From positions 1,407,883 through 1,471,882 of the forward strand of contig OY843583.1 in the NCBI GenBank assembly GCA_963692905.1: a stretch of 64,000 nt of DNA. The letters run 5' to 3'. Below the pieces are notes generated by a model. The model made no database searches. It worked only from the letters and a program-made list of their open reading frames with translations, and was not told where the DNA came from. Made by a program: the position numbers and the translations under genes. This document shows positions 1-64,000 of the stretch, piece after piece. Within the stretch, counting starts at the first letter, position 1; each line of letters begins with the position of its first letter. The DNA is from Spirochaetia bacterium. Lineage in GTDB: Bacteria > Spirochaetota > Spirochaetia > G963692905.

Positions 1-1
1 T

Positions 2-1579
2 GTTAACTTTAAGCTAGGGGGGCTCTTGGGGGGAGGTGGATCAGCCCCGCAGCCCAATACCCCAGTGCGCTGGGCCGATACTATTGAGGCTTATCAGCTT
101 GCCGCACAAGAGACTCAACTCAAAATACCGTTGCTTATTGGTAATGATGCGGTGCATGGCGTCGGCAACCTTAAGAATGCTACTATATTCCCTCACCATA
201 TAGGATTAGGCGCCGCGAATGATCCCGCATTGGTAGAGAAAATTGCTACTGCCACAGCTTTGGAGGCGACGGCACTGGGAATTAATTGGAATTACAGTCC
301 GGCAGTCTCAGTACCGCAGGATATCCGCTGGGGCCGTACCTATGAGGGCTTCTCTTCCGATCCAGAAATAGTAAGCGCCTTAGGAGCGGCAGAAATTCGA
401 GGGCTGCATAAAATTAGGGGAATGATAGCCACCGCAAAGCATTTTGTGGCCGACGGCGGCACCTCTCTAGGAAAGGATCGCGGCGATGCTAAATTGGATG
501 ATGCCACATTGCAGTCGCTTCATCTCTCTCCCTACCGATCAGCTATGGAAGCCGGTGTAGAGGTGATTATGGCCTCCTATAGCAGTATTAATGGAGTTAA
601 GATGCACCAACATCGCGAACTCATACAGGATCTGCTAAAAGAGCGCATGGGCTTTGAGGGCTTTGTGGTCTCTGATTGGGAGGCAATCCATGAGCTGACC
701 GGCTCATTGGATGAACGGGTAGCGCTGGCCATTAATGCCGGAGTGGACATGATAATGGAGCCGACAAATTATCAACAATTAGCCTTTGCGCTGCAACGGC
801 AGGTAGCTACGGGTGCCATAAGTCAGGCACGTCTTAATGAGGCGGTATTGCGTATTCTTAGGGTAAAGTTCCGTGCTGCTCTCTTTGAATCAACCGAGGC
901 GCGTCGCGAAAATGTAGCGTTAATACGCTCCGAATCGCACCTAGAATTGGCACGTGAAGCAGCCCGCCGCTCAGTAGTATTGCTCAAAAACAATAATGCG
1001 GTAGTACCCTTTGGGTCAGCAGTGCGCTCCATTCTATTGCTAGGTGATCATGCTGACGATATTGGAGCGCAAAGCGGGGGATGGACTATTAAATGGCAAG
1101 GTAATCGAGGAGCTATTACTGCCGGCAGCAGCATTTTAGATGGATTTCACTCACGGGGCAAGGGTACACAGATAGACTATGCACCAGATATTGAAGCGCT
1201 TAATGCCATTGAAAATACTCATGATGTAATTGTGGTGGTAGTTGGCGAGAATCCCTATGCTGAGGGAGTGGGAGACAGCGTTTTCCCGGTGCTCTCTGCT
1301 CCTCATCTAAGACTGGTGCAGGCCGCCAAAGAGCGGGAGGTTCCAGTAATTACCCTGATTATTAGCGGTCGTCCTTTGATATTAAGAGAGAGCGAAGAGT
1401 TAAGTGATGCTATTGTGGCGGCGTGGCTCCCCGGCAGTGAGGGAGGTGATGCGATTGCGCAGCTCCTGTGGGGTGATTATCCATTTCAAGCTCGTCTGCC
1501 CTATCAATGGCCGGCCAATCGGCGCTCCTTTCGCCACGGAGGAGGAGAACCACTCTATCCACGAGGATATGGATTATAG
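2..1579 (+). CDS. Glycoside hydrolase family 3 (BglX-like beta-glucosidase); 5' end runs off the window
   Basis: Frame is open to the window edge. GH3 signatures IPLLIGNDAVHG, KHFVADGG and FVVSDWEA are present, with the C-terminal GH3 domain. Confidence 0.85.
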   Translation, partial: VNFKLGGLLGGGGSAPQPNTPVRWADTIEAYQLAAQETQLKIPLLIGNDAVHGVGNLKNATIFPHHIGLGAANDPALVEKIATATALEATALGINWNYSPAVSVPQDIRWGRTYEGFSSDPEIVSALGAAEIRGLHKIRGMIATAKHFVADGGTSLGKDRGDAKLDDATLQSLHLSPYRSAMEAGVEVIMASYSSINGVKMHQHRELIQDLLKERMGFEGFVVSDWEAIHELTGSLDERVALAINAGVDMIMEPTNYQQLAFALQRQVATGAISQARLNEAVLRILRVKFRAALFESTEARRENVALIRSESHLELAREAARRSVVLLKNNNAVVPFGSAVRSILLLGDHADDIGAQSGGWTIKWQGNRGAITAGSSILDGFHSRGKGTQIDYAPDIEALNAIENTHDVIVVVVGENPYAEGVGDSVFPVLSAPHLRLVQAAKEREVPVITLIISGRPLILRESEELSDAIVAAWLPGSEGGDAIAQLLWGDYPFQARLPYQWPANRRSFRHGGGEPLYPRGYGL

Positions 1580-1697
1580 AAGGTAGGCGGTAGGAATATT
1601 GTGATATAACACCAATTGTAGAATTAGAAAAATATGGAATAAGGATAGAAAAAAATGAAAATAGAAAAAATGAAAATAGAAAAAATGGAGGAATAAT

Positions 1698-2375
1698 ATG
1701 AAAAGGTTAATAATAGTATTCATCCTGCTGCTGATTGGCGGTATGGTGATAGCCCAAGAGGGGCAGGTATATTGGTTAGAAAATGTCAAGATTGATGGAG
1801 AATTTGCGGAATGGAAGGGCTTAAAACCCATGGTGACCAAGAATTCTCTCTATGGAGAGCATAAACCGAGAGATGCTGAAGGCGAGTTTGTACTAGCAAC
1901 AGATGGGGCCAATCTCTTTATCTATGTGGATGTTAAGGATGACACTCCGCGAGTGAATACCTTCCATAATTCGCTGGCATGGAAGGGTGACTCGGTTGAG
2001 ATCTATTTTGGCACGGTGAGCCGCTACCATGAGGACTACGAGGAGGGCGATGTGCAGTTGCGGCTGGTCCCTCGTTCCGCGGAGGATCCCTTTGAGAACG
2101 ATTTCTACGTTAGTTATGATTTTTTTGGAGGGGGTACTGATGTGTTTGGTGAGGCAGCAGTGGTTATTAGTCGCCGCGGCTACACTATAGAGGCTTCGGT
2201 TCCTTTAGAGGAGTTAAGCAATCCTAATATCTCTGTGGGAAAGATGACTCGCTGTGAATTTCAGGTCAATGATGCCGACAAAATCGAACGAGATCGGCTG
2301 TTGCGCTGGTCTTCTGAGGAAGATGACTATTATACCCCCGCAAATTGGGGTCGTTGTCCAGTAGTGAGACCTTAG
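1698..2375 (+). CDS. Secreted carbohydrate-binding protein (CBM9/DOMON-like)
   Basis: N-terminal signal peptide MKRLIIVFILLLIGGMVIA. Aromatic-rich beta-sandwich style sequence (EWKGLKP, LAWKGDSVEIYFG). Sits between two glycosidase genes. Confidence 0.5.
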   Translation: MKRLIIVFILLLIGGMVIAQEGQVYWLENVKIDGEFAEWKGLKPMVTKNSLYGEHKPRDAEGEFVLATDGANLFIYVDVKDDTPRVNTFHNSLAWKGDSVEIYFGTVSRYHEDYEEGDVQLRLVPRSAEDPFENDFYVSYDFFGGGTDVFGEAAVVISRRGYTIEASVPLEELSNPNISVGKMTRCEFQVNDADKIERDRLLRWSSEEDDYYTPANWGRCPVVRP

Positions 2376-2395
2376 AACGGGCTCATAATTAAGAA

Positions 2396-5300
2396 ATGAA
2401 AATAATTAATAGACGGAATTTCTTTCTTCTGCTTTTTACCATAGCGGGCATCTTTATAGCGCAATTCCTGCATGCCGATCTTCCTTACACGGTTACCTTA
2501 GAGAAGGAGAGCGCCGGTTGGATACTACGGGTAGATGGCGAACCGCTTCCCGTCAATGGGGTGGTATGGTCATTCACCCCTATTGGAGAAAACTATAACT
2601 ACAATCTTTGGGAGCAGGATGAGAGATATATTCGACGGGTAATTGATACCGATGCTAGATTGATGCAGGAGATGGGAGTAACGGCAGTTCGTCTCTTTAC
2701 TACCATTCCGCCTAAATGGGTAACCTATCTCTATCGGAGGTATGGCATCTATACCATTGTTAACGATCTTATGGCGCGATATGGCTACAGTGTAGATGGC
2801 CGCTGGTATCCCAACACCGATTATTCGTTGCCTCGCTTACGAGAATTGGTACTTGAGGATGCCCGTAACACCATTGAGATCTTTAAGGATGTGCCGGGGG
2901 TACTGGCCTTCATTTACGGCAATGAAAATAATTATGGCCTACAATGGAAGAGCAACGAAATTGAAGACTTGCCAGTTGGCGAACGTGCCCAAACCCGTGC
3001 TCGATATTTGTACAGTCTCTTTGGGGAGGTAGTCGATCTCTCTAAAGAGCTTACCGATCTACCAATTGGCATAGTAAATGGTGACACCCAATATCTCACC
3101 ATAATTGCCGAGGAGGTTCCTAATTTGGATATTTTCGGTATCAATATCTATCGTGGCGCCCGAGCCGAGTCGATTCTCTTCGAGAGCGTGGCAGAAACAT
3201 TGGATAAACCTATTCTCTATACGGAATTTGGCGCCGATTCCTGGAATGCCGCCGTGCAAGAGGAGGATGGCTATAATCAAGCCCGTTTTCTTAAGAGTCA
3301 ATGGCGCGAGATATATGAACAGGCCTATGGCAAAGGGAAATCGCAGAATATTATTGGCGGTCTTATCTTCCAATGGATGGATGAATGGTGGAAATATGGA
3401 TTAGAGTCTGATCTATTTGTACATAACACCGAAGGCACATGGCGTCAACCAGCCTACTACGATGGCGCGGGCGGTCGAGATAATAACATGAATGAAGAAT
3501 GGTGGGGTGTTATTGCCCAGAGTCCCGAAAAACAGGATGGCATTAATCGACGCATACCACGCCCCGCCTTTTACACTATGGCTGAGATCTGGGAGCAAAG
3601 TCTCTATGAGGTGGGCACCAATGCCGAGGTGGCGCAACATTTTGATGCCATCAGCATTGAGGCGCAGGTTGCGCGCGCCGATAGCGTTGCTATTCGTCAT
3701 CAACTGAGCAACGACTTGATTCAGTTAAGTGGCGGCCTCTTTTTGGGGGCGCGTGGCCATTTTTCGGATGAGATTGATCAGATTCAATATGATGCGGTAG
3801 ATTTTAGCTATACCGGGAATACCCTGTTGAATATAGGGGTTAATGCCGCTGAAGATTTTGAGGGAGTGGTAACCCTCCGAGCACAGCTAGGAGCCTTGGA
3901 TGATGCATTTGCAGATAGCTATTCATATCGTATCAGTGCTCAGGGAGATGGATATGACCGCGATAGACAGGGGCGCTATAGTGGCATTGATCGCCTTCCT
4001 GTGGAGCTATATAGTGCGGCGCTGCGTTACGATGGCGATCTCTTTCGATTAGAGGGCTATTACCATGATGGTATTACCCTGCCGGGTCACCCCGATATGA
4101 TCTTAGAGGGAGATTTCTTTGGGATCTATCCTGAAACCTTTGATATTGAGGGTCTGGATCTAGATCTATCCAAAGCTCCCTTTGGGGCAGAGCTGGTGGG
4201 GAAACGGGGGGTTCTACAGGGGCTTACCCTCTTTATTGGGCCGGAGATCTACCAGGGCGCTCCTCCAGCCGGCTACATAAAGTATTATCGAGAGCTGATA
4301 GATAATCTCTATTTAGGGCTGCTGCATTATGAAGAATTTCGTAAACGCTATATAGAGCTCCAGAACTACGATTCAGGCGGAGCCCTTCGCTCTGTGAGCG
4401 CAGCTGACCAACCGGAGCTTTTTCCCGAGCGAAAAAGCTCTCTCTATCTAGCCTATACCGTTCCTGATCTGGGACCGCTTAGCCTAACCATCGAGGGAGG
4501 GGCGCTGATGGCCGGCACCGAAGATCTAGGGAGAGAGTACATCTCCTCAGATGGAACAACCAATACCATTAACATTGCCGATACCCTAAGCGGTAAGGGG
4601 AGACTTACCTTTAATTTTGATACCACTCCAGTCTTTAATATTGTTGCCGAGTACACCTACGCCGGACGGGTAGCTAATGGACGTGCCTTTATCCCACGCG
4701 CCGGCAGCCAGATCACTGAGGCCGGAGGCGCCAATCGTCACGAGGTGGTAGCCTCCGGAAATATATATATTGGCGATTTTGTTATCTCCCCTAAATTTCG
4801 GTGGCGAACCCCAGTAGATGGCCCCATAACTAGCGGTACCCTGCGCAATCCGCTTACCTCTCCCTTCTTTGTTTGGGGTGAAAATCGGGGACTGATGCAG
4901 GCTGAGCTACTCCTGACCTATGATCAGACTGGTGCCACCTGGTTTTATGAATGGAACAATGACGATCGAGAGAATGCAGACTTTGCCATCTCCTTGGGGG
5001 CGCTATACACCATCTATCAGGATATTACCGATCCGGGCTATTCGCTCTTTAACGATGCAGCCTTTTATGGATATGGCGCGTGGCCTAGGGGTATGCCTAG
5101 AGCTGAAAATCTATTTCGTATTCGAGGCCGGGTGGTAAGCAACTTTGCGCCCCAAATGAAGATAATAGCTAGCATTGAGGGGGGAATGGATCAGAACCTA
5201 GGTAATCCCAATCTGCCACTAGAATACAACGCCAGTGGAGATATTGATCTAAAGCTGGGGCAGCTTCAGGTTGGTATGGGACTAGACTGGAATGTATGGG

Positions 5301-5533
5301 GCCCGGAGGACTGGCACTACGAGTTTGGTATTAACATTCCGTGGCAATGGCAATTGCTCATTGCCTACCATTTCGGTAACTTCTCCTTTATAGAGCCTGA
5401 GAATAGAATAGGGCTAGAGTTGGAGGGTCGGTGGTTTGAGGGAGCTAGAGAGGTGCAACCTATTAACCCCCTCGGAAGCGCTACTGATAGATTTCGACTC
5501 TCACTAACCCTCTTTTACGAATTGAATTATTAG
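2396..5533 (+). CDS. Exported clan GH-A TIM-barrel glycosidase (GH2/GH5-like) fused to a roughly 600-aa beta-rich C-terminal domain
   Basis: Signal peptide present. Acid/base-like YGNENNYG and nucleophile-like LYTEFGADSW motifs. C-terminal half is Gly/Tyr/aromatic-rich and ends in FYELNY. Confidence 0.55.
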   Translation: MKIINRRNFFLLLFTIAGIFIAQFLHADLPYTVTLEKESAGWILRVDGEPLPVNGVVWSFTPIGENYNYNLWEQDERYIRRVIDTDARLMQEMGVTAVRLFTTIPPKWVTYLYRRYGIYTIVNDLMARYGYSVDGRWYPNTDYSLPRLRELVLEDARNTIEIFKDVPGVLAFIYGNENNYGLQWKSNEIEDLPVGERAQTRARYLYSLFGEVVDLSKELTDLPIGIVNGDTQYLTIIAEEVPNLDIFGINIYRGARAESILFESVAETLDKPILYTEFGADSWNAAVQEEDGYNQARFLKSQWREIYEQAYGKGKSQNIIGGLIFQWMDEWWKYGLESDLFVHNTEGTWRQPAYYDGAGGRDNNMNEEWWGVIAQSPEKQDGINRRIPRPAFYTMAEIWEQSLYEVGTNAEVAQHFDAISIEAQVARADSVAIRHQLSNDLIQLSGGLFLGARGHFSDEIDQIQYDAVDFSYTGNTLLNIGVNAAEDFEGVVTLRAQLGALDDAFADSYSYRISAQGDGYDRDRQGRYSGIDRLPVELYSAALRYDGDLFRLEGYYHDGITLPGHPDMILEGDFFGIYPETFDIEGLDLDLSKAPFGAELVGKRGVLQGLTLFIGPEIYQGAPPAGYIKYYRELIDNLYLGLLHYEEFRKRYIELQNYDSGGALRSVSAADQPELFPERKSSLYLAYTVPDLGPLSLTIEGGALMAGTEDLGREYISSDGTTNTINIADTLSGKGRLTFNFDTTPVFNIVAEYTYAGRVANGRAFIPRAGSQITEAGGANRHEVVASGNIYIGDFVISPKFRWRTPVDGPITSGTLRNPLTSPFFVWGENRGLMQAELLLTYDQTGATWFYEWNNDDRENADFAISLGALYTIYQDITDPGYSLFNDAAFYGYGAWPRGMPRAENLFRIRGRVVSNFAPQMKIIASIEGGMDQNLGNPNLPLEYNASGDIDLKLGQLQVGMGLDWNVWGPEDWHYEFGINIPWQWQLLIAYHFGNFSFIEPENRIGLELEGRWFEGAREVQPINPLGSATDRFRLSLTLFYELNY

Positions 5534-5666
5534 AGGTTGCTCTTATAGCAAGGGCACTCTATTAATCGCTGGCAGCTGTAGAAATAACAGCCCATTTGTA
5601 ACATTGCTAGCGCTGAGGCTTGTGGCACTTGAAGAAGCCCCTCTAACTAGATAGTATATCATTGTA

Positions 5667-7079
5667 ATGGCGCAAAATTTTGATATAGCGGTAATTGGCG
5701 CCGGACCGGGCGGCTATGTGTCAGCGATTCGCGCTGCGCAACTAGGAAAACGGGTGGCGCTGATTGAGAAGCGCTCAGTATTGGGAGGTACCTGTCTTAA
5801 TATTGGATGCATCCCCTCCAAAGTATTGCTGGACTCCAGTGAGTTTTATAGCAAAAGTAGCCATGAGGCTGCCACGCATGGCATCCTCTTTCGAGAGCTA
5901 CGCTTTGATCTACGCACCATGATGAAGCGCAAGAGAGAGGTAGTAACCAGACTTACCAGCGGGCTTAATGATATTATACAGCATAATAAAATTAGCCCCT
6001 TTCAGGGGCATGCTACCCTTACCGGGCAGCAGGGGGTGCAGATTCAAGGACGTCAAAAATCTGAGACCATCCATGCTTCTCATATTATTGTAGCCACCGG
6101 CAGTGTGCCGCAAGCGCTTCCCTCTCTCCCCTTTGATGGTCGCACCATTGTTAGCTCAACTGAGGCCTTAGAATTTAGAGAGGTACCCCCGCGACTATTG
6201 GTGGTAGGGGGAGGCGCTATCGGATTGGAATTGGGTAGCGTATGGCTACGATTGGGTTCGCAGGTAATGCTCTGTGAATTGCAGGATCATATACTGCCTA
6301 CCGGTGATCAACAGATCTCACGCACCTTACGACGCCTACTGGAGATGCAGGGCATGCGCTTTATGCTCTCCACCTCGCTGAAGGAGATAGCGAGGCGCGC
6401 CGATGCGCTGGAGGTTACGCTTCAGAGCGCTGACCAAGAGCCACAGAAGCTAATGGTTGATGTGGTACTGGTAGCGGTGGGTCGCCGTCCATATACTGAG
6501 GGATTAGGACTGGATCGTCTTAATAAGAATGGGTATGACGAGCGGGGGGGCATTCGCGTGGCCCATCATTTTAAGAGCGCTATAGATGGGATATATGCCA
6601 TTGGTGATGTCATCCCGGGGCCTATGTTGGCCCATAAGGCCGAAGAGGATGGGGTGGCAGTAGCCGAGCAGATTGCCTCTGGGAGTGGACATGTGAACTA
6701 TAATACTGTGCCCAATGTAGTGTACACCTGGCCTGAGGTAGCTAGCGTTGGCGAGAGCGAGGGGCAGCTTAAGGCACGAGGGGTAGCTTACCGGGTAGGC
6801 CGGTTTCCCTTTACCGCGAATGGACGGGCGCTGGCGATGAATGCCGAGCTAGGTTTTGCAAAGATTTTAGCCAGTTCCGAAGATGACAGAATTTTAGGAG
6901 CTCACATTGTTGGGCCATGGGCTTCGGCGCTTATCTCCGAGGTGGTGACGGTGATGGAGTTTGAGGGTTGCGCCGAGGATCTGGCGCGTATTGTGCATGC
7001 TCACCCCACTTTGACTGAGGCTACCCGAGAGGCAGCCCTTAATATTGAGCGAAGAGCCTTGCATCTTGCTACCCAATAG
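5667..7079 (+). CDS. lpdA: Dihydrolipoyl dehydrogenase (E3)
   Basis: FAD motif VIGAGPGGY, redox-active GGTCLNIGCIPSK, C-terminal HAHPTLTE interface motif. Confidence 0.92.
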   Translation: MAQNFDIAVIGAGPGGYVSAIRAAQLGKRVALIEKRSVLGGTCLNIGCIPSKVLLDSSEFYSKSSHEAATHGILFRELRFDLRTMMKRKREVVTRLTSGLNDIIQHNKISPFQGHATLTGQQGVQIQGRQKSETIHASHIIVATGSVPQALPSLPFDGRTIVSSTEALEFREVPPRLLVVGGGAIGLELGSVWLRLGSQVMLCELQDHILPTGDQQISRTLRRLLEMQGMRFMLSTSLKEIARRADALEVTLQSADQEPQKLMVDVVLVAVGRRPYTEGLGLDRLNKNGYDERGGIRVAHHFKSAIDGIYAIGDVIPGPMLAHKAEEDGVAVAEQIASGSGHVNYNTVPNVVYTWPEVASVGESEGQLKARGVAYRVGRFPFTANGRALAMNAELGFAKILASSEDDRILGAHIVGPWASALISEVVTVMEFEGCAEDLARIVHAHPTLTEATREAALNIERRALHLATQ

Positions 7080-7093
7080 AGTACAATTACATA

Positions 7094-8248
7094 ATGTCTT
7101 TTTCAGAAGCATCGAGTGGACAGCAATATGCCCGTGGGCTTGAGGGCGTCGTTGCTACCGAGAGTAGTATCTGCAAGATTGATGGACAGCAGGGCCAGCT
7201 CTACTATCGAGGCTACTCAATTGAAGATCTAGCAGATCAGCATAGCTTCGAGGGGGTAACCCATCTTTTATTGAAGGGCTCTCTCCCCAATAATCAGACA
7301 TTACAGCAATTTAGCCGCCAGTTACGCGCCGAGCGGGCGCTACCCGAAGCGGTGGTAGAGATGCTACGCCGTTATCCCTCTGCGGTACACCCCATGGAGG
7401 TATTACAGTCTATTATTCCCTATATTGGCGCCCTACGGCGGGAAGAGGGGCGGGCCATTGATCTCTCCTGCGAGAATAGCTACCATCTGGTGGCACAGTT
7501 TGCCACACTGGTGGCCTATCTGCATCGTATTCGCACCGGGCAGCCAATTATTGAGCCGGATAATAGTCTTTCGCATGGGGCCAATTTTCTCTACATGCTA
7601 CATGGTAAGCCACCTAGCAAGTTGGCTGGCACGGCCATGGATGTAGCCCTTACCCTGCATGCCGAGCACAGCCTTAATGCCTCTACCTTTACCGCCCGAG
7701 TAGTGGCCTCCACGCTGGCCAACTGTTATAGCAGCGTCTCAGCTGCTATAGGCGCCCTCTACGGTCCGCTCCATGGAGGAGCGAATGAGCAGGTATTGCA
7801 GATGGTACAGAAGATAGCCAAACCGGCCGCTGCCGCAGATTGGGTTAAGCAGGCATTGGCCAAGAAAGAGAAGATAATGGGCATGGGGCATCGAGTCTAC
7901 AAGGCTACCGATCCACGAGCAGTAGCTATTGAAAGGCTTCTGCAAGAGCTATCGCAATCGTTACCCCATCATAATGATTACCCTATTCTTAAGGTGGTTC
8001 AAGAGACGGTACGTGATTACATGCGGGAGCGCAATAAACCTATCTATCCCAATGTGGATTTCTTTTCGGGCGCGGTCTATAATATGCTCTCAATACCGGC
8101 AAACCTCTTCACGCCTATATTTGCAGCGGCGCGCATTGCCGGTTGGGCTGCCCATATTGCCGAGCAATATGCTAATAATCGTATCTATCGCCCGCGGGCT
8201 CTCTACACCGGCCCGCCGCCTACCCCATTAGGGACAAGACAATCTTAG
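7094..8248 (+). CDS. gltA: Citrate synthase (short, about 380-aa type)
   Basis: Citrate synthase motifs LHAEHSLNAST, GPLHGGANE and GMGHRVYK. Confidence 0.9.
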   Translation: MSFSEASSGQQYARGLEGVVATESSICKIDGQQGQLYYRGYSIEDLADQHSFEGVTHLLLKGSLPNNQTLQQFSRQLRAERALPEAVVEMLRRYPSAVHPMEVLQSIIPYIGALRREEGRAIDLSCENSYHLVAQFATLVAYLHRIRTGQPIIEPDNSLSHGANFLYMLHGKPPSKLAGTAMDVALTLHAEHSLNASTFTARVVASTLANCYSSVSAAIGALYGPLHGGANEQVLQMVQKIAKPAAAADWVKQALAKKEKIMGMGHRVYKATDPRAVAIERLLQELSQSLPHHNDYPILKVVQETVRDYMRERNKPIYPNVDFFSGAVYNMLSIPANLFTPIFAAARIAGWAAHIAEQYANNRIYRPRALYTGPPPTPLGTRQS

Positions 8249-8790
8249 GAGAGGGGCTCCCATTCCCGCAGGCTGCGCGGCGCCCCAAGTATTTCAGCAA
8301 AAAGAACCGCTCTCTGTAACTCATGGTAGGAGTTTGCCTCCGGAAAAAATGGCCGAGGCTTCATTATTGGCTTATCTCTATCGTAGACTTGGTTTTGTTC
8401 ATTATCCCGGATGGCCATCTCTTCCGCTAGAGTAGAGGAAAACGTTGGTCTCTCTTCTAAAGGCACCGACTCCTCTGAAGATTCGCTCTCGGCGTTGACT
8501 GAGGGAGGCTGAGGCTCTTCCGGCGGTAGATCAACCGTCTCCTGTTCCCTTACACGATACATATTCCGTACACGTAGCATGGTCTCATTCTCCCAAGGCA
8601 GAGGGCTATGCCAGGGTCGCCGGCGCTCTCTCTCCTCTGGGCGATTTTCTGGATTCGGTTTGCTCTCCGAGGCGTTGCGGCTAGGCGCGGCTTGCGCTCT
8701 TCTATTCCGATTACGTAGTCGACTCAGAAGAATCAGCAGTGGAACCAACCCAAAGAAAACACTTAATATTCCTTGAATAATTTCTCTCAT
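8245..8790 (-). CDS. Hypothetical membrane-anchored, highly charged protein
   Basis: Single N-terminal TM helix followed by an Arg/Glu/Pro-rich low-complexity region. 4-nt overlap with the convergent gltA stop. Confidence 0.4.
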   Translation of the reverse strand: MREIIQGILSVFFGLVPLLILLSRLRNRNRRAQAAPSRNASESKPNPENRPEERERRRPWHSPLPWENETMLRVRNMYRVREQETVDLPPEEPQPPSVNAESESSEESVPLEERPTFSSTLAEEMAIRDNEQNQVYDRDKPIMKPRPFFPEANSYHELQRAVLFAEILGAPRSLREWEPLS

Positions 8791-8940
8791 AGCGGTTGGT
8801 TACAACTATAATATGAATATGACCTCCTTGGCAATAGGAGGCAGGCTATTACCTGAAATAAAGGCAAAATAGTGACCGACCGGTAGCCGGCAGGATCTCT
8901 GACATAAAGCAGAGGGAGGTCGTAACGCTCTGAGGGGTGC

Positions 8941-9426
8941 TAGCGGGAAGCTCGTAGATCAACAGGACGGAGATTATCGCCCATCTCATTGGGGGTAACA
9001 CCTCGATTATTGGTATCGCCCTGACCTAGTTGGCCAAAAACGTTACTTCCCCAACACTTGACGGTTATATTATCCAACAGGGCACAGCTGTGATGTTAGG
9101 CAGCTACTATCTGGATGACCGTTCGACCGCTTCCTAAATTAATAGCCGGGAGATTGGCACCTAGTTCATTGAGGGCATCGCCTTGATCTTCAGTATTTCC
9201 CAGACCTAGCTGCCCTGAACTGTTCCTCCCCCCAGCACTGCAGGCTGTTGTCACTCAATCGCGCGCAGTTGTGATTATTGTCAGCCACGATTTGCGCGAT
9301 TGAGGCCGGAAGCCCTCCACCAGGACCCGGGGCAGCCGGGCAGGCTACCGATATTACCCCAACCACCACAGTGGCCAGCAGGGCACTCAGACGCACCTTC
9401 AAAGTACAAATGCTATCTCTTAACAT
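8941..9426 (-). pseudogene. Degraded RCC1-repeat lipoprotein gene (one frameshift plus one in-frame TAA)
   Basis: Lipobox VISVAC, then an RCC1 blade (HNCARLSDNSLQCWG). The frame breaks at the G6 run near 9225-9232. In the shifted frame it reads SSGQLGLGNTEDQGD...[13 protein letters not shown]...[15 protein letters not shown]...[16 protein letters not shown], matching the end of the 23744 gene. TAA lies at 9096-9098. Confidence 0.7.
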
Positions 9427-9655
9427 TACAATTTCTTTCTCTCCTTAAGATTTATGGAACTCATACTTGCAAGGTGTCTATAAATATAGGCTCTGCCAAG
9501 GAAAATGATGAACTTCTCAAATTTAAAAACGTTGAGAGGGAAATTCAAACTCTCTCCCTAACCTATTTTCAGTGTTATCAAAGAGCGCGGGAAACGGAGA
9601 GAAGTCAGGAAGAATCTTTGATTCCCGTAGATTTTGTAATTCTTTTGGCAACAAC

Positions 9656-11020
9656 TTAATTATGTTCGATTCCATTGAATAATGAAGATGTCTCGTCTTC
9701 TATATTTATTGGCTTGTAAGTATCAATCTCGTTAATTATTTCTTGTAAACTCCCTGACACCCATTCATGCTTGTTGTCAAACTTGTTGTGAATATGTTTT
9801 TCTATTTCTCTAAAATGTGGGGTAAACATAGCATGTTCTATCTTATAATTCCTGTCCGGATCGCTCGTCTGATAGCCGTTCAGCCTGCTATTAACATTAC
9901 TAGCTATACCAACTTTGTACTCCCTTTCATAGTTCTGGTGAGATATCACATAGACAAACTTGTGTTGAACCTGATCTTTTTCTTTTGTGTCTGTTCTGTT
10001 AGGTGGTTCAGTCAAAAATAATAAATCCTTATCAAGTATTCTGTCAGCTATAATGGGGTTTTCTATTTCTTCTTTTAACCTTTTTCTTATTTCCACATAC
10101 GTCTGCTCTAATTTGTCTATACCAATCCACCGCCTATTAAGTATCTCTGCAGCTATGCAGGTTGTCGCACACCCACAAAATGGGTCGAGGACTACGCCTC
10201 CCTCTTTGGTGCTTGATCGTATTATTCTTTTTAACAATGGTACAGGCTTTTGAGTGGGGTATTTGGTCCTCCTTTTAGACATTGAATTTTCATAAGGAAT
10301 ATCCCCCCACCAATCATTACCATTTATCCCTTCTTCAGGGTAGTAGATTCTTTCTTTTCCAGCGTCTACTCGTATTCTGCATTTTCTACCCTGTTCGTCT
10401 ATTTGTCTGTAATGGCTTTGTATATATTCTGGAGTACAAGGAAGGGTACAATCCCCCTTAAACTGATTATGATCTTTGGTGTACCATAATATAATATCAT
10501 GCTTTTTTGCCCAACTGTTCCGTTTTCCTCTCTCTTGTCTGCCCGAAGTAGAGTACCCCCATACAATCTCATTGTTAAAGTTTTCTTCTCCGAAGATATT
10601 ATCTAATAGCAATTTAAGAAAATGAGACATAAGGGGGTCGCAGTGAAAACATAAGCTACCCGTGTGTTTTAGTATTCTTTGCATTTCAATTAACCTTATC
10701 GCCATATAACATAAATAATAAAAATTATATTTTTTCCCTATTTCTTTTGTACTGTTCAGAAAAGTATACAAACTATAATGATCCTCTTTGATTGTCTGTA
10801 CCCATTCATCTTTTACATCTTCTTTTCTGAAGATATCGTTGTACCCAATCTCTGTTTGCTTTCCTGTGTCATCTTTAGTCATGGGATACACGAATTTTTT
10901 GTTAGTGTTAAAAGGTGGGTCGAGGTAAACAAGGTCAATACAATTACTATTTATGCCTTGCAAGATTTCTAGGTTATCTCTACAAAAGATGGTTCTACTA
11001 GCTATATTACAAGGTGACAT
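9656..11020 (-). CDS. Beta-class N6A/N4C DNA methyltransferase fused to a C-terminal T5orf172/MUG113 (GIY-YIG superfamily) domain
   Basis: Motif IV DPPF sits near the N-terminus and motif I VLDPFCGCATT later, which is the beta order (PF01555-like). The C-terminal roughly 100 aa read FVYVIS...YKVGIASNVNSRLNGYQTSDP...EIEKHIHNKFDNKHEWV. Strongly AT-rich. Confidence 0.8.
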   Translation of the reverse strand: MSPCNIASRTIFCRDNLEILQGINSNCIDLVYLDPPFNTNKKFVYPMTKDDTGKQTEIGYNDIFRKEDVKDEWVQTIKEDHYSLYTFLNSTKEIGKKYNFYYLCYMAIRLIEMQRILKHTGSLCFHCDPLMSHFLKLLLDNIFGEENFNNEIVWGYSTSGRQERGKRNSWAKKHDIILWYTKDHNQFKGDCTLPCTPEYIQSHYRQIDEQGRKCRIRVDAGKERIYYPEEGINGNDWWGDIPYENSMSKRRTKYPTQKPVPLLKRIIRSSTKEGGVVLDPFCGCATTCIAAEILNRRWIGIDKLEQTYVEIRKRLKEEIENPIIADRILDKDLLFLTEPPNRTDTKEKDQVQHKFVYVISHQNYEREYKVGIASNVNSRLNGYQTSDPDRNYKIEHAMFTPHFREIEKHIHNKFDNKHEWVSGSLQEIINEIDTYKPINIEDETSSLFNGIEHN

Positions 11021-11140
11021 AACTAATACTCATATCTATATTCTACCACCTCATGCGATAATTTGGCTACCGAGCTATACACATAGTAAGAAAATAAAAC
11101 AACACCCAGGGACCCTTAGTTCATTGGAGAGTATACCGGG

Positions 11141-11160
11141 GGTGTACAATGAGTGTACAG
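11141..11160 (+). repeat. Repeat core copy R0 (short; TGTACA-N5-TGTACAG)
   Basis: Ends in GTGTACAG, then 4 nt, then the -35 box TTGCAT. Same geometry as R2-R4. Confidence 0.6.
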
Positions 11161-11164
11161 CCCC

Positions 11165-11192
11165 TTGCATACTTTGTGATATTATGTAAAAT
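11165..11192 (+). promoter_or_regulatory. Sigma70-like promoter of structured-RNA module A
   Basis: TTGCAT, 16-nt spacer, TAAAAT. Identical sequence at 11520-11547. Confidence 0.5.
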
Positions 11193-11198
11193 AAAAAA

Positions 11199-11280
11199 CA
11201 GGGCGGTCAACCGAACCACCCTGAAAGGCCCCCCCGCGCCTTAGGTGAGGACATTACCCTCACAACGCGGGGGCTTTTTT
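11199..11280 (+). ncRNA. Candidate small structured RNA, module A (two stems plus intrinsic terminator)
   Basis: Stem CAGGGCGGT/ACCACCCTG, then CCCCCGCG...CGCGGGGG enclosing GTGAGG/CCTCAC, then a T6 run. No conserved ORF on either strand. A further Y-shaped hairpin lies at 11285-11327. Confidence 0.45.
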
Positions 11281-11372
11281 GTTTCACCCTTAAGTCGATA
11301 GGGGGACGAACCCCGTGCCAAAGGGTGCTATTATATACTTATTACTAGAGATCCTTTTTTTATAATACTATT

Positions 11373-11497
11373 TTACCGCTGTACACACTCATATACATCT
11401 ACTAATTTAATGGCCCTATAAGCAGAGAATATAGGGCTATGCCTCAGGAGCCAGGCCGGGTGGCGCAAAAATTCTTATAGGTAGTGATGTTGTACAG
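11373..11497 (+). repeat. Repeat R1 (long form, 125 nt)
   Basis: About 94 percent identical to 12479-12603. Contains hairpin CCCTATA-N9-TATAGGG and the core GGAGCCAGGCCGGGTGGCGCAAAAATTCTTATAGGTAGTGATGTTGTACAG. Confidence 0.85.
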
Positions 11498-11552
11498 CCC
11501 CTGTAAACCCTGTAAACCCTTGCATACTTTGTGATATTATGTAAAATAATAA

Positions 11553-11633
11553 ACAGGGCGGCCTGCCATGCCACCCTGAAAGGTTGCCCGCACCTTTTGT
11601 GAAGTTCCAACCTTCACAGCGCGGGTCTTTTTT
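11553..11633 (+). ncRNA. Candidate small structured RNA, module A' (paralog of A)
   Basis: Same promoter (TTGCAT 11520-11525, TAAAAT 11542-11547) and same fold, with compensatory changes: GTGAAG/CTTCAC and closing pair C-G instead of T-A. T6 terminator. Extra hairpin at 11638-11683. Confidence 0.45.
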
Positions 11634-11826
11634 GTTTCGCTCTCTTGCCAATAGGGGGGTTAAGGCCCCCGTGCAAGAGAGCGCTCTTTATTTTAATATT
11701 CCCATCCTCTCTTTTACAATGGCGGGGTCGATGGCTCGGTAGCGGGTTGCTGTTGCCTTTGGCAAGTTAGAAGGTTCTACAGTGAAACCTTCTACTTTCT
11801 TGTATCGGTTGCCGTGTTCATATTCA

Positions 11827-12504
11827 TCATGCGCGGTTGGCGCCACCGCGTATCACCAGCATGGCCTCGTTAGGCTTGCTACCAACGGCTAGGATTTTTT
11901 TACCATCTGGCATGATGCGCTGTATGGCTACAAGCTCGGTCCTCCATGTGCCGTCTTTTGCTACTGGCTTGTTGTATGGAATAAGTAGCTCGTTGCCAAC
12001 TACCCGAATATAGTCGGGCGGGCTTGTGATCCCCTTCTTGGCAAGGTAGGGGTGAAGCTTAGCCGCCTCGATGGCGGGCTTGGCCTGCTCCCAGTACGCT
12101 TTGTTAAATGGCTTTGCCTTTGGTTTTGGCTCGTGGTTTACCGCTCGTGGTCTAGCAGGCGTGGCTTGGCTATCAATGCACAAGCTGAAGCGCTCGGTCA
12201 CCTCGGTAGCCTTCGGTTTTCCGTTAGCCTCGCAGGTGGTTCTATGGCACCCATAGATCCCGCTCTTAGGGCTATACCACCCTGTATCGGCATTGTTGTG
12301 TTCACCTCCTCTACAATATAGGCAAATGCCTACAAGTACGCCATCACTCCCTAGCTTCCTATACTTGTGTTCCAACAGGTGGCGCTCTACAGATACCTTA
12401 GCGGCATCGATCTGTTGACGGTTATAGCGCCCGTTTGCGCTTTCTAATATGTCCACGTCTCCCCCATATTTTTTTTCTTTACCGCTGTACACCCTCATAT
12501 ACAT
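11827..12504 (-). CDS. Truncated phage/plasmid-type primase-like protein (Zn-ribbon plus start of a Toprim-like region)
   Basis: Cys/His cluster CLYCRGG...YGCHRTTC, then HPYLAKKGI...LLIPY...LVAIQRIMPDGKKILAVGSK, typical of P4/TraC-like primase N-termini. Ends after 225 aa without the catalytic Toprim or helicase parts. The 5' end lies inside repeat R2. Confidence 0.5.
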   Translation of the reverse strand: MYMRVYSGKEKKYGGDVDILESANGRYNRQQIDAAKVSVERHLLEHKYRKLGSDGVLVGICLYCRGGEHNNADTGWYSPKSGIYGCHRTTCEANGKPKATEVTERFSLCIDSQATPARPRAVNHEPKPKAKPFNKAYWEQAKPAIEAAKLHPYLAKKGITSPPDYIRVVGNELLIPYNKPVAKDGTWRTELVAIQRIMPDGKKILAVGSKPNEAMLVIRGGANRA

Positions 12505-12603
12505 CTACTAATTTAATGGCCCTATAAGGAGAGAATATAGGGCTATGCCTCAGGAGCCAGGCCGGGTGGCGTAAAAATTCTTATAGATAGTGAGGGTGTA
12601 CAA
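12479..12603 (+). repeat. Repeat R2 (long form)
   Basis: Paralog of R1. Core ends in GTGTACAA, then 4 nt (AAGA), then the -35 box TTGATT at 12608-12613. Confidence 0.85.
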
Positions 12604-12646
12604 AAGATTGATTAAGGTGAATTTTTGTGCAATGATGACCATCTTT

Positions 12647-12850
12647 ATGGCTGGCAAAGGCAAAAAAATCCGAACAGTAGGTGTAGTGGGCGCGATTATC
12701 ACTGCGCTTTGCTGCTTCACTCCGATTCTTGCGATTGGCGTAACGGCAATCGGTCTGGCTGGCATTATCGGCTGGCTGGACTATGTTTTGTTTCCGTTAT
12801 TGTTCTTGTTTTTGGGAGCGATAACTTATTCATTTATTCCGAAAAAATGA
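12647..12850 (+). CDS. MerF-like two-helix mercury/metal transporter
   Basis: LCCFTPILAIGVTAIGLAG..GWLDYVLFPLLFLFLGAITY matches the MerF pattern with its vicinal CC pair. Start chosen downstream of the predicted promoter (TTGATT-17-AATGAT). The alternative ATGs at 12632 and 12635 would precede the predicted transcription start. Confidence 0.6.
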   Translation: MAGKGKKIRTVGVVGAIITALCCFTPILAIGVTAIGLAGIIGWLDYVLFPLLFLFLGAITYSFIPKK

Positions 12851-13053
12851 GCATGCCAATCCTGCGAACCACAATTACCTCTCCGCAGTGCGGACATGAG
12901 GCGGAAGAGAGCATGCCGAAAACGCATGTCAGTGGTTTTATGAGTGTTTATCTTGCCGGTCATTGTTACGCCCTAAAAAGGGTGATTGTTGCGTTTTTTT
13001 GTTCATATGGCGAGCATCCGTGTCCACCAAAGCAACACGGTGACGGTTGTTGA
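12847..13053 (+). pseudogene. GDCCVxC-domain (mer-associated) small protein carrying two compensating homopolymer frameshifts
   Basis: ATGA overlap with the merF-like stop. Ends match the family (ITSPQCGHEAEESMP ... FCSYGEHPCPP). The family core ENACQWFYECLSCRSLLRPKKGDCCVF is encoded in the +2 frame between the A4 run at 12919-12922 and the T7 run at 12994-13000. Confidence 0.55.
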
Positions 13054-13095
13054 AACGAACTTCATTTTAGTCAACCTTTCGGCATGGTAGGGGAA

Positions 13096-13129
13096 CGTAA
13101 AAATTCTTATAGATAGTGATGTTGTACAG
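13096..13129 (+). repeat. Repeat core copy R3 (short form)
   Basis: CGTAAAAATTCTTATAGATAGTGATGTTGTACAG, then 4 nt, then TTGCAA. Confidence 0.8.
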
Positions 13130-13133
13130 TGAG

Positions 13134-13162
13134 TTGCAAAGTTTTGGCATAGCTGCTATAAT
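13134..13162 (+). promoter_or_regulatory. Orphan sigma70-like promoter after R3, cut off from its cargo by the IS
   Basis: TTGCAA, 17-nt spacer, TATAAT. The left inverted repeat of the IS begins about 40 nt downstream. Confidence 0.5.
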
Positions 13163-13204
13163 TGCTAACTAGGGCCAATATTGAATGCAGCTAGTTTCCT
13201 AGCG

Positions 13205-14567
13205 GGAATTAAAGAGACCTAGTGACCCCCTAGCCTGCACATACTAGCTCATACTCATCCTCCTAGGCAACCTCCGGGTATACTTGTGGCAATGGTGGAA
13301 GAAAAGGTGGTACTCGCATGGAAAGCCGTACCTTCTGGTAAAAGCACTCCTCCCGCGCCCTCTGAAACAATGTCTTGTATGCCTCAAGACGGTCACGGGT
13401 CATGGCTCGATCACATTCAAAGACGCTCCAGTGAAGCAGGCCCTCATCAATGGACGTGTGAGCTTCACGAAGTTTCTGGAGCGGACTTCCTCCCTTGTAG
13501 CTATTATATCGCGTGAGATTAAAAAAGCTATTATAGCGCTGTACCTCACGGAGCAACGCCTGAGTGGAGGGAGGGGGAAGCAGATGCATCCACAACTCAT
13601 CCTCATTCAACCGGTGGACACTTTCCACATCGCTTTGCCAGTTCTTCTGTCCCAGCGGGATTAAACGATGCACAGCCCCCCATTTCAGCATGGCCAGGAT
13701 TGAAAAGGCTGAAGCATGCGCATCTCCATAGGCATTGGTGAACTCTCGGCCATTATCGGTTTGAAACATTATCTCGGTACAATCTATGCCATGATGAGAG
13801 AAATGCGCACAGAGTTCATCGACAAATATCGCGGTAGCAGTTTGCGTGTTTTGCGACGAGAGCGCCATAAAGAGGGCTCCGGTGCGCACATCTCGGGCGG
13901 TAAGCTGGTACGAGGGAAGCCCTAGGCGCTGAATCAGAGGCGCATAGCCATGAATATCGGTGAGATACTTCACATCAACCATAATTCGCGCACCAGGCGG
14001 GAGTAACTGTTTTCGTTGGAATACTACCGGTGAAAGAGCTTTTCTCACCTTCTGTGGACGCGTGATTTTGAGTCCTTCTCTATGAAGGAGCGAAAGGATA
14101 GTGGAGAGACTATAGGGAATCTTCCATTTTTGTTTGAGCCACGACGCACTAATGACTATCTTCTTCTTAGTATTCGGTGCGCGATAGCGAATAAGTCGTG
14201 CACGTTCTTTTGTGGCCTCATCAATAATCTTCAAACACCAATAGGGGATCATGGCGTTGGGGGAATTAGCGGGCCTCGTGGAGCGATTCGTCAGAGGCTC
14301 ATCTTCTTTGGCCCGTCGTACCCATTTCCGCACCGTAGTGCGCGCAATCTCATAGGTTCTGCACGCTGGCTTAATACCATGACGCGTGGCATAGGCCACC
14401 ATTTCTTCACGGACCGCGCTCTGTAAGCGCGGGGTGGCATCCCGTATGACAGTATGATATACTATTTTCACATCCTGTTCTCCTTTTTATTATATTTTCT
14501 ACTGCAGTATAGCAGTTCTCCGGCATTTCTTGCTGGAGAGGGGGGTCAGGATGTCTCTTTATTTTCC
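13205..14567 (-). mobile_element. IS element (rve/DDE transposase; IS481/IS3-superfamily-like) with about 28-bp imperfect terminal inverted repeats
   Basis: Left end GGAATTAAAGAGACCTAGTGACCCCC. Reverse complement of the right end GGAAAATAAAGAGACATCCTGACCCCC. No clear target-site duplication seen. Confidence 0.6.
13263..14471 (-). CDS. DDE transposase (HTH plus integrase-core rve domain)
   Basis: N-terminal HTH (ARTTVRKWVRR). Catalytic-like D (MVDVKY), D (QTDNGREF) and E (SDVESVHR). Confidence 0.8.
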   Translation of the reverse strand: MKIVYHTVIRDATPRLQSAVREEMVAYATRHGIKPACRTYEIARTTVRKWVRRAKEDEPLTNRSTRPANSPNAMIPYWCLKIIDEATKERARLIRYRAPNTKKKIVISASWLKQKWKIPYSLSTILSLLHREGLKITRPQKVRKALSPVVFQRKQLLPPGARIMVDVKYLTDIHGYAPLIQRLGLPSYQLTARDVRTGALFMALSSQNTQTATAIFVDELCAHFSHHGIDCTEIMFQTDNGREFTNAYGDAHASAFSILAMLKWGAVHRLIPLGQKNWQSDVESVHRLNEDELWMHLLPPPSTQALLREVQRYNSFFNLTRYNSYKGGSPLQKLREAHTSIDEGLLHWSVFECDRAMTRDRLEAYKTLFQRAREECFYQKVRLSMRVPPFLPPLPQVYPEVA

Positions 14568-14587
14568 TATTTTTTTGTGAAAAAATG

Positions 14588-14616
14588 TTGACATATATTT
14601 GCTAAAGTGGTATATT
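14588..14616 (+). promoter_or_regulatory. Candidate promoter of grpE-dnaK-dnaJ
   Basis: TTGACA, 17-nt spacer, TATATT, located about 20 nt outside the IS right end. Confidence 0.45.
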
Positions 14617-14728
14617 GCTAGGGTAGGCACTAAGATGCATCGGGTGTATGTTGCAGCATGTGTATAAGAGTATCAATTCATTTACTGTATAAAGTGGAGT
14701 ATCTAATTCAAGGTATAGCTAACAAATT

Positions 14729-15535
14729 ATGAAACCGACACCCATGAGCCACAAAAAGAACTCTGATCAATCTTCAGTTGCGGATGAGCTGAGCCAGAAA
14801 AATAGCCCCGCAAGCTCTTCCTCAAATAACCAGCAGAGGGATACTAAGAGCCATTATAACCCATCCAAGAGCAGCGCTATCTCCAAAGAGCCTGCCGTCG
14901 AGGAAGAAAGAGAGAGGAAGAGAGAGAACCTAGCGGATAATCCCGCCGATAACCGAGAAAGTTCTAATCACCAACTTTCTGACTTGCAAAAACAGCTAAC
15001 AGAAGTGCAGCAGGCCCTTAAAAAACGGGGTGAGGAATATCATCAACTTCATGAGTCCTACCTGCGCAGTAGAGCCGATTTTGAGAATTGGCGTAAACGG
15101 CTGAGCCGCGAAAAAGAGGATGCCGTTACCTACGCCAATAGCCAACTGCTGTTAGATATTGTGGGAGTGTTAGACAATTTTGAGCGAGCCATGCAGGCCA
15201 CCCCGGCATCCCACGAAGAGCTGCAGGAATCAAAAGGCAATCTATCTAATTCTGAAGTGGTAGCAATCCTGAATGGCATTGCCCTTATAGAGCGCGAGTG
15301 GATTAGTATGCTGGAGAAAAAATGGGGCCTTACCCGTTTTCAGACGGTGGGCCAACCATTTGATCCCAACCTGCATGAAGCGGTAGCTATAGAGGAGGTT
15401 GAGGGAGTTGCGCACCAAACAGTGGTAGAGGAGTTTCAGTGCGGCTACCTTTTACGCTCCCGGTTGCTGCGCCCCGCCAAAGTAAAGGTACATCTACCCA
15501 AAGCCAAATCCCCAAAAGAGACTGACAAAAAATAA
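14729..15535 (+). CDS. grpE: Nucleotide exchange factor GrpE with a long low-complexity N-terminal extension
   Basis: RSRADFENWRKR core and C-terminal beta domain (GQPFDPNLHEAV). About 100 aa of Ser/Asn/Glu-rich leader. Confidence 0.9.
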   Translation: MKPTPMSHKKNSDQSSVADELSQKNSPASSSSNNQQRDTKSHYNPSKSSAISKEPAVEEERERKRENLADNPADNRESSNHQLSDLQKQLTEVQQALKKRGEEYHQLHESYLRSRADFENWRKRLSREKEDAVTYANSQLLLDIVGVLDNFERAMQATPASHEELQESKGNLSNSEVVAILNGIALIEREWISMLEKKWGLTRFQTVGQPFDPNLHEAVAIEEVEGVAHQTVVEEFQCGYLLRSRLLRPAKVKVHLPKAKSPKETDKK

Positions 15536-15571
15536 AAAAAGGAGTATTCTAATAAAAAAAAGAGGAAAATT

Positions 15572-17500
15572 ATGGGACGGATTATAGGTATAGATTTAGG
15601 AACTACTAATTCATGTGTGGCGGTAGTTGAGCAGAGTGGCGAACCCACCGTTATTCAGAATAGCGAGGGACAGCGCACTACTCCCTCTATTGTAGCCTTT
15701 ACCTCTAAGGGAGAGCGCTTGATGGGACAGCCGGCAAAAAACCAGATGATTACTAACCCTGAGCATACGGTATATTCAGTGAAGCGCCTAATGGGACGCC
15801 GCTGGGATGAGGTAACCGAAGAGACATCAGCGCTACCCTATAAGGTAACCAAAGATAACAGTGGAGGCGTACGAATAGAGGTACAGGGCAAGAATTATTC
15901 CCCTCCTGAAATATCAGCTGCTATCCTACAGAAGATGCGGGAGACTGCCGAACAATATCTAGGAGAGAAAATAAATGAGGCGGTTATTACTGTTCCCGCC
16001 TATTTTAATGATGCCCAGCGGCAAGCCACCAAAGATGCCGGACGAATTGCTGGGTTAGATGTAAAGCGCATAGTCAATGAGCCAACCGCCGCTGCTCTGG
16101 CCTACGGTTTAGAGAAAAACAAAGGGGAAGAGCGCATTGCGGTGTATGATCTAGGGGGAGGTACCTTTGATATCTCTATCCTAGAGCTGGGCGATGGGGT
16201 CTTTGAGGTTAAATCTACCAACGGCGACACCCAATTAGGTGGAGATAATTTTGACCGCGAGATCATTAACTGGTTGGCTGATAGCTTTCAGAAGGATCAG
16301 AGTATAGACCTGCGCAAGGACAAAATGGCCCTGCAGCGTCTAAAAGAGGCGGCCGAGAAGGCCAAAATTGAACTCTCCTCTACTACCACTACCGAAATAA
16401 ACCTGCCCTTTATTACTGCAGATAATACCGGCCCCAAGCACCTGCAATATACCCTAGCACGACCTAAGTTTGAGCAGATGGCAGCACACTTGGTAGAGAA
16501 GACCAAGAAGCCCTGCCTACAGGCGATTAAGGATGCATCTCTCTCCACCTCAGATATACATCAAGTTATTCTGGTAGGTGGCTCTACCCGCATACCGGCA
16601 GTACAGGCTATGGTCAAGCAAATCTTTGGGAAGGATCCCAATAAGAGTGTGAATCCCGACGAGGTGGTAGCAGCTGGCGCCGCCATCCAGGCCGGTATAT
16701 TAGGCGGTAATGTTAAAGATGTGCTGCTCCTAGATGTTACTCCCCTCTCGTTAGGTATAGAGACACTTGGCGGGGTTTCCACCAAACTCATTGAGCGCAA
16801 TACCACCATTCCCACCCGTAAATCGCAAATATTCTCTACCGCGGCCGATAACCAAACTGCAGTGAGCATTCATGTGCTCCAAGGTGAGCGAGAGATGGCA
16901 CGCGATAATCGCACACTCGGTAAGTTTGATCTAGTGGGCATTCCCGCGGCACCTCGCGGCATTCCGCAGATAGAGGTATCTTTTGATATTGATGCCAATG
17001 GCATTGTACATGTTTCCGCAAAGGATTTAGGCACCGGCAAAGAACAGAAGATACGGATCGAATCCTCTTCGGGGCTCTCGGAAGAGGAAATACAAAAGAT
17101 GGTCAAAGAATCCGAGATGCATGCTGAGGAAGATAAGAAGAGCCGGGATATCATCAATGCCAATAATGAAGCCGACGCTCTGCTCTATTCTACTGAGCGC
17201 TCACTTAAAGATTATGGCGATAACATATCAGATGCAGATCGTACCTCCATTCAACAGGCTATGGATCAGCTTAAGGCGGCTCAGAAATCTGATAATCCTG
17301 AGGAGATTAAGACCAAGAGTGAAGCGCTTCAGCAGGTGGCGCATAAATTAGCCGAAGAGATGTATAAGCAGAATGCAGCAAACCAAGAATCAGCTTCTGA
17401 GAATCAATCCCCATCAGAGGATGAGACGCAATCTGAGAAAGAAACGGTGCAGGATGTGGATTTTGAAGTGGTTGATGATGACGAAGAGAAAAAGAAATAA
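15572..17500 (+). CDS. dnaK: Chaperone DnaK (Hsp70)
   Basis: [36 protein letters not shown]. Confidence 0.97.
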
Positions 17501-18628
17501 GTGGCCAAGAGAGACTATTACGATGTTCTCGGGGTCAGTAAGAGTGCCACCAATGATGAAGTAAAACGAGCCTATCGTAAAATAGCGGTTGCCAATCATC
17601 CCGACCGTAATCCTAGCAATAAAGAGGCCGAGGATCGCTTTAAGGAGGCCACCGAGGCCTATGAGATATTGGCGGATGAAAAGCGCCGAAAAACCTATGA
17701 TCAATTTGGCTTTGCTGGCCTAGAGGGAATGGAGGGCGCGAATGGCTTCTCCGGTTTTGAGCATGCCTTTCGAGATTTTGGTGATATATTCGGTGGCTTT
17801 TCCAGTGTCTTTGAATCAATCTTTGGAGGGCGTAGCTCCAGTACCCAGCGCAGCAGCGGTCGCCAGGGAAGTGACCTGCGCTATAATGCCACCATCACCC
17901 TTGAGGAGGCTATCCTAGGAAGGGAGTTAGAGATTAGCTATCCTCGTCTAGCGCCCTGCAACAGCTGTAATGGCACTGGTGCCCGAGATAGTGGAGGATC
18001 TACCACCTGCCCCAGTTGCGGTGGGAGGGGACAGATACGCCGCAGCTCAGGCTTTTTTACCTTGGCTACTACCTGTGAACAGTGCCATGGTGAGGGCTAT
18101 GTGATTAAGAATCCTTGTATTAGCTGTCGCGGTACGGGACGCACCCATAAAACTAATAAATTAATTGTACACATACCAGCCGGCATAGATGATGGGCAAA
18201 GTATAAGCCTCAGTGGACAGGGCAACATGGGAGCCGGGGGCGGCCGTCCTGGCGATCTCATTGTGGTAGTGCGAATCAAGTCACATCAATACTATGAGCG
18301 ACATGGCAGAGATATCTATTGCGCAGCGTCGGTCAGCTATACGCAGGCGACGCTTGGTAGCACCCTCTCACTACCTGTTATAGGAGGAAGGCGGGTAAAA
18401 ATTCGTATCTCTTCTGGTACACCCAACGGACATCTACTGCGGCTGCGTGGTGAGGGGGCACCGCGGCTGCGTTCTGGTCAGCATCGCGGCGATCTCTATG
18501 TAAGAATTCAGGTGGTGGTCCCTCATTCATTACGCTCAAAGGAACGCGCATTACTTGAGCAGCTAAGCGCTGTAGAACAGCATTCTGGTCGTGCCGAGCT
18601 CTTTCCCCTCTCCGATCTGGAGAAATAG
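17501..18628 (+). CDS. dnaJ: Co-chaperone DnaJ
   Basis: J domain with HPD (HPDRNP), G/F region and four CxxCxGxG zinc motifs. GTG start abuts the dnaK stop. Confidence 0.95.
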   Translation: MAKRDYYDVLGVSKSATNDEVKRAYRKIAVANHPDRNPSNKEAEDRFKEATEAYEILADEKRRKTYDQFGFAGLEGMEGANGFSGFEHAFRDFGDIFGGFSSVFESIFGGRSSSTQRSSGRQGSDLRYNATITLEEAILGRELEISYPRLAPCNSCNGTGARDSGGSTTCPSCGGRGQIRRSSGFFTLATTCEQCHGEGYVIKNPCISCRGTGRTHKTNKLIVHIPAGIDDGQSISLSGQGNMGAGGGRPGDLIVVVRIKSHQYYERHGRDIYCAASVSYTQATLGSTLSLPVIGGRRVKIRISSGTPNGHLLRLRGEGAPRLRSGQHRGDLYVRIQVVVPHSLRSKERALLEQLSAVEQHSGRAELFPLSDLEK

Positions 18629-18642
18629 CCCAATCTATAATT

Positions 18643-19395
18643 ATGGCGGCTAGCGCGCCATCCTCACCGCGGCGGGGCCGCGCTATCTTTTGGGGACTCC
18701 ATGCGGTAGAGCATGCATTACGAAGCGGTCGCTACCGCGGAGAGGAGCTGTATCTCTCGATTGATAGAAGGGCAGATCCATTGCGTATGCTGGCGCAGAG
18801 CGAAGGATTGGCGACCCATCAAGTAAGCGCTCTGCAGCTCAAGAAACTTGAGCCCCGCGCTCGTCAGGCGCTCCTTTTCTGCCGACCTCTTGCCGGCGAA
18901 CCATCCACGTTGCGTCAGATTGTGGCCCAGGAGGAGGCGCAAGAGCATTCACTTATCCTCCTCTGTGATGGAATTACCGATCTTCACAACATCGGTGCTA
19001 TTATTCGAAGTGCGTACCATTTTCGAGTTGCGGCGGTAGTATTAGCCAGTCATCATACTCCTAGGGATTGGGCGCAGATAGCCTATGCATCTACCGGATC
19101 CTGTTTTCATCTCTCGTTAATACCCCATCAAAATATTGCGAACTCACTCAGGATGCTACAGGAGCATAACTACTGGGTCATCGGCGCGGACATGATGGGA
19201 GAATCACTCCAGCAAGTCTCTCTCACCTATTCGCATGTAGCGTTGGTAGTGGGTGATGAGGAGCGAGGGATCCGACAGCTTACTCGTACACATTGTGACA
19301 AAATTATTAGTATCCCGGGCGACAACCGAGAATCGCTTAATGTTTCGGTAGCTACCGCAATCCTTCTCTATGAACTGCGCCGCCCTCATCTATAG
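18643..19395 (+). CDS. SpoU/TrmH-family RNA 2'-O-methyltransferase (RlmB-like)
   Basis: Motifs DGITDLHNIGAIIRSA, VVGDEERGI and SLNVSVATAILLYE. Confidence 0.8.
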   Translation: MAASAPSSPRRGRAIFWGLHAVEHALRSGRYRGEELYLSIDRRADPLRMLAQSEGLATHQVSALQLKKLEPRARQALLFCRPLAGEPSTLRQIVAQEEAQEHSLILLCDGITDLHNIGAIIRSAYHFRVAAVVLASHHTPRDWAQIAYASTGSCFHLSLIPHQNIANSLRMLQEHNYWVIGADMMGESLQQVSLTYSHVALVVGDEERGIRQLTRTHCDKIISIPGDNRESLNVSVATAILLYELRRPHL

Positions 19396-20279
19396 ATATG
19401 CATTTTTCTCCTCTTTTCCAGGATCATGGTTACTAGTGGCGTGCGCGCCACAAAGCCTATATCGCGGTAAAGATGGCGAGCCACGCTATTCTCTTCCCTT
19501 ACAAAGAGACATACCTTTCGCTGTTGTTGGAGAATAATGGCAATGAGCGCGCCAACCACCGCCCGCGCAATATGTTGATTACGAAAGGAGAGATCGGTGT
19601 AGACCCCACCTATCTGCTCGTAGATAAAGCCCCGCCCATTGGTAGAGGCCTTAGCGATTATCTGGTCGCGGTGCAGCGCCACCACGCATCTGTGTCTATT
19701 TAGCGTATACCGTACCTCCCGCGCTACTGTCTGATAGCTTAGGTTAGCATCTCTCAGGTAGACCTCTTCGTAGAGATACAGGGTATGCAGCTTGATAAGC
19801 GCCTCTCTATCGCGCGGGGTAGCCAGGCGTATGGTTATCTTTGGATCTACGAAGGATCGAGCCGGAGCATGGTGCAGTTGATAGGTATAAAGGCGATAGC
19901 GATTTAGCTGTATCACAGCCTGGCGATAGGGTGAAAGATCGCTCAACAGACTGCGGCAATCGGCCACCCCACCCATAAGCCCCAACTGCGGAGATAGCCA
20001 CGCCGTGCGCAAGCTCTTTATTATCTGCTTCCTAGCGGCGCGGTCAGCTATATTCGCGTAGCCTAGGGGGTAGAGTAGTCTATTGGCAGTATGGAGAAGC
20101 AGCGCCCCTACCTGATCATAATCCCGCCAGGCCAACAGATGGCCAAGGGGGCGCCGCCTCGGCCCTGGGGCACTCTGCTGATCAATCCAATCGCTGATTG
20201 CCACCGCTCGCCACTCTTGAGGGAGTAAAAATTGCTGCGTCTCCCCGGCCATTGGCGATAAGGCTTTCCAATCTCCCAT
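19386..20279 (-). CDS. GNAT-family N-acetyltransferase with an N-terminal extension
   Basis: C-terminal acetyl-CoA binding-like segment (RNQHIARAVVGALI...LFVREENSVARHLYRDIGF). Confidence 0.6.
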   Translation of the reverse strand: MGDWKALSPMAGETQQFLLPQEWRAVAISDWIDQQSAPGPRRRPLGHLLAWRDYDQVGALLLHTANRLLYPLGYANIADRAARKQIIKSLRTAWLSPQLGLMGGVADCRSLLSDLSPYRQAVIQLNRYRLYTYQLHHAPARSFVDPKITIRLATPRDREALIKLHTLYLYEEVYLRDANLSYQTVAREVRYTLNRHRCVVALHRDQIIAKASTNGRGFIYEQIGGVYTDLSFRNQHIARAVVGALIAIILQQQRKVCLFVREENSVARHLYRDIGFVARTPLVTMILEKRRKMHIYR

Positions 20280-20355
20280 ACTTGTACCTATTGTATAGAC
20301 ATTTTTATGCTTGCTGTAGTAGGGGTTATACTATATCTAGTATGATAGAGGTGTT

Positions 20356-21873
20356 ATGCAAAGTAGCGCTAGCGAACCCATTGCAGTAATTGGTGCCGGT
20401 TTTGCCGGTCTCTCTGCTGCCAGTTTTTTAGCCAAGGCGGGGCATAGAGTAGTGGTAATTGATCGGCTGGCCAAAGTGGGCGGTCGGGCACAGGTGTTAC
20501 GACGCCAGGGCTTCCGTTTTGATATGGGCCCCAGTTGGTATCTGATGCCGGAAGAGCATGATAGATGGTTTCGCGCATTGGGACATCGCCGAGAAGACTA
20601 TTATCAACTGCGGCGTCTAGATCCCAATTATCACGTCTTCTTTGATGATGCCAATTATAGTGTGCCAGCGCAGGCCGCACAGCTCTACGAACTTTTTGAG
20701 AAGATAGAGGCGGGCGCCGGCAAAACGCTACAGCGCTATCTAGAGACGTGTCGCTCCCGCTATGAATTAGCTATGCAGCATTTTATTTATCACCAATATT
20801 CCTCGCCTCTACAGATGCTTAACCGTGCCACCCTGTTGCATCTCCGTCGGTTGGCAATTTTCTCTACCTATCGCCAGGTAGTAGAGCGCAGTTTTCATCA
20901 TCCCTATCTACAGAAAATATTAAGCTATCCGGCGGTTTTTTTGGGATCCGACCCTCGCCATACCCCCGGTGTATATACCCTAATGAATTGGGTAGATTTT
21001 GGTTTGGGCTCCTGGTATCCACAAGGGGGCTTTGGCAAGGTAGTACAGAGTATGCGACAGGTAGCCGAAGCTCTCGGAGTCCGCTTTCTTTTGCAAAGAG
21101 AGTGTGTAGCATTGAGAGAAGAGGGAAGGCGCATTCGCGCTCTACAGATGCAGCCCACCTCATCAGTGGAAAGCCCATTATCAGCCCAGGGACCAGAGGA
21201 GATGGCAGTAGCGGCGGTAGTTGCCTCTGCCGATTACCATCATGTAGAGATGCAACTACTAGCTCCTAGGATGCGGCAGCATAACCGGCGCTATTGGCAA
21301 CAACGCCGTTTGGCGCCATCAGCGTGCAATTTTTATATTGGGTTAGATTGCCGTCTAGTGCAGGGAGCGCATCATACCTTCTTCTTTGATGCCCCATGGC
21401 AGGAGCATCTTGAGGCGGTTTATCGCCGTCCCCGTCATATTGATAATCCTCTCTTTTACCTCCATGTGCCCTCTATCAGCGATACAACCTGTGCTCCGCC
21501 GGGTGGGGAGGCGCTCTTTGCGCTTATCCCATTGGCTGCGGGATTGGAGGATAACCAGCAGATCCGAGAGCGCTATTTGGCCATTCTAAGCCAACGGATT
21601 GCCCAACATACAGGGTGCGATATCCAAGCCCATCTTCGTTTTGTAGAGAGTTATTCCACCAATGATTATCAGAGAGATTTTAACGCTTTACGCGGGAATG
21701 CCTTTGGGCTGGGGCATACCTTTTGGCAGACTGCCGCCTTTCGCCCCCCCAACCGTTCGCCGCGAGTAAAAAATCTCTACTATTGCGGACAGTATACTGT
21801 TCCAGGTACTGGTACCACCATGAGTATGATCTCCGGAGAGCTTACCGCCTCCCGAGTTATGATGGAAGATTAG
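20356..21873 (+). CDS. Phytoene desaturase-family FAD oxidoreductase (CrtI-like)
   Basis: Dinucleotide fold VIGAGFAGLSAA, C-terminal YYCGQYTVPGTGTTMSMISG. Confidence 0.8.
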   Translation: MQSSASEPIAVIGAGFAGLSAASFLAKAGHRVVVIDRLAKVGGRAQVLRRQGFRFDMGPSWYLMPEEHDRWFRALGHRREDYYQLRRLDPNYHVFFDDANYSVPAQAAQLYELFEKIEAGAGKTLQRYLETCRSRYELAMQHFIYHQYSSPLQMLNRATLLHLRRLAIFSTYRQVVERSFHHPYLQKILSYPAVFLGSDPRHTPGVYTLMNWVDFGLGSWYPQGGFGKVVQSMRQVAEALGVRFLLQRECVALREEGRRIRALQMQPTSSVESPLSAQGPEEMAVAAVVASADYHHVEMQLLAPRMRQHNRRYWQQRRLAPSACNFYIGLDCRLVQGAHHTFFFDAPWQEHLEAVYRRPRHIDNPLFYLHVPSISDTTCAPPGGEALFALIPLAAGLEDNQQIRERYLAILSQRIAQHTGCDIQAHLRFVESYSTNDYQRDFNALRGNAFGLGHTFWQTAAFRPPNRSPRVKNLYYCGQYTVPGTGTTMSMISGELTASRVMMED

Positions 21874-21878
21874 AGATA

Positions 21879-22844
21879 TCATTGAGAGAGAGACACTAGA
21901 AAAGAGCGGATATGCGCGGCTATCTCTTTATAGTCATCTGGCGAGTACCAAGAGACGTTATGAAACTTACGAAAAAAGGTATGTTGTCGTTTGGTATATT
22001 GCATTGTGGCGCGAATGATCTCTTGCCGAATGGTATCTCGCGTGGCCGGATCAGTATAATTGCGTAGTGTACCATCGCTGTTGAAAAATTGCCGATAGCC
22101 GATAGTTCGTAGGGCTGCATCTGTTGGCGCGTAACCTAACTGGAGAAGATAATCTAGCTCCTTAAGTAGGCCCGATTGAAACATGCTGCTAACCCGCGCA
22201 GTTACCCGCTCCCGCAGTTCAGAGGCGGTGCGGGAAAGCCCTATTAAGAGAAGATTCCAATCGCGGCGAGGCTCAGTCCCTAGTGGATAATGAGAGGGAG
22301 GCTGACCACCGGCCGCCATAATTTCCAGCGCCCGCAGGATGCGGTAGCGATCTTGTGGGGCGAAACGCGCTGCATAGTGGGCATCATAGCTGGCCAATTC
22401 CTGATAGAGAGTCGCCAACCCCTCGCTCTTCAGCCGCTGCTGGAGCGCCTGCCGTATTTCTGGGTCAGCTGGCGGGGTCTGAGGGAGCCCGCACAATAAG
22501 CGCCACAGATAATAGCCGCAGCCCCCAGAGACTATCGGAAGCCGACCTCTATTATGCAGTTGCGCTATTATCTTCTCTGATAGCTGCACAAAATTAGCTA
22601 CAGTATATTGGCAATTAGGCGGAAAAAAATTGACCAGATGATGAGGAACCTGGCTGCAAAGCTCTGCAGTAGGCGCCGCACTCCCAATTTTTAAATATCG
22701 ATAACACTGCGCCGAATCGGCTACTAGCACCTCTGCCGAATGCAGCAACCCCTCCTTATAGAGCTGCGCAATAAGATCACTCTTGCCCACCGCGGTCGGG
22801 CCTATGAGAAAGAGTACTGGAGAGGACTGGCGGCTCTCAGACAA
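21879..22844 (-). CDS. miaA: tRNA dimethylallyltransferase
   Basis: P-loop GPTAVGKS plus MiaA-typical core. Confidence 0.9.
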   Translation of the reverse strand: MSESRQSSPVLFLIGPTAVGKSDLIAQLYKEGLLHSAEVLVADSAQCYRYLKIGSAAPTAELCSQVPHHLVNFFPPNCQYTVANFVQLSEKIIAQLHNRGRLPIVSGGCGYYLWRLLCGLPQTPPADPEIRQALQQRLKSEGLATLYQELASYDAHYAARFAPQDRYRILRALEIMAAGGQPPSHYPLGTEPRRDWNLLLIGLSRTASELRERVTARVSSMFQSGLLKELDYLLQLGYAPTDAALRTIGYRQFFNSDGTLRNYTDPATRDTIRQEIIRATMQYTKRQHTFFRKFHNVSWYSPDDYKEIAAHIRSFLVSLSQ

Positions 22845-22874
22845 GGGGAGAGAATAAGGGAGGCTTTGGCGACA

Positions 22875-23072
22875 TTAGCCCTCTAGTTGATAATGTACGG
22901 TTTTGGTCAGCACCTGACGAATGGCGGCCACCACCGGCTTCAGCCCCTCATCTTCGGCCTCTTCGTCTGCCTCGCCACTCATAGTAATTTGATAAGCCCT
23001 ACGGGTCATTGCTGCGCTGAGTCCATAGGCATTATCAGTGTTGTCATTCAATAGTGCTAAGGGAAGTGCCAT
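22875..23072 (-). CDS. Hypothetical 65-aa acidic protein
   Basis: ORF preceded by TTGACA-17-TATTAT (23093-23121 on the minus strand) with the ATG a few nt after the -10 box. No recognisable family. Confidence 0.35.
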   Translation of the reverse strand: MALPLALLNDNTDNAYGLSAAMTRRAYQITMSGEADEEAEDEGLKPVVAAIRQVLTKTVHYQLEG

Positions 23073-23103
23073 GTTGCATATAATAGTCTCGGTTATTAAT
23101 TAT

Positions 23104-23214
23104 GTCAAGGCATTTGTAAAAGAATGTAAAAGAAAGTTGAAAATGTCACTGCTCCTCCAGATATACTGGAGGAGCAGTGAACACAGCGATATTTTCTATT
23201 AGTACCAAAGAGGT
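23104..23214 (-). repeat. Conserved intergenic element E1 with a 12-bp perfect hairpin
   Basis: CTGCTCCTCCAG-ATATA-CTGGAGGAGCAG (23149-23177) plus flanks. Shared with 62761-62896. Confidence 0.7.
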
Positions 23215-23340
23215 ATGATATTTGCCAGCCGGTATCCGGCTTGCCACAGGAACGACCTCAGCGAAAGATGAGGCAGAGCGCAGCGGGGCAACCCTTAGGC
23301 ATATGAGGAGGCTCTTTATGCAGCGGGAAAGAGGGGGAGA

Positions 23341-23532
23341 GATCAACTCTCTCTTTATTTTTTACAAATTCTCCATTTCACTTGCCATTACATATCCAAT
23401 AGGGTATACATATACTTATGGTAATGCACCAGTTGGCTATATTGCGCTATGCGGAGGGAAGCTATGCTCCTCTCCTTAGCTATAGTTCATTAGGTGCCTA
23501 CCAAATAAATATAAATAAGGAGGATTATAGTA
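23341..23532 (+). promoter_or_regulatory. Shared promoter plus roughly 150-nt structured leader of the lipoprotein family (copy L1)
   Basis: TTGCCA-17-TATACA. Conserved block TGCGCTATGCGGAGGGAAGCTATGCTCCTCTCC..TAGCTATAGT with a hairpin. RBS AAGGAGGA before the ATG at 23533. Confidence 0.55.
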
Positions 23533-23600
23533 ATGATATTACATAATCCAATTTCTTTCCTTTTAGGAGAGAAAGAGACAGCAAGCGCTCTTAAGACTTG

Positions 23601-23650
<50 letters not shown>

Positions 23651-23743
23651 AGCTCTCTTAATACTTGCCAGAGAGAGAACCACGTTTCCCCGCATTCCCC
23701 GCTTAAGGGGAGGGTACTGTGGGGCACCCTAGGGGCTGCCGGG

Positions 23744-25123
23744 GTGGTATTGGCGGCCCTGGTGGTATTGGTAGCCTGTCCGGCTACCCCTAGTCCCGGT
23801 CCGGGATTGGCCTCTGTCACAGAGGTGGCAGCGGCTCACGGGCACAGTTGCGCCCGGTTGGAGGGTGGCAGCCTCAAATGTTGGGGAGACAATGGCTTTG
23901 GCCAGCTAGGTCAGGGTCATACCCGCACCCTAGGCGATAGCACCACTGATGGGGTGGCTACTATCCCGGCTATTGATCTAGGCACTGGTCGAAGCGCCAC
24001 TCAGATAGTAGCCAATGGAGGTCAATATACAATTAGTGGAGTTAATACTGAAGTAGGTCACAGTTGCGCCCTCCTGGATAATGGGAGTGTCAAGTGTTGG
24101 GGAAATAACGCTTTTGGCCAGCTAGGGCTGGGTGATACCGATACTCGAGGCGATGAGTCCGGTGAGATGGGCAATAGCCTCCCAGCTATTGATCTAGGAA
24201 GCGGCCAAACTGCTACCCGGCTAGCTGCAAGTGGCAGTCACAGCTGCGCTCTCTTGGATAATGGGAATGTCAAGTGTTGGGGAAATAACGCTTTTGGCCA
24301 GCTAGGTCAGGGTCATACCCGCACCCTAGGCGATAGCACCACTGATGAAGTGGCTACTATCCCAGCTATTGATCTAGGAGGCGGCCGCACCGCCACCCAG
24401 ATAGCCACAGGTAGCCTTCACAGCTGCGCCCTCCTGAATAATGGGAGTGTCAAATGTTGGGGATGGAACACAGCTGGCCAGCTAGGTCAGGGTCATACCC
24501 GCACCCTAGGCGATAGCACCACTGATGAAGTGGCTACTATCCCAGCTATTGATCTAGGAGGCGGCCGCACCGCCACCCAGATAGCCACAGGTAGCCTTCA
24601 CAGCTGCGCCCTCCTGAATAATGGGAGTGTCAAATGTTGGGGAAATAACGGTTTTGGCCGGCTAGGTCTGGGCGATACCGATCATCGAGGCAATGAGCCC
24701 AATGAAATGGGCGATAGTCTCCCAGCTATTGATCTAGGAGGCGGCCGAACTGCTACCCAGATAGCTATAAGTGTCAGGCACAGCTGCGCCCTTTTGGATA
24801 ATGGGAGTGTCAAGTGTTGGGGATTTAACAATAGGGGCCAGCTAGGTCAGGGTCATAACCGTACCCTAGGCGATGGGCCCAATGAGATGGGCGATAATCT
24901 CCCAGCTATTGATCTAGGCACTGGCCGAACTGCTACCCAGATAGCTGCAGGTTCCACTCACAACTGCGCTCTCCTGGATAATCGGAGAGTCAAATGTTGG
25001 GGATGGAACGCAGGTGGCCAGTTAGGTCTGGGCGATACCAATGATCGAGGCGATGAGCCCGGCGATGAGCCCAATGAGATGGGCGATAATCTCCCCTTTG
25101 TTGATCTGCGGGCTTCCCGTTAG
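23744..25123 (+). CDS. RCC1-repeat (beta-propeller) surface lipoprotein. The likely true start is ATG 23533, which is out of frame through the AG tract.
   Basis: Lipobox LVAC. Seven or more RCC1 blades ([23 protein letters not shown]). Conserved in-frame residues upstream of the GTG (SPHSPLKGRVLWGTLGAAG). Confidence 0.8.
   Translation: MVLAALVVLVACPATPSPGPGLASVTEVAAAHGHSCARLEGGSLKCWGDNGFGQLGQGHTRTLGDSTTDGVATIPAIDLGTGRSATQIVANGGQYTISGVNTEVGHSCALLDNGSVKCWGNNAFGQLGLGDTDTRGDESGEMGNSLPAIDLGSGQTATRLAASGSHSCALLDNGNVKCWGNNAFGQLGQGHTRTLGDSTTDEVATIPAIDLGGGRTATQIATGSLHSCALLNNGSVKCWGWNTAGQLGQGHTRTLGDSTTDEVATIPAIDLGGGRTATQIATGSLHSCALLNNGSVKCWGNNGFGRLGLGDTDHRGNEPNEMGDSLPAIDLGGGRTATQIAISVRHSCALLDNGSVKCWGFNNRGQLGQGHNRTLGDGPNEMGDNLPAIDLGTGRTATQIAAGSTHNCALLDNRRVKCWGWNAGGQLGLGDTNDRGDEPGDEPNEMGDNLPFVDLRASR
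24295..24643 (+). repeat. Perfect tandem duplication (period 180 bp) of one RCC1 blade
   Basis: 24295-24463 is identical to 24475-24643. Confidence 0.95.
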
Positions 25124-25261
25124 CCGAGATGAGAAAACCCATTGAGTTGGATTAGGGAGCGGTTTCATCCGCTCCCGCTCTCTATTAGTGTGCAATCATC
25201 ATCGACCGCATGCCGGTATTGGGTATCGTAGCGTTGCGAACAGTTAGAAGAATCGGTATGC

Positions 25262-25315
25262 TTCAGGGCCAGGCCGGGTGGCGTAACAATTATTATAGGT
25301 AGTGATGTTGTACAA
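25262..25315 (+). repeat. Repeat core copy R4 (short form)
   Basis: TTCAGGGCCAGGCCGGGTGGCGTAACAATTATTATAGGTAGTGATGTTGTACAA, then 4 nt, then TTGACT. Confidence 0.8.
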
Positions 25316-25319
25316 ATGC

Positions 25320-25348
25320 TTGACTCTCGCGCCGTTTTTCGCTATAAT
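25320..25348 (+). promoter_or_regulatory. Sigma70-like promoter giving a (near-)leaderless transcript
   Basis: TTGACT, 17-nt spacer, TATAAT. The ATG lies 7 nt after the -10 box. Confidence 0.55.
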
Positions 25349-25355
25349 ACAGTTT

Positions 25356-25718
25356 ATGAAAATTTTTCGTATTATAATTTTAGTTTTGGGCATTCTGTTG
25401 TCCATACAGGGAATCATCGGCACGGTTGTCGACATATCCGGGGGCATCCTTGAGTTCTCCAGCATTGCAATTGAGAGCATATTCAGCGCGATTTCTGCTC
25501 TGCTTATCGTGATTGTGTTGGCCGGCCGGATGCAGGCGAGCCGGTTCGGGCAGCTGGTCGCGGCGGTCGTCTCGGTTTCCTTCTTTATGAACATCATACT
25601 GGCGCTGGGCTTCGCAGTCGGTATGCTTGAGCAGGGCAACCCCAATCTTGTGTGGTTCATACCCTTGGTTCCCGCCGTAATTCAATCGCTCTTTTTGATT
25701 TACTATCTGCGATCCTAG
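25356..25718 (+). CDS. Small integral membrane protein (about 4 TM helices), unknown family
   Basis: Hydrophobic helices throughout. Start chosen at the ATG just after the predicted transcription start. Confidence 0.5.
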   Translation: MKIFRIIILVLGILLSIQGIIGTVVDISGGILEFSSIAIESIFSAISALLIVIVLAGRMQASRFGQLVAAVVSVSFFMNIILALGFAVGMLEQGNPNLVWFIPLVPAVIQSLFLIYYLRS

Positions 25719-26005
25719 TGTTGCGCGGGGAAGAAACCGAATTCCTACACAGACAGTCTCATTCTGCACCGATTTTCCAAGAACTGTGACTTCTGTTTTG
25801 TCAGCCGTGCAGATATACTGGTGTTTCAGAAACAGTTGAACAATGAGCCACGGAAGGTATTGGGGGTTTTCGGACACCTTATAAGGTGTTCTTAAAGATA
25901 CTGGAATCTACTCCGGAGAGTCGGAGTGGTGTATTTGTATATTTAATCCACTCTCTACATAAAATATCTGTTACGCTCCCTTATCCTACTCTTTAGCTTA
26001 GCAGC

Positions 26006-27046
26006 TTATTGATAGCGGAGCGCATAGAGGGAGCCCGTTCCCACCATATAGAGGGCGCTGTCAATAGCTGCTAGGCCGGCTGGGGAGATCCCGGTCAAAC
26101 CAAAGCCGGTGGTTGCACTGCCCACCTGAATTGCCATACCATCGGGGGTGCCATCTGCGGCGCCAATGTTTAGGGTATACAGGACACCATTGGTCTGTCC
26201 CAGCAGGTAGAGGGTACCATCAATGGCGGCTAGACCGTTGGGGATGCTTTCGCTCACGCCAAATTGGCTTACACTGGAAGCGCTCACCTGGGTTGCCATA
26301 CCACTAGTAGTGTCTAGGGTGTAGAGGACTTGATTGACCACTCCCGCCATATAGAGGGTGTTGTCAATGGAGGCCAGGCCGGTTGGGGCTCTTTCGCCCA
26401 TTCCAAAACCGGAGAGCACACCACTGCCTACCCGGGCTGCCATACCGGTAGTAGTGTCTAGGGTATAGAGGAAAGCATTGGCCAATCCCACCATATAGAG
26501 GGTGTTATTGATGGCGGCTAGGCCGGTTGGTTGGCCTTCGCCCACGCCAAATTGTCTTACAGCTGCATCGCTTACCCGGGTGGCCACACCACTAGCAGTG
26601 TCTAGGGTAAAGAGGGCACCATTGCTCTGTCCCACCATATAGAGTGTACCATCAATGGCAGCCAGACCGGTTGGGCTGGATTCTCTCACGTCAAATTGGC
26701 TTACACTGCCTATGCGGGTGGCCTCCCCTAGGGCTACTGGCCTACAGCTTCTACCAACTACATCAGTGGGGTCATCAAGTCTATAGAGCGGATTACAGCT
26801 AACACAGCGGATTAGACCATCGGCAGTGGCATCTCTGAGAGAGGAAGGGGTACCGTTGGCACAGACATAACCGGTGCCACCTCCTCCACTAGGGGTAGCC
26901 GGACAGGCTACCAATACCACCAGGGTCACCAATACCACCAACGCAGCCCCCAGGGTGCCTAAGAGCGTCCTACCCTTAAGCGGGAAATACGAGGAGGCGT
27001 GCTCCTCTCTCTTGAGCGTTTTACGAGTGCTCAGTCGCTCCTTCAC
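26006..27046 (-). CDS. Surface lipoprotein with six roughly 48-aa beta-propeller-like repeats
   Basis: Shared N-terminal module (FPLKGRTLLGTLGAALVVLVTLVVLVAC), Cys module YVCANGT...RCVSCN, and repeats FGxxExxPTGLAAIDxTLYMVG...LYTLD. Confidence 0.75.
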   Translation of the reverse strand: MKERLSTRKTLKREEHASSYFPLKGRTLLGTLGAALVVLVTLVVLVACPATPSGGGGTGYVCANGTPSSLRDATADGLIRCVSCNPLYRLDDPTDVVGRSCRPVALGEATRIGSVSQFDVRESSPTGLAAIDGTLYMVGQSNGALFTLDTASGVATRVSDAAVRQFGVGEGQPTGLAAINNTLYMVGLANAFLYTLDTTTGMAARVGSGVLSGFGMGERAPTGLASIDNTLYMAGVVNQVLYTLDTTSGMATQVSASSVSQFGVSESIPNGLAAIDGTLYLLGQTNGVLYTLNIGAADGTPDGMAIQVGSATTGFGLTGISPAGLAAIDSALYMVGTGSLYALRYQ

Positions 27047-27095
27047 TCTCTCATTCTCTCTTAAAAGGAAAAGAACTTATATTAAGATATTTCAT

Positions 27096-27320
27096 TTCTG
27101 AAACTCCTCCATATAATTATTATAAATTTGATAAATGCCTAAGCGACTATAGCTAGGGGAGAGGAGTATAGCTTCCCTCCGCATAGCGCATAGAATCATT
27201 AGTTTCATAATCATGAATAGAGTATAGCATATGGGATATATAATGGCAAGGTTAAAATAGAAAATTTTGTAAGGGAAAGTTAACCATGTCCCTTAAAAAA
27301 TAGAGGGAAGCATCCTTAAT
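27096..27320 (-). promoter_or_regulatory. Shared promoter/leader, copy L3
   Basis: TTGCCA-17-TATACT and the conserved GCGCTATGCGGAGGGAAGCTATACTCCTCTCCCCTAGCTATAGTCGC block. RBS GGAGGAG before the ATG at 27095. Confidence 0.55.
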
Positions 27321-27394
27321 TCTCTTGCTATCAAGAAAATGGGAGGTTTCTCTGAGCTGCTGTATCTATTGGCATCTTAGGCTATACTGACCGG

Positions 27395-29281
27395 GTGAGC
27401 TATCAACCAACGGCACTACGGGCCCGCCCCCGTAACTTTGATCAGTTGCTGGGACAAGAATTTGTCTCGCAGACCCTGCGCGAATCGCTGCGCAGCAGAG
27501 AAATTGCCCACGCCTATCTCTTTTCCGGACCACGCGGAGTGGGAAAGACCTCTGCGGCTCGCATTTTAGCCTATCGCCTTAATTGGCGGGAGGAGGAGGA
27601 TGCCCGCCCGGAGGCCCAGGAGGAGCTGGAGAAAATACGCAAAGGCTTGGCAATGGATATTATCGAGATTGATGGCGCCTCTAATACCTCGGTTAACGAT
27701 GTGCGCCAAATACGCGAGGAGGTGCTCTTTCCACCACAACATGCTAGCTATAAGGTCTATATTATTGATGAGGTGCACATGCTCTCGCGTAGCGCCTTTA
27801 ATGCGCTCCTTAAAACTATTGAAGAGCCGCCTCCCTATATTGTTTTCATCTTTGCCACCACCGAACTACAAAAGGTGCCGGCTACCGTACGCTCTCGCTG
27901 TCAGCACTTTCATTTTCGCCTAATTCCGCTACCAGTTATCCGCCAGGCACTCTCCCAGGCCGCGCAGGTGCAGCATCGAGAGATCTCAGAGGAGGTGCTA
28001 CTCTGGATAGCTAAGGAGGCACGCGGCTCGCTGCGCGACGCCTATACCCTCTTTGATCAAATAAGCTCTTACCGTGAGGGGCTACAGGATATTAGCCAAC
28101 TACAAAAACGGCTGGGCACCCTCAGTACCGAAGCGGTACTTGGCATAGTGCAGCATATTGCCGATGGCCAGATAGAGCCAGCGCTACGCGGTGCGCTAGC
28201 ATTGGTAGAGGGGGGGAGCTCTATTGAGCAGCTGCTGGAGCAGTTGGGAGAGCTGTATCATGCGCTGCTACTATGCAAATATAACATCAATGATGAAAGT
28301 TTATTAGGTATTTCAGCATCACATCTCTCTCCATCACTTATTGCCCGCTATCAACGTAGTCACCTGGAGGCTCTCTTAGATGAGCTGTTGGAGGGTTATC
28401 GCCGTCTGCGCTATACCATACATGAGCAGTACGAGTTAGAGCTGCTGATTGCCAAGCTGTGTTTCATAACTGAGCGAGTAGAGATTGCCGAGATACAACG
28501 TACCATTGCGCAGCTGGAAGAGCAGCTTCCTCAGCTGAAGGGACTAGGTGTAACCATGCAGGTCGAACAACATATAGAGCAGCAAGCAGAACAACCGATA
28601 GAAAAACAGGTGGAGCAACAGCCGCTAAGGCAACCCCTCAATGCTCCGCCGGCGGCACCATCATTGCCCGCTAAGCCATCACCACCGGTCGCTAATTACC
28701 AGCAGCCTAGCGCACCAACCGCAGCAGTTGAGTCGGCAGCCTCTGTAGCGCCGCCTCCATCTGCCTCAAGTGACCCGGTGGAGCGGGCGGGCGGAGAGAA
28801 TAGCGCGATAGCTTCTGTATCATCTGTCTCCGATGATACTATCCCACCCGAGGCGCCTCATCATACTACGGCAAAACCTAACCCCATAGCTAATGACCCG
28901 CGCCCAGATCCGATAAAGAGCGAAGTTTCCCCACATACTGCAGCGAGACCCATCCCACCATCTCTCCCAAATGAACATATGGTTCCCGCCGAACAGGTGC
29001 AGGACATTATTGATCGTCTGCGGCAGGTAAGACCCCTGCTGGCCATTCAGCTGGCACGGGTTAAGAGCTGGGAACAAGGAGAGGAAGTGATTATCCTACG
29101 GGTAGATAAAAACATGATTGAAGAGCTGATAATGAAGGATCAGGATTTAGTGCTGCGTTCCATTCGCGATGTAACCAACATCCAACAGTTTCAGGTTATT
29201 GCCGAAGAGCAACCGATTGACAGGCAGGCTGAGGAGCTGGCCAATACGGTACAAACAATTTTTCAAGGAGAGAGAGTATAG
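27395..29281 (+). CDS. dnaX: DNA polymerase III subunit tau/gamma
   Basis: AAA+ clamp-loader motifs GPRGVGKTS, IIDEVHML and SRC. Pro/Ala-rich linker. GTG start. Confidence 0.92.
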   Translation: MSYQPTALRARPRNFDQLLGQEFVSQTLRESLRSREIAHAYLFSGPRGVGKTSAARILAYRLNWREEEDARPEAQEELEKIRKGLAMDIIEIDGASNTSVNDVRQIREEVLFPPQHASYKVYIIDEVHMLSRSAFNALLKTIEEPPPYIVFIFATTELQKVPATVRSRCQHFHFRLIPLPVIRQALSQAAQVQHREISEEVLLWIAKEARGSLRDAYTLFDQISSYREGLQDISQLQKRLGTLSTEAVLGIVQHIADGQIEPALRGALALVEGGSSIEQLLEQLGELYHALLLCKYNINDESLLGISASHLSPSLIARYQRSHLEALLDELLEGYRRLRYTIHEQYELELLIAKLCFITERVEIAEIQRTIAQLEEQLPQLKGLGVTMQVEQHIEQQAEQPIEKQVEQQPLRQPLNAPPAAPSLPAKPSPPVANYQQPSAPTAAVESAASVAPPPSASSDPVERAGGENSAIASVSSVSDDTIPPEAPHHTTAKPNPIANDPRPDPIKSEVSPHTAARPIPPSLPNEHMVPAEQVQDIIDRLRQVRPLLAIQLARVKSWEQGEEVIILRVDKNMIEELIMKDQDLVLRSIRDVTNIQQFQVIAEEQPIDRQAEELANTVQTIFQGERV

Positions 29282-29285
29282 CATA

Positions 29286-29588
29286 ATGAATATCTTTGAT
29301 ATGGTTCGCCGCGCCAAAGAGGCCCAAGAGATTATGAAAAATATCCGGGTAAGTGGTAAGGCGGGAGGCGATATGGTAGTGATTACTCTTAATGGTAATT
29401 ACGAAGTAGAAAATATACATATTGCCCAAGAAGTGATAGACAAGGCCAACGCGACGCTGATTGGAGATCTAGTAAAGGCAGCCTTTTATGATGCTACCAC
29501 CAGACTCAAGAGGGAGATGCAGAGTCAGATGGGTTCGGTGTTACCGGGCGGCGAGCTGTTTAAGAACCTGCTAGGGGGTGACCAATAG
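29286..29588 (+). CDS. ybaB: Nucleoid-associated protein YbaB/EbfC
   Basis: About 100 aa in the conserved dnaX-ybaB-recR context. Start at the ATG right after the dnaX stop. Confidence 0.85.
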   Translation: MNIFDMVRRAKEAQEIMKNIRVSGKAGGDMVVITLNGNYEVENIHIAQEVIDKANATLIGDLVKAAFYDATTRLKREMQSQMGSVLPGGELFKNLLGGDQ

Positions 29589-29590
29589 CC

Positions 29591-30178
29591 ATTTTACAGG
29601 AGCTTACTGGCCACCTCAGTCGTCTTCCCGGCATTGGGCCGAAGAGTGCCATACGTCTAGTTTACCATCTTCTGTCTACCGATAGCGGGTATAATCGCCG
29701 TTTGGCAGAACTTATCTCGCAGTTGCAGCAGCGGGTTATTCGTTGCAAAGAGTGTAACGGTTTTTCAGAGGGAGAGCGCTGCACTATCTGTAGTAGTAGC
29801 GAGCGTAACCATTCCCTGCTCTGTGTAGTAGCGCAGCCGCAAGATATTGAACAGCTGGAGAATACCCACGAATATGAGGGACTCTATCATGTACTGCATG
29901 GCTATATCTCTCCTATTGATGGACTGGGCCCCAATGAGATTGGCGTTCCCGATTTACTCAGTCGGATAGAGAGAGGTCAATTCCAAGAGGTGATTATTGC
30001 CACCAATCCCACTGCCGAGGGCGATACCACCGCGCTCTATATAGCCAAGCTGCTTACTGAGCGTAATATAGCCGTAAGTCGCCCAGCAATGGGTTTGCCG
30101 ATAGGTGGTGATCTAGAATATGCCGACCGCCTGACTATTGCACGCTCAATTCGCAGTCGTACTCCGGTTAGTCTATAG
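29591..30178 (+). CDS. recR: Recombination protein RecR (probable non-canonical ATT/ATA start)
   Basis: The HhH motif LPGIGPKSAIRL is encoded in frame upstream of the first canonical start codon (TTG 29702). C4 zinc finger CKECNGF..CTIC and a Toprim domain follow. Confidence 0.85.
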   Translation: MLQELTGHLSRLPGIGPKSAIRLVYHLLSTDSGYNRRLAELISQLQQRVIRCKECNGFSEGERCTICSSSERNHSLLCVVAQPQDIEQLENTHEYEGLYHVLHGYISPIDGLGPNEIGVPDLLSRIERGQFQEVIIATNPTAEGDTTALYIAKLLTERNIAVSRPAMGLPIGGDLEYADRLTIARSIRSRTPVSL

Positions 30179-30186
30179 CAATCTAG

Positions 30187-31230
30187 ATGCGGGTAGTTCT
30201 ATCTAGCTGCCGCGACCCCTGGCTTAATCTGGCACTTGAGAATCTTTTGTTGCTGTACTCGGCCTCTGAAGATCTGTTACTCCTTTGGCAAAGTAAGCGG
30301 GCGGTGGTTATTGGTCGCAATCAGAATATTTGGTGCGAGATTTCACCTCATTATCTTCGGGCACATCATATTACTGCAGTACGGAGGGAAAGCGGGGGTG
30401 GCGCAGTCTATCATGATCATGGCAATCTTAACTTTGCATTTTTTTCGCCACGCGCGCGCTACCAGCTAGAGCGTAATTTTAATTTCCTAATCGCTACCCT
30501 CCACAGTATGGGCATTAAAGCTAAGGCGGCAGGCAATAGTATTATGGTAGGGGGGCATAAAATATCGGGAAGCGCTTTTCGTTTTGGCCGCCGCTCGGTA
30601 ATGCATCATGGAACACTCTTAATAAATGCCAATACCGCCCATCTCCAACGGGTCTTAAAGCCCGAAAATCATATAAAAGAGAATACTGCAGTTCACTCTC
30701 GTCGGGCTTCAGTGGTTAATATTGCAACATTACAGCGTATGATACATGTGAAGGGGCTACAGGCGCACCTTATAGAGAGAGCTGCCTCTTGGCAACCGGA
30801 AGGGGGAGATCATCCTCCCCCCATCATAGAGAAGCGAGATGAGCTGTCACTCCGCGGCGATGCCTCCCTGCAGGCGCAGGCTCATCGACTACAAAGTTGG
30901 GAATGGCTAGTGGGCCGCTCTCCCCGCTGTATTGTGACGCTAGAGAGTCCTAAGAGGAAACACCCTCTCTATCTCCATCTAACAATAAATTGGGGAATAA
31001 TTGAATCATTGGCGCTGGATAGCCCACTGATTATTCGGAGAGAGATTGAGGAGGCTTTACGGAAAAGCTTAATAGGGCGTAGAATAGATAACTCATTGTC
31101 CGCCAACCTCCAGGCACACTTTGCCCCCTTAGCCAAGACTCTGCCATGGGAAAGCCCCTACCTTCCTCTGCTACAGCAATTAATGGAGAAAATCAGGGCC
31201 CTGATTATTCCCACGGCATATACTGTATAA
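30187..31230 (+). CDS. lplA: Lipoate-protein ligase A
   Basis: RRESGGGAVYHDHGNLNFAF and KISGSA motifs, plus the C-terminal accessory domain. Confidence 0.85.
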   Translation: MRVVLSSCRDPWLNLALENLLLLYSASEDLLLLWQSKRAVVIGRNQNIWCEISPHYLRAHHITAVRRESGGGAVYHDHGNLNFAFFSPRARYQLERNFNFLIATLHSMGIKAKAAGNSIMVGGHKISGSAFRFGRRSVMHHGTLLINANTAHLQRVLKPENHIKENTAVHSRRASVVNIATLQRMIHVKGLQAHLIERAASWQPEGGDHPPPIIEKRDELSLRGDASLQAQAHRLQSWEWLVGRSPRCIVTLESPKRKHPLYLHLTINWGIIESLALDSPLIIRREIEEALRKSLIGRRIDNSLSANLQAHFAPLAKTLPWESPYLPLLQQLMEKIRALIIPTAYTV

Positions 31231-31256
31231 ACTGTATAAACTGTATAACCGGTGGA

Positions 31257-33353
31257 CTATTTTCTGGCCTTCTCTTTTTCTTTTTGGAATTTTTCCTGTA
31301 GCTCTTCAGAAATACTCTTGGGCACCGGCCCATATTTAAGAAATTCCATAGTAAACTCTGCCTTACCCTGGGTAAGAGAACGCAATACGGTAGAATAGCC
31401 AAACATCTCAGAGAGCGGCACCTCGGCATCTATTACTAGCCGTTCACCTTCATCACTGCTGGCCAGGATAACCCCCCGACGCTGACTAATGCTGCCCGAT
31501 ATACTGCCCTGAAACTCGATGGGACCCTCTACAGAAAGCTTCATAATGGGCTCCAATATTTGCGGTTTGGCCTGCTTGTAAGACTGTCGAAAGGCGCCAA
31601 TTGCTGCCATCTGATAGGCAATATCTGAAGAGTCTACCGGGTGAAAGCTACCATCATTAATGGTAACCGCCACGCCAATAATGGGATGTTCAATAAGCGA
31701 GCCCCTTTCCATAGCGGTACGGAAGCCTTTGTTACATGAAGGAATAAATTCGGTAGGAATAACTCCTCCCTTAATCTTATTGTTAAACTGATAATGTTCT
31801 GGATTTTCCAGTGATAAAGGTTCCATAGCGCCCGCTACTCGCGCATATTGCCCCGCGCCGCCGGTCTGCTTTTTGTGCAGATAGTCAAACTTGGCCGACT
31901 CGGTTATGGTTTCGCGGTAGGCTACCTGCGGCGCGCCGGTATTTAATTCCACTTTGTACTCCCGCCGCATACGCTCTATGTAGACATCTAGATGCAGTTC
32001 TCCCATCCCTTGGATAATGGTCTCGTTTGACTCCTCATCAATGTAGGTGCGGAAGGTGGGATCCTCACGGGAGAAGCGTCCCAGGGCCTTACTCATGCTG
32101 GTAGCGCTACCCTTATCTTTGGCGCTAATGGCCAACGAGATGACTGGATCAGGAACATACATAGAGAACATTGAGTAATTAAGTGATGGGTCGACAAAGG
32201 TATCTCCCGATGCGCAGTCTATTCCAAAGAGTGCCACAATATCACCGGCGCCGGCCTCAGTGATATCTTCCATATCATGGGAGTGCATCTTAATAAGACG
32301 TCCAATTTTTGTCTTTTTGCGAGCCCGAGTATTCATTAGCTCTATTCCCTTGCGTACCGATCCCTGATAGATACGTAGATAGGTTAGCTGGCCATAGACG
32401 CTCTCTTCCAGTTTAAAGGCTAAGGCTACAGTGGGCGCGATGCTGGTAGCGCTGAGCTGCACCTCCGTCTCCTCTTGATTAAGATCCAATGCCTTATAGG
32501 ACGGCTCCGCAGGATTAGGCAGAAAGGCCAATATCGCATCCAACAGGGGTTGCACTCCTTTATTTTTATAGGCAGAGCCCATATAGACTGGAATAACCTC
32601 CCGCCGCAGTACCCCATGTCGTATAGCAGTCCTAATCTGATCGGGCGAAGCTTCTCCCTCAAGAAAGGCCTCTGCCAACTCATCGGAATGGAGTGATGCA
32701 GCATCCACCAGCTTTTCGTGGGCCTCTTGAGCCTCGGCTTGTAGTTGGGCGGGGATCTCCTCTACCCGTAACTTCTCGCCATGAGCGCCATCAAAATAAT
32801 AGGCCTTCATTTCTATGAGATCTACCACCCCTTGGTGGGCATCCTCTAAACCAATAGGAAGCTGCATAAGTACAGTACTGTGTCCTAGGCGCTCCGCAAT
32901 TTGTTTGCAGACCCTTCTGGGGTCGGCTCCCGAGCGGTCGCACTTATTTACAAAGGCTACAAAAGGCACATTATAGCGCGCCAACTGGCGGTTTACCGTA
33001 TAGGTCTGCGACTGCACACCCGCCACCGCATCCAGCACCAACACTGCGCCATCCAGTACTCGTAGCGACCGCTCCACCTCAATGGTAAAGTCTACATGGC
33101 CGGGGGTATCGATAATATTAATTGGATGATCCTTCCAGGTCACATTGGTAGCAGCAGAGGTTATGGTAATTCCCCGCTCTCGCTCCAATTCCATAAAGTC
33201 CATGGTAGCGCCTACTCCATCCTTACCCCGTACCTCATGAATGGCATATATACGGTCAGTATAAAAGAGTATGCGCTCGGTTAGGGTGGTCTTCCCAGAA
33301 TCGATATGGGCGCTTATCCCTATGTTACGCATCTGCTCTATAATGCTGTTCAT
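31257..33353 (-). CDS. fusA: Elongation factor G family GTPase (EF-G paralog, not in the str operon)
   Basis: G1 [10 protein letters not shown]3 DTPGHVDF, G4 NKCD, and EF-G domains II-V. Confidence 0.9.
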
Positions 33354-33599
33354 ACTAGTGTTCTCTCTTTCTCTTTCAATGGTATCGTAGTGGTAGCTCT
33401 GTTACTATAGGTGTATTTAATAACCCCCCCATGCACTCGATACAAGTATATTCTAACCAGTTTGACAGTTAATATCAATAGCTTAATGTATACTTATAGG
33501 GAGAACCTACTCAAGTATTGTATGCACTTCTTAAGTAGCTATGAAGCGAAAAAAAGCCCGGTATCTAGCGCACAGATAGAGAAGTGAATAAAATATTTT

Positions 33600-33935
33600 G
33601 CGGTAGGCACTCCCGCCCGAAGTGCGACACCGTTTTTCAAAGGGGGCCGGAAGAGCGCACCTGTCTGGTATCAACCATTTCGTACGATTATTACTAGATA
33701 GTATGGTCACTACCGATACCTATGCAGCATCTAATATATGAGATAGCTCAAGGTTTCATCATACGATGAATTAATCACGCGAAAAAGTTTGTGCACAAAA
33801 AACATCATATTAATGGAATAGAAACTTTTTGGCGACCGGCCAAGCTACATTTCAGCACCTATAATGGTACTCCACAACAACACCTTGATTGCTATCTTAA
33901 GGAATATGAGTGAAGATCTAATTATTGACCATTAA
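33600..33935 (+). pseudogene. IS1595-family transposase relic (multiple frameshifts and stops)
   Basis: Fragments DSMVTTDTYAAS and FVHKKHHINGIETFWRPAKLHFSTYNG...LKEYE resemble the IS1595 DDE C-terminus (INGIESFW...AK). Confidence 0.5.
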
Positions 33936-34015
33936 CACACTTGAAAGAAGCATTGTATAATTGGGTAGCGGAGGTTGAAAAAGCACTACATTAGCTTAAG
34001 TATATCAGCCCCAAA

Positions 34016-34105
34016 CTATTTTTTCTTATGACGATTGGCGCGTAACTTCTTTTTGCGCTTATGGGTGGCAATTTTCTTGCGTTTTCTCTTGCGTCCGCTA
34101 GGCAT
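34016..34105 (-). CDS. 29-aa highly basic peptide (AURKAIP1/COX24-like small ribosome-associated protein family)
   Basis: MPSGRKRKRKKIATHKRKKKLRANRHKKK. Below the ORF-track cutoff; pattern recognised from widely annotated bacterial small proteins. Confidence 0.5.
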   Translation of the reverse strand: MPSGRKRKRKKIATHKRKKKLRANRHKKK

Positions 34106-34310
34106 AATGCATCATAACATTGGTCAAGAGTGCTGTCAAGCTTCTGTAGCACTTTCCCTGAATTAAAGAAAAATACTCACCACGTCATAGGGCAGGGCTG
34201 TCTTTGGCAGGTTATCACTTGTGCCGCTTTAGAAGAGAGGCATATCCCACGCTTTTTGTATAAAAAAGCTATTATAGCTCTTAAATATAAGATGAGAAAT
34301 AACAGGTGTT

Positions 34311-34811
34311 TTAGAAAATTGGCCAGTTTAACACAAAGCAGACAAAAGGGGTTATCTTCTCATGATTAAGCATAGCTTTTATGCCTATAAGATTTTTCCC
34401 TAATCGTTCTACCGCATTCCCTTGTGCCTGTTTCCTCTTGCCTTCTTTCTCTCTATCTTTATTTGTACCCTGTCTTTTTACCTCTGCAACAAGAACAATT
34501 TTAATATAGTTGTGTTCAGTATCTTTTCTTAGTAGCAAGATCCCTCCATCTGGCTTTATGGTTCTTTCTTTATACTGAGTTTCAAATTCATCTCGTATTC
34601 TCTGGTCTTTGATCATCTTTTGCATCTTCTCAAAAGAGATAGATTTCTCAAACTGCAAGTAGTACCCCTTTAATTCATATTCAAACCTTCCCTCTAAATA
34701 CTCTCTTGCCAATTTCTGAGCTCTATAAATTTCCTTGTCATCTATTTTAGATTTAGTATTTTTGGCTCGGTGTTGATTAATATTTCTTCTTAATTGCTCA
34801 CTGGTTGCCAT
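34311..34811 (-). pseudogene. EcoRI/MunI-like type II restriction endonuclease, apparently C-terminally truncated
   Basis: IKPDGGILLL...IVLVAEVKRQG...GNAVERLGKN aligns with the EcoRI PD..E.K core and the GNAIER recognition motif. Stops about 30 aa after GNAVER, with no continuation in other frames. Confidence 0.6.
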
Positions 34812-35415
34812 AAAAATAGTGCCCCCTCATTCCGCGGACATTAAACACTAGTACTTCACTATGAAACAATATATCTTCAAATAAATTTTTAGGGAGACTA
34901 ATAATACTGGTAATAGCTGGATATGTACCATCTACAAATTTTCTCCATCGTTTACTGTCAACCGTTTGATTAAGACGGAAGCCATACGGAGTAAACATAA
35001 CAATAGGGATATTTCTGCCAAATAATTCAATGGCCTTCATTAGCCATACTTCGGGCAATAGCGGTCTCCCTCCATAATGTAGTTTTACATACGCTTTAGT
35101 TTTTGCATCAATGTTAAAGGGGGGATTCATGATTATTAGAGCCGGATTAGGCAACTCCCCCCTCTTAAACTCAAGATAATTTTTCTTTATCATAGGAGAA
35201 AAGCCTTGATCTTCTATATCTATGCCTAATACATCATATCCGGCCTGCACAAAAGGAAGGAGAAGTGAGCCCCTACCAACACAAGGATCTAATATCAATC
35301 TCTTTTTAATATGGTCTTTTAGTATTGAATAGAGAAAGCGGCTAGTAGATAAAGGGGTATATACAGTTGCCTTCTTTTCATTAGTATAAAAGTTGTTTCT
35401 ATCTACTCTGTACAA
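34798..35415 (-). CDS. Small gamma-class N6-adenine DNA methyltransferase
   Basis: Motif I ILDPCVGRGSLL comes before motif IV NPPF. Overlaps the REase gene by 14 nt. TTG start. Confidence 0.75.
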   Translation of the reverse strand: MYRVDRNNFYTNEKKATVYTPLSTSRFLYSILKDHIKKRLILDPCVGRGSLLLPFVQAGYDVLGIDIEDQGFSPMIKKNYLEFKRGELPNPALIIMNPPFNIDAKTKAYVKLHYGGRPLLPEVWLMKAIELFGRNIPIVMFTPYGFRLNQTVDSKRWRKFVDGTYPAITSIISLPKNLFEDILFHSEVLVFNVRGMRGHYFYGNQ

Positions 35416-35795
35416 TTTTCTTGGCCTTTTTTCTGGTTCTCACCAGAGAACATTCTACCTCTATGGTTGATTTAAGAAATTATTTGAATAAGTATTTTTT
35501 TGCGCCTCTCTTGGCAATAGTTTAATTATATTTGATTTCACTAAATCCTCCCTCTTTGTGCTAATACCGTACCTGGGCATCCCTATTCTGTCAGAAAATC
35601 TTACCTGTCACTTTGTGTATTCTTAGGTAATAGACGCTATATTTCTGCTTTGAGGCGGGATATTCTGCTATTTGCTTAATATATTTCTGCATTGCCCTCA
35701 TTACGGCTAATTTATTTTTACTCTCCGGCGAATCCTTGCCGGAATTTACTTGATAATTTGAGGCGTTAAAGTATGATTGCACTATAAGAGATACC

Positions 35796-36425
35796 ATGAG
35801 GGTAACAATCATAGATTCTAGGTCGGGGAATAGCCGAAGTGTGCAACTGGCCCTCCGGGCATTGGATATCCCCTCCATTACCACCTCTAAACCCTCTGAT
35901 ATTCTCCGTGCGGGCGCTCTTATCTTTCCCGGAGTGGGCAATATACAGAGCGTGAAGCGCCAGTTGGAGGGGGAGGGACTAATAGCGGCCCTGTTAGACT
36001 ATATCAAACGACAGCGGCATCTTTTAGCGATATGTGTGGGCGCGCAACTGCTGTTGGAGCGTTCTGAAGAATGTAACACTAAGGGATTAGGTATTCTTAA
36101 GGGATTGTCTCGCCTATTTCCATCCACTCCCGGCTACAAGGTGCCTCAGATGGGTTGGAATCAGGTTCATTATCGCGCCGGCAGCCCTCTTTTTGCCGCT
36201 ATTCCCCAGGGCAGCCCCTTCTATTTTGTGCATTCATATTATACCGATCCCTATAGGAGGTCGGAGCACATAGCATGGTGCAATTACAATGTGCGCTTTC
36301 CAGCCACTTTTGGAAAGGGAGAACTCTTTGCAGTACAGTTCCATCCCGAACGCTCGGGAAGGCATGGTCTGCAACTGCTAAATAACTTTGTACGTATTGC
36401 GCTTCGAGCATATCGCCGATGCTAA
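35796..36425 (+). CDS. hisH: Imidazole glycerol phosphate synthase, glutaminase subunit
   Basis: Class I GATase triad region (LAICVGAQLL, HSYY, QFHPERS). Confidence 0.88.
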   Translation: MRVTIIDSRSGNSRSVQLALRALDIPSITTSKPSDILRAGALIFPGVGNIQSVKRQLEGEGLIAALLDYIKRQRHLLAICVGAQLLLERSEECNTKGLGILKGLSRLFPSTPGYKVPQMGWNQVHYRAGSPLFAAIPQGSPFYFVHSYYTDPYRRSEHIAWCNYNVRFPATFGKGELFAVQFHPERSGRHGLQLLNNFVRIALRAYRRC

Positions 36426-37192
36426 GCAAACGGCTTATTGTCTGTCTAGATGTACGGGATGGAAAAACTACCAAAGGCATCCGTTTTGCCGACAACATTG
36501 ATGTAGGAGATCCGGTAGCAATGGCTAAGCAGTATTCTCTATTGGGAGCAGACGAGTTAGTCTTTTATGACATCACCGCCAGTGCCGAGGGGCGCTCTAT
36601 TATGCTGGAAACGGTAAGAAAGGTGGCTGAGCAGATATTTATCCCCTTTAGTGTAGGAGGGGGCATCGCCACCATTGAAGAGATGCGCGCCGTATTGCTC
36701 TCTGGGGCTGAAAAAATAAGTATTAACAGTCAGGCGGTAGCCGACCCCTCGCTTATTCGCAAAGGTGCGCAACACTTTGGATCGCAGTGTATAGTAATTG
36801 GTATGGATGTGCTGCGAGCCGCTGCCATGCCCTCTGGCTATCAAGTGGTAACCCATGGAGGAAGAACGCCCACCAAATGGGATGCACTTCAGTGGGCAGG
36901 ACAGGTAGAGCAGTTGGGCGCCGGAGAGATAGTGCTTAACTCTATAGATGCCGATGGCACCCAGAAGGGCTATGAACTTACTGTTACGAAGATGATAAGC
37001 GAAGCGCTCTCCATTCCAGTGGTGGCCTCTGGTGGAGCGGGCAATCCAGCACATATCGTAGAGGTGTTCTCTGCCGCGCATGCCGATGCGGCCCTCATTG
37101 CCTCGATCGTTCACTATGGAAGCTATTCTATTGCTGAGATAAAGCAGGCCATGCTCCAGGCGGGAATCAGTACCCGCCCTATAGGCGCCTAA
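36419..37192 (+). CDS. hisF: Imidazole glycerol phosphate synthase, cyclase subunit
   Basis: RLIVCLDV, TVGGGI-like SVGGGI and ASGGAG phosphate-binding motifs. Confidence 0.92.
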   Translation: MLSKRLIVCLDVRDGKTTKGIRFADNIDVGDPVAMAKQYSLLGADELVFYDITASAEGRSIMLETVRKVAEQIFIPFSVGGGIATIEEMRAVLLSGAEKISINSQAVADPSLIRKGAQHFGSQCIVIGMDVLRAAAMPSGYQVVTHGGRTPTKWDALQWAGQVEQLGAGEIVLNSIDADGTQKGYELTVTKMISEALSIPVVASGGAGNPAHIVEVFSAAHADAALIASIVHYGSYSIAEIKQAMLQAGISTRPIGA

Positions 37193-37304
37193 CCTGGGCT
37201 ACGATGCAGATTAAGGGGTTGGAGCACCGGGTTGGGTGGCGCATAAGATGGAGAATTAGCATATATAATGTTGAATAGTTAAGCAAAATGTAATATAATA
37301 AATC

Positions 37305-37457
37305 ATGGATGTGTTATGGATTAAATATGATATGAAATGTGCTGCGTATTTTCTTATAAAAAGATCAGCAGAGATTGTAACTTCTTTATATGCTAGCAAC
37401 ACTATGGATATAGAGGAAGCTAGAGATAAAATACAGGAAAATAATAGGAGATATTAA
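37305..37457 (+). CDS. Possible 50-aa leaderless small ORF coupled (TAATG) to the metzincin gene
   Basis: TTGAAT(37271)-17-TATAAT(37294), then 5 nt, then ATG. The stop overlaps the ATG at 37457. No homology recognised. Confidence 0.25.
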   Translation: MDVLWIKYDMKCAAYFLIKRSAEIVTSLYASNTMDIEEARDKIQENNRRY

Positions 37458-38593
37458 TGAAGAAGTGGTTTTTATTGACATTGTTAGTTACAGTAATGTT
37501 GCTAATAATAGGATGCAGTGCTGGGGATGTGAACTTTCGCTATTCTGTTGATGCAAATAATCGTTGTTTTAATCGGGAAATTGTTCCTCTTATCGAGAAT
37601 CCCAGAGCTGGTGCACTGGGGATTAGTAATACAGCAGTAAAAGAGCTTGTTGTAGCAACCTGGGAGCTGGAGGATGTAGTGTGTAGCCCCAATGACACAC
37701 GGGATCCATATTTAATGTGGATACATTTCACTTCTGAATGCCGCGGGAGTGGTTATGCAATACCGACGCGTTTTCATTATAGAGGAGAGCAAAAGTGGGG
37801 GTGTGCTATGGATGTAGGGAGTCCGCAGTATTTCGTAGATTCTCTTACTTCGGGTATATTAATGCATGAGATAGGACATTGTTTGGGTCTTAGGCATCCC
37901 TCAAAGACTACCTTTAGAGAGCCCGGTAAAGATGTTTATTACCGAGCTAATCATCCAGCATGGACAACGGCCTGGGATGGTACCCCGGATAGTGGGGGCA
38001 CTGGAAATAATCAATATCGTCCGGTTATGGATGGATTAATAAATGATAATTGGAAACCTACCAAATGGGAACTAGATGCGGTTAAGGCTATTTGGTTGGA
38101 TAGAAGCTTAGTAGATGATACTCTTGAGAGACATAATACTATTCGTGGATTCTTAATTCAAGCAGCATTATATGATGAAGGTGAGAGTGCTGTGAATTGG
38201 GGAGCGAGTAGTGCTAGTGCTAATTTCAGTGCAGAAAATCGGATAGTCAATAGCATTGCGCTTCATGACGGTTTAATGCTGGCGCGGCCAGAGATTTTTG
38301 ATGGAGACAATGCAACACTTAATGGTATAGTAAAAAACACTAAGGCAGCTACCATAGCTGCTTTAAGGGCTCCCGATGCGTCGCAAGATGTAGCAAGTAC
38401 TAGATTTAATTTTTATTTTTCGCCAGGTGAGAAATGTGTTCTTTTACAGGTGGGGAGAAATACGGTGTTTGAGAATGGGGGTGTATTTGAACCACCCCGT
38501 TCCGCAGCTATCGTTTCAAATAGTGTTTTAAGCAGTGCTTATAGAGTGACCTTTGAAGATGAAGGGATTGTTTGCAATGAGGTGAAAGAATGA
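37457..38593 (+). CDS. Metzincin-type zinc metalloprotease lipoprotein
   Basis: Lipobox LIIGCS. Zinc site MHEIGHCLGLRHP (HExxHxxGxxH). Possible Met-turn RPVMDG. Confidence 0.7.
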   Translation: MKKWFLLTLLVTVMLLIIGCSAGDVNFRYSVDANNRCFNREIVPLIENPRAGALGISNTAVKELVVATWELEDVVCSPNDTRDPYLMWIHFTSECRGSGYAIPTRFHYRGEQKWGCAMDVGSPQYFVDSLTSGILMHEIGHCLGLRHPSKTTFREPGKDVYYRANHPAWTTAWDGTPDSGGTGNNQYRPVMDGLINDNWKPTKWELDAVKAIWLDRSLVDDTLERHNTIRGFLIQAALYDEGESAVNWGASSASANFSAENRIVNSIALHDGLMLARPEIFDGDNATLNGIVKNTKAATIAALRAPDASQDVASTRFNFYFSPGEKCVLLQVGRNTVFENGGVFEPPRSAAIVSNSVLSSAYRVTFEDEGIVCNEVKE

Positions 38594-39222
38594 AAAGATT
38601 AATTGTACTGCTAGGTTTAATCCTAGTGTGTGGGAGTGCCTATACAAGTCCACTATTTTTAAGAGTATATGGCACTATAACACCTTATTCTGTAAGTCAG
38701 CCAATTTCAATTTTGGATGATTTTGGTTTTTCGCGTATTCAGCTAGAGCCGGGACTCTCAGGAAGCGCTGGGCTAGAGCTTGAATGGGTGCTCCCGATTG
38801 AAAGTGATTTAGGTATCTCTCTCTTACTGGGTGGTAAGTATATATTTCCTAAGAGATATGGGGGGGCAGAATATAGTTATATACCAGTATTTCTGGGTAG
38901 CAAGGTTTCGGTTCGGATATTGCCTGATTACCCCTGGTCGCTATATTTGATAGCTAGAGCCGGATATAATGTCTTTCTGCCTGATGCTCAGTATAATGAG
39001 CGGGTATTTAGTTTTCGCGGTTTAGAGCAGGTAGGAGGATTTTATGTGAATGGTGGGATTGGTAGCGAAGTATTGCTCTGGGGACCTATATCCCTTTTGC
39101 TGGAGGTGGGCTATGAGGGTTCATGGGTAAGTACTAGTCCCGCATTTATTATTCTTGGCGAGACCAAAGAGGTGTATGAGGGGCGTCTGGATATCCTTAT
39201 AGGAGTAAGTATCGATTTATGA
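38590..39222 (+). CDS. Small outer-membrane beta-barrel-like protein
   Basis: Signal peptide, then alternating hydrophobic/aromatic beta-strand pattern with Gly-rich turns. ATGA overlap with the upstream gene. Confidence 0.5.
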   Translation: MKRLIVLLGLILVCGSAYTSPLFLRVYGTITPYSVSQPISILDDFGFSRIQLEPGLSGSAGLELEWVLPIESDLGISLLLGGKYIFPKRYGGAEYSYIPVFLGSKVSVRILPDYPWSLYLIARAGYNVFLPDAQYNERVFSFRGLEQVGGFYVNGGIGSEVLLWGPISLLLEVGYEGSWVSTSPAFIILGETKEVYEGRLDILIGVSIDL

Positions 39223-39491
39223 AATTCGCAGGTATATTATTACTGTTGAATGTTATTTTTCTAGCAGCCTGTGGCGATATATTAACTCGGTGCCCGGCTA
39301 TTGGTACCAATATAGCTACCACACAATATGTGAAGAGAAGCCGTGTACTGTGTTATTATGTATATGGAGATCTTACCTGTCCAGATTTTAATGGATGGAC
39401 AAAAAATCAGAGAAATAATGTTGCTTCAAGTAATACAAATAATACCCTTAATAGAACTATTGGTACGTGGTGCGAGTATAGTAGACAATAA
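39219..39491 (+). CDS. Small Cys-rich lipoprotein
   Basis: Lipobox FLAAC, five further Cys residues, ATGA overlap with the upstream gene. Confidence 0.5.
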   Translation: MKFAGILLLLNVIFLAACGDILTRCPAIGTNIATTQYVKRSRVLCYYVYGDLTCPDFNGWTKNQRNNVASSNTNNTLNRTIGTWCEYSRQ

Positions 39492-39569
39492 GCCCTTTTG
39501 ATACAGCGATCAAAATAAGGTTAAATCATCAAGGTTAAAACATAAAGAGAAACAATAAAGAGCAATTTT

Positions 39570-40334
39570 ATGAAGGTACGATTGGAAATCGCCCGCTATG
39601 ATCCATCTCGCCCAGACCCCTCATGGAGAGATACATTTGAGGTGGAGGTGGAGGGCACTGATCGGGTGCTGGATGCGCTCTTAATAGTTGCCCGCAACCA
39701 GGATAAGAGTTTGGCCTTCCGCCGTAGCTGTGCCCACGGTGTCTGCGGTTCAGATGCCATGCGCATCAATGATAAGGAGCGTTTGGCCTGTAAGACCCTT
39801 ATCCAAGATGTAATAGAAAAGAGCGGCGATACCATAACCATAGAGCCTTTACGGCATCTCCCAGTGACACGTGATTTAGTAGTAGATCAAGAGCCATTTT
39901 TCAAAAAATACAGATCTGTTACTCCCTATCTTCAACCCTCCCAACCGGCGCCACCTAAGGGCGAATATATCCAATCACCAGAGGATCGGGCACTCTATGA
40001 TGAGGCTACCAAATGTATTAACTGCTCAGCCTGCTATTCGGCCTGCCCGGTACTAAAGAAGAATCCTAATTTCCTAGGACCGGCGGCGCTAGTACAGGCT
40101 TCACGTTTCGTCTTTGATAGCCGTGATGGCGGCCTAGAAAAGCGATTGGATATTCTGGATCAGAAAGATGGGGTCTGGCCCTGTGAAAATCACTTTGAAT
40201 GTACTCGTGTATGTCCCCGAGAGATTAAGGTAACCAAACTCATCAATCTCACCAAGCGGGAGATCAAACGCTATCGCAAGAAACGCGGCGAAGAGACCGC
40301 TGAAGCAGCAAACAATTCCAGTGATAACCAATAA
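39570..40334 (+). CDS. sdhB: Succinate dehydrogenase/fumarate reductase iron-sulfur subunit
   Basis: 2Fe-2S CAHGVCGSDAM...C, 4Fe-4S CINCSACYSACP, 3Fe-4S CENHFECTRVCP. Confidence 0.9.
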   Translation: MKVRLEIARYDPSRPDPSWRDTFEVEVEGTDRVLDALLIVARNQDKSLAFRRSCAHGVCGSDAMRINDKERLACKTLIQDVIEKSGDTITIEPLRHLPVTRDLVVDQEPFFKKYRSVTPYLQPSQPAPPKGEYIQSPEDRALYDEATKCINCSACYSACPVLKKNPNFLGPAALVQASRFVFDSRDGGLEKRLDILDQKDGVWPCENHFECTRVCPREIKVTKLINLTKREIKRYRKKRGEETAEAANNSSDNQ

Positions 40335-40339
40335 CATTT

Positions 40340-41464
40340 ATGAAACTGCATGAGTACCAAGCCAAACAGCTACTAAAGAAATATTCTATTCCGGTACCCT
40401 CGCAGAGAATAGTAGAGAGCGCCTCGGAGGCCGGCCAAGTAGCACAGGCTATTGAGCAGTCGGTAGTAATTAAGGCGCAAGTACTGAGTGGCGGTCGAGG
40501 AAAGGCCGGTGGGGTAAAAATAGCCAATAATCCCACCGAAGCCCAAAAGATGGCAGCTGAGATGCTGGCTCTTACTATTAAAGAATTTTCAGTAGAAAAA
40601 CTCTTAGTCTCGCCCGCCTCTACTATTGTGCATGAGTATTATGCAGCAATCACCTTGGAGCGTACTACTAAACGGCCGGTGCTCATTATGTGTGCCGAAG
40701 GGGGCATAGAGATTGAGCAGCTGGCTCAAGAGCGCCCATCGGCCATTGTAAAAATTGATATTGATCCCCTCAAGGGACTAGATAGCGATCTGCTTATGCA
40801 GCATATTAATGCCATATTCCAAGGTGAACGAATTATCACTCAAGCCAAACAGATTATCACTCGTCTCTATTATCTCTTCTTAGAAATTGACTGTTCGCTG
40901 GTAGAGATTAACCCCCTAGCAGAGATCGAGTCGCAGCGATTAGTGGCTTTGGATGCTAAAATTGTTCTGGATGATAATGGGCTATACAAACATAAGGAGC
41001 TAGAAAAGTTACGTAATAGCGAAGAGTATAGTCCCTATGAATTAGAGGCGCGTACCTATGGGCTTAGCTTTATCAGCTTAGATGGCGACATAGGTTGTGT
41101 GGTAAATGGCGCCGGACTAGCGATGGCCACTATGGATCTTATTAAGCATTTTGGAGGGATGCCCGCCAATTTTCTAGATGTAGGGGGTAGCTCCAATCCC
41201 CAAAAGGTACTTCACGCACTACGTATAATCTGCGCCCATTCCAATGTGCGCGTTATCCTTATTAACATATTTGGCGGTATAACCCGCTGTGATGATATTG
41301 CCAATGGTATAGTGATGGCTGAGAAACAGCTACGCCACTCTCTCCCTATGGTTATTCGTCTTATTGGCACCAACGATGAAAAGGGAAGAGCAATACTGAC
41401 CGAAGCCGGTTATCAGGTGGCTGAGCAACTTAATGAGGCGGTGCAGAAGGTGGTAGCCCTATGA
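40340..41464 (+). CDS. sucC: Succinyl-CoA synthetase beta subunit
   Basis: [15 protein letters not shown]-grasp N-terminus and GGITRCD motif. Confidence 0.93.
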
Positions 41465-42327
41465 GCATACTGATTAATGATTCTTCGCAGGTAATTGTGC
41501 AGGGTATTACGGGGCGTGATGGCGCTTTTCATGCTCGGGCCATGCTCAAGGATGGTACTAAAATTATTGGCGGGGTAACCCCCGGTAAAGGGGGCACTAG
41601 CGTTGATCAGTTACCGGTCTTTAATACGGTGGCAGATCTACAGCGAGAACATCGGGTAGATGCTAGTATTATCTTTGTGCCAGCGCCCTTTGCTGCTGGT
41701 GCAATGCGCGAGGCTATAGATAGTAATATACCGCTTATTGTCTGTATTACTGAGGGTATTCCGACCTTGGAGATGGCCGAAATCTATCATTATGCCCGTC
41801 GTCAAGGAGTGCGGCTTATTGGCCCCAATTGTCCTGGTCTTATTACGCCGGGGCAATGCAAGATAGGCATTATGCCGGCTCGTATTCATACCCCCGGCCC
41901 GGTGGGTGTGCTATCGCGCAGTGGTACCCTTACCTATGAGGTGGTTTATAGTCTTACCCGCGCCGGTATAGGGCAATCCACCTGCATCGGTATTGGTGGC
42001 GACCCTATAGTGGGAAGCAACTTTATTGATCTCTTAGAACTTTTTGAGACCGATCCCGAGACTAAGGCGGTGGTGCTAATAGGTGAGATAGGTGGAGACG
42101 ATGAGGAGCGGGCTGCCGAGTATATTTCTCGCTCTATTAGTATGCCGGTGGTCTCTTTTATTTCGGGGCGTACTGCTCCCGAGGGAAAGCGTATGGGGCA
42201 TGCCGGCGCTATCATATCCGGCGGACAGGGTACCGCGCAAGCTAAGGTAGAGGCAATGAGCGCCGCCTCTATTCCGGTGGCAGATACCCCAGAAGAGATA
42301 GCCGGACTTATTGCTAATCGGCTATAG
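41461..42327 (+). CDS. sucD: Succinyl-CoA synthetase alpha subunit
   Basis: [20 protein letters not shown], and MGHAGAI with the phospho-His. Confidence 0.93.
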
Positions 42328-42380
42328 CGAAGTACACTATATGGTAAGATTCGGAGAGAGAGAGAGAGGAGGGATAACAG

Positions 42381-45227
42381 ATGGATAACATTGCCTACCT
42401 AGAGGAGCTATACCTGAAATGGAAGAAGAAAAGGGATTCGGTTGATGCCCAATGGGATCATCTCTTTGGAGGTAACATTTCTGCGTTGTATAAGAATGGT
42501 ATAATAATTAAAACAGCTAAAACGTCTGTAGCGCCAACCTTACCTTCAGCCAATGGTCTAGCAGCTACCTCATTAAGCGCCCCTACCGATAACCGGAGTC
42601 CTAGCGAAGACTATCAATCGATTTTGCAAAGTAAGGTAGAGCGAATGATCTGGGCCTATCGCTATCAGGGGTATCTCTACGCCGACCTTAATCCATTGGG
42701 GAATTATATTACTCCCGATTTGAAGTATATCTTCCATACTATTGAGGGGCTGGGTAACCGCTTAGATGCATCTCAGTTTGGCATTGGCAAGGAGGATATG
42801 GATCGAGATGTCTCTACTGGAGATTATATTAAGCCCTCTACTATGCGGGTGAGCGATCTCATAGCATATCTGAAGAGAATTTACTGCACCACCATGGGGA
42901 TAGAGACGCTTCACATACGAAACAAGACTGTACGCCGCTGGATAATTAGTAAAATTGAGAGGATTCAGTATGATTCTGAATGGAGTAAGCCGCAACGTAT
43001 TCGTTTTCAAAAGGATTTGATTAAGGCGGAAGAGTTTGAACGCTTTATACATGCTAATTTTATTGGTCAGAAACGGTTTTCGCTAGAGGGCGGCGAAGTG
43101 CTTATTCCGGCGTTGCGCTATTTGGTAGATAGCTCTCCCACCTATGGTATAGAAGAGATCGTATTGGGAATGGCTCACCGGGGGCGACTTAATGTATTTA
43201 CTAATGCGCTGCGTAAACCATGCTCCGATACTATTGCCGACTTTTTAGGGAGCTATCAACCCTATATCTATGGCGGAAGCGGTGATGTAAAGTATCATCT
43301 AGGACACAGCTTTGAGATAGAGCTGGCTGAGGGCAAAAAGATGCATGTAAGTTTGGTAGCTAACCCCAGCCATTTAGAGGCCGTTAATCCAGTGGTAGAG
43401 GGAAAGTGCCGAGGTATACAGCGCCGACGGGGCGATAAACATCGCAAACGGGTGGTGCCGGTGCTTATTCATGGTGATGCCTCCTTTTCAGGTCAAGGAA
43501 TAGTTACTGAAACCTTCAATCTATCACTTTTGCGTGGCTACCGCACCGGGGGCACCATTCACATTATCCTAAATAACCAGATTGGTTTTACAACCGCCTC
43601 GCGGGATTCCCGCTCTACTTTTTTCCCTAGCGACTTGGCCAAAATACTGCCCATACCGATTATCCATGTTAATGGAGATGATCCAGAGGCTACCGCACGC
43701 GCAGTGGCCTTAGCGCTTAGCTATCGGCAGAAATTCAGCTTTGATGTGGTGATCGATATCATCTGCTACCGACGTTTGGGGCACAATGAGGCAGATGAGC
43801 CCTCCTACACCCATCCCCTTATGTATAGACTTATAAAAAATCACCAAACCGTGCGACAATGCTATGGTCAAAAACTAATCGATGATGACACCTTTCCATC
43901 GGAGGAGCAAAAAGCCTTTAATGCACAGTATGTAACGGTGCTTAAGGAGGAGATGCATAAGGTTAAGAAGGGGTATAAGCCCTCTCTCAATAATGCCTTT
44001 CAGAGCAGAGAATGGCGGAATTTTAAGTCGGAATACTCCTTTGCGCCGGCAGCAACCTCAGTGGATCGCCAGAGCGTTGAGAAGGTAGCTGCCGCGCTCT
44101 GCCGTATTCCTGAAAATTTTGCGCTCCATCCCAAGATAACGCGCATCATTAATGATCGTGCTACTGTAATTGCCAATGAGGGAGGAATGGATTGGGCTTT
44201 TGCAGAGTCGCTGGCCTTCGGGACTCTGTTGCTAGAGAACTATGCTATTCGTCTTAGTGGTGAAGACTCGGCACGGGGAACATTCTCACAGCGACATGCC
44301 GTATGGTGGGATACCAAATCTCAAATCCCCAAAATGTACATTCCACTACAGCACATTGCGGAGCAACAGGCCGATTTTTCAGTCTATGATAGTCCGCTCT
44401 CCGAGTTTTCGGTGCTGGGCTTTGATTACGGCTATTCGTTGGCACAGCCCAATATTTTGGTACTGTGGGAGGCACAATTTGGCGACTTTGTGAATGGGGC
44501 GCAGGTTATTATTGACCAGTTTGTTGCCGCTGCGCAGACCAAATGGTATCGTAGTAGCGGATTGGTTATGCTGCTTCCCCATGGTTATGAGGGACAGGGA
44601 CCAGAGCATTCCAGCGCGCATTTAGAGCGGTTCCTGCAGCTGTGCGCCGAGGATAACCTACAGGTAGTTAACCCATCCACCCCCGCTCAGTATTTTCATC
44701 TTCTTCGGCGGCAGATGAAGCAGAACTTTCGTAAGCCGCTAATAGTGATGACTCCCAAGAGTCATCTCCGCTCTCAAGAATGTCGCTCCACGCTAGCCGA
44801 TCTCACCGAGGGGGGCTTCCAATTGCTTTTGGATGATACTGACTGCAATCCTTCAGTGGTGCGGCGCATTCTTATTGCCTCGGGACATCATTATTACACC
44901 TTACAGAAAGAGCGTCTCAAGCAAAAGATTAATGATATAGCCATCATCCGTCTGGAACAATACTATCCCTTTCCGCGTCAGCAGTTGAACAACCTTTTAC
45001 GGCGTTATCCCACTAATGCCACGGTGATTTATTGTCAAGAGGAATCGTTCAACCGGGGCGGCTATGGCTTTGTGGCACCCTACATTAATGAGCAGCTTTC
45101 AGAGCTGGGATTCTCGTCACTAAAGGTAGTAGCCCGCCCAATAAGCGCTAGTCCGGCTACCGGTTCCTTCCCACAGCATAGCGAAGAGCTGACCCAAATA
45201 ATAGAGCGAGCCCTGCTTAATACATAG
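42381..45227 (+). CDS. sucA: 2-oxoglutarate dehydrogenase E1 component
   Basis: Size (948 aa), ThDP-binding region (HGDASFSGQG), HGYEGQGPEHSS motif. Confidence 0.9.
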   Translation: MDNIAYLEELYLKWKKKRDSVDAQWDHLFGGNISALYKNGIIIKTAKTSVAPTLPSANGLAATSLSAPTDNRSPSEDYQSILQSKVERMIWAYRYQGYLYADLNPLGNYITPDLKYIFHTIEGLGNRLDASQFGIGKEDMDRDVSTGDYIKPSTMRVSDLIAYLKRIYCTTMGIETLHIRNKTVRRWIISKIERIQYDSEWSKPQRIRFQKDLIKAEEFERFIHANFIGQKRFSLEGGEVLIPALRYLVDSSPTYGIEEIVLGMAHRGRLNVFTNALRKPCSDTIADFLGSYQPYIYGGSGDVKYHLGHSFEIELAEGKKMHVSLVANPSHLEAVNPVVEGKCRGIQRRRGDKHRKRVVPVLIHGDASFSGQGIVTETFNLSLLRGYRTGGTIHIILNNQIGFTTASRDSRSTFFPSDLAKILPIPIIHVNGDDPEATARAVALALSYRQKFSFDVVIDIICYRRLGHNEADEPSYTHPLMYRLIKNHQTVRQCYGQKLIDDDTFPSEEQKAFNAQYVTVLKEEMHKVKKGYKPSLNNAFQSREWRNFKSEYSFAPAATSVDRQSVEKVAAALCRIPENFALHPKITRIINDRATVIANEGGMDWAFAESLAFGTLLLENYAIRLSGEDSARGTFSQRHAVWWDTKSQIPKMYIPLQHIAEQQADFSVYDSPLSEFSVLGFDYGYSLAQPNILVLWEAQFGDFVNGAQVIIDQFVAAAQTKWYRSSGLVMLLPHGYEGQGPEHSSAHLERFLQLCAEDNLQVVNPSTPAQYFHLLRRQMKQNFRKPLIVMTPKSHLRSQECRSTLADLTEGGFQLLLDDTDCNPSVVRRILIASGHHYYTLQKERLKQKINDIAIIRLEQYYPFPRQQLNNLLRRYPTNATVIYCQEESFNRGGYGFVAPYINEQLSELGFSSLKVVARPISASPATGSFPQHSEELTQIIERALLNT

Positions 45228-45292
45228 CTAGCGTTGCATTATCATCTAACAGTAAAGATGCTCCCCATTCCACTGCGGTAGTCTGCTACGGA

Positions 45293-46033
45293 ATGCGCTG
45301 CCTCATCACCAAGAATGCCTTTGGCGCCCCTATCTACTGGCGGGGTCTGGGGAGCTCCACCATGCGCTATGGATGGCGCTTGGTGACCAGCCAGCAATCG
45401 CTAGCCAATGGTACGGCGGTGGCACTGGGTTATCAACTACAGGGACGGGGGCAACAGCAACGGCGATGGTATGCGCCCTGGGGGCAAAGTTTATTGCTAT
45501 CTGTAGTATTCAACGAATCGCCATATGTAATGGCATCGGCGCTCTCGCTCCGGGTTGCATTAGGGGTAGCGCAGATGTTGGAGCATGAATGGCAGATTAG
45601 CCCACAGATAAAATGGCCTAATGACCTACTAGTAAAAGAGCAAAAGATCTGCGGGATTCTTACCGAGATACGAGGGGACAACGCAGTGGTGGGTATAGGT
45701 ATCAACTGCTTAGTAAGGCGTTTTCCGGGCTCCCTGCAGGGGCGTGCTATTTCATTACAACAAATAGTTGGCAATGGTACCTCTCTTCAACCGCGCCGTC
45801 TATTGCCAAAGCTTCTCCGGTATGTTGCCGCAGCAGTTCCCACTGCCAGTTGGCGCAGCGAGGTAGCCGCGCGTCTCTGGCGGCGCAGCAGTTGGGTCAG
45901 CTTCAGTATGAGAGATAGCGCCGGCTCCTCGCGGCTCTATCTTTGTGATATTGCCGCCGATGGCTCTCTAATAACCAAGGATCAAGAGGGAAAAGAGCAT
46001 CATTACTATGCTGGAGAGATAGCGCTATGCTAG
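45293..46033 (+). CDS. birA: Biotin-[acetyl-CoA-carboxylase] ligase (group I, no HTH)
   Basis: GRGQQQRRWYAPWGQSLLLS (GRGRxGRxWxSPxG-like) and KWPNDLL motifs. Exact start uncertain. Confidence 0.75.
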   Translation: MRCLITKNAFGAPIYWRGLGSSTMRYGWRLVTSQQSLANGTAVALGYQLQGRGQQQRRWYAPWGQSLLLSVVFNESPYVMASALSLRVALGVAQMLEHEWQISPQIKWPNDLLVKEQKICGILTEIRGDNAVVGIGINCLVRRFPGSLQGRAISLQQIVGNGTSLQPRRLLPKLLRYVAAAVPTASWRSEVAARLWRRSSWVSFSMRDSAGSSRLYLCDIAADGSLITKDQEGKEHHYYAGEIALC

Positions 46034-46130
46034 CTAACCAAGAGAGGGGGCAATCCAATCACTATTGAAATAAAATAGGCTAGGATTATCCAGCCATCCC
46101 TCAGCTGCTTGTTGGGCTAAAACCGCCGGA

Positions 46131-46335
46131 GTAGACATTCAGCTCTCTCTTTATTTTCCTTCAAAATTCTCCATTTCCTTTGACATATATGCATCCCATA
46201 TGCTATACTTTACCTATGGTAATGTACCAATTGGTTATGTTGCGCTATGCGGAGGGAAGCTATGCTCCTCTCCCCTAGCTATAGTCGCTTAGGCACTTAC
46301 CAAATTTATAATAAATATATGGAGGATATTCAGAG
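46131..46335 (+). promoter_or_regulatory. Shared promoter/leader, copy L2
   Basis: TTGACA-18-TATACT. Conserved leader block with hairpin. RBS GGAGGA before the ATG at 46336. Confidence 0.55.
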
Positions 46336-46418
46336 ATGAAATATCTTAATATAAGTTCTTTCCTTTTGAGAGAGAATGAGAGAGTGAAGGAGCGACTGAG
46401 CACTCGTAAAAACGCTTC

Positions 46419-46442
46419 AGAGAGAGAGAGAGAGAGAGAGAG
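46419..46442 (+). repeat. (AG)12 dinucleotide tract inside the 5' coding extension
   Basis: 24 nt of uninterrupted AG. Confidence 0.95.
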
Positions 46443-46507
46443 TAAGCTCTCTTAATACTTACCAGAGAGAGAACCATGTCTCCCCGCATTCCCCGTTTAA
46501 GGGGAGG

Positions 46508-47719
46508 GTGCTGTGGGGCACCCTGGGGGCCGCCTTAATGGTATTGGTGACCCTGGTAGTATTGGTAGCCTGTCCGGCTGCGAATAATGCTGGAAATGGA
46601 GGTCCTGGTCCTGGTCCTAGTCCTGATGAGGAGTATGTCTGTGCCAACGGCACCGCCGTTGATGGTACCACTGATACGGCTGGGGAAACCCGCTGTGTAA
46701 GCTGTGACACGAATTATGTCCTGTCCGGTGTTGCCTGCGTTCGTCGGGCCGGTATCTGCTTTAATCCACCAGGCGGTGACATACTTGTCGGTACTGCGGA
46801 CGATAATACGCTTACTAGTACCACTGCAAATAATGAGCTGTATGGTTGTGGAGGGACCGATACCTATGTCTTTGCCGCCAACTTTGGTATGGATAGTATT
46901 GGATCTGACATGACCACCGATAGCGAATTAGAGGGGGAAGACACAATACAGTTTGATAGCGCCGCGGCGCTCTCTTTTGGCTATATTACTGGCACTACCC
47001 ATGTCACCATTGGTCAAGGGAGCGGCCATACCCTTACCATTTACGAGCCCGATCGTATCCTTGGTAGCGCCACTTCTCTTGAGACCGGCCCCCCCAGTGC
47101 GGTGGACTTTAAGCTACGGCATGGAGGCACAACCTACAATGTAATGGTAGGGGATTTAGGCTCTAGTGCTTCTGGTGTACTACCCCCTACACTATTACTA
47201 GTTGGGACTCCAGCCCCGGATATCTTAATCGGATTTGGTGGAGACGATTTCCTTGCAGGAGCAGTTTTTCTAAGTACTATCCCGAACACTGATAATGATA
47301 TTCTCCTGGGTGGTGCAGGTAATGATATTATACGTGGCCATCAAGGTGACGATCTACTGATTGGTGGCCCTGGTAACGATCAGCTCTATGGTGGAGCACC
47401 CGACGACAGACCTGTAGACGATGCCTGGGGAGCAGATATCTTTCGCTTTGGTAGCAACTTTGGTACTGATACGATTGGGTTTTATGGTGGAGTTAGTTCT
47501 ACTATGGCTCTTGGCATAGACTCCACAGATAGGCTAGAGTTCACCGATACTGGCACCCTTACCTTGAGTTGGAACGCCGATAACGACCTTACCATTGCAC
47601 AGGGAAGCGATAGTGTTCTTGTTTATAGAGCCAACAGGGCCTTTGGTTTTACTATTGAGTGGAATAGTATGACTGAGACGGTAGATAGCACTACCGATCT
47701 TCTGGTAGATGGTATGTAA
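46508..47719 (+). CDS. Surface lipoprotein with RTX-type calcium-binding nonapeptide repeats. The likely true start is ATG 46336, which is out of frame through the AG tract.
   Basis: Shared N-terminal module and lipobox LVAC, Cys module YVCANGT..RCVSCD, and GGAGNDIIRGHQGDDLLIGGPGNDQLYGG (GGxGxD repeats). Confidence 0.8.
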   Translation: MLWGTLGAALMVLVTLVVLVACPAANNAGNGGPGPGPSPDEEYVCANGTAVDGTTDTAGETRCVSCDTNYVLSGVACVRRAGICFNPPGGDILVGTADDNTLTSTTANNELYGCGGTDTYVFAANFGMDSIGSDMTTDSELEGEDTIQFDSAAALSFGYITGTTHVTIGQGSGHTLTIYEPDRILGSATSLETGPPSAVDFKLRHGGTTYNVMVGDLGSSASGVLPPTLLLVGTPAPDILIGFGGDDFLAGAVFLSTIPNTDNDILLGGAGNDIIRGHQGDDLLIGGPGNDQLYGGAPDDRPVDDAWGADIFRFGSNFGTDTIGFYGGVSSTMALGIDSTDRLEFTDTGTLTLSWNADNDLTIAQGSDSVLVYRANRAFGFTIEWNSMTETVDSTTDLLVDGM

Positions 47720-47768
47720 CCAGACCTGACTTTAATCTGGTCACGCTCTCCATTGAGCTAAAAATAGG

Positions 47769-47801
47769 ATAGGGAAGGGTTTAACCCTTCCCTATTTTTT
47801 T
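47769..47801 (+). terminator. Intrinsic terminator (bidirectional look)
   Basis: ATAGGGAAGGG-TTTAA-CCCTTCCCTAT followed by a T run and preceded by an A run. Confidence 0.7.
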
Positions 47802-47881
47802 GCCTAACCAGGGCCCTATCAGGCCCCTATTCAAAAAACGACATAGGGGGCATTAAAGCGCTCTCTGCTGAAATGAAATAG

Positions 47882-47917
47882 AGTGGGGAGGAGGTTTCAA
47901 CCCCTCCCTATTTTTTT
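47882..47917 (+). terminator. Second, paralogous intrinsic terminator
   Basis: GGGAGG-N11-CCTCCC with extensions, followed by T7. Confidence 0.55.
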
Positions 47918-48267
47918 GCGTAGCTCCTATCCAAAAAACCGCGTAGAGAGCGTGTAAAACGCTTCCCTACTGTGGTTTTTTGCGCACCAAGTTTCGAGAG
48001 TGAGAGGTGGTGCATTTCGGTTTAATTCAGGAATTTCTTAAAAAAGCTTGACAAGAAGATATAAAAAAGTATACTTCATTGTCGGAGGTTATGCGCTATA
48101 TCATCTCTAGAGAGGGGTATTATATCACAATGTTTAGGCGTTGTAATGTGTGCTAGGTATTCCAACCCAAGAAACTGGTTGGACGCCATGGAGGCTAAAG
48201 GGACCGTCGGCAACAATAGATGTAGGTATAGAGCAAAAAATAGAGGAGAAAGAATGGAGGAAAGAAG

Positions 48268-48438
48268 ATGGCAAAGAGCAAGAATTTAATAAAAATTGGC
48301 TTGAAGTGCAGTGAGAGCGGGCATATTAACTATACTACCACCAAAAACCGAATGTATAATCAGATTAAAATTGCCCTGAAGAAATATTCGCCCTATTTGC
48401 GCAAGCACACATTGCATAGAGAGGTAAAACTCAAATAG
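48268..48438 (+). CDS. rpmG: 50S ribosomal protein L33
   Basis: [31 protein letters not shown]...[17 protein letters not shown]. Below the ORF-track cutoff; classic position before tRNA-Trp and secE. Confidence 0.85.
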
Positions 48439-48453
48439 AGAGATCTAATATAG

Positions 48454-48527
48454 AGGTCAGTAGCTCCAACGGCTAGAGCGCCGGTCTCCAAAACCGGATG
48501 TTGCAGGTTCGAATCCTGCCTGACCTG
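48454..48527 (+). tRNA. trnW: tRNA-Trp (anticodon CCA)
   Basis: Acceptor stem AGGTCAG/CTGACCT, anticodon loop CT-CCA-AA, T-arm GGTTCGAATCC. 74 nt, CCA not encoded. Confidence 0.9.
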
Positions 48528-48637
48528 TAGTAGAAATAACATAGAAAAACAGAGAGTAGAGAATAATTTACAAGAAAAATTTATGAGCAAGGGGATCGTT
48601 AAGAAAGGAATCGTTAAGAAAGGAATGGAGCGATAGC

Positions 48638-48817
48638 ATGCGGCGCATATGGAAATTTTTTAAGGACTCCTACGCTGAACTAAAGCGAGTTACCTGGCCC
48701 ACTAGATCGGAGGTAGGGAGTTCTACCAAGGTGGTTATTATCTCGGTTGCTATCTTTGCGGCGGTATTAGGTCTCATTGATTTGGTATTATTGCGTCTTA
48801 TAGATGCACTCTTCTAG
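48638..48817 (+). CDS. secE: Preprotein translocase subunit SecE
   Basis: 59 aa. FFKDSYAELKRVTWPTRSEV plus a single TM helix. Conserved gene order. Confidence 0.85.
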   Translation: MRRIWKFFKDSYAELKRVTWPTRSEVGSSTKVVIISVAIFAAVLGLIDLVLLRLIDALF

Positions 48818-48824
48818 GATAGAG

Positions 48825-49391
48825 ATGAATAGAGTTAGCTCTAAGCAGTGGTATGTGCTTCACACCTACACCGGTCATGAACGCAAGGTTGCCGGACGTA
48901 TACAGGCGCAATTTGATATAGACTCTGAAAGAAGCATAATTAGCAACGTGGTGGTACCTGCCGAGAGGATTAACAAAGTGCGCGATGGCAAAAAGAGCAC
49001 TGTTACTCATATTTTTCTTCAGGGTTACCTGCTGTTAGAGATGCAACTAGATGATGATAACTGGCGAGATATTTGTGGCATGCTTACCAAGGTAGAGGGG
49101 GTAACCGGTTTTGCCGGTGCGCAGTATGGCAAGAAACCTCACCATATTAGTAAGGAGGAGGCTAGCAGTATTCTCCAACGAGCGGGGCTCATTAAGGGTG
49201 GTCCCAAAGTAGAGCGACAAGAGAGCTACATGGATGGAGAGACGGTACGCATATTAAAGGGTCCCTTCGAGTCCTTTACCGGCAACATAGACGAAATAGA
49301 TACTGAGCGGGGCAAGCTACGGGTCTCGGTGGGTATTTTTGGCAGAACCACGCCCGTAGAGGTCGATATCCTTGAGGTTGAGCGGATATAG
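48825..49391 (+). CDS. nusG: Transcription termination/antitermination factor NusG
   Basis: WYVLHTYTGHERKV NGN domain and C-terminal KOW (GETVRILKGPFESFTG). Confidence 0.92.
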   Translation: MNRVSSKQWYVLHTYTGHERKVAGRIQAQFDIDSERSIISNVVVPAERINKVRDGKKSTVTHIFLQGYLLLEMQLDDDNWRDICGMLTKVEGVTGFAGAQYGKKPHHISKEEASSILQRAGLIKGGPKVERQESYMDGETVRILKGPFESFTGNIDEIDTERGKLRVSVGIFGRTTPVEVDILEVERI

Positions 49392-49395
49392 TAGC

Positions 49396-49845
49396 ATGGG
49401 ACAGCAAAAAAAATCAGAGCCCAAGCAGGTGATTAAATTTCAGGTACCTGCCGGGGAGGCCAGCCCCGCCAATGTGGGCTCAATGTTAGGGCCACATGGG
49501 GTCAGTTCTCCGCAATTTTGTCAGCAATTTAATGAACGCACCAAGGGACTAGAGTCGGGGCTTCCAGTACCAGTAATTATCTCCATCTATGAAGATAAAA
49601 AATTTAGCTTTGTTACCAAGAGCCCTCCTACCTCCTTCCTCATACTTAAAACCCTAAGTATTGAGTCGGGCTCTGCGGTTCCCAACCGTGATAAGGTAGG
49701 AAAACTTACTGCTGCTCAGGTCAAAAGCATTGCTGAAATAAAACTGAAAGATCTTAATACCAATAACCTACAGATGGCCGCTAAAATAGTGACTGGCACC
49801 GCCCGAAGCATGGGTGTGGAGGTAGCAAACCATGAAGCGGACTAA
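49396..49845 (+). CDS. rplK: 50S ribosomal protein L11
   Basis: IKFQVPAGEASPANVGSMLGPHGV motif. Confidence 0.93.
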   Translation: MGQQKKSEPKQVIKFQVPAGEASPANVGSMLGPHGVSSPQFCQQFNERTKGLESGLPVPVIISIYEDKKFSFVTKSPPTSFLILKTLSIESGSAVPNRDKVGKLTAAQVKSIAEIKLKDLNTNNLQMAAKIVTGTARSMGVEVANHEAD

Positions 49846-50521
49846 GCGTTACCAGGCGCTGCTTAAGCAGTTTAGCCCTCAATATGAAAGCCATAAAAGC
49901 TCGGATGCAGCGCAACTTTTGAAGCAGAATGCCACAACCAAATTTGACGAGACCATAGACATTGCTGTTAACCTTAATCTTAAAAAGAGCCAGACCATAC
50001 GTGATTCTATGCGCCTTCCGCATCGCTTTGGTAAAGAACGAAAAATACTAGTGTTAGCGCGAGGAGAGAAGGCGCGCGATGCGCGCAATGCCGGCGCTAC
50101 CTATGTTGGCGATGCCGACTATATTCAGAAGATTAAAGATGGCTGGTTAGAATTTGACACGGTAATTGCTACCCCCGATATTATGCGAGAAATTGCGCCA
50201 CTAGGGGCTATTTTAGGACGCCGCGGTCTGATGCCCAACCCCAAAAGCGGCACTGTAACTATGGAAATTAGCCATGCAATAGGCGAGATGAGGGAGGGGC
50301 GGAGAGAGTTCCGCTCTGATAAGCATGGAGTGGTACATTTTTCGGTGGCTAAAAGTTCAATGGCCCCCGAGAAAATTACCGAGAATATTCAGGCAGCTAT
50401 TGGCACAATAACCAACTGTCGGCCGGAGGGGCATAAAGGTGAGTTTATTAAATCGGTGTTTGTCTCTACCACCATGGGTCCGTCTCTGGCGCTCGCTATT
50501 CAGGAAGGCCCGGGAGAATAA
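49832..50521 (+). CDS. rplA: 50S ribosomal protein L1
   Basis: L1 family sequence and position. Confidence 0.93.
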   Translation: MKRTKRYQALLKQFSPQYESHKSSDAAQLLKQNATTKFDETIDIAVNLNLKKSQTIRDSMRLPHRFGKERKILVLARGEKARDARNAGATYVGDADYIQKIKDGWLEFDTVIATPDIMREIAPLGAILGRRGLMPNPKSGTVTMEISHAIGEMREGRREFRSDKHGVVHFSVAKSSMAPEKITENIQAAIGTITNCRPEGHKGEFIKSVFVSTTMGPSLALAIQEGPGE

Positions 50522-50522
50522 A

Positions 50523-51134
50523 ATGCAGGGTAAAATGCAAGACTATGTTGCACGGGCCAACCCGTATAAACGTACCCAGGTTGTAGCACTGGCAGATCAG
50601 CTTAAGGGGCTTAATAGTTATATATTTACTGATTATCGAGGGGCCTCTGTTACCCATATGGGAGAGGTACGAGCTGAGCTAGAGAAGTTGGGCGCTCGCT
50701 ATCAGGTTATTAAGAATCGCTTAGCCATCCGCGCCCTTAAACAGGTATTAGATGAGAGTTTGACATTAAGTGCCGAGCATATCTCTGAGCTCTTACGCGG
50801 ACCTACCGCGCTAGTCTCTCTGCAGGGGGATGCCCACTCCACCCTGCAATATTTTGTCTCTATTAATGCCCAATCTCCAATATCCCTTAAGGGTGCAATA
50901 CTAGATGGCCTCTTTCACGGCAAAGAGGAGATAGAGGCCATGGCCAGCCTGCCTGCGCGTAGGATTTTGCTTGGGCGGCTACTTGGCCTATTGCAGGGAG
51001 CAGTGCGACAATTTCCGGCGCTATTATACCAGCTAGTTGCTGCGCCACTGCGTACTCTACAAGCTATAGCCGATGAAAACGAGGCTACCACGTCAGGGAG
51101 CTCAGCAACCAAAGAGAATAAAAAAAAGAAATAG
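50523..51134 (+). CDS. rplJ: 50S ribosomal protein L10
   Basis: Position between rplA and rplL; L10-like sequence. Start chosen at the ATG right after the rplA stop. Confidence 0.8.
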   Translation: MQGKMQDYVARANPYKRTQVVALADQLKGLNSYIFTDYRGASVTHMGEVRAELEKLGARYQVIKNRLAIRALKQVLDESLTLSAEHISELLRGPTALVSLQGDAHSTLQYFVSINAQSPISLKGAILDGLFHGKEEIEAMASLPARRILLGRLLGLLQGAVRQFPALLYQLVAAPLRTLQAIADENEATTSGSSATKENKKKK

Positions 51135-51179
51135 GTAATATGTTGAATATTTTATATTAACAAGGAGGAGAAAGATATT

Positions 51180-51572
51180 ATGACAACTGTAACAAAAGAA
51201 CAGATTGTTGATGCAATATCATCAATGTCTGTAGTTGAGGTTTCTGAATTGGTTAAGACCATGGAGGAAAAGTTTGGTGTAAGCGCCGCGCCACAAGTAG
51301 CGGTAGCGGGCATTCCGGCTGCTGTCTCTGCTGAGGCGGACGAAGAGGAGGCGGCATCCGCTACAGTAGATGTCATTCTTAAGTCTGCTGATGCCAGTAA
51401 AAAGATACCAGTCATCAAAGAGGTGCGGGTTGTTACTGGGCTGGGATTGAAGGATGCCAAAGATCTGGTAGAGGCTGGAGATAAGCCAATCAAAGAGGGT
51501 GTCACCAAAGATGAAGCCGAATCTATCAAAAAGAAGTTAGAGGCCGCCGGTGCAACCATCGAAATTAAGTAG
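51180..51572 (+). CDS. rplL: 50S ribosomal protein L7/L12
   Basis: C-terminal [22 protein letters not shown] motif. Confidence 0.95.
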
Positions 51573-51583
51573 CGTTATCTATC

Positions 51584-54500
51584 ATGAAGAGTAAACGCGT
51601 TAATATGCTGCGTCCGCGCCAGGTATTGGGAAAGCAACTGGCTGAACCCATGGAGCTTCCTAACTTAGTTGAGGTACAGCTTCAGGCATACGAAAAATTT
51701 TTACAGACCAAGCATTTAGGGAAATCCGGGAAGATGCTTCATCATGGTTTAGAGGAGGTATTTCGATCAGTCTTTCCCATTGAGCGCACTGATGGGGTAC
51801 TGCGTCTGGAATATGATCATTATATCCTAGACTACGATGGCATTAAATATAATGAGGAGAAGTGCCGAAGAGAGCGTCGTACCTATGCAGTGCCGGTACG
51901 GGCGCGCATAAATCTGGTGTTTCAAGAGACGGGGGAGATCCGCCAAAAGGATATCTATTTTTGCGATCTTCCGCTTATGACTAATCGCGGCACCTTTATA
52001 ATTAATGGCACTGAGAGGGTGGTAGTAAGCCAGATTCATCGCAGCCCTGGGGTAGTCTTTGCCAATGAGAGTGGTGTCATTAGCGCCCGTATCATTCCTT
52101 TTCGAGGGGCCTGGATTGAGTTTGAAGTAGATACCAAACATAACCTTTTTTATGTGAAGATTGATAGAAAAAAGCGCATCTTGGGTACCATTTTCTTACG
52201 GGCTATAGGCTACAAAACTAGTCGCGATATTATTAACTGCTTCTATAAAAACAAAAGCATTCCCCTTAAGGAGCTCTCCAAAAAAGAGGCGTTGGCAAGT
52301 CTAACGGGACAATGCTTAGCAGAGGAGATATCAATTAAGAGTACGGTTAATAAAACTACCTCTCTGACACTCAGCGCGGGGCATAAACTGCACCCGCAAG
52401 ATGCAGAAGAGATACTTAATGCCCGGCTTGAGAAGGTGGAGATTATTGATTTGGAAAGCCAACAATCGTTACATTCTAAAATTATTTTAGAATGTATTGA
52501 AGCCGAGGAGGGGGTATTTGCCAAAGCCTCTATAGAGTTTCCTGAGGGCAGTACTCTCTATGAAAAGTCGCTGTTTATGATGGCCTCTTCGATACCCCAC
52601 GGCTCCTCAGCTAGCATAGAGAGTATTGAGAGGGAGTTACAGAATACCTTCTTCTCCAACAAGCGCTATGATCTGGGTGAAGTAGGACGCTATAAGCTGA
52701 ATACCCGCTTTAATTATTCTGAGAGGTCGGCCACTCGTGCGCTTACCTTAGAGGATGTTATTACCACCTTGAACTATCTTATACAGGTTTATATTGGAGA
52801 GAGAAGATCAGATGATATTGATCACCTCAGTAATCGGCGCATTCGCGCCGTTGACGAACTTCTAGTTACCCAGCTTAAAGGGGCTTTCATTCGGGTAGAA
52901 CGTATTGCCAGAGATCGAATGTCTACGAAAGAACATGAGGCGCTTCGTCCCCAAGACCTTATCTCCATTAAACCAATAATTACTGCCATTAATGAATTCT
53001 TTGGTCTAAGCCAACTCTCACAATTTATGGATCAGATTAATCCTTTGGCCGAGCTCACTCATAAACGTCGAGTAAACGCATTGGGTCCCGGTGGACTTAC
53101 TCGAGAGCGCGCCGGGTTTGAGGTGCGAGATGTACACTATACCCATTATGGACGTATGTGTCCTATTGAGACCCCGGAGGGTCAGAATATTGGGCTTATT
53201 ATCTCGCTGGCCAATTTTGCGCAGATTAACAAGTATGGTTTTTTGGAGGCCCCCTACCGCAAGGTAAAAAATGGAAAGGTTACCAATGAGATAACCTATC
53301 TTTCGGCAATTGAGGAGGAGAACTATTTTATTGCTCAGGCTGATGCCGAATTAGACCCCAATAATAGTTTTGTCTCGCAAGATGTGGCGGTACGCCGCGC
53401 AGGCGATTTTACCACCTGTCCCGCCAAAGAGGTAGAGTATATGGATGTTTCTCCGCGACAGATTGTCTCTATATCCGCATCGCTTATTCCTTTTTTAGAG
53501 CATGATGATGCCAACCGGGCGCTTATGGGCTCTAATATGCAGCGTCAGGCGGTACCGCTACTCTTTGCCGAAGCACCGCGAGTGGGCACTGGTATGGAGT
53601 ATCGCTCGGCATACGATTCAGGCGCCATGGTAATAGCAACCACACCCGGTACGGTTAGCTATGTAGATGGCGAACACATTGAGATTACACCCAATCCTCC
53701 TAAAACTGCTGCTACCACCGATACTAATAGCACCAAGAGCCAAAAAAGCCCCGCCCCCAAGCCTATTGGCTACAATCTTATGAAATATCAGCGCAGCAAT
53801 CAGGACACCTGTCTCCATCAACGGCCTATTGTCAAAAAGGGACAGCGAGTAGTAGCGGGAGAGCCAATTGCCGATGGTACCTCTACCTCTCGTGGAGAGT
53901 TGGCTTTGGGGTGCAACGTATTGGTCGGATTGGTGCCCTGGTATGGCTACAACTTTGAGGATGCTATTCTGGTCTCTGAGCGGTTAGTAAAGAAGGATCT
54001 CTTTACCTCAGTGCATATTAAAGAGATGGTATTAGAGATACGTGAGACTAAGCTGGGACCAGAAAAGATAACTGCAGATATACCCAATACCGCTCAAGAG
54101 TCACTCACGCATCTTTCTGAAGAGGGAGTAGTACACATTGGTGCCCGAGTTAAATCGGGCGATATTCTGGTGGGCAAGGTTACTCCCAAGAGCGAGAATG
54201 ATACCTCGCCAGAGTTTCGGCTACTCAATTCTATCTTTGGCGAGAAGGCTAAAGAGGTACGTGATTCATCACTGCGCCTGCCCCATGGTGTAGAGGGGAC
54301 GGTCATTGAAGTACAGCGAGTGGATCGCACTACCAACAACGAACTCAGTCCCGGGGTAATCGAAACCGTAAAGGTGTTAGTGGCCTCGAAACGACAATTA
54401 AAGGAGGGCGATAAGATGGCGGGCCGCCATGGTAACAAGGGCGTAGTAGCGAAGGTGGTACCAGTAGAAGAGATGCCCTATCTCAGCGATGGTACTCCAT

Positions 54501-55162
54501 TAGATGTCTGTCTCAGTCCTTTGGGGGTACCTTCCCGCATGAATCTGGGACAACTACTGGAAACCGAGCTGGGCTGGGCGGCACATGTTCTTGATGAGTG
54601 GTATGCCACTCCAGTTTTTGAATCTCCCCCGGAAGAGATGATCCGCAAGAAATTGAAACAGGCTAAACTTCCTACCAATTCCAAGGTAACGCTCTATGAT
54701 GGCAAAACCGGAGAGCCCTTTGAGAATCAGGTAATGGTTGGCTATATGTACCTTTTGAAACTGCATCATCTAGTAGATGACAAAATGCATGCTCGCTCTA
54801 CCGGACCCTACTCCTTGGTAACCCAGCAGCCGTTGGGAGGCAAAGCGCAATTTGGAGGTCAGCGCTTGGGAGAGATGGAGGTATGGGCATTAGAGGCCTA
54901 TGGCGCGGCCAATATCCTACAGGAACTACTAACCATTAAATCGGACGATATGAATGGGCGAACTCGTATATATGAGGGCATAGTCAAGAGTGAGCCTCTT
55001 ACTTCGCCTGGGATTCCAGAATCGTTCCATGTACTAGTGCAAGAATTGCGTAGTTTGGGTCTTGATCTCAATATCTTTGATAAAAAGGGTAATCAAGTAG
55101 CACTTACTGAGCGGGATGAAGAGCTGGTGGCTCGCAAGGGTAGCAGTTTTTTCAATGATTAA
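51584..55162 (+). CDS. rpoB: DNA-directed RNA polymerase beta subunit
   Basis: Rif cluster region [20 protein letters not shown] and the [13 protein letters not shown] motif. Confidence 0.98.
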
Positions 55163-55214
55163 AGAGTCAGTACAGGTAGTAGGTAAAAATTAAGCAGCTG
55201 GAGGCAAGAGAACA

Positions 55215-58200
55215 GTGAAAAAAATACAAGATTTTGATGGAATATCAATTAAACTGGCCTCACCAGAGCGCATTCGTGAATGGAGCTATGGTGAGGTCAA
55301 AAAACCAGAGACAATTAATTACCGTACGCTTCGTCCCGAGAAGGATGGGCTATTTTGCGAGCGTATCTTTGGTACCACCAAAGAGTGGGAGTGTTACTGC
55401 GGAAAGTTCAAATCTATCCGTTACAAAGGGGTAGTTTGTGACCGCTGTGGGGTAGAGGTTACTCATTTTCGCGTGCGGCGTGAGCGGATGGGGCATATTG
55501 AGTTGGCCACCCCGGTATCACATATTTGGTACTACCGCTCGGTTCCCTCTAGAATTGGTCTACTACTAGATCTTACGGTGAGCGCCTTGCGCTCAGTACT
55601 CTACTATGAGAAATATATTGTTATTGATTCCGGGGGCACCGATTTCAACAAGATGGATTTGCTTAGCGAGGAGGAATATGAGCAGGCGCGCGAGCGCTAT
55701 GGTATGACCTTTACAGCTAGTATTGGCGCTGAGTCACTCTTAACCCTCTTGGAGCAGACTGATCTTGATCAGCTGGCGATTACGCTGCGTGATAAGATGA
55801 ATTCAAAACGGTTGGTAAATGATCAACGGCTGCTCAAGCGTATTGAGTTGGTAGAGAATTTTCGCAATTCTGGGAACCGTCCCGAGTGGATGATCTTTAA
55901 GGTAATCCCAGTATTGCCCCCTGAACTGCGTCCCATGGTACAGCTGGATGGGGGACGTTTTGCCACTAGCGATCTTAATGATCTCTACCGCCGAGTTATC
56001 AATCGTAATAATCGCCTTAAGCGACTTATGGCGCTGAAGGCACCAGACATTATTGTTCGCAATGAAAAGCGTATGTTGCAAGAGGCGGTAGATGCGCTTT
56101 TTGATAATTCCAAGAAACGACGGGCAGTTAAGGGAAGTGCCAACCGCGCTCTGCGTTCGCTCTCAGATCTCATTCGGGGGAAGCAGGGGCGCTTCCGGCA
56201 AAATCTGCTGGGCAAACGGGTAGATTATTCCGGGCGTTCAGTTATTGTTCCCGGCCCCGATCTTAAACTGCATCAATGTGGATTGCCCATTAAGATGGCG
56301 CTGGAGCTCTTTAAGCCATTTATTATGAAAAAATTGGTCGAGCGAGATGTGGTCTATAATGTGAAGCGCGCCAAAATGTTGGTAGATAGCGAATCACCCG
56401 AGGTGTGGGAGATTCTTGATGAGGTAATCCAACATCATCCGGTGCTGCTTAATCGGGCGCCCACGCTCCATCGGTTAGGCATACAGGCTTTTGAACCTAT
56501 TTTAGTGGGCGGCAAAGCGTTACGCCTACACCCCTTGGTGTGTCATGCCTACAACGCCGACTTTGATGGTGACCAGATGGCAGTACATGTTCCATTGACC
56601 CAAGCGGCACAGGTGGAGAGCTGGACATTGATGCTCTCTACCCGAAACCTGCTCAATCCAGCTGATGGACGCCCCATTGTCTTTCCCTCGCGGGATATTG
56701 TTCTGGGCATCTATCACCTTACTGCTATTAAGCAGGGCGCTAACCACCACGTTCGCCGCTTCTTCAATATACGGGAGGCCATCATGGCTCGGGAGTTTCA
56801 TCTGCTAAACTATCAAACCCCTATTGAGCTCTACCATGAGGGCCAGATAATAGAGACCACCATTGGTCGGGTGCTCTTCAATGAGGAGCTACCGAAAGAT
56901 ATACCCTTTATAAATCAGACCTTAGGAGAGGATGAGTTACATGATTTTATTGCCACCATCTACCAGAAGCATGGCCAATCTGCCACCGTAGAGGTCCTAG
57001 AGACTATTAAACGGTTGGGATTCCAATACTCCACCATCTTTGGCGCCACTATAGGCGTTGAAGATATTACTATTCCCAAGGATAAGGGCAAAATGATCGC
57101 TGGCGCCAATAAGTTGGTACATACGGTGCAAGAGCAATATCGTAAGGGACATATTACCAATGAGGAGCGTTACAACCGGGTAGTTGATATATGGAACAAA
57201 ACCAACGAAGAGCTTACCGATGTAATGATGCAGCATCTACAGGCGGATCAAGGTGGCTTTAATCCAGTCTATCTCATGGCCATTTCAGGGGCGCGTGGTA
57301 GTCGTAATCAGATTCGCCAACTGGCTGGAATGCGGGGGCTCATGGCTAAACCCTCTGGTGATATTATTGAACTTCCTATCCGCTCCAACTTTAAGGAGGG
57401 ACTTTCGGTGATTGAATTCTTTATATCCACCAACGGCGCCCGCAAAGGACTAGCCGACACGGCACTCAAAACCTCAGATGCCGGTTATCTTACTCGTCGT
57501 TTAGTAGATATTGCACAGGATGCGGTGGTTAATGAAGATGATTGTGGCACTATAAATGGTATTGAGATTGCGGCCCTGAAGGAGGGCGAGGAGATTGTAG
57601 AGCCACTCTCCGATCGTATTCGTGGGCGCTATACCATTGAGCGGGTACGCCATCCTATTACGAATGAAATAATGGTAAATGTTAATCAGGAGATAAACGA
57701 TGAGTTAGCGGAGTCGATTGAATATGCCGGTATTGAGTCGGTCAGAATCCGTACTGAGCTTACCTGCGAGAGCAAACATGGAATATGTCGTCTCTGTTAC
57801 GGCAGAAATCTGGCAACCAACCGTACGGTAGAAATAGGTGAAGCGGTAGGTATTATTGCCGCCCAATCTATAGGGCAACCTGGTACCCAACTTACTATGC
57901 GCACCTTTCATATCGGTGGTACCGCTACCAAGGCGGCCGAAGAGAGCCGTACTTATCTTAAGTATCCGGTATTTGTACAGGGCTTTGAAGGTAATCGGGT
58001 AACCGGGGCTAATGGGCATCAGGTCTTTACCCGAAAGGGTACTATTGTAGTGGCACGTATACTCAAACAGTTTAATCAGGAAAAGGGAGATACGCTTCTT
58101 AATATTAAAGACGGACAGAAGGTATTTCGTAATCAACCCATTTTTAAGCGTGGCAACCAAGAGATTCAGGCTCCAGAAAATGCCTTTATTTTAACACACA

Positions 58201-59480
58201 AGAAGAGCCTGTTACTTATTACGCAGAGTCAACGGTTAGAAATGCGCAATGGCGCTGAGATCTATGTAAATGAGGGTGATATTGTACCAGAGAATGAACC
58301 GTTAGCTATTTTTGACCCCTTTAGTGAGCCGATTATCGCTGAGCAGAATGGTATAGTAGTCTATATGGATATTATTCTAGGCACCACCCTGCGCGAAGAG
58401 GTTAATCGAGAAACCGGTAATGTGCAAAAGGTTATATCAGAGGAATTGCCAGAGGGGTTACAGCCTCGGATTGTGATTGAGGGCGGCAACGGGAAAGAGT
58501 TGGGATACTATTATCTCCCTGAGTTCTGTAATCTCATGGTGGAAGATGGGCATGAGGTTCGCACTGGGGAAGTCCTGGCTAAGTTGTCTCGGGAAAGCGC
58601 CAAGACCCGAGATATTACTGGAGGCCTACCACGGGTCAGCGAGCTCTTTGAAGCGCGCCGCCCCAAAAATGCAGCAGTGTTGGCACAGGTAGATGGTACT
58701 ATTGATTTTGAGGGGATCCACAAGGGAGCTCGAGTTATCAATATAATTGATGTTTTTGGTATTGCCCATCGCCATCTGGTTCCGCTGGGTCGCCATCTCT
58801 TTGTGCGGGACAAGGATATAGTTAAGGTGGGCGAGAGGTTATGTGAGGGAGCCATGGATCCCCATGCTGTATTGAGTGCGCAGGGTGAGGGAGCGCTACA
58901 ACGTTTTCTGGTAAATCGTATTCAGGAGGTCTATCGTCTGCAGGGGGTAGGCATTAACGATAAGCATATTGGAGTTATCATTCGTCAGATGATGCGCAAA
59001 GTGGAAATTCGCCGGGTTGGTGATACCAAGTTTATCTTTGGTCAGCAGATGGACAAACATAGCTTTCGAGAGGAAAATCTACGGGTAGTTCGGAGTGGTG
59101 GAGAGCCGGCGGTAGCACGGCCGCTACTGTTGGGCATTACCCGCGCCTCGCTCAATATTGAGTCATTTATATCGGCCGCCTCCTTTCAGGAGACTACCCG
59201 CGTCTTAACTGATGCCGCAGTAGCTGGTAAGCTGGACAATCTGCGTGGTCTCAAAGAGAATGTAATTATTGGCCATCAAATCCCGGCGGGTACTGGTATG
59301 TTGCGCTACCGCTCTATGCGGCTTTTTGACTCCAACCATGAAGATCTGGATCAGCGTCTACAGGCGCTACTAGAAGAGCGGCAGCGGCAGAAAGAGTTAG
59401 AGGAGGAGATGGCCAATAATCTCACTAGCGATGTACTAATGGTTGAAGAGGAGAGCGAGGTAGCAGAGAAGCTACAATAG
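55215..59480 (+). CDS. rpoC: DNA-directed RNA polymerase beta' subunit
   Basis: Zn finger CYCGK...CDRCGVEV and catalytic [12 protein letters not shown]. Confidence 0.98.
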
Positions 59481-59599
59481 CTTAATGGCTGGCTTTTCAC
59501 CTATTCCATTTGTTCTACTATTTTTTAGTTCTATTATTATAGATGGACAGTAGGCGATAAGTGATAACTAACCCACAGTACAGTTAAGTTAATTGGCAG

Positions 59600-60739
59600 T
59601 TAGCGGATAGAGCGTTGGAGCGCCTCTACCTTATCGCATTGCTCCCAAGAGAATTGAGGGCGGCCAAAATGACCAAAGCTGGCAGTAGCACGGTAGATAG
59701 GACGCCGCAAATCAAGGGCTTGAATAATAGCCTCCACTGAAAAGTCAAATACCTCCTGTAATGCTCGCTCCAACAGCGCTATCTCTACCTGCTCAGTATT
59801 AAAGGTCTGTAAAGAAATTGCCACCGGCTCAGGCTCTCCTATGGCGTAGGAAAGCTGTATCTCGCAGCGTTCAGCCAACCCCGCAGCCACCACATTCTTG
59901 GCTGCCTTACGAGCCATATAGGCTGCCGAACGATCTACCTTAGTGGGATCTTTACCGCTACAGGCCCCTCCACCGTGTCGAGAGGCTCCACCATAGCTAT
60001 CCACAATGATCTTGCGCCCAGTGAGACCAACATCGGCCTGTGGCCCTCCAGAGACAAAACGGCCGGTGCGATTAATAAGAAATTGGCTTTGCCTTTCTAA
60101 TAACCCACTCTCGGCTAGGGTGGGCTTAATGATCTGGTCGACGATGAAATCTTGAATGTCTCTGTTGGAAATGGCACTGTTATGTTGTTGACTAAAAACC
60201 ACTGTTGATATCCGCAAAGGTCGGTATCCCTCATATTCTACGGTGACCTGACATTTGCCATCGGGCCCCATCCAGCTATTCTCCGTTTTCCGGCGGAGTT
60301 CAGCGCTGCGCATCATCAGTTTATGAGCATAGATAAGCGGCGCCGGCATCAATTCCGGGCTTTCAGAGCAGGCAAAGCCAAACATCATTCCCTGATCGCC
60401 GGCCCCGCCCAGATCCACACCTTGACTAATATCAGAAGATTGCGGTCGCAGTTGATTGTAGATCTGCATCTTTTGCCAATCCAACCCCCACTGATTGGCG
60501 TAGCCCACCTCTTGCACTACTCCTTTGGCTAGCTGTGCAACATCAAATTGGGGTTGAGGGCTTATTTCTCCGCATACCAGGGCAAAGTCGGCTCCTACGC
60601 AGCACTCGCAGGCCACTCGAGAGAGAGGGTCGGCCGTAAGACAGCTATCCAGTATAGTATCGCTTATCTGATCAGCTAACTTGTCGGGATGGCCATTACT
60701 TACCGATTCAGAGCTAAAGAGATAGCGGGAAGCGGCCAT
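59600..60739 (-). CDS. metK: S-adenosylmethionine synthetase
   Basis: GHPDKLADQISD and GGGAxSGKDPTKVDRSAAY motifs. Confidence 0.95.
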   Translation of the reverse strand: MAASRYLFSSESVSNGHPDKLADQISDTILDSCLTADPLSRVACECCVGADFALVCGEISPQPQFDVAQLAKGVVQEVGYANQWGLDWQKMQIYNQLRPQSSDISQGVDLGGAGDQGMMFGFACSESPELMPAPLIYAHKLMMRSAELRRKTENSWMGPDGKCQVTVEYEGYRPLRISTVVFSQQHNSAISNRDIQDFIVDQIIKPTLAESGLLERQSQFLINRTGRFVSGGPQADVGLTGRKIIVDSYGGASRHGGGACSGKDPTKVDRSAAYMARKAAKNVVAAGLAERCEIQLSYAIGEPEPVAISLQTFNTEQVEIALLERALQEVFDFSVEAIIQALDLRRPIYRATASFGHFGRPQFSWEQCDKVEALQRSIR

Positions 60740-62196
60740 TAATAGCGATAACTCTCTGCTTTGTAGGGTCCCTCAGGGGATACATTAATGTATTGCGCCT
60801 GCTGAGGGGTAAGGGTAGTCAAGGTGGCACCCAGTTTAGGAAGGTGCAGGCGAGCCACCTCCTCGTCACAGGAGCGGGGAAGCGTAGCTACTCCTGAAGC
60901 ATGATTATCGCGCCCCCTCCAGAGCTCTATTTGCGCCATTACCTGATTAGAGAAACTATGCGACATCACAAAGCTAGGATGGCCGGTGGCACAACCTAGA
61001 TTTACCAACCGCCCAGCTGCCAGTAGGTAGACCTTGTTACCCGATGGAAGGTGGATCTGCTCTACCTGGGGCTTTATCTCTTCGCATTGTATCTGGGGGT
61101 GGGTCCGCAGACGCTCAACCTGTATTTCGGTATCAAAATGACCAATATTACAGAGGATAGCCTGATCTTTCATCTTCAGTATATGCTCTAGGGTAATTAC
61201 ATCTCGGTTGCCGGTGGCGGTTACATATATATCGGCGTTCTCCAGCACCTGCTCAATGGTACGTACCTCGTAGCCCTCTAGGGAGGCCTGTAGGGCACAA
61301 ATGGGATCGACCTCGGTAACAATTACCCGCGCATTAAAATTGCGCAGACTTTGCGCGCAGCCCTTTCCCACATCACCGTAGCCGCAGACTACCGCTATCT
61401 TGCCAGCAATCATAATATCGGTAGCTCGCTTAATGCCATCCATTAGACTTTCGCGACAACCATAGAGATTGTCAAATTTACTCTTGGTTATTGCGCTATT
61501 TACATCAATGGCCGGAAAGAGCAAGGTTCCCTGCTGGTGGCGCTCGTAGAGACGCATAACCCCAGTGGTAGTCTCTTCAGAAACCCCGAGCAGCTCCTTC
61601 ACCACGCCATGCCAAAAGCCAGGGTGGCTCTGCTGTATGGCTTGGAGTGTATGCAACAGCGCCGCTTCATCAGGGTTATCGCTCTTTTGCTCTAAAAGTG
61701 CTGGTGCCTCTTCGGCTTCGTATCCTAAGTGCACCATCAGAGTTGCGTCGCCACCATCATCCACAATGAGCTGTGGACCGCCCTCCTCAAAGTTTAAGGC
61801 GGCAAAGAGCAATTCCCAGTATTCCTGGAGGCTCTCATTCTTCCAAGCAAAGACCGGTACGCCATGGGGTCGATCACGAGTCATCCCCACCTGTGGCACT
61901 CCCATTACTAAGGCCGCCGCGGCATGATCCTGGGTAGAGAAGATATTACAGCTAGCCCAGCGCAGCTGCGCGCCTAGCGCCACTAAAGTCTCCACTAAGA
62001 CAGCGGTCTGAATAGTGGTATGCAGCGAGCCGCTTATGCGTACCCCCTTAAGAGGCTGCTCTTGGCGATAACGGCTACGCAGCTCCATGAGGCCTGGCAT
62101 TTCATGCTGAGCCATCTCTATCTCTTTACGACCCCAGTGCGCCAGACCAATATCTTTAATGCGGTAGTCCAGCTCCCTTTTAGCGATGCTAATCAT
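60739..62196 (-). CDS. ahcY: Adenosylhomocysteinase
   Basis: NAD-binding [17 protein letters not shown], and C-terminal tail. TAATG overlap with metK. Confidence 0.95.
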
Positions 62197-62325
62197 TGCT
62201 CTAGAGCAATTATGAACTACCAGCGATAGACTGTCAAGTAGCGGCTATAGCTAATAATTAATTGATCTATTTGGACATGATAAAAATAGTGGCCAGAGCG
62301 TGGGCGATAGTTAATATAAAAAAGG

Positions 62326-62730
62326 CTAGGCCTTTTTCGCTTTGCTCCTCCAGGCACCAATTATTAATCCAATAATAATTTGCCGTATCGTCAAGAAAGC
62401 TGAGTCTACTGCTATTGCAGCGGTAGAGGCTCCCAAAAAAATTCCATTGGTGATAACCCCTGGAACAATCATGAAGAGTGTGAATAAAAGACTACACACT
62501 ACATGCTTTCCAACAGTTTTAATCTCTAGCCAGGATGCTAAATAGGCCACCCCTATCACAAAGAGAAACCCCGAAATAAGACTTGCTACACTACCTGCAG
62601 CAAAACTAATTGGAGATTCATTAATCCCCCATCCCGCAGCCCACACAGTGGCAAAGAGTGTGTACCATATAAATCCAAGAATCTGAATCGCAATGGTACT
62701 TACTATAATTGCAGACCATTTAATTTTCAT
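62326..62730 (-). CDS. DUF1761-like small membrane protein
   Basis: Four TM helices. N-terminus MKIKWSAIIVSTIAIQILGFIWYTLF. Start chosen at the internal ATG downstream of the conserved promoter element. Confidence 0.55.
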   Translation of the reverse strand: MKIKWSAIIVSTIAIQILGFIWYTLFATVWAAGWGINESPISFAAGSVASLISGFLFVIGVAYLASWLEIKTVGKHVVCSLLFTLFMIVPGVITNGIFLGASTAAIAVDSAFLTIRQIIIGLIIGAWRSKAKKA

Positions 62731-62760
62731 AAATTTATACTGCAATAGATGTCTCCTTGT

Positions 62761-62896
62761 GTCAAGGGCTTGTATACCCCATTGTAAAAGAAAATTAAAA
62801 ATGTTCCTTTGAAAGAAAGTTGAAAATGTCACTGCTCCTCCAGGTATACTAAAGGAGCATGCAAACAGCAGCACTAGCTATGAGTACCAAAGAGGT
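62761..62896 (-). repeat. Conserved intergenic element E2 (paralog of E1)
   Basis: GAAAGTTGAAAATGTCACTGCTCCTCCAGGTATACT...AGTACCAAAGAGGT is shared with 23104-23214. Confidence 0.7.
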
Positions 62897-62992
62897 GACC
62901 CTATGCTACTTTATGTTTCTTTGGGAATACATGTTCATCCTTGTTTGGTAACCCTCTGGATAGCCCATTGTGCATATAGTCGCAGTGCAAAG

Positions 62993-63655
62993 CTAGTTAC
63001 TGTTGCTATAGTTGCGATACATGCGCTGTAGATAGGGAACAATAGCTTGCTGTACTTCAGCTACTGCAATACTATGGCCGGGATGCACTGTTGCCATTTC
63101 ATTGGCTATTGAGGTGTAGCGATCGGCGCTCATACCGCAGGCCACAATCCATCGGTAATGGCTAAGATTGGGAGCGACATTGAGTGAAAAGCCGTGGCTA
63201 GTAATGCCCTGCTGAATAGCTAGACCCACCGCTGCAATCTTTCTCCCTCCTATCCATACTCCGGGACGATGTTGACGAAGCTGTGCTTCAATGACATATT
63301 CTTGCATTAAGAGGGCCCTAAGCGCCTCTTCTATTTCATGTACCAAAGCTGCTACCCGCCGTATCTGCACCAGCCGTATAATAAGATAGCCAATAAGTTG
63401 TCCAGGCCCGTGGTAGGTGGTCTCACCGCCACGAGATATACGATGTATCTCTACCCCCTCCTGTGCCAAAGTAGCTTGTGGTGCCACAATATCCTGTGGT
63501 GAAGCTCGCCTTCCCTGGGTAATAACCGCCGGATGCTCCAAGAACAGAAGGGTATCTTTAATCTTATTGCGACGGCGTTGCAGCTGAAGCTCCTCTTGCA
63601 GAGATAATGCCTCCTTATATGGCATCAGACCCAAGCTACGGATATGCAACATCAA
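62993..63655 (-). CDS. lipB: Octanoyltransferase LipB
   Basis: RGGETTYHGPGQL motif and the KIAAVG lysine region. Confidence 0.9.
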   Translation of the reverse strand: MMLHIRSLGLMPYKEALSLQEELQLQRRRNKIKDTLLFLEHPAVITQGRRASPQDIVAPQATLAQEGVEIHRISRGGETTYHGPGQLIGYLIIRLVQIRRVAALVHEIEEALRALLMQEYVIEAQLRQHRPGVWIGGRKIAAVGLAIQQGITSHGFSLNVAPNLSHYRWIVACGMSADRYTSIANEMATVHPGHSIAVAEVQQAIVPYLQRMYRNYSNSN

Positions 63656-64000
63656 GGGCGCAGGCGGTTACGGTCACGCGGGAAGAGAGTTGCCTCTTTT
63701 ATATTGGTAAGATTAAGGAGCTTCTGAGTAAGGCGCTCTAATCCAATGGCAAAACCACCATGCGGTGGACAGCCATACTTGAATATAGTGAGATAATCTG
63801 CTACATCCTTTTCTTGCATGTTAAACTTAGACAGTGCTGCCAGCAGTGTATCATAATGGTGAATACGCATGCCGCCAGTGGTTATCTCTAATCCCCGAAA
63901 AATGCAATCAAAACTGCGGGTGCGGCGACCCTCAAAGGCAGTATAAAAGGGACGTTTCTTGCGAGGGAAAGAGTGCACAAAGAGAGCTTCAATACCATGC
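63652..64000 (-). CDS. Class IIb aminoacyl-tRNA synthetase C-terminus (type-2 AspRS / AsnRS-like); 5' part lies beyond the window
   Basis: Motif 3 region GCPPHGGFAIGLERL and the terminal FPRDRNRLRP. Confidence 0.75.
   Translation of the reverse strand, partial: HGIEALFVHSFPRKKRPFYTAFEGRRTRSFDCIFRGLEITTGGMRIHHYDTLLAALSKFNMQEKDVADYLTIFKYGCPPHGGFAIGLERLTQKLLNLTNIKEATLFPRDRNRLRP

Follow-up and report, generated by a model that had tools for sequence, protein, structure and literature searches.

The repeat family R is real. Rather than a new system of gene cassettes, it is most likely a curious variation on the promoter-associated repeats already known from bacteria. It was analyzed in a 64-kb stretch of DNA, hereafter the window. 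Its full copies have a MITE-like anatomy, and around it lies mobile-element debris: a phage-type methylase gene, a primase-helicase gene cut short, a mercury-gene pair with a frameshift, and IS elements. Our leading, though still tentative, interpretation is that R is a MITE-like, promoter-associated repeat.

Copies, boundaries and palindromic structure of R

Two full-length copies, R1 (11372-11497) and R2 (12478-12603), were delimited on the plus strand by self-comparison, repeat alignment and folding. Each is an imperfect palindrome of 125 nt. They differ at 7 positions (95% identity across 125 nt), in agreement with the preliminary description, which had reported 125-nt long forms about 94% identical. 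R3 (13087-13129, plus strand; core pattern and profile) and R4 (25257-25315, plus strand; repeat alignment and profile) keep only the 3′ end. R4 retains 59 nt with 91.5% identity to R1, and R3 about 34-43 nt, with 94% identity across 34 nt (13096-13129) and a weaker similarity reaching back to 13087. A 27-nt core pattern gave four matches, corresponding to R1, R2, R3 and R4 (0.00 expected from shuffles), and nhmmer --max across the 64 kb revealed no copy beyond these four, all on the plus strand.

Four copies in one orientation within 2 kb, plus R4, had been proposed, those other than the long forms keeping the 3′ core. Our results support this for R1 to R4 but not for R0, which lacks the 40-nt core, is not detected by the R profile search and matches the R1 junction over only 12 nt of 11141-11160 (GTACAGCCCCT...). 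A gapped alignment to R1 and R2 nevertheless delimits a segment, R0a (11118-11149, plus strand), in which AGTTCATTG, GAGAGTATA, CCGGG and GGGTGTACAA occur in the correct order, the last being an R2-type 3′ end. It is followed by R0b (11150-11160, plus strand; inverted-repeat pair I3), made of TGAG and a second terminal fragment, TGTACAG, and the two together form the palindrome GGGGGTGTACA-ATGAG-TGTACAGCCCC. This arrangement suggests that R0 is the degenerate remnant of a collapsed R copy.

The R copies have in common a sharp 3′ boundary, with unrelated flanks and a variable 5′ extent, a combination typical of decayed element copies. The left flanks of R1 and R2 are identical over 8 nt (TTTACCGC), so R1 and R2 may not have inserted independently of each other. 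R4 lies 12 kb from the cluster, 3′ of an RCC1-repeat lipoprotein gene and its terminator, and is separated from it by housekeeping genes including grpE-dnaK-dnaJ.

On either strand, R1 and R2 each form a single long imperfect hairpin spanning the whole copy (for R2, z = -4.2, with 0/200 shuffles equally stable). The palindrome and its terminal inverted repeats had been absent from the preliminary description. The terminal inverted repeat of R2 is perfect (12/12 bp; TGTACACCCTCA / TGAGGGTGTACA), and that of R1 matches at 9/12 positions (TGTACACACTCA / TGATGTTGTACA). Three of the seven differences between R1 and R2 affect the middle triplet of each terminus, where C-T, A-G and C-T mismatches become three C-G pairs in R2. 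Such terminus-restoring changes indicate that the termini are kept alike, as expected for recognition by a transposase or as a hairpin. The terminus differences also define at least two R subfamilies, R2 and R0a ending in GGGTGTACA and R1, R3 and R4 in TGTTGTACA. The two internal hairpins of R are dissimilar to each other. The 125-nt unit contains no credible ORF and no predicted promoter, and it matches no Rfam family. At its left end, TGTACA is a weak -35 candidate for leftward transcription (4/6 match only), and no mirror-image promoter was found there.

Junctions between R and promoters

At R0, R2, R3 and R4 the edge of the repeat is followed by the same layout, TGTACA-R-N4-TTGnnn, then 16-17 nt and a -10-like hexamer. 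R1 presents it after an 18-nt insert, TGTAAACCC x2 (11502-11519, plus strand; read from the sequence), which is the 9-nt duplication noted previously; each insert unit resembles an R terminus plus linker (TGTACAGCCCC). All the promoters concerned are on the plus strand. J1 exists in two copies with the same hexamers (TTGCAT-16-TAAAAT), copy A at 11165-11192, found by a hexamer scan, and copy B at 11520-11547, found as part of the D11 repeat (90% identity). A hexamer scan also gave J2 (12608-12636; TTGATT-17-AATGAT), which is weak (8/12). J3 (13134-13162; TTGCAA-17-TATAAT, 10/12 with a TG extension) and J4 (TTGACT-17-TATAAT, 11/12, located with its 120-aa ORF at 25320-25718) were obtained by promoter prediction. 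Strong consensus promoters are thus present only at R3 and R4, those at R0/R1 and R2 being weaker (8/12), and the -10 of J1 copy A is the complement of the U-tract of a minus-strand terminator.

The fixed register between R and the promoters is highly non-random. Since a TTG followed by a -10-like hexamer at 16-18 nt has a background rate of 0.0014 per position, three further junctions at the same offset would arise by chance with a probability of about 3e-9. The calculation counts four independent junctions and not the five of the original claim of a fixed 4-nt distance to the -35 box, because R0/R1 is one junction, copied along with the RNA module that follows it (D11); the layout itself holds at R0, R2, R3 and R4. 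R0a's own junction (TGTACAA-TGAG-TGTACA) has no TTG at the usual offset. The linker TGAG-T recurs at R0a and R3, and the spacer adjoining the R core shows random similarity among junctions.

Promoters without R, missed by the preliminary description, carry a comparable box on the minus strand. The first (23080-23146, box near 23120; D13 and D14 repeats) reads TTTACA-AATGCC-TTGACA, then 17 nt and TATTAT. The second (62720-62860, box near 62776; repeat and box scan) reads TATACA-AGCCC-TTGACA. The distance from the TNTACA box to the -35 is 6 nt in the former and 5 nt in the latter. The 9-mer TACAAATGC is common to the 23120 promoter and the R4 junction, in a near-identical linker, TACAAATGC(C)TTGAC, and the TATACA-AGCCC-TTG of the 62776 promoter resembles the TGTACA-GCCCC-TTG of R0/R1. 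The same terminator hairpin precedes both promoters, together with one 22-nt D13 box at 23120 and two at 62776. The D13 box is a second upstream repeat family, unrelated to R, which also ends in TTTACA near promoters. These R-less promoters largely demystify the claim that R ends exactly 4 nt before a -35, and the fixed register probably belongs to the promoter family to which R is joined, judging from these sequence matches. The "empty-site" argument draws on two short paralogous matches, which are at most suggestive.

According to the MITE-like interpretation, R would be a small non-coding, transposon-like palindromic repeat of the same kind as Correia, ERIC and MITE-like elements, about 125 bp long when complete and bounded by inverted TGTACAC(N)CTCA termini, with copies embedded in the remains of at least one mobile element. 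The TGTACA at the 3′ end of R would coincide with the TNTACA box located 5-6 bp upstream of the -35 in the promoter family. We infer that R was joined to promoters at this box, either by insertion with a preference for it or by recombination at the shared bases, and R would then end at the same register each time; the promoter hexamers would not be supplied by R. Later deletions and illegitimate recombination may account for R3 and R4, which lack the 5′ part, for the collapsed R0 and for the presence of the "R end + RNA module" unit twice in tandem. R places its TGTACA at about -46 to -41 and an A/T-rich block at about -70 to -58, and its 125-nt body can form a hairpin; from this position it would likely modulate or insulate the adjacent promoter. 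The earlier term "portable junction/promoter module" describes R fairly, given its sharp edge, fixed register and unrelated promoters. Several observations run against the MITE-like interpretation. R is present in 4-5 copies in a single orientation, three of them within 2 kb, when typical MITEs are dispersed in both orientations; moreover, no target-site duplication and no transposase with matching ends were found in the window. No direct repeat flanks R1 or R2, a TA duplication within TG-TA-CA being possible, and the only transposase genes seen in the window are one of IS481 type, with ends unrelated to R, and apparently a fragment of one of IS30 type. Nor did any of the public collections searched contain a copy of R.

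The same register could instead reflect regulation, an explanation that we regard as rather unlikely but worth weighing. The 3′ half of R would then be a promoter-upstream operator or activator site (TGTACA plus the A/T-rich block) and not a transposable unit; in an equally doubtful extension, it would derive from a mobile element's own promoters and would have been spread by homologous recombination or gene conversion, function fixing the distance to the -35. The exact register to RNA polymerase at four junctions fits this proposal. The TGTACA palindrome is centred near -43.5, a position used by class II-type regulators, and the R0 dyad (GGGGGTGTACA-N5-TGTACAGCCCC) places two TGTACA boxes one helical turn apart between divergent units. 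The TTTACA end of the D13 boxes just upstream of promoters is in line with it as well, and R2 and R4 qualify as putative mobile promoters (see below). However, a regulator site is normally 14-25 bp long and degenerate, whereas R extends over 40-125 nt at 91-95% identity, which, beside a spacer of random similarity, points to recent copying and not to constraint. An operator also leaves the 125-nt palindrome and its co-varying promoter-distal terminus unexplained, no regulator gene is present at the R locus, and the left end of R lacks the mirror-image promoter.

Mobile-element debris around R and other explanations

R0 lies between divergent transcription units, with a phage-type methylase to its left and a structured RNA module to its right. 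Module A (11190-11345) and its paralogue, module B (11545-11700), were assigned to the minus strand by folding and terminator prediction; module A has three hairpins. R0/module A and R1/module B form a tandem duplication (D11). Comparison of the two modules shows 37 pairs, including 6 compensatory ones; the G-U pairs form only if the minus strand is read, and on that strand module A has an intrinsic terminator (11223-11199). A minus-strand promoter-like site (TTGTAA-18-TAAAAT, 11719-11690) is found just upstream of module B, and a plus-strand terminator at about 11230-11285, within module A, points to a possible antisense partner. The modules proposed as cargo of R are present, but the minus strand is better supported, and these structured RNAs are probably read from the strand opposite to R.

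The primase-helicase remnant, of phage or island type (11688-12456, minus strand; phrog_2249 and phrog_47 matches), keeps only about the N-terminal quarter of a protein of about 850 aa. It has a frameshift near 11840 and a probable GTG start at 12456, located 18 nt to the left of R2. Residues 28-223 of the ORF are matched by homologues of 851-929 aa, from residue 5 of the latter onwards; in a word-indexed search the protein is an orphan. The merF-like and GDCCVxC genes (12647-13053, plus strand; Pfam MerF and NCBIfam GDCCVxC) are present as the preliminary description had claimed, but the GDCCVxC gene, compared with its homologue, shows two frameshifts, one of -1 and one of +1. The merF-like gene runs to 12850 (annotated start 12632), and from the ATG at 12647 its transcript is predicted to be nearly leaderless. 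The GDCCVxC gene occupies 12847-13053, its NCBIfam match of 38.1 bits falling just below the 40-bit cutoff. In the homologous unit of L081/L082 (67% aa identity) the pair has its own promoter and no R.

An insertion sequence (13200-14570, minus strand; NF033577, phrog_8463 and inverted-repeat pair I1), the only intact one in the window, lies 41 nt after the J3 promoter, on the upstream side of the grpE promoter. Its assignment to the IS481 family is tentative, since the NF033577 match (E = 7e-26) scores 91 bits against a cutoff of 224 bits, and the inverted ends of the element, 27 nt long, bear no relation to R. The J4 ORF encodes a 120-aa membrane protein (ATG at 25356, predicted leaderless) with no family match in Pfam, PHROG or NCBIfam; it is followed at about 25790-25890 by the apparent IS30-type transposase fragment, recognized by eye.

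Given this decay, the R array might contain nothing functional or mobile and result from local segmental duplication and illegitimate recombination in a decaying island, which we judge improbable, as we do the corollary that the register descends from a single ancestral "R + promoter" unit, the downstream parts of which have been exchanged. The tandem duplication D11, the 8-nt left flank common to R1 and R2, and the truncated and frameshifted genes that abound in the region all agree with such a history. So does the absence of the R core from every public collection searched, none of which contains a related genome (best GrpE match 53%, and at most 45% among GTDB species representatives). On the other hand, R2, R3 and R4 have unrelated flanks on both sides and yet a base-identical breakpoint with the promoter in register, a pattern that random replacement would not reproduce. 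R4 stands 12 kb away across housekeeping genes, and the paired changes in the R2 termini argue for selection or templated copying.

The preliminary description had raised the recombination site of a cassette system. On that proposal, R would be an attC-like site of a non-canonical system, resembling the Vibrio VCRs, and units of the form [N4-TTG...genes...R] would be moved by a putative site-specific recombinase crossing at TGTACA; we hold both parts to be quite improbable. Three or four R sites do lie in one orientation within 2 kb, between unrelated segments of 0.2-1.1 kb. The 125-nt imperfect palindromes with inverted terminal boxes resemble a folded attC, the boundary at a palindromic hexamer is sharp and crossover-like, R0 resembles two R termini 11 nt apart, as a possible excision scar would, and the junctions of R0a and R3 have the linker TGAG-T in common. 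Against this, no integrase, resolvase, or tyrosine or serine recombinase was found in the 64-kb window by Pfam, PHROG and NCBIfam scans, which covered the proteins of the locus and doubtful ORFs, the other ORFs being judged housekeeping by their N-terminal sequence. The linked recombinase whose presence was to be checked was not seen in the window; an intI gene farther away is possible. A regular-expression scan found no RYYYAAC in 11100-13200 or 25200-25400; GTTRRRY, also said to be missing, does occur, but only inside the primase ORF, so that neither box is present at the R sites and the earlier statement that this is not a canonical integron stands. The contents of the would-be cassettes are no more favourable: one consists of the reverse-oriented first quarter of the primase-helicase and a duplicated RNA module, another holds a frameshifted gene, and the same 45 nt opens two of them. 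A folded site needs the 5′ terminal box, which is missing from R3 and R4; R4 is solitary among housekeeping genes, and the merF-GDCCVxC unit elsewhere dispenses with R. With no recombinase in 64 kb, gene fragments as cargo and a solitary R4, the cassette proposal finds little support.

The crr region of satellite phage P4 is made up of two ~120-bp direct repeats in which the alpha-protein octamer TGTTCACC occurs. It is highly improbable that R represents, by analogy with P4 ori/crr, iteron-bearing cis-replication repeats of a primase-helicase island, or that its inverted TGTACACC octamers are candidate primase-helicase binding sites: R2 does lie 18 nt upstream of the primase-helicase start, the two direct repeats of about 125 nt each carry inverted TGTACAC(C) boxes and TGTACACC agrees with TGTTCACC at 7/8 positions, but R3, R4 and the exact register to four unrelated promoters are left unexplained, the DNA-binding C-terminal part of the primase-helicase is deleted, and none of the phage or plasmid records searched shows detectable similarity.

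R among known promoter-associated repeats

R shows the MITE traits of terminal inverted repeats and a non-coding unit of less than 300 bp. Among the elements compared, the Correia elements (CREE) of Neisseria are non-coding hairpins of about 105-155 bp, bounded by inverted repeats and located 5′ of genes, as is R with its approximately 125 nt. CREE alter transcription of adjoining genes and are hotspots for rearrangement and deletion. Their promoters are internal, with the -35 and part of the -10 ("Black") or the -10 in the first 6 bases ("Snyder"), whereas in R both hexamers lie outside, the -35 starting at a fixed 5 bp beyond its edge. CREE insertions duplicate the target, and their dispersed copies number 100-250; R shows no target duplication and 4-5 visible copies.

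ERIC and REPIN have been named as repeats carrying or affecting promoters. Together with the Rickettsia palindromic elements, they resemble R as non-coding, intergenic imperfect palindromes of about 70-130 nt, but have tens to hundreds of dispersed copies, compared with 4-5 for R in 64 kb. REPIN is moreover tied to a RAYT (IS200-like Y1) transposase, no gene resembling which was seen in the 64-kb window, and is a REP doublet, unlike R with its two dissimilar internal hairpins.

Besides the IntI integrase and attI, an integron needs attC sites, whose R and L boxes are conserved; some of its cassettes have their own promoters. Like the homogeneous Vibrio attC repeats of about 125 bp, R copies are same-orientation imperfect palindromes between unrelated short segments. 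The attC-like end-to-end fold of R1 and R2 is common to any palindromic MITE, and R differs from attC in the lack of an integrase in the window, the lack of RYYYAAC/GTTRRRY boxes, its gene-fragment "cassettes" and two sites without the 5′ box. Typical integron cassettes are discrete, contain one complete ORF and are mostly promoterless, whereas each R unit starts with a promoter-like site.

The upstream homology box of Borrelia erp/ospE-F genes is highly conserved upstream of otherwise unrelated genes of mobile replicons, spread by recombination and bound by dedicated regulators. It resembles R as a conserved upstream region common to unrelated genes. Unlike R, it contains the promoter and operator themselves and lacks the form of a palindrome bounded by inverted repeats.

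Putative mobile promoters have been defined as sequences of at least 50 nt and at least 80% identity upstream of unrelated genes in one genome; more than 4000 families are known, mostly without a mechanism or an Rfam match (Matus-Garcia, Nijveen, van Passel 2012). R belongs here by both measures, with 59 nt at 91.5% for R4/R1, 125 nt at 95% for R1/R2 and unrelated downstream genes. This is a descriptive class, silent on the palindrome and on the exact -35 register. Since the literature describes MITEs associated with promoters as well as putative mobile promoters, the claim that no described system has the architecture of R was too strong.

Copies and anatomy of the repeat

A repeat finder run on the window returned a four-member family (D7) and two 125-nt stretches that are 95% identical to each other (D9). 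With up to 3 mismatches allowed, a 27-nt core pattern matched at 11470, 12576, 13102 and 25288, all on the + strand, compared with 0.00 matches over 100 shuffles. Copies of this repeat, called R, were searched for across the 64 kb by blastn and nhmmer (--max) with profiles of its full and core forms. These searches place the full copies R1 and R2 at 11372–11497 and 12478–12603, and two copies lacking the 5' part at 13096–13129 (R3; 34 nt, 94%; a fainter similarity extends leftwards to 13087) and 25257–25314 (R4; 59 nt, 91.5%). All four are on the + strand, and neither program detected a further credible copy in the 64 kb. The repeat family announced in the preliminary description is thus recovered by the repeat finder, the core pattern and both similarity searches.

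The copy of the 40-nt core proposed at 11141–11160 (R0) did not stand, as only 12 nt match there and these belong to a junction common to R1 and the adjacent RNA module. Gapped alignment suggests that ~11118–11149 is a collapsed copy of R (R0a), ending GGGTGTACAA exactly as R2 does. Next come TGAG and another piece of an R terminus, TGTACAG (R0b). D11 (90%) is a tandem duplication whose two units are R0 with RNA module A and R1 with RNA module B, so that the independent junctions number four and not the five counted before.

Folded as single-stranded DNA, either strand of R1 and R2 gives a single long imperfect hairpin in which both ends are paired. The R2 fold has a z-score of -4.2, and none of 200 shuffles was as stable. 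The termini of R2 form a perfect inverted repeat of 12 bp (TGTACACCCTCA...TGAGGGTGTACA), and in R1 9 of the 12 positions match. Of the seven positions that distinguish R1 from R2, three lie in the termini (one 5', two 3') and jointly convert three mismatches into three C-G pairs, which indicates that the two termini of R have been kept alike. At least two subtypes exist, with the end GGGTGTACA in R2 and R0a and the end TGTTGTACA in R1, R3 and R4. R has no match in Rfam at gathering or permissive thresholds, and its longest reading frame, of 9–13 codons, is not kept among the copies. R is non-coding, and its anatomy is that of MITE-like palindromic repeats; the inverted-repeat palindrome had been overlooked in the preliminary description. 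We rejected an invertible promoter, as no promoter prediction falls within R and no invertase was found in the window. A dif/Xer-type site was rejected as well, the arms around TGTACA not being inverted repeats on inspection.

Register to promoters with and without R

At R0, R2, R3 and R4, TGTACA is followed by one purine, four unrelated bases, TTGnnn, 16–17 nt and a -10-like hexamer (TAAAAT, AATGAT, TATAAT and TATAAT, respectively). R1 shows the same layout beyond an 18-nt insert, TGTAAACCC twice. A TTG with a -10-like hexamer at 16–18 nt occurs at 0.14% of positions in the window, so that, once the first junction has fixed the offset, the chance that three more share it is about 3e-9. The fixed register of the R end to the -35 hexamer, as first described, is thus confirmed on the four independent junctions. 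A consensus scanner independently lists the promoters at R3 (10/12) and R4 (11/12) only, and those at R0/R1 and R2 are weaker. Transcription on the + strand is predicted to start near 11199, 11554, 12643–12647, 13169 and 25355–25356. The junction spacers share no similarity, which makes the homology boundary a sharp one. The unusual point is that R supplies neither promoter hexamer, yet stands in base-exact register to the -35.

Two promoters without R share this arrangement. The one at 23120(-) reads TTTACA-AATGCC-TTGACA-17-TATTAT and has the 9-mer TACAAATGC in common with the R4 junction (TGTACA-AATGC-TTGACT), and the one at 62776(-) reads TATACA-AGCCC-TTGACA, where R0/R1 has TGTACA-GCCCC-TTGCAT. 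The two promoters form part of a second family of upstream repeats (D13/D14), made up of a terminator hairpin and, behind it, one or two copies of the 22-nt box ACATTTTCAACTTTCTTTTACA. Members of the D13-type family lie on the minus strand at 23040–23176, 27268–27289 and 62700–62860, with different TTGACA promoters behind the boxes. They share the terminator hairpin TGCTCCTCCAG...CTGGAGGAGCA, and their box, like R, ends in T-TACA.

Matches to T[AGT]TACA-N4-6-TTG number 12, where 5.1 +/- 2.4 would be expected; the surplus is made up by the junctions of R and the pair of D13-family promoters. We considered the TNTACA box as a general host promoter motif and rejected this, since the box was found only at these places and the other strong promoter-like sites lack it. 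The fixed register probably stems from a TNTACA-N5-TTGAC promoter layout that also exists without R. The TNTACA box 5–6 bp upstream of the -35 would then be a property of a promoter family, and R, with its terminus TGTACA, may have been joined to such promoters at this box, either by an insertion that prefers this sequence or through recombination at the bases common to both.

Gene starts 7–10 nt past a predicted -10, without a Shine-Dalgarno sequence, were seen at 12647, 23072(-), 25356 and 62727(-). Leaderless or near-leaderless mRNAs thus seem common in this organism and not special to R-adjacent genes.

Neighbourhood of the copies and searches in other genomes

The paralogous modules A (~11190–11345) and B (~11545–11700), structured RNAs of ~140 nt each, have three hairpins in common, and at six base pairs both partners have changed. 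Several of their G-U pairs become C-A mismatches if read on the + strand, and the first hairpin with its U-run is an intrinsic terminator on the minus strand only, so that the structured RNA is more likely transcribed towards R0/R1. This argues against the preliminary description, which had made the modules the cargo of the R0/R1 promoters. The second hairpin is a + strand terminator, at which a transcript from the + strand promoter would end as an antisense partner of ~90 nt. With intrinsic terminators converging from the two strands, the modules may encode a sense/antisense sRNA pair. The predicted minus-strand RNA of module B extends from ~11683 to ~11547, and that of module A has its end at ~11190. 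The U-tract of the minus-strand terminator is complementary to the -10 of the R0/R1 promoter. The modules have no Rfam match at gathering or permissive thresholds, and no further copy was found in the window or the fetched loci.

The gene to the left of R0, of low GC (33–40%), encodes an N6/N4 DNA methylase of phage type fused to a T5orf172 domain. This gene, with a GIY-YIG-like part (9656–11020, minus strand), occupies a low-GC island (31–42%) at 9400–11100. Judged from the translations, 9096–9426 holds frame-shifted fragments resembling an RCC1-repeat lipoprotein gene. Between R1 and R2, on the minus strand, we found the N-terminal quarter of a primase-helicase related to phage primase families, which matches profile positions ~40–200 of 800–950. 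An exhaustive HMMER search with this ORF returned seven distant relatives only, and no homologue was found in phage collections. Three of the relatives, of 851–929 aa, align from their own residue 5 to ORF residue 28, so the start is probably the GTG at 12456, 18 nt left of R2. Going by these alignments, about three quarters of the gene are missing. The remnant also has a homopolymer-associated frameshift near 11840, which may reflect decay of the gene or an error of assembly.

To the right of R2, the merF-like gene and its GDCCVxC partner, the cargo named in the preliminary description, are present as a pair, but the second gene is frameshifted. The same unit is found on two short public contigs (67% amino acid identity), where it has its own promoter, different from that of the window, directly after a terminator and without R; the DNA upstream of it cannot be aligned and is uninformative on how R was joined. 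Compared with these contigs, the reading frame of the GDCCVxC gene (12847–13053) shifts by -1 near 12912 and is restored by a +1 shift in a T-run near 12990, which puts ~27 codons out of frame, the GDCCV motif included. Either the gene is a pseudogene or the assembly is wrong at a homopolymer.

An insertion sequence lies 41 bases after the R3 promoter; its assignment to the IS481 family is provisional, as the transposase scores below the model cutoff, and the inverted repeats of 27 nt at its ends bear no relation to R. R4 lies 12 kb off, beyond grpE-dnaK-dnaJ, with an RCC1-repeat lipoprotein gene on one side and, on the other, a leaderless ORF for a membrane protein of 120 aa. After this ORF, at 25790–25890, two frames read ...QKQLNNEPRKVLG... 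and ...FRTPYKVFLK..., and by eye this stretch resembles an IS30-family transposase C-terminus, which suggests a frameshifted fragment. Profile libraries searched with the locus proteins and the doubtful ORFs revealed no integrase or resolvase, and the remaining ORFs of the window were judged housekeeping from their N-termini. What looks like an array of cassettes is a mobile-element remnant whose parts have been scrambled.

Other features of the window were recorded. About 440 nt of upstream DNA is duplicated at 23347–23785 and 46145–46579 (76–92% identical in blocks). The first copy lies just ahead of the RCC1-repeat lipoprotein gene (23744–25123), and the second precedes a lipoprotein-like gene (46508–47719) with a similar N-terminal signal. 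Both contain long (GA)n tracts (23602–23650 and 46410–46450), which are candidates for slipped-strand phase variation. What appears to be left of an EcoRI-like restriction-modification system is found at 34311–35415 (minus strand), with an endonuclease ORF that covers only 166 aa of a 257-position profile and, beside it, an N6 methylase ORF that matches only the first ~60 profile positions.

Exact and degenerate core patterns, including an inverted-repeat-plus-gap form, gave zero matches in genome, metagenome and viral contig collections, and a distant blastn search with 11100–13200 gave no match to plasmids or phages. GrpE is at most 45% identical to those of GTDB species representatives. The best match in a large protein collection (53%) is on a 1.15 Mb ENA metagenome contig, which retains the order grpE-dnaK-dnaJ-spoU and has nothing R-like at this locus. 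The source contig is 1.88 Mb long and the GC content of the window is 48%; no close relative of the source organism was seen in the collections searched.

Origin of the repeat and comparison with known systems

Our preferred reading, which we tentatively put at a little under an even chance, is that R is a transposon-like palindromic repeat that was joined to promoters at the TNTACA box and was afterwards eroded and shuffled. This would explain why the termini are inverted and change in pairs, why all copies stop at one sharp 3' edge while their 5' extent varies, and also the debris in which the copies lie and the paralogous promoters without R. It has to contend with left flanks of R1 and R2 that are identical for 8 nt, with copies that are few, clustered and on the same strand, and with the fact that neither a target duplication nor, in the window, a cognate transposase was found. 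The exact geometry and the R0 dyad would also be expected of an upstream regulatory module spread by recombination, but near-identity over 40–125 nt beside random spacers and the terminus at the far end are left unexplained by it, and we consider this account unlikely, if worth keeping in mind. Pure local duplication debris, for which the tandem duplication and the gene fragments speak, is improbable, since it cannot account for one breakpoint and register recurring beside unrelated flanks in three cases. A cassette recombination site, as the preliminary description had proposed, would fit a local array with palindromic sites. However, no recombinase was found in the window, the sites depart from the box consensus, the "cassettes" are fragmentary and R4 is solitary, so we give this proposal little credence. 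A replication repeat like the crr of P4, suggested by a presumed resemblance only, is highly improbable.

We regard as doubtful a further reading, in which R would be a site-specific element that is still active, or else the place where an unrecognised recombinase acts, directed to the promoter-proximal TNTACA box 5 bp upstream of the -35. If true, a portable hairpin-forming module of 125 bp would be plugged onto promoters, or promoter-plus-gene units would be swapped there, in a promoter-targeted mobile or recombination system without a described bacterial counterpart. The movement of repeats upstream of unrelated genes is a recognised, mechanistically obscure route to rewired bacterial transcription. 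Should the register reflect targeting of a promoter-proximal box, it would represent a new kind of insertion specificity; should it reflect a portable upstream control module, R would be a compact natural "promoter adaptor".

R lacks the defining features of an integron, in agreement with the preliminary description, whose "portable junction" describes R fairly. The closest mechanistic analogue is provided by the Correia elements, which are likewise bounded by inverted repeats, form hairpins, affect promoters and act as recombination hotspots. Correia elements carry promoter hexamers inside and duplicate their target, whereas the hexamers lie outside R and no duplication was found. Under its operational definition, R is a "putative mobile promoter".

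Follow-up and report, generated by a model that had tools for sequence, protein, structure and literature searches.

We consider the chances about even that two adjacent modules, A (11154-11332) and A' (11491-11688), in the 64,000-nucleotide stretch of Spirochaetia bacterium contig OY843583.1 analysed here (the window) are paralogous, stand-alone small RNA (sRNA) genes on the plus strand. Each module carries a promoter-like block followed by three predicted structured elements, H1, H2 with a T6 run, and H3, and the two copies are spaced 355 nt apart. The structure has been kept by selection and is most simply read as a stand-alone RNA that has a promoter and a terminator of its own, and the paralogs are most likely members of a family not yet described.

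Organisation of the modules

The first-pass annotation had described a tandem pair of promoter, folded segment and terminator, and all the elements that it listed were found at the coordinates given. The module limits needed correction, since the 5' edge had been placed too far downstream; the real edge is TGTACAGCCCC, at 11154 in A and at 11491 in A'. In module A, the promoter-like block (11165..11192, plus strand) comprises a -35 hexamer TTGCAT (11165-11170), a 16-nt spacer and a -10 hexamer TAAAAT (11187-11192), and is preceded on the same strand by a palindrome, GGGGGTGTACA-ATGAG-TGTACAGCCCC (11138..11164). The same TTGCAT-16-TAAAAT arrangement is found in A' (11520..11547, plus strand), with an 18-nt insertion, (TGTAAACCC)x2, which module A does not have, between TGTACAGCCCC and TTGCAT (edge and insertion 11491..11519, plus strand).

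The three structured elements follow in the same order on the plus strand of both copies. H1 is formed by CAGGGCGGT / ACCACCCTG in A (11199..11223), where it has a 7-nt loop unlike that of A', and by CAGGGCGGC / GCCACCCTG in A' (11554..11578), where the closing pair is C-G instead of the T-A of A. An internal C.A mismatch is kept in H1 of both copies and is equivalent to G.U on the minus strand. H2 is a branched, GC-rich element. In A (11224..11285) its outer stem contains GCCCCC..GGGGGC (GCCCCCGCG/CGCGGGGGC, then CTTTTTTGTTT) and its inner hairpin is GTGAGG/CCTCAC, followed by T6 (11275-11280) and GTTTC; in A' (11579..11638) the corresponding parts are GCCCGC/GCGGGT, which includes a G.U pair, GTGAAG/CTTCAC, T6 (11628-11633) and GTTTC. 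H3 of A (11285..11327) has a CACCCTT/AAGGGTG outer stem around a kept ATAGGGGG..CCCCGTGC core and is followed by a T-rich tail, and H3 of A' (11638..11683) has a CGCTCTCTTGC/GCAAGAGAGCG outer stem around the kept ATAGGGGGG..CCCCCGTGC core. The GC content of the RNA part of the modules is ~57%.

On the plus strand, H2 has the features of an intrinsic (Rho-independent) terminator in both copies, with 6-9 pairs in the GC-rich outer stem and a T6-G-T3 tail. Terminators with T-runs are not generally enriched at the genome level (19 seen against 16.2 expected), and H2 therefore stands out. It would provide an intrinsic-terminator-like 3' end for an RNA of ~83-86 nt.

Conservation of the predicted fold

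The consensus structure of A and A' predicted with RNAalifold contains 38 shared pairs, all of which are kept (38/38), with six double-sided changes, one single-sided change and no broken pair. The double-sided changes are 12-20 (UA/CG), 37-78 (CG/GU), 54-64 (GC/AU), 91-134 (AU/GC), 93-132 (CG/UA) and 96-129 (UA/CG); the outer stem of H3 in A' contributes three double compensations relative to A. The earlier claim of the same fold maintained through compensatory base changes was thus borne out. When the pairing partners were slid by 1-3 columns as a control, pairing fell to 32-57% and no double changes were seen. Substitutions occur in 36 columns, 13 of them within the 76 paired and 23 within the 59 unpaired columns. 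None of 200,000 random-substitution simulations kept all pairs (at least four were broken), and at least two pairs were broken even when the 13 substitutions were forced into stems. The minimum free energy z-scores range from -2.9 to -5.9.

Although this covariation is drawn from two sequences only, A and A', the results indicate that the secondary structure has been preserved by selection. With six pairs compensated, none broken and the loops, the least conserved part of the modules, nearly randomised, a functional structured nucleic acid is indicated. The parts that were kept are the helices, the short linkers (GAAAGG, CUUUUUUGUUUC and AUA/GUGC) and the full promoter block, and drift is seen in the apical loops and in the outer H3 stem; no single-stranded seed is conserved between the copies. 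The proposal of a functional RNA or a single-stranded DNA structure accordingly holds as far as selected structure is concerned, and Watson-Crick compensation, being strand-symmetric, is compatible with either.

It had also been stated that no ORF is conserved on either strand. This stands in so far as six-frame translation gave no coding-type conservation, although one 22-codon frame starting from GTG is open in both copies. The differences within it are nonsynonymous, with residues changed at most positions where the DNA differs, and they track the stems rather than the codons. A conserved hydrophobic peptide of the kind expected for a type I toxin-antitoxin system was absent from the six-frame translations of both copies.

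The promoter-like block

Identity between the copies in the promoter-like stretch, as reported in the first-pass annotation, extends over 33 nt: the block CCCTTGCATACTTTGTGATATTATGTAAAATAA is the same at 33/33 positions (11162-11194 and 11517-11549), with two occurrences in the window for 0.00 expected. TTGCAT-16-TAAAAT matches the sigma-70 consensus at 8/12 positions (TTGCAT at 3/6), the scan cut-off being 9/12. Since a plain promoter does not need 33/33 identity, an extra force, either an operator or gene conversion, may have acted on the block. The -10 hexamer lies 6-7 nt from H1, which would place the transcript start at the foot of H1, at ~11198-11200 in A and ~11553-11555 in A'. A MerR operator was considered for TGTACA-ATGAG-TGTACA and rejected, as the element is positioned upstream of the -35 hexamer and not within the spacer.

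The invariance of the block can also be explained if the modules are orphaned promoter-proximal control units, in which a promoter is coupled to a regulated terminator (an attenuator or a PR'-qut-tR'-style antitermination gate) and the downstream genes were lost through rearrangement of the island. A factor that binds across the promoter would be expected to conserve every base of the block, spacer included; a strong terminator lies ~80 nt downstream and is followed by a second hairpin, and the island contains phage-derived debris and repeated promoter cassettes ahead of real genes. A string after H3 of A', GCGCTCTTTA, which we take to resemble the boxA core, was counted on the same side. However, the boxA-like string is absent from A, no gene of the Q, N or LoaP type was identified in their vicinity, and neither copy has a downstream plus-strand gene. 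Inspection revealed no alternative antiterminator pairing. Both copies have moreover kept their structure through long divergence, which suggests a function that does not need a downstream gene. We therefore regard such control units as decidedly unlikely. A riboswitch or attenuator finds no better footing, as no plus-strand ORF follows the modules, the loops are the least conserved part and no alternative pairing was seen on inspection. A likeness to lambda boxB/boxA was rejected as well (the stem is of 2 bp only, and the boxA-like string occurs only in A').

Repeat R and the TGTACA promoter layout

The stretch between A and A' is not an anonymous spacer. It is a copy, R1 (11372..11497, plus strand), of a separate repeat R, a 125-nt imperfect palindrome. 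R1 is 95% identical to a second copy, R2 (12478-12602), which has a perfect 12-bp terminal inverted repeat, and its 3' end (...GTGATGTTGTACA) abuts module A'. The single-stranded DNA fold z-scores of R are -4.2 and -4.6. R was found through shared 11-mers, and the same 11-mer search gave no antisense target. Copies of R are located upstream of merF (R2) and of two other promoters.

TGTACA lies 5 nt ahead of the -35 hexamer in A and is shifted by 18 nt in A'. The layout TGTACA-N5-TTG occurs six times in the window against 0.32 expected, and four of the six are at promoter-like sites, namely module A, R2 (upstream of merF), R3 (TTGCAA-17-TATAAT) and R4 (TTGACT-17-TATAAT, directly ahead of an ATG). 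Near-consensus promoters with the same layout as module A are found at 13134-13162 and 25320-25348. As the layout TGTACA-N5-TTGNNN-N16/17-(-10) is common to other promoters, it supports transcription of the modules from the plus strand.

The right arm (TGAGTGTACAG) of the palindrome at 11138..11164 resembles the 3' end of R, and the palindrome appears as if it were R minus its interior; the idea that a full-length but diverged R precedes module A was rejected because the similarity is not significant. The TGTACA-N5-(-35) layout common to these sites, and the palindrome R with it, suggest a local regulon, or a promoter cassette that is portable and is used by merF and a small membrane protein as well. 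Along the DNA, the elements are arranged as R scar and A; R1, A' and the primase fragment; R2, merF and a GDCCVxC gene; and R3, promoter and IS481. We have also considered, as a highly improbable extension, that A and A' are cassettes in an undescribed array, with R as both the recombination or mobilisation site and the upstream half of the portable promoter (TGTACA-N5-TTG). In length, the 125-bp imperfect palindrome resembles the Vibrio cholerae repeats (VCR, integron attC sites), but the canonical core sites of attC are not matched, and the annotated parts of the window contained neither an integrase nor another recombinase. Were such an array real, self-contained regulatory RNA genes, each with its own promoter, would be shuffled in an integron-like manner with no recognisable integrase.

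Neighbouring genes

A tie of the modules to a neighbouring primase, as a satellite immunity or antisense RNA or as a replication origin, had been raised as a possibility. We find no support for this tie. The "primase" ORF encodes 225 aa on the opposite strand, corresponding to the first ~215 residues of a primase of ~850 aa, and ends where the Toprim domain should start; intact relatives are without the module, and there is no Rfam match. No other primase pieces were found nearby, and candidate C-terminal pieces at 29.4-29.8 kb were rejected as dnaX, ybaB and recR. The modules lie past the truncated 3' side of the fragment, and no replication gene has a 5' leader that they overlap. Neither module-like sequence nor module-like structure was detected on the ~10-20 kb mini-phage-like contigs that carry intact primase relatives, and the non-coding regions of these relatives contain no similar structure. 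An RNA of the P4-type CI or satellite immunity kind is therefore not indicated, given a primase that is truncated and on the opposite strand and related elements that have no module.

On the other side, a methylase-T5orf172 gene is directly adjacent (11020, minus strand). Its GC content of 36% compares with ~57% for the RNA part of the modules, and it is a separate low-GC gene that was recently and independently acquired. Five loci of its closest homologues, searched with nhmmer and the module covariance model, contained neither the module nor a leader of this kind. The methylase and the primase remnant are thus not partners of the modules, and the locus is a scrambled patch of acquired DNA, a mosaic of repeats with phage-derived debris.

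In such a setting the modules might act as DNA, either as a primase ssi or origin signal, as a recombination site, or as a structured intergenic repeat (MITE-, BOX- or REP-like). Watson-Crick compensation fits DNA hairpins on either strand equally, the primase remnant adjoins the modules, and the locus is a mosaic of repeats in which R itself is a strongly folding palindrome with inverted termini in R2. Against this, the primase is a dead fragment with nothing similar in its intact relatives, and A and A' have no terminal inverted repeats or target-site duplications, so that the modules themselves show no sign of a MITE in the 64-kb window. Only two copies, adjacent to each other, were found within the 64 kb by pattern search, nhmmer and even unfiltered cmsearch. 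G.U-compatible substitutions (CG to GU, UG to CG) are tolerated in RNA and less expected for DNA hairpins, and the promoter and terminator layout would be left unexplained. A function at the DNA level is consequently quite unlikely in our view.

Family membership and homologue searches

Searches of the entire window against Rfam 15 at gathering thresholds returned only tRNA-Trp at 48454. A permissive scan of 10900-11900 gave four matches of 15.7-17.1 bits (E = 1.8-7.5), all far under thresholds. Among the families that the first-pass annotation had put forward for such a scan, C4 antisense RNA and P4 CI-like RNAs, none was found at threshold and C4 gave no match. The locus had no homologue in phages and plasmids by blastn. 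The large collections were scanned with exact patterns only. In IMG/VR, two of four patterns (H1, promoter, H3-core, terminator+H3) had no matches, and those of the other two were unrelated by nhmmer, covariance model or inspection. The exact H1 pattern had 10 matches in GTDB genomes, which proved to be fimbrial-usher CDS, an apparently coding Paralcaligenes stretch or unrelated hairpins, and the two matches in JGI metagenomes are at chance level, one being identical to a Terriglobales locus. Nothing similar was detected by nhmmer or the module covariance model in two primase-homologue loci or in the grpE region of the nearest relative, and the nearest GrpE is 53% identical.

Target prediction with RNAduplex against 38 start regions yielded duplexes over the whole length, which are unrealistic, and none of the neighbouring genes gave a signal. 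A guanidine-II-like ACGA loop in H3 of A was rejected since it is absent from A', and a CRISPR repeat or RNA anti-CRISPR mimic was rejected because the copies are not identical and cas genes are absent.

Strand of transcription

Wobble pairs are present on both strands and so do not fix the choice between plus and minus. We consider it unlikely, on the evidence below, that the functional transcripts are those of the minus strand, or of both strands as a sense/antisense pair. Such a minus-strand RNA would be read in the order H3, GAAACAAAAAAG, H2, CCUUUC and H1, and would end at the terminator formed by H1 (U6AU4). Such an RNA may be the 3'-terminal part of transcripts that arrive from the primase side, or else a leader/attenuator for the methylase gene (11020), and the plus-strand RNA might then be a cis-antisense partner. 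The consensus fold is better on the minus strand (-57.95 against -51.5 kcal/mol), and five positions depend on G.U there, including the H1 mismatch kept in both copies. The plus strand, however, has three G.U-only pairs of its own (32-80, 37-78, 100-125). In both copies, H1 with its T-runs (T6AT4 and T3AT2AT4) is scored as an intrinsic terminator when read on the minus strand, and both flanking genes are on this strand. Minus-strand promoter-like sites are likewise present, TTGACC-18-CATAAT (10/12) inside module A and aimed at the methylase, and TTGTAA-18-TAAAAT just upstream of H3 of A', but they occupy non-homologous positions in the two copies, within an AT-rich region where promoter-like matches number 10 against 3.6 expected. 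The separate acquisition of the low-GC methylase, whose relatives have no such leader, also speaks against a role for it, and the 33-nt block with its correct -35/-10 spacing and TGTACA-N5-TTG layout would be left unexplained. No plus-strand ORF lies downstream of A or A', and each module can thus be regarded as self-contained.

Discussion

If A and A' are plus-strand sRNA genes, transcription would be initiated from a sigma-70-type promoter, TTGCAT-16-TAAAAT, whose TGTACA element 5 nt before the -35 hexamer in A belongs to a layout common to at least three other promoters of the window. The RNA would open directly with H1, run on into the branched, GC-rich H2 and stop in the U6 tail. H3 and the T-rich tail may serve as a second, back-up terminator or as the 3' extension of a ~135-nt read-through form. 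Because the helices, linkers and promoter were kept while the loops and the outer stem of H3 drifted, the active surface of a regulatory RNA of this type could be either the conserved helical scaffold, for protein binding or as a decoy, or the divergent loops; the latter may set the pairing specificity of each copy, as happens in other paralogous sRNAs encoded in tandem.

Tandem or paralogous sRNAs include OmrA/OmrB, PrrF1/PrrF2 and LhrC1-5. Structured repeats or MITEs that carry promoters or terminators include Correia elements, BOX and REPIN; these resemble the modules in a secondary structure kept while the sequence drifts and in a repeat-rich mosaic setting, but the modules, unlike them, have no terminal inverted repeats, target duplications or high copy number. 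The organisation found here, with units spaced by 355 nt in which a promoter-like block is followed by a fold of ~85 nt and a T6 run, is that of a tandem sRNA array. The cyanobacterial NsiR1 is encoded by 12 copies in tandem, all with promoters of their own, of which NsiR1.1 and NsiR1.4 have been studied as distinct variants (PMC9045159). Like the modules, arrays of this type are made of units that follow one another head to tail at distances of a few hundred bases. A unit comprises a promoter (in the modules, a promoter-like block), a short structured RNA and an intrinsic terminator, and the units diverge in sequence with the fold kept. The modules are not members of the NsiR1 family (16.8 bits, E = 1.8, where the gathering score is 39) and, unlike tandem sRNA arrays, keep no single-stranded seed, have an extra H3 beyond the terminator and possess a fully invariant promoter block.

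The ctRNAs, C4 of P1/P7 and the P4 CI RNA are small, highly structured RNAs with a strong promoter and terminator and, like the modules, are found in mobile-element DNA; the likeness extends to a primase-type gene next door and may extend to loops as specificity determinants. However, ctRNA_p42d scored 15.7 bits against 50, which is noise, and C4 was not matched. Unlike these RNAs, the modules do not overlap the leader of a replication gene, and intact primase relatives do not have such an RNA.

Tandem orphan sRNAs are common among bacteria, and the modules have no bearing on a long-standing open question. If they are transcribed, they would constitute a new structured sRNA family in a bacterium with almost no sequenced relatives, with a fold already backed by covariation between paralogs and hence with clear predictions for experiments. 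Should repeat R and the TGTACA layout represent a local regulon or a portable cassette, they would also tell something of the way this lineage organises its gene expression.

Anatomy of the modules and conservation of the fold

Modules A and A', each a promoter-like sequence followed by a folded and a terminator-like segment, agreed with their description in the first-pass annotation and are direct repeats with a spacing of 355 nt. Both carry an identical 33-nt block, CCCTTGCATACTTTGTGATATTATGTAAAATAA (11162-11194 in A, 11517-11549 in A'), which contains TTGCAT-16-TAAAAT and has no further occurrence in the window; the promoter agrees with consensus at just 8 of 12 positions. Downstream of the block, both copies have the same fold of three successive predicted hairpins: H1 (A 11199-11223; A' 11554-11578), with a conserved C.A mismatch, the branched, GC-rich H2 with T6 at its end (A 11224-11280; A' 11579-11633) and H3 (A 11285-11327; A' 11638-11683). 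The conserved unit begins further 5' than first described, at TGTACAGCCCC (11154 in A, 11491 in A'), and A' has an 18-nt insertion, (TGTAAACCC)x2.

RNAalifold predicted 38 pairs from the two copies, six of them changed on both sides and one on one side, with none broken; when the 3' partners were slid by 1-3 columns, pairing dropped to 32-57% and no double changes were found. Substitutions fall in 36 columns, 13 of them among the 76 paired columns, where every change preserves pairing, and 23 among the 59 unpaired columns, and none of 200,000 random-substitution simulations kept all pairs. The earlier claim of a fold kept through compensatory changes is thus borne out far beyond chance. The apical loops differ at five of seven positions in each, and this divergence around a preserved fold indicates that A and A' are old copies in which the promoter block, the helices and a few linkers have been maintained by selection. 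Identity at 33 of 33 positions is more than a promoter requires and suggests an operator spanning the block, or gene conversion. The modules are therefore well supported as a real, structured element; that they work at the DNA level, or as a structured repeat, is a reading of this same preserved pairing that we regard as improbable.

Repeat R and a shared promoter-like layout

Shared 11-mers revealed the spacer between the modules to be a copy of a separate repeat family, R, represented in the window by R1 (11372-11497; 95% identical to R2), R2 (12478-12602, upstream of merF) and the partial copies R3 (13099-13129) and R4 (25254-25314). The element is an imperfect palindrome of 125 bp; in R2 its ends form a perfect 12-bp inverted repeat (TGTACACCCTCA...TGAGGGTGTACA), and folding of R as single-stranded DNA gave z = -4.2 and -4.6. 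All copies have the 3' end ...GTGA(T/G)G(T/G)TGTACA, and a -35-like TTG lies exactly 5 nt past R2 (TTGATT), R3 (TTGCAA-17-TATAAT) and R4 (TTGACT-17-TATAAT, directly ahead of ATG), those past R3 and R4 belonging to near-consensus promoters, while past R1 the 18-nt insertion parts TGTACAGCCCC from the TTGCAT of A'. The layout of module A matches (TGTACA-GCCCC-TTGCAT-16-TAAAAT), with a short R scar alone upstream of it, GGGGGTGTACA-ATGAG-TGTACAGCCCC. The window has six occurrences of TGTACA-N5-TTG where 0.32 would be expected; four of them lie at such promoter-like sites.

R precedes merF, the RNA modules and the gene of a 120-aa four-helix membrane protein (25356-25718), and may be a MITE-like element or serve as a portable upstream promoter/regulatory cassette. 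Given the shared layout, the modules would be driven by the promoter class of the protein-coding genes in the window, and this is the best available argument for the + strand block as a real promoter. Directly after the R3-associated promoter (13134-13162) lies an IS481-family transposase gene (13263-14471, minus strand), which probably displaced a gene formerly served by that promoter. More unusual at this locus are the R palindrome, its portable TGTACA-N5-(-35) promoter layout and the cassette-like arrangement of the island; as a reading of the whole island, a promoter-carrying cassette array built on R is very unlikely.

Neighbouring genes

The island bearing the modules is bounded by citrate synthase (7094-8248) and grpE-dnaK (14729 onward). 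Left of the modules, on the minus strand, lies an N6_N4 methylase fused to a T5orf172 (GIY-YIG-like) domain (9656-11020), whose GC content of 36%, against about 49% for the genome, indicates separate acquisition. It belongs to a very large, multi-copy family, and no modules were found near its closest relatives (58-60% identity) or near a 13-gene tandem array in another genome. This array (L042, ena:ERZ21742408:ctg6167l, 1138839-1160128) holds at least 13 diverged methylase-T5orf172 paralogs of 413-482 aa, head-to-tail and 8-15 nt apart; the 1.88-Mb contig of the window has at least two further paralogs (P0016, P0121), and the family, with thousands of members, several annotated from uncultured MAGs, is striking in itself.

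On the right, also on the minus strand, the 'primase' ORF (11827-12504), its 5' end overlapped by R2, corresponds to the first ~215 residues of a ~850-aa phage-type primase, including the zinc ribbon, and stops where Toprim is due; no additional primase pieces were found nearby. Intact relatives (L040, L041) are encoded on circular contigs of ~10-20 kb that also carry portal, head-decoration and lambda-type capsid genes and appear to be mini-phage or capsid-forming satellite-like; no module-like sequence was found on these contigs. Neither neighbour is a conserved partner of the modules, so the primase-linked proposals of the first-pass annotation (a satellite-phage-type immunity or antisense RNA, or a replication-origin structure) lose their basis.

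Further right, a merF-like transporter gene (12662-12850, + strand) is followed by that of a GDCCVxC-domain metal-binding (seleno)protein (about 12847-13053, + strand), the ORF of which ends in ...GDGC-TGA, with a TGA that may possibly encode selenocysteine. At 34311-35415 (minus strand), in a second patch of low GC (38%), a 166-aa fragment of an EcoRI-like restriction endonuclease and a 205-aa fragment of an N6 methylase resemble a restriction-modification system in decay. The palindromic hexamers TTCGAA, CACGTG, GACGTC and TTTAAA are strongly under-represented in the window (0.12-0.15 of expectation), and TGGCCA and AGCGCT over-represented (2.8 times expectation), a bias that fits heavy restriction-modification pressure in the source genome.

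Probable strand of the proposed transcripts

In favour of the + strand are the promoter layout, the T6 run behind the GC stem and three positions that pair only as G.U on that strand (32-80, 37-78, 100-125). The main rival to a + strand RNA, a minus-strand RNA or a sense/antisense pair, draws on a lower consensus energy (-57.95 vs -51.5 kcal/mol), on five positions that pair only as G.U there (one is the H1 pair kept in both A and A', and three lengthen H2), and on the terminator-like combination of H1 with the T-runs behind it. However, the promoter-like sites of the minus strand are at non-homologous positions in A and A', and the methylase to be served is a newcomer; these points favour transcription from the + strand and leave the rival unlikely.

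Homolog searches

At gathering thresholds, the sole match to Rfam 15 in the whole window was a tRNA outside the modules, and a permissive scan of the locus gave four noise matches (15.7-17.1 bits); the modules belong to no Rfam family, the suggested C4 antisense and P4 CI-like families included. Neither nhmmer nor a covariance model of the A and A' pair (model R1, distinct from repeat R1) detected a third copy in the window, even with filters off, or a module in the fetched comparison loci (35 for the model). Searches by blastn against phage and plasmid collections gave no match. The large collections (IMG/VR, GTDB genomes, JGI metagenomes) were scanned by exact patterns only, with chance matches only: some in fimbrial-usher coding sequence, some in unrelated hairpins, and two that were the same Terriglobales locus. 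Given such scans, a search of the source genome confined to the window and an isolated source organism (closest GrpE 53% identical), the lack of homologs is weak evidence.

Apparently non-coding hairpins with the same arms as H1, CAGGGCGG...CCACCCTGAAAGG, and the same C.A mismatch were seen in unrelated bacteria (Vicinamibacterales, Pyxidicoccus, Terriglobales and one metagenome contig) at L008 (about 760-800; a longer palindrome, TTTCAGGG...CCCTGAAA), L009 (7808-7839), L010 (2902-2933; identical to L037 927-959) and L038 (5296-5326). Their count is roughly the chance expectation for the pattern, hence they are probably coincidence.

Probable nature of the modules

The modules lack the defining features of P4 CI-type immunity RNAs, type I toxin-antitoxin loci, riboswitches, MITEs and attC sites. 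There is no + strand gene downstream of either module, yet both copies are held by selection, so their function has to be independent of any downstream gene; an orphaned attenuator or antitermination gate is a shade less probable than action at the DNA level, and other readings take up the remainder. From the sequence features described, we give about an even chance to two paralogous stand-alone sRNA genes on the + strand. OmrA/B and PrrF1/2 are similar cases of tandem sRNA paralogs. The same organisation is seen in NsiR1, an RNA of about 60 nt encoded by 12 tandem copies that each have a promoter, of which NsiR1.1 and NsiR1.4 were studied as distinct variants (PMC9045159).

Target prediction for the modules within the window was uninformative. 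Transcripts would start at the foot of H1 and end with H2 and its U6 tail, at a length of about 83-86 nt, with H3 as a back-up terminator or 3' extension. The modules most likely represent a new pair of orphan sRNAs and, with helices and linkers conserved around drifting loops, the RNAs may act by protein binding via the scaffold or by copy-specific pairing via their divergent loops.

What the first reader, a model, noticed from the sequence alone, without database searches (positions are those of the whole stretch)
46336..46520. Second contingency locus: (AG)12 tract uncouples the RBS-proximal ATG from an RTX-repeat lipoprotein
The design is the same as at 23.5 kb. A GGAGGA RBS with an ATG at 46336 gives MKYLNISSFLLRENERVKERLSTRKNASE(RE)n, which terminates at a TAA at 46453. 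The main ORF frame is open from 46400 and has its first canonical start at the GTG at 46508.

The frame offset is identical to the other locus: one extra AG unit, or two fewer, restores a single ORF. The fused ORF would read ...RERVSSLNTYQRENHVSPHSPFKGRVLWGTLGAALMVLVTLVVLVAC. Two unlinked genes with different bodies but the same switch suggest a dedicated variable-surface system.
Basis: partly seen in the sequence, partly recalled or inferred. Interest (0 to 1): 0.7.

Follow-up and report, generated by a model that had tools for sequence, protein, structure and literature searches.

The report
AG-repeat on/off switch, spirochaete lipoprotein gene
A run of twelve AG units sits inside the start of a surface-lipoprotein gene and currently knocks it out of frame; it is one copy of a slippage-prone on/off switch shared by dozens of lipoprotein genes in an uncultured spirochaete lineage, working like known phase-variation switches in Neisseria and Helicobacter.

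Summary
(AG)12 lies at 46419-46442. A GGAGGA/ATG at 46336 opens a 39-codon ORF that stops at TAA 46453. The RTX lipoprotein frame is open from 46400. One more AG unit, or two fewer, gives a single 461/459-aa ORF.

- The locus is one copy of a ~435-nt cassette: promoter, conserved 5'UTR, RBS/ATG, charged ~55-aa leader, signal peptide and lipobox. The window holds three copies.
- At least 24 paralogues in the same 1.88-Mb genome read continuously from the leader ATG to the lipobox. One is an 83%-identical RTX paralogue whose leader matches a 7-unit tract.
- The start codon must lie upstream of the tract: GTG 46508 is not conserved in the other copies.
- Related metagenomic spirochaete contigs carry the same design with (AG)22, (GA)13, (GA)17, (AG)17 and even poly-G10. 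One of these five is in frame and four are out of frame.

The best explanation is slipped-strand, translational phase variation of a large variable-lipoprotein family. This is a new member of a known kind (Neisseria opa, H. pylori oipA).

Length variation within a population at this locus could not be tested, because no reads or second strain were available.

The parts
46143..46579 (+). Shared 5' expression/switch cassette: promoter, 5'UTR, RBS, leader, tract, signal peptide and lipobox.
   Evidence: It is 85% identical over ~440 nt to 23340-23785, although the gene bodies are unrelated (RTX versus RCC1).
46180..46209 (+). Sigma-70-like promoter, TTGACA-18 nt-TATACT, with a TG extension.
   Evidence: It matches 11 of 12 consensus positions. 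The hexamers are conserved in all three window copies. It is a consensus match only; the transcription start is inferred.
46242..46273 (+). Conserved 5'UTR box GCGCTATGCGGAGGGAAGCTATGCTCCTCTCC, containing a GGAGGG...CCTCTC hairpin.
   Evidence: There are three matches in the window (23444, 27158 minus strand, 46242) against 0.00 expected. It folds as a hairpin in the MFE and centroid structures. No Rfam family covers it. Its function is unknown.
46321..46326 (+). Shine-Dalgarno sequence GGAGGA, 9 nt upstream of the ATG.
   Evidence: Read directly from the sequence. An AGGAGG-type SD at 7-9 nt is conserved in every cassette, including L008-L011.
46336..46455 (+). Leader ORF as assembled (OFF state): 39 codons ending at TAA 46453-46455.
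46419..46442 (+). (AG)12 hypermutable tract. It encodes (RE)n or (ER)n inside the leader.
46443..46455 (+). Stop codons for both OFF frames directly after the tract: TAA 46443-46445 and TAA 46453-46455.
   Evidence: The same arrangement is found at the 23.5-kb locus (stops at 23649 and 23659) and in L009, L010 and L011.
46447..46471 (+). CTCTCT (46447-46452) is complementary both to the tract and to AGAGAG at 46466-46471, giving alternative hairpins that flank the tract.
   Evidence: Its role is unknown. It may stabilise slipped DNA or form an mRNA structure.
46400..46507 (+). The lipoprotein reading frame is open here, upstream of any canonical start codon. It encodes ...RVSSLNTYQRENHVSPHSPFKGR, the distal half of the leader.
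   Evidence: The same peptide is in frame with the leader ATG in P0002, P0008, P0131 and P0136.
46508..47719 (+). RTX-repeat lipoprotein ORF (403 codons counted from GTG 46508). The lipobox LVAC is at 46562-46573 and the RTX repeats at about 47285-47386.
   Evidence: Pfam HemolysinCabind, E = 6e-14, residues 260-293. It is 83% identical over its full length to the fused paralogue P0002. GTG 46508 is GTA in the 23.5-kb copy and ACG in the 27-kb copy.
23533..25123 (+). Sister locus: the same cassette with (AG)22 at 23603-23646, on an RCC1-repeat lipoprotein. It is OFF by the same offset.
26006..27095 (-). Third cassette copy, on a DUF4394-like beta-propeller lipoprotein. It has no expanded tract (only AAGAGAGAGG). 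The leader residues are in frame with the lipobox, but the ATG at 27095 is cut off by one extra T in a T4 run.
   Evidence: Deleting one T gives a 362-aa ORF starting at the ATG.

Best explanation
The (AG)12 tract is a slipped-strand-mispairing switch inside the coding sequence of a cleavable N-terminal leader.

Proposed mechanism:
- Transcription starts at a conserved sigma-70-like promoter.
- Ribosomes load at a strong GGAGGA/ATG (46336) and translate a charged leader of about 55 aa that contains the tract as (RE)n.
- When the unit number is 1 modulo 3 (7, 10, 13, 16...), translation continues into KGR, the hydrophobic core and the LVAC lipobox. The product is a pre-lipoprotein whose leader and signal peptide are removed at the lipobox cysteine, so the mature RTX protein is the same at every ON length.
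- At any other unit number, ribosomes hit a TAA 0 or 3 codons after the tract and little or no lipoprotein is made. The assembled 12-unit allele is OFF.
- Gain or loss of AG units during replication flips the state reversibly and independently at each locus.

The locus is one member of a family of at least 50 lipoprotein genes in a 1.88-Mb genome of an uncultured, deep-branching member of the Spirochaetia. The bodies are RTX beta-roll, RCC1, DUF4394-like and lactonase-like propellers, and all share this 5' cassette.

Shown here: the anatomy, the frame arithmetic, the existence of fused paralogues, conservation of the design across organisms, and tract lengths that differ between near-identical copies.

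Inferred: the slippage rate and its reversibility, the promoter and transcription start, Lgt/Lsp processing of a precursor with such a long n-region, and surface exposure.
For: 1. Anatomy and frame rule.

2. The start codon must lie upstream of the tract.
- In the lipoprotein frame, L009 has no ATG/GTG/TTG anywhere between the tract and the lipobox Cys.
- In the 23.5-kb copy the first candidate start lies 11 codons before the Cys, inside the hydrophobic core.
- GTG 46508 is not conserved: it is GTA in one copy and ACG in another.
- The conserved K/R residues (KGR) that a signal peptide needs lie upstream of GTG 46508.

3. The fused ORF is the normal family architecture. Of 51 same-genome family members, 24 read continuously from the leader ATG to the lipobox. 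They include P0002, which is 83% identical to this gene and whose leader matches the 7-unit simulation, and P0008, P0130, P0131 and P0136, which contain (RE)n.

4. About 14 members are called with N-terminally truncated signal peptides that lack any charged n-region. This is the expected look of OFF copies, and the window's own gene call (P0001) is one of them.

5. The same design occurs in other organisms' contigs.
- L009: an RTX homologue (43% identity) with (AG)22, OFF; 21 or 24 units give 581/583 aa.
- L010a: (GA)13, OFF.
- L010b: (GA)17, ON (381 aa).
- L011b: (AG)17, OFF.
- L011a: poly-G10 at the same leader position of another RTX lipoprotein, OFF.
- L008: no tract, leader in frame.

6. 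OFF-frame stops lie close behind the tract. In the three AG-type cassettes first examined (the two window loci and L009), both OFF frames stop within 0-4 codons. In L010a, L011b and L011a one OFF frame runs 12-18 codons, but still ends before the signal peptide.

7. Tract instability on a short time scale. L010a and L010b differ at 2 of about 135 post-tract positions yet carry 13 versus 17 units. The 46-kb and 27-kb leaders differ at 1 of 75 aligned positions, yet one has 12 units and the other has none.

8. OFF bodies are intact: 403, 459 and about 540 codons with significant domain hits.

9. Precedent: coding repeats in the leader-peptide region switch Neisseria opa genes at about 1e-3 per cell per generation (PMC3745409). 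CT dinucleotide repeats in the signal-peptide region switch H. pylori oipA (PMC10564699).
Against: - No within-population or between-strain length variation at this same locus could be observed. The cassette was not found in genome contigs or metagenome contigs. No protein more than 86% identical was found between contigs that would identify an orthologue in a second strain.
- Six of the seven SSR-bearing loci with DNA are OFF. This is compatible with random phase (binomial P of about 0.26 for at most 1 ON at 1/3), but also with decay.
- GTG 46508 is preceded by an SD-like TAAGGGGAGG. Seven paralogues were called from the equivalent codon, and some relatives have an ATG there (MRRL...). Tract-independent low-level initiation therefore cannot be excluded.
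- An n-region of about 57 aa is unusual for a lipoprotein signal peptide, and its export competence is untested.
- The codon-position pattern of substitutions in the post-tract leader is not distinctly coding-like. There are too few differences to decide.
- Assembled tract lengths may be inexact. L009 comes from a contig labelled 2.14x.
Confidence: 0.8

Rival explanations
1. Leaky or graded switch. The lipoprotein is also translated from an internal start (GTG 46508, behind the SD-like TAAGGGGAGG), independently of the tract. The tract then only chooses between strong expression (fused, from the GGAGGA/ATG) and weak expression (internal start, perhaps by re-initiation after the leader ORF ends 53 nt upstream).
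For: - GTG 46508 exists, with TAAGG 5 nt upstream.
- Seven same-genome paralogues are called from the equivalent codon (MLWGTLG or MLGGTLG).
- Relatives such as L011b have an ATG (MRRLSNAP...) just before the hydrophobic core, which gives a canonical signal peptide.
- From my own knowledge, not checked here: H. influenzae lic1 combines 5' repeats with alternative start codons.
Against: - The start codon is not conserved. It is GTA in the 23.5-kb copy and ACG in the 27-kb copy, there is none in L009, and there is none before the hydrophobic core in L008.
- A product starting at GTG 46508 would have no K or R in its n-region.
- The SD-like bases are simply the codons for K-G-R.
Confidence: 0.12
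2. Decay rather than adaptive switching. The AG run is a neutral microsatellite that expanded in a dispensable leader, and the out-of-frame copies are young pseudogenes in a redundant, turning-over gene family.
For: - Six of the seven SSR loci with DNA are OFF.
- The family contains obvious fragments (P0121-P0123; P0124 is split) and a non-SSR frameshift in the 27-kb copy.
- No population data are available.
Against: - Long SSRs sit at the same leader position in at least three organisms and use two different repeat types (AG and poly-G).
- Both alternative frames are closed before the signal peptide, in three cassettes within 0-4 codons of the tract.
- OFF bodies of 400-540 codons are intact.
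- ON copies with tracts exist (L010b, P0008, P0131, P0136).
- Tracts of 12-22 units are far above the lengths at which slippage is frequent (established knowledge), so reversion is expected whatever the origin.
Confidence: 0.08
3. Assembly artefact of state. The true tract length in the organism is in frame, and the 12-unit consensus is a repeat-length error or the majority call from a mixed population.
For: - Dinucleotide tracts are error-prone in long-read consensus.
- The 27-kb copy differs from an intact ORF by one T in a homopolymer.
- Related contigs show split genes (L008).
Against: - This would change only the reported state, not the switch.
- Contigs with hifiasm-style names (L010, L011; long-read/HiFi origin is inferred from the names, not documented) show the same mix of ON and OFF.
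- Two tracts in the window are OFF by the same offset despite different lengths.
Confidence: 0.15
4. Recoding. Ribosomes or RNA polymerase shift frame on the AG run, helped by the adjacent AGAGAG/CTCTCT hairpin, so the fused protein is made from the 12-unit allele without any DNA change.
For: A hairpin lies directly 3' of the tract.
Against: - (AG)n is not a known slippery heptamer.
- Transcriptional slippage is established for long homopolymers, not for dinucleotide runs (established knowledge).
- ON and OFF loci need different shifts (+1 or -1).
- In-frame paralogues show that the ordinary reading suffices.
Confidence: 0.02

Closest known systems
Neisseria opa genes (CTCTT coding repeats in the leader-peptide region)
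   Same: - A multigene family of surface proteins is scattered round the chromosome.
- Each copy has its own repeat tract inside the cleaved leader or signal-peptide coding region.
- The unit length is not a multiple of 3, so the tract sets the frame of the mature protein.
- The mature protein is unchanged by tract length.
- Loci switch independently (PMC3745409).
   Different: - The unit here is the dinucleotide AG (or poly-G in one relative), not a pentamer.
- The tract lies in a ~55-aa charged extension upstream of the hydrophobic core, not in the core itself.
- The products are lipoproteins with beta-roll or beta-propeller bodies, not Opa beta-barrels. No sequence homology was seen.
- The host is a spirochaete.
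Helicobacter pylori oipA/hopH and related OMP genes (5' CT dinucleotide repeats)
   Same: A dinucleotide repeat (CT, which is AG on the other strand) in the 5' signal-peptide coding region turns the gene on or off by slipped-strand mispairing (PMC10564699).
   Different: - Those are outer-membrane beta-barrel proteins, not lipoproteins.
- There is no shared promoter/UTR/leader cassette across unrelated gene bodies.
- The tracts here are longer (12-22 units, against mostly 5-11 CT in that paper).
Mycoplasma variable lipoprotein families (Vlp, Vsp, Vsa types)
   Same: These are large families of lipoproteins in a small genome. A highly conserved 5' region (promoter, 5'UTR, prolipoprotein signal peptide) is joined to divergent bodies, and the genes switch on and off stochastically. 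This comparison rests on my own knowledge; a lipoprotein review surfaced but was not read.
   Different: In those systems the switch is a promoter-spacer homopolymer or a site-specific DNA inversion, not a coding-frame SSR in a long leader. There is no homology to them.
Treponema pallidum tpr genes (poly-G promoter tracts; 3 versus 4 CT repeats in tprA)
   Same: It is a spirochaete surface-protein family in which SSR length decides whether a full-length product is made (PMC3656149).
   Different: - The tprA repeat has only 3-4 units, lies mid-gene and differs between strains rather than acting as a long hypermutable tract.
- The poly-G tracts act on transcription.
- The proteins are unrelated.

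Membership tests
SSR-mediated translational phase-variation locus (contingency locus) | A perfect simple-sequence repeat long enough to slip frequently. | tested here: met
   (AG)12 with 100% matches; 0 expected by chance. The sister tract has 22 units.
SSR-mediated translational phase-variation locus (contingency locus) | The repeat lies inside the translated region with a unit length that is not a multiple of 3, so changes in unit number shift the frame. | tested here: met
   The tract lies between the RBS-proximal ATG and the signal peptide. Simulations give ON at 7/10/13/16 units and OFF otherwise. No conserved start codon lies downstream.
SSR-mediated translational phase-variation locus (contingency locus) | The ON frame gives a full-length functional protein and the OFF frames terminate early. 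| tested here: met
   The fused ORF of 461 aa has an intact RTX body. The OFF frames stop 0 and 3 codons after the tract. The in-frame paralogue P0002 exists.
SSR-mediated translational phase-variation locus (contingency locus) | Repeat number varies between cells or strains at the same locus. | not testable with these tools
   No reads and no second strain were reachable. Only indirect evidence exists: different lengths in near-identical paralogous cassettes and across organisms.
SSR-mediated translational phase-variation locus (contingency locus) | Reversible, high-frequency switching of the phenotype. | not testable with these tools
   This requires culture or a single-cell assay.
Bacterial lipoprotein (Lgt/Lsp substrate) | A signal peptide with a positively charged n-region, a hydrophobic core and an [LVI][ASTVI][GAS]C lipobox. 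| tested here: met
   KGR, then VLWGTLGAALMVLVTLVV, then LVAC. This is pattern inspection only; no predictor was run. The n-region is met only in the fused reading.
Bacterial lipoprotein (Lgt/Lsp substrate) | Lipidation and cleavage at the cysteine. | not testable with these tools
   Biochemical. The ~57-aa n-region is atypical.
RTX / HemolysinCabind repeat proteins | Tandem GGxGxD nonapeptide repeats recognised by PF00353. | tested here: met
   E = 6e-14, 52 bits against a cut-off of 23, residues 260-293.
RTX / HemolysinCabind repeat proteins | Type I secretion via a C-terminal signal (classical RTX toxins). | not tested
   The protein has an N-terminal lipoprotein signal instead. No T1SS genes were looked for. 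The conserved C-terminus ...VDSTTDL[LM]VDG[MS] is of unknown role.
Neisseria Opa / H. pylori Hop families (homology) | Sequence membership in those OMP families. | tested here: not met
   Pfam and homologue searches give only RTX, RCC1, DUF4394 and lactonase-type hits. The resemblance is in mechanism only.

The most novel reading that the evidence does not exclude
The leader may be a dedicated, portable switch module. The unit would consist of a promoter, a conserved 5'UTR, a strong RBS/ATG, a dispensable cleavable peptide of about 55 aa whose main job is to host a hypermutable SSR (AG, or poly-G), and a lipoprotein signal peptide. Recombination would have placed this unit in front of more than 50 unrelated lipoprotein bodies, about 3% of the genes of a 1.88-Mb genome, and kept it across several uncultured spirochaete species. 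That would give them a combinatorial, independently switching surface repertoire on the scale of Mycoplasma or Neisseria. This would be the first contingency-locus 'phasome' described for this branch of the Spirochaetia, and it would point to a host-associated or heavily preyed-upon lifestyle.
Probability: 0.5. Interest if true: 0.65.

Novelty: new member of a known kind. Interest (0 to 1): 0.5.

Why it matters
If the tracts do switch, a small-genome, uncultured spirochaete lineage runs a large stochastic surface-variation system. Its logic matches opa and oipA, but it is attached to lipoproteins through a shared, movable 5' cassette.

- **For annotation:** gene callers truncate or split these genes. 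The window's own call starts at MVLVTLVVLVAC, and about 14 paralogues are called without an n-region. The true lipoprotein repertoire is therefore under-reported.
- **For biology:** it marks these beta-roll and beta-propeller lipoproteins as the molecules under fluctuating selection from a host, phage or grazers. It also gives ready-made markers (tract lengths) for following population bottlenecks in metagenomes.
- **An open question:** how is a lipoprotein precursor with a ~55-aa charged extension ahead of its signal peptide exported?

Tried and rejected
- **Collection scans.** An exact scan for the conserved 5'UTR box found nothing in genome contigs or metagenome contigs. The leader profile A2 found no relatives in metagenome contigs.
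- **Exact-protein look-ups.** Look-ups for window proteins and same-genome paralogues returned nothing. The source genome appears to be withheld, so paralogue DNA could not be read. No names or accessions were available.
- **SucA relatives.** L001-L007 have at best 58% identity and come from Spirochaetaceae or Spirochaetia MAGs. They share only sucC, sucD and sucA and carry no cassette, so no synteny test of insertion was possible.
- **Leader-profile word search.** One search was swamped by low-complexity RE words and returned only three fragments. The exhaustive HMMER search worked better.
- **Rfam.** Only a tRNA was found in the window, and nothing covers the 5'UTR.
- **Codon-position test.** The test on the post-tract leader among the three window copies had too few substitutions to be informative.
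- **Orthologous loci in other strains.** No pair of family proteins from different contigs exceeds 86% identity, so between-strain tract comparison was not possible.
- **Relatedness by housekeeping genes.** tblastx of the window against L008-L011 matched only the family genes, so relatedness could not be quantified that way.
- **Literature.** Searches found no description of this system in spirochaetes.
- **Rejected readings.** An independent leader-peptide or uORF-only reading is rejected because fused ORFs are the family norm. A promoter-spacer SSR is rejected because the tract lies about 210 nt downstream of the -10 element. Recoding is rejected for lack of a slippery motif.
Full report
**1. 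Observation**

- TRF finds (AG)12 at 46419-46442 and (AG)22 at 23603-23646. These are the only dinucleotide repeats above 7 units in the 64 kb.
- A 24-nt AG run is expected 0.00 times in shuffles.
- GGAGGA (46321-46326) lies 9 nt before the ATG at 46336. That ORF runs 39 codons to TAA 46453.
- The next frame is open from 46400, and its first canonical start is GTG 46508.
- Adding one AG unit or removing two yields a 461- or 459-aa ORF. The 23.5-kb locus obeys the same rule.
- Both OFF frames stop 0 and 3-4 codons after the tract at both loci.

**2. What surrounds it**

- The 46-kb and 23.5-kb loci share a ~435-nt block at 85% identity, although one body is an RTX protein and the other an RCC1 propeller.
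- The block contains:
  - a near-consensus promoter, TTGACA-18-TATACT;
  - a 32-nt 5'UTR box with a hairpin;
  - the RBS and ATG;
  - a charged leader containing the tract;
  - the motif TAAGCTCTCTTAATACTT.CCAGAGAGAGAACC;
  - a signal peptide ending in LVAC.
- A third copy lies on the minus strand (box at 27158-27189) in front of a DUF4394-like lipoprotein. It has no expanded tract, and its leader residues (FLLRENERVKERLSTRK...) are in frame with the lipobox. Only one extra T in a T4 run separates the ATG from a 362-aa ORF.
- The flanking genes are housekeeping genes: miaA and dnaX around the 23-27-kb pair, and a biotin/lipoate-ligase-family gene and rpmG-tRNA-secE-nusG around this locus. The cassette genes are therefore dispersed, not in one island.

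**3. Is the leader translated?**

Three lines of evidence say yes.
- **No usable downstream start**.
  - GTG 46508 is GTA in the 23.5-kb copy and ACG in the 27-kb copy.
  - In L009 there is no ATG/GTG/TTG at all between the tract and the Cys.
  - In the 23.5-kb copy the first candidate lies inside the hydrophobic core.
  - The basic residues a signal peptide needs (KGR) lie upstream of 46508.
- **The fused ORF is the family norm.**
  - The window comes from a 1,881,732-bp contig.
  - P0002, from the same contig, is 83% identical to this gene over its whole length. It starts MKYLNISSFFLRENERVKERLSTRKNASERERVSSLNTCQRENH..., exactly the 7-unit product simulated here.
  - Of 51 same-genome family members recovered, 24 read from a leader ATG through to the lipobox. 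Four of them have (RE)n of 3 or more.
  - Eight have short canonical signal peptides.
  - About 14 are called with truncated signal peptides lacking a charged n-region, as this gene's own database call is.
- **The design recurs in other organisms** (table below).

| Locus | Source | SSR | State as assembled | In-frame lengths |
|---|---|---|---|---|
| L008 | ENA ERZ22155170 | short AG runs only | leader in frame | n/a |
| L009 | ENA ERZ25070167; RTX homologue, 43% identity | (AG)22 | OFF | 21 or 24 units give 581/583 aa |
| L010a | ERZ19489113 | (GA)13 | OFF | 12 or 15 units give 371/373 aa |
| L010b | ERZ19489113 | (GA)17 | ON (381 aa) | n/a |
| L011b | ERZ19489113 | (AG)17 | OFF | 15 or 18 units give 377/379 aa |
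| L011a | ERZ19489113; RTX lipoprotein | poly-G10 at the same leader position | OFF | 8 or 11 units give 368/369 aa |

The L010 and L011 contig names look like hifiasm output, so long-read (HiFi) origin is inferred, not documented. The lipobox-coding 12-mer GCCTGTCCGGCT is identical in the three window cassettes and in L008 and L009. L010 and L011 carry GCCTGTCCCGCT or GGCTGTCCGGCC at that position.

**4. Evidence that the tracts change**

Direct population data were out of reach. Indirectly:
- L010a and L010b differ at 2 of about 135 post-tract positions but carry 13 versus 17 units and have different leaders.
- The 46-kb and 27-kb leaders differ at 1 of 75 aligned positions, yet one has 12 units and the other none.
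- Same-type leaders in the genome show (RE) runs of different lengths: P0008, P0131 and P0136 have runs, while P0140 has none.
- The tract seems to have grown from a short AGAGAG motif encoding RE within a duplicated 'RLS..T.QRE' segment.

**5. Mechanism**

The most likely mechanism is slipped-strand mispairing in the AG tract, setting the reading frame between a strong upstream start and the signal peptide. This gives reversible ON/OFF switching, possibly high/low. Because the tract lies in the part removed at the lipobox cysteine, all ON lengths give the same mature protein.

The assembled allele is OFF. One of the seven SSR-bearing loci with DNA is ON, which is compatible with random phase.

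Caveats:
- An SD-like TAAGGGGAGG precedes GTG 46508, and some relatives have an ATG at that point, so residual tract-independent initiation is possible.
- The very long n-region is unusual.
- Tract lengths in assemblies can be wrong.

**6. Comparison and novelty**

- In how it works, this is the opa/oipA design: coding repeats in the leader or signal-peptide region (PMC3745409; PMC10564699).
- It is combined with a Mycoplasma-like shared 5' lipoprotein cassette. That comparison rests on my own knowledge.
- It is not homologous to any of those families.
- In spirochaetes, SSR effects are known for T. pallidum tpr genes (PMC3656149). I found no description of an AG-tract lipoprotein family.
- The organism is an uncultured, deep-branching member of the Spirochaetia. 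Its SucA is at most 58% identical to any GTDB representative.
- I rate it a new member of a known kind. The scale (at least 50 genes in 1.88 Mb), the dedicated long leader and the interchangeable SSR types are the noteworthy points.

Noticed in passing
window 26006-27290 (minus strand): Third copy of the cassette, in front of a DUF4394-like beta-propeller lipoprotein. It has no expanded AG tract. The leader is in frame with the lipobox, but the ATG at 27095 is cut off by one extra T in a T4 run (TTCTTTTCC). This is either a homopolymer sequencing error or a non-SSR frameshift.
   Followed up: yes
window 46242-46273, 23444-23475, 27158-27189 (minus strand): A 32-nt 5'UTR box, GCGCTATGCGGAGGGAAGCTAT[G/A]CTCCTCTCC, forms a GGAGGG/CCTCTC hairpin and is more conserved than the leader coding sequence. 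It has no Rfam match. A shorter motif, CTAYCAAAT followed by an AT-rich stretch and AGGAGG, is shared with the relatives' cassettes. The function is unknown; it could be a regulator or RNase site.
   Followed up: partly
window 42354-42367: A (GA)7 run lies immediately upstream of the GGAGGG Shine-Dalgarno sequence of sucA (ATG 42381). It is the third-longest dinucleotide repeat in the window. It lies outside any ORF, and its effect on expression, if any, is unknown.
   Followed up: no
L011 1880-2010: In a related metagenomic spirochaete, an RTX lipoprotein gene carries a poly-G10 tract at the leader position where other copies carry AG tracts. It is OFF as assembled; 8 or 11 G would give 368/369 aa. 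The leader therefore hosts different SSR types.
   Followed up: yes
L010 8440-8800 versus 9870-10250: Two tandem family genes have almost identical post-tract and signal-peptide sequence (2 differences in about 135 nt). Their 5'UTRs and leaders are unrelated and their tract lengths differ (13 versus 17). This suggests mosaic recombination or gene conversion among cassettes.
   Followed up: partly
window 46580-46720 and paralogues P0006, P0008, P0009 and the 27-kb gene: Just after the lipobox, many family members share a Cys-rich module (Y[VL]C.NGT..DGTTDT.G.TRC.SC...Y.L....C) ahead of otherwise unrelated bodies. The RTX members also share a C-terminal motif, ...VDSTTDL[LM]VDG[MS]. The roles of both are unknown.
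   Followed up: no
window 24057-25060 and 26167-26709: Long tandem DNA repeats (180-nt period with 5.6 copies; 144-nt period with 3.8 copies) correspond to the RCC1 and DUF4394-like propeller blades of the two neighbouring cassette genes. They may be a second, recombinational source of size variation.
   Followed up: no
window 46447-46471 and 23653-23677: CTCTCT directly after the tract is complementary both to the tract and to a downstream AGAGAG, so two alternative hairpins can form. This is conserved at both loci.
   Followed up: partly
whole family (proteins P0001-P0221 from the 1,881,732-bp contig): Automatic gene calls for this family are often N-terminally truncated or split. The window's own gene is called from MVLVTLVVLVAC, and L009's RTX gene from an internal Met 138 codons too late. 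Public annotations therefore under-report these lipoproteins.
   Followed up: partly
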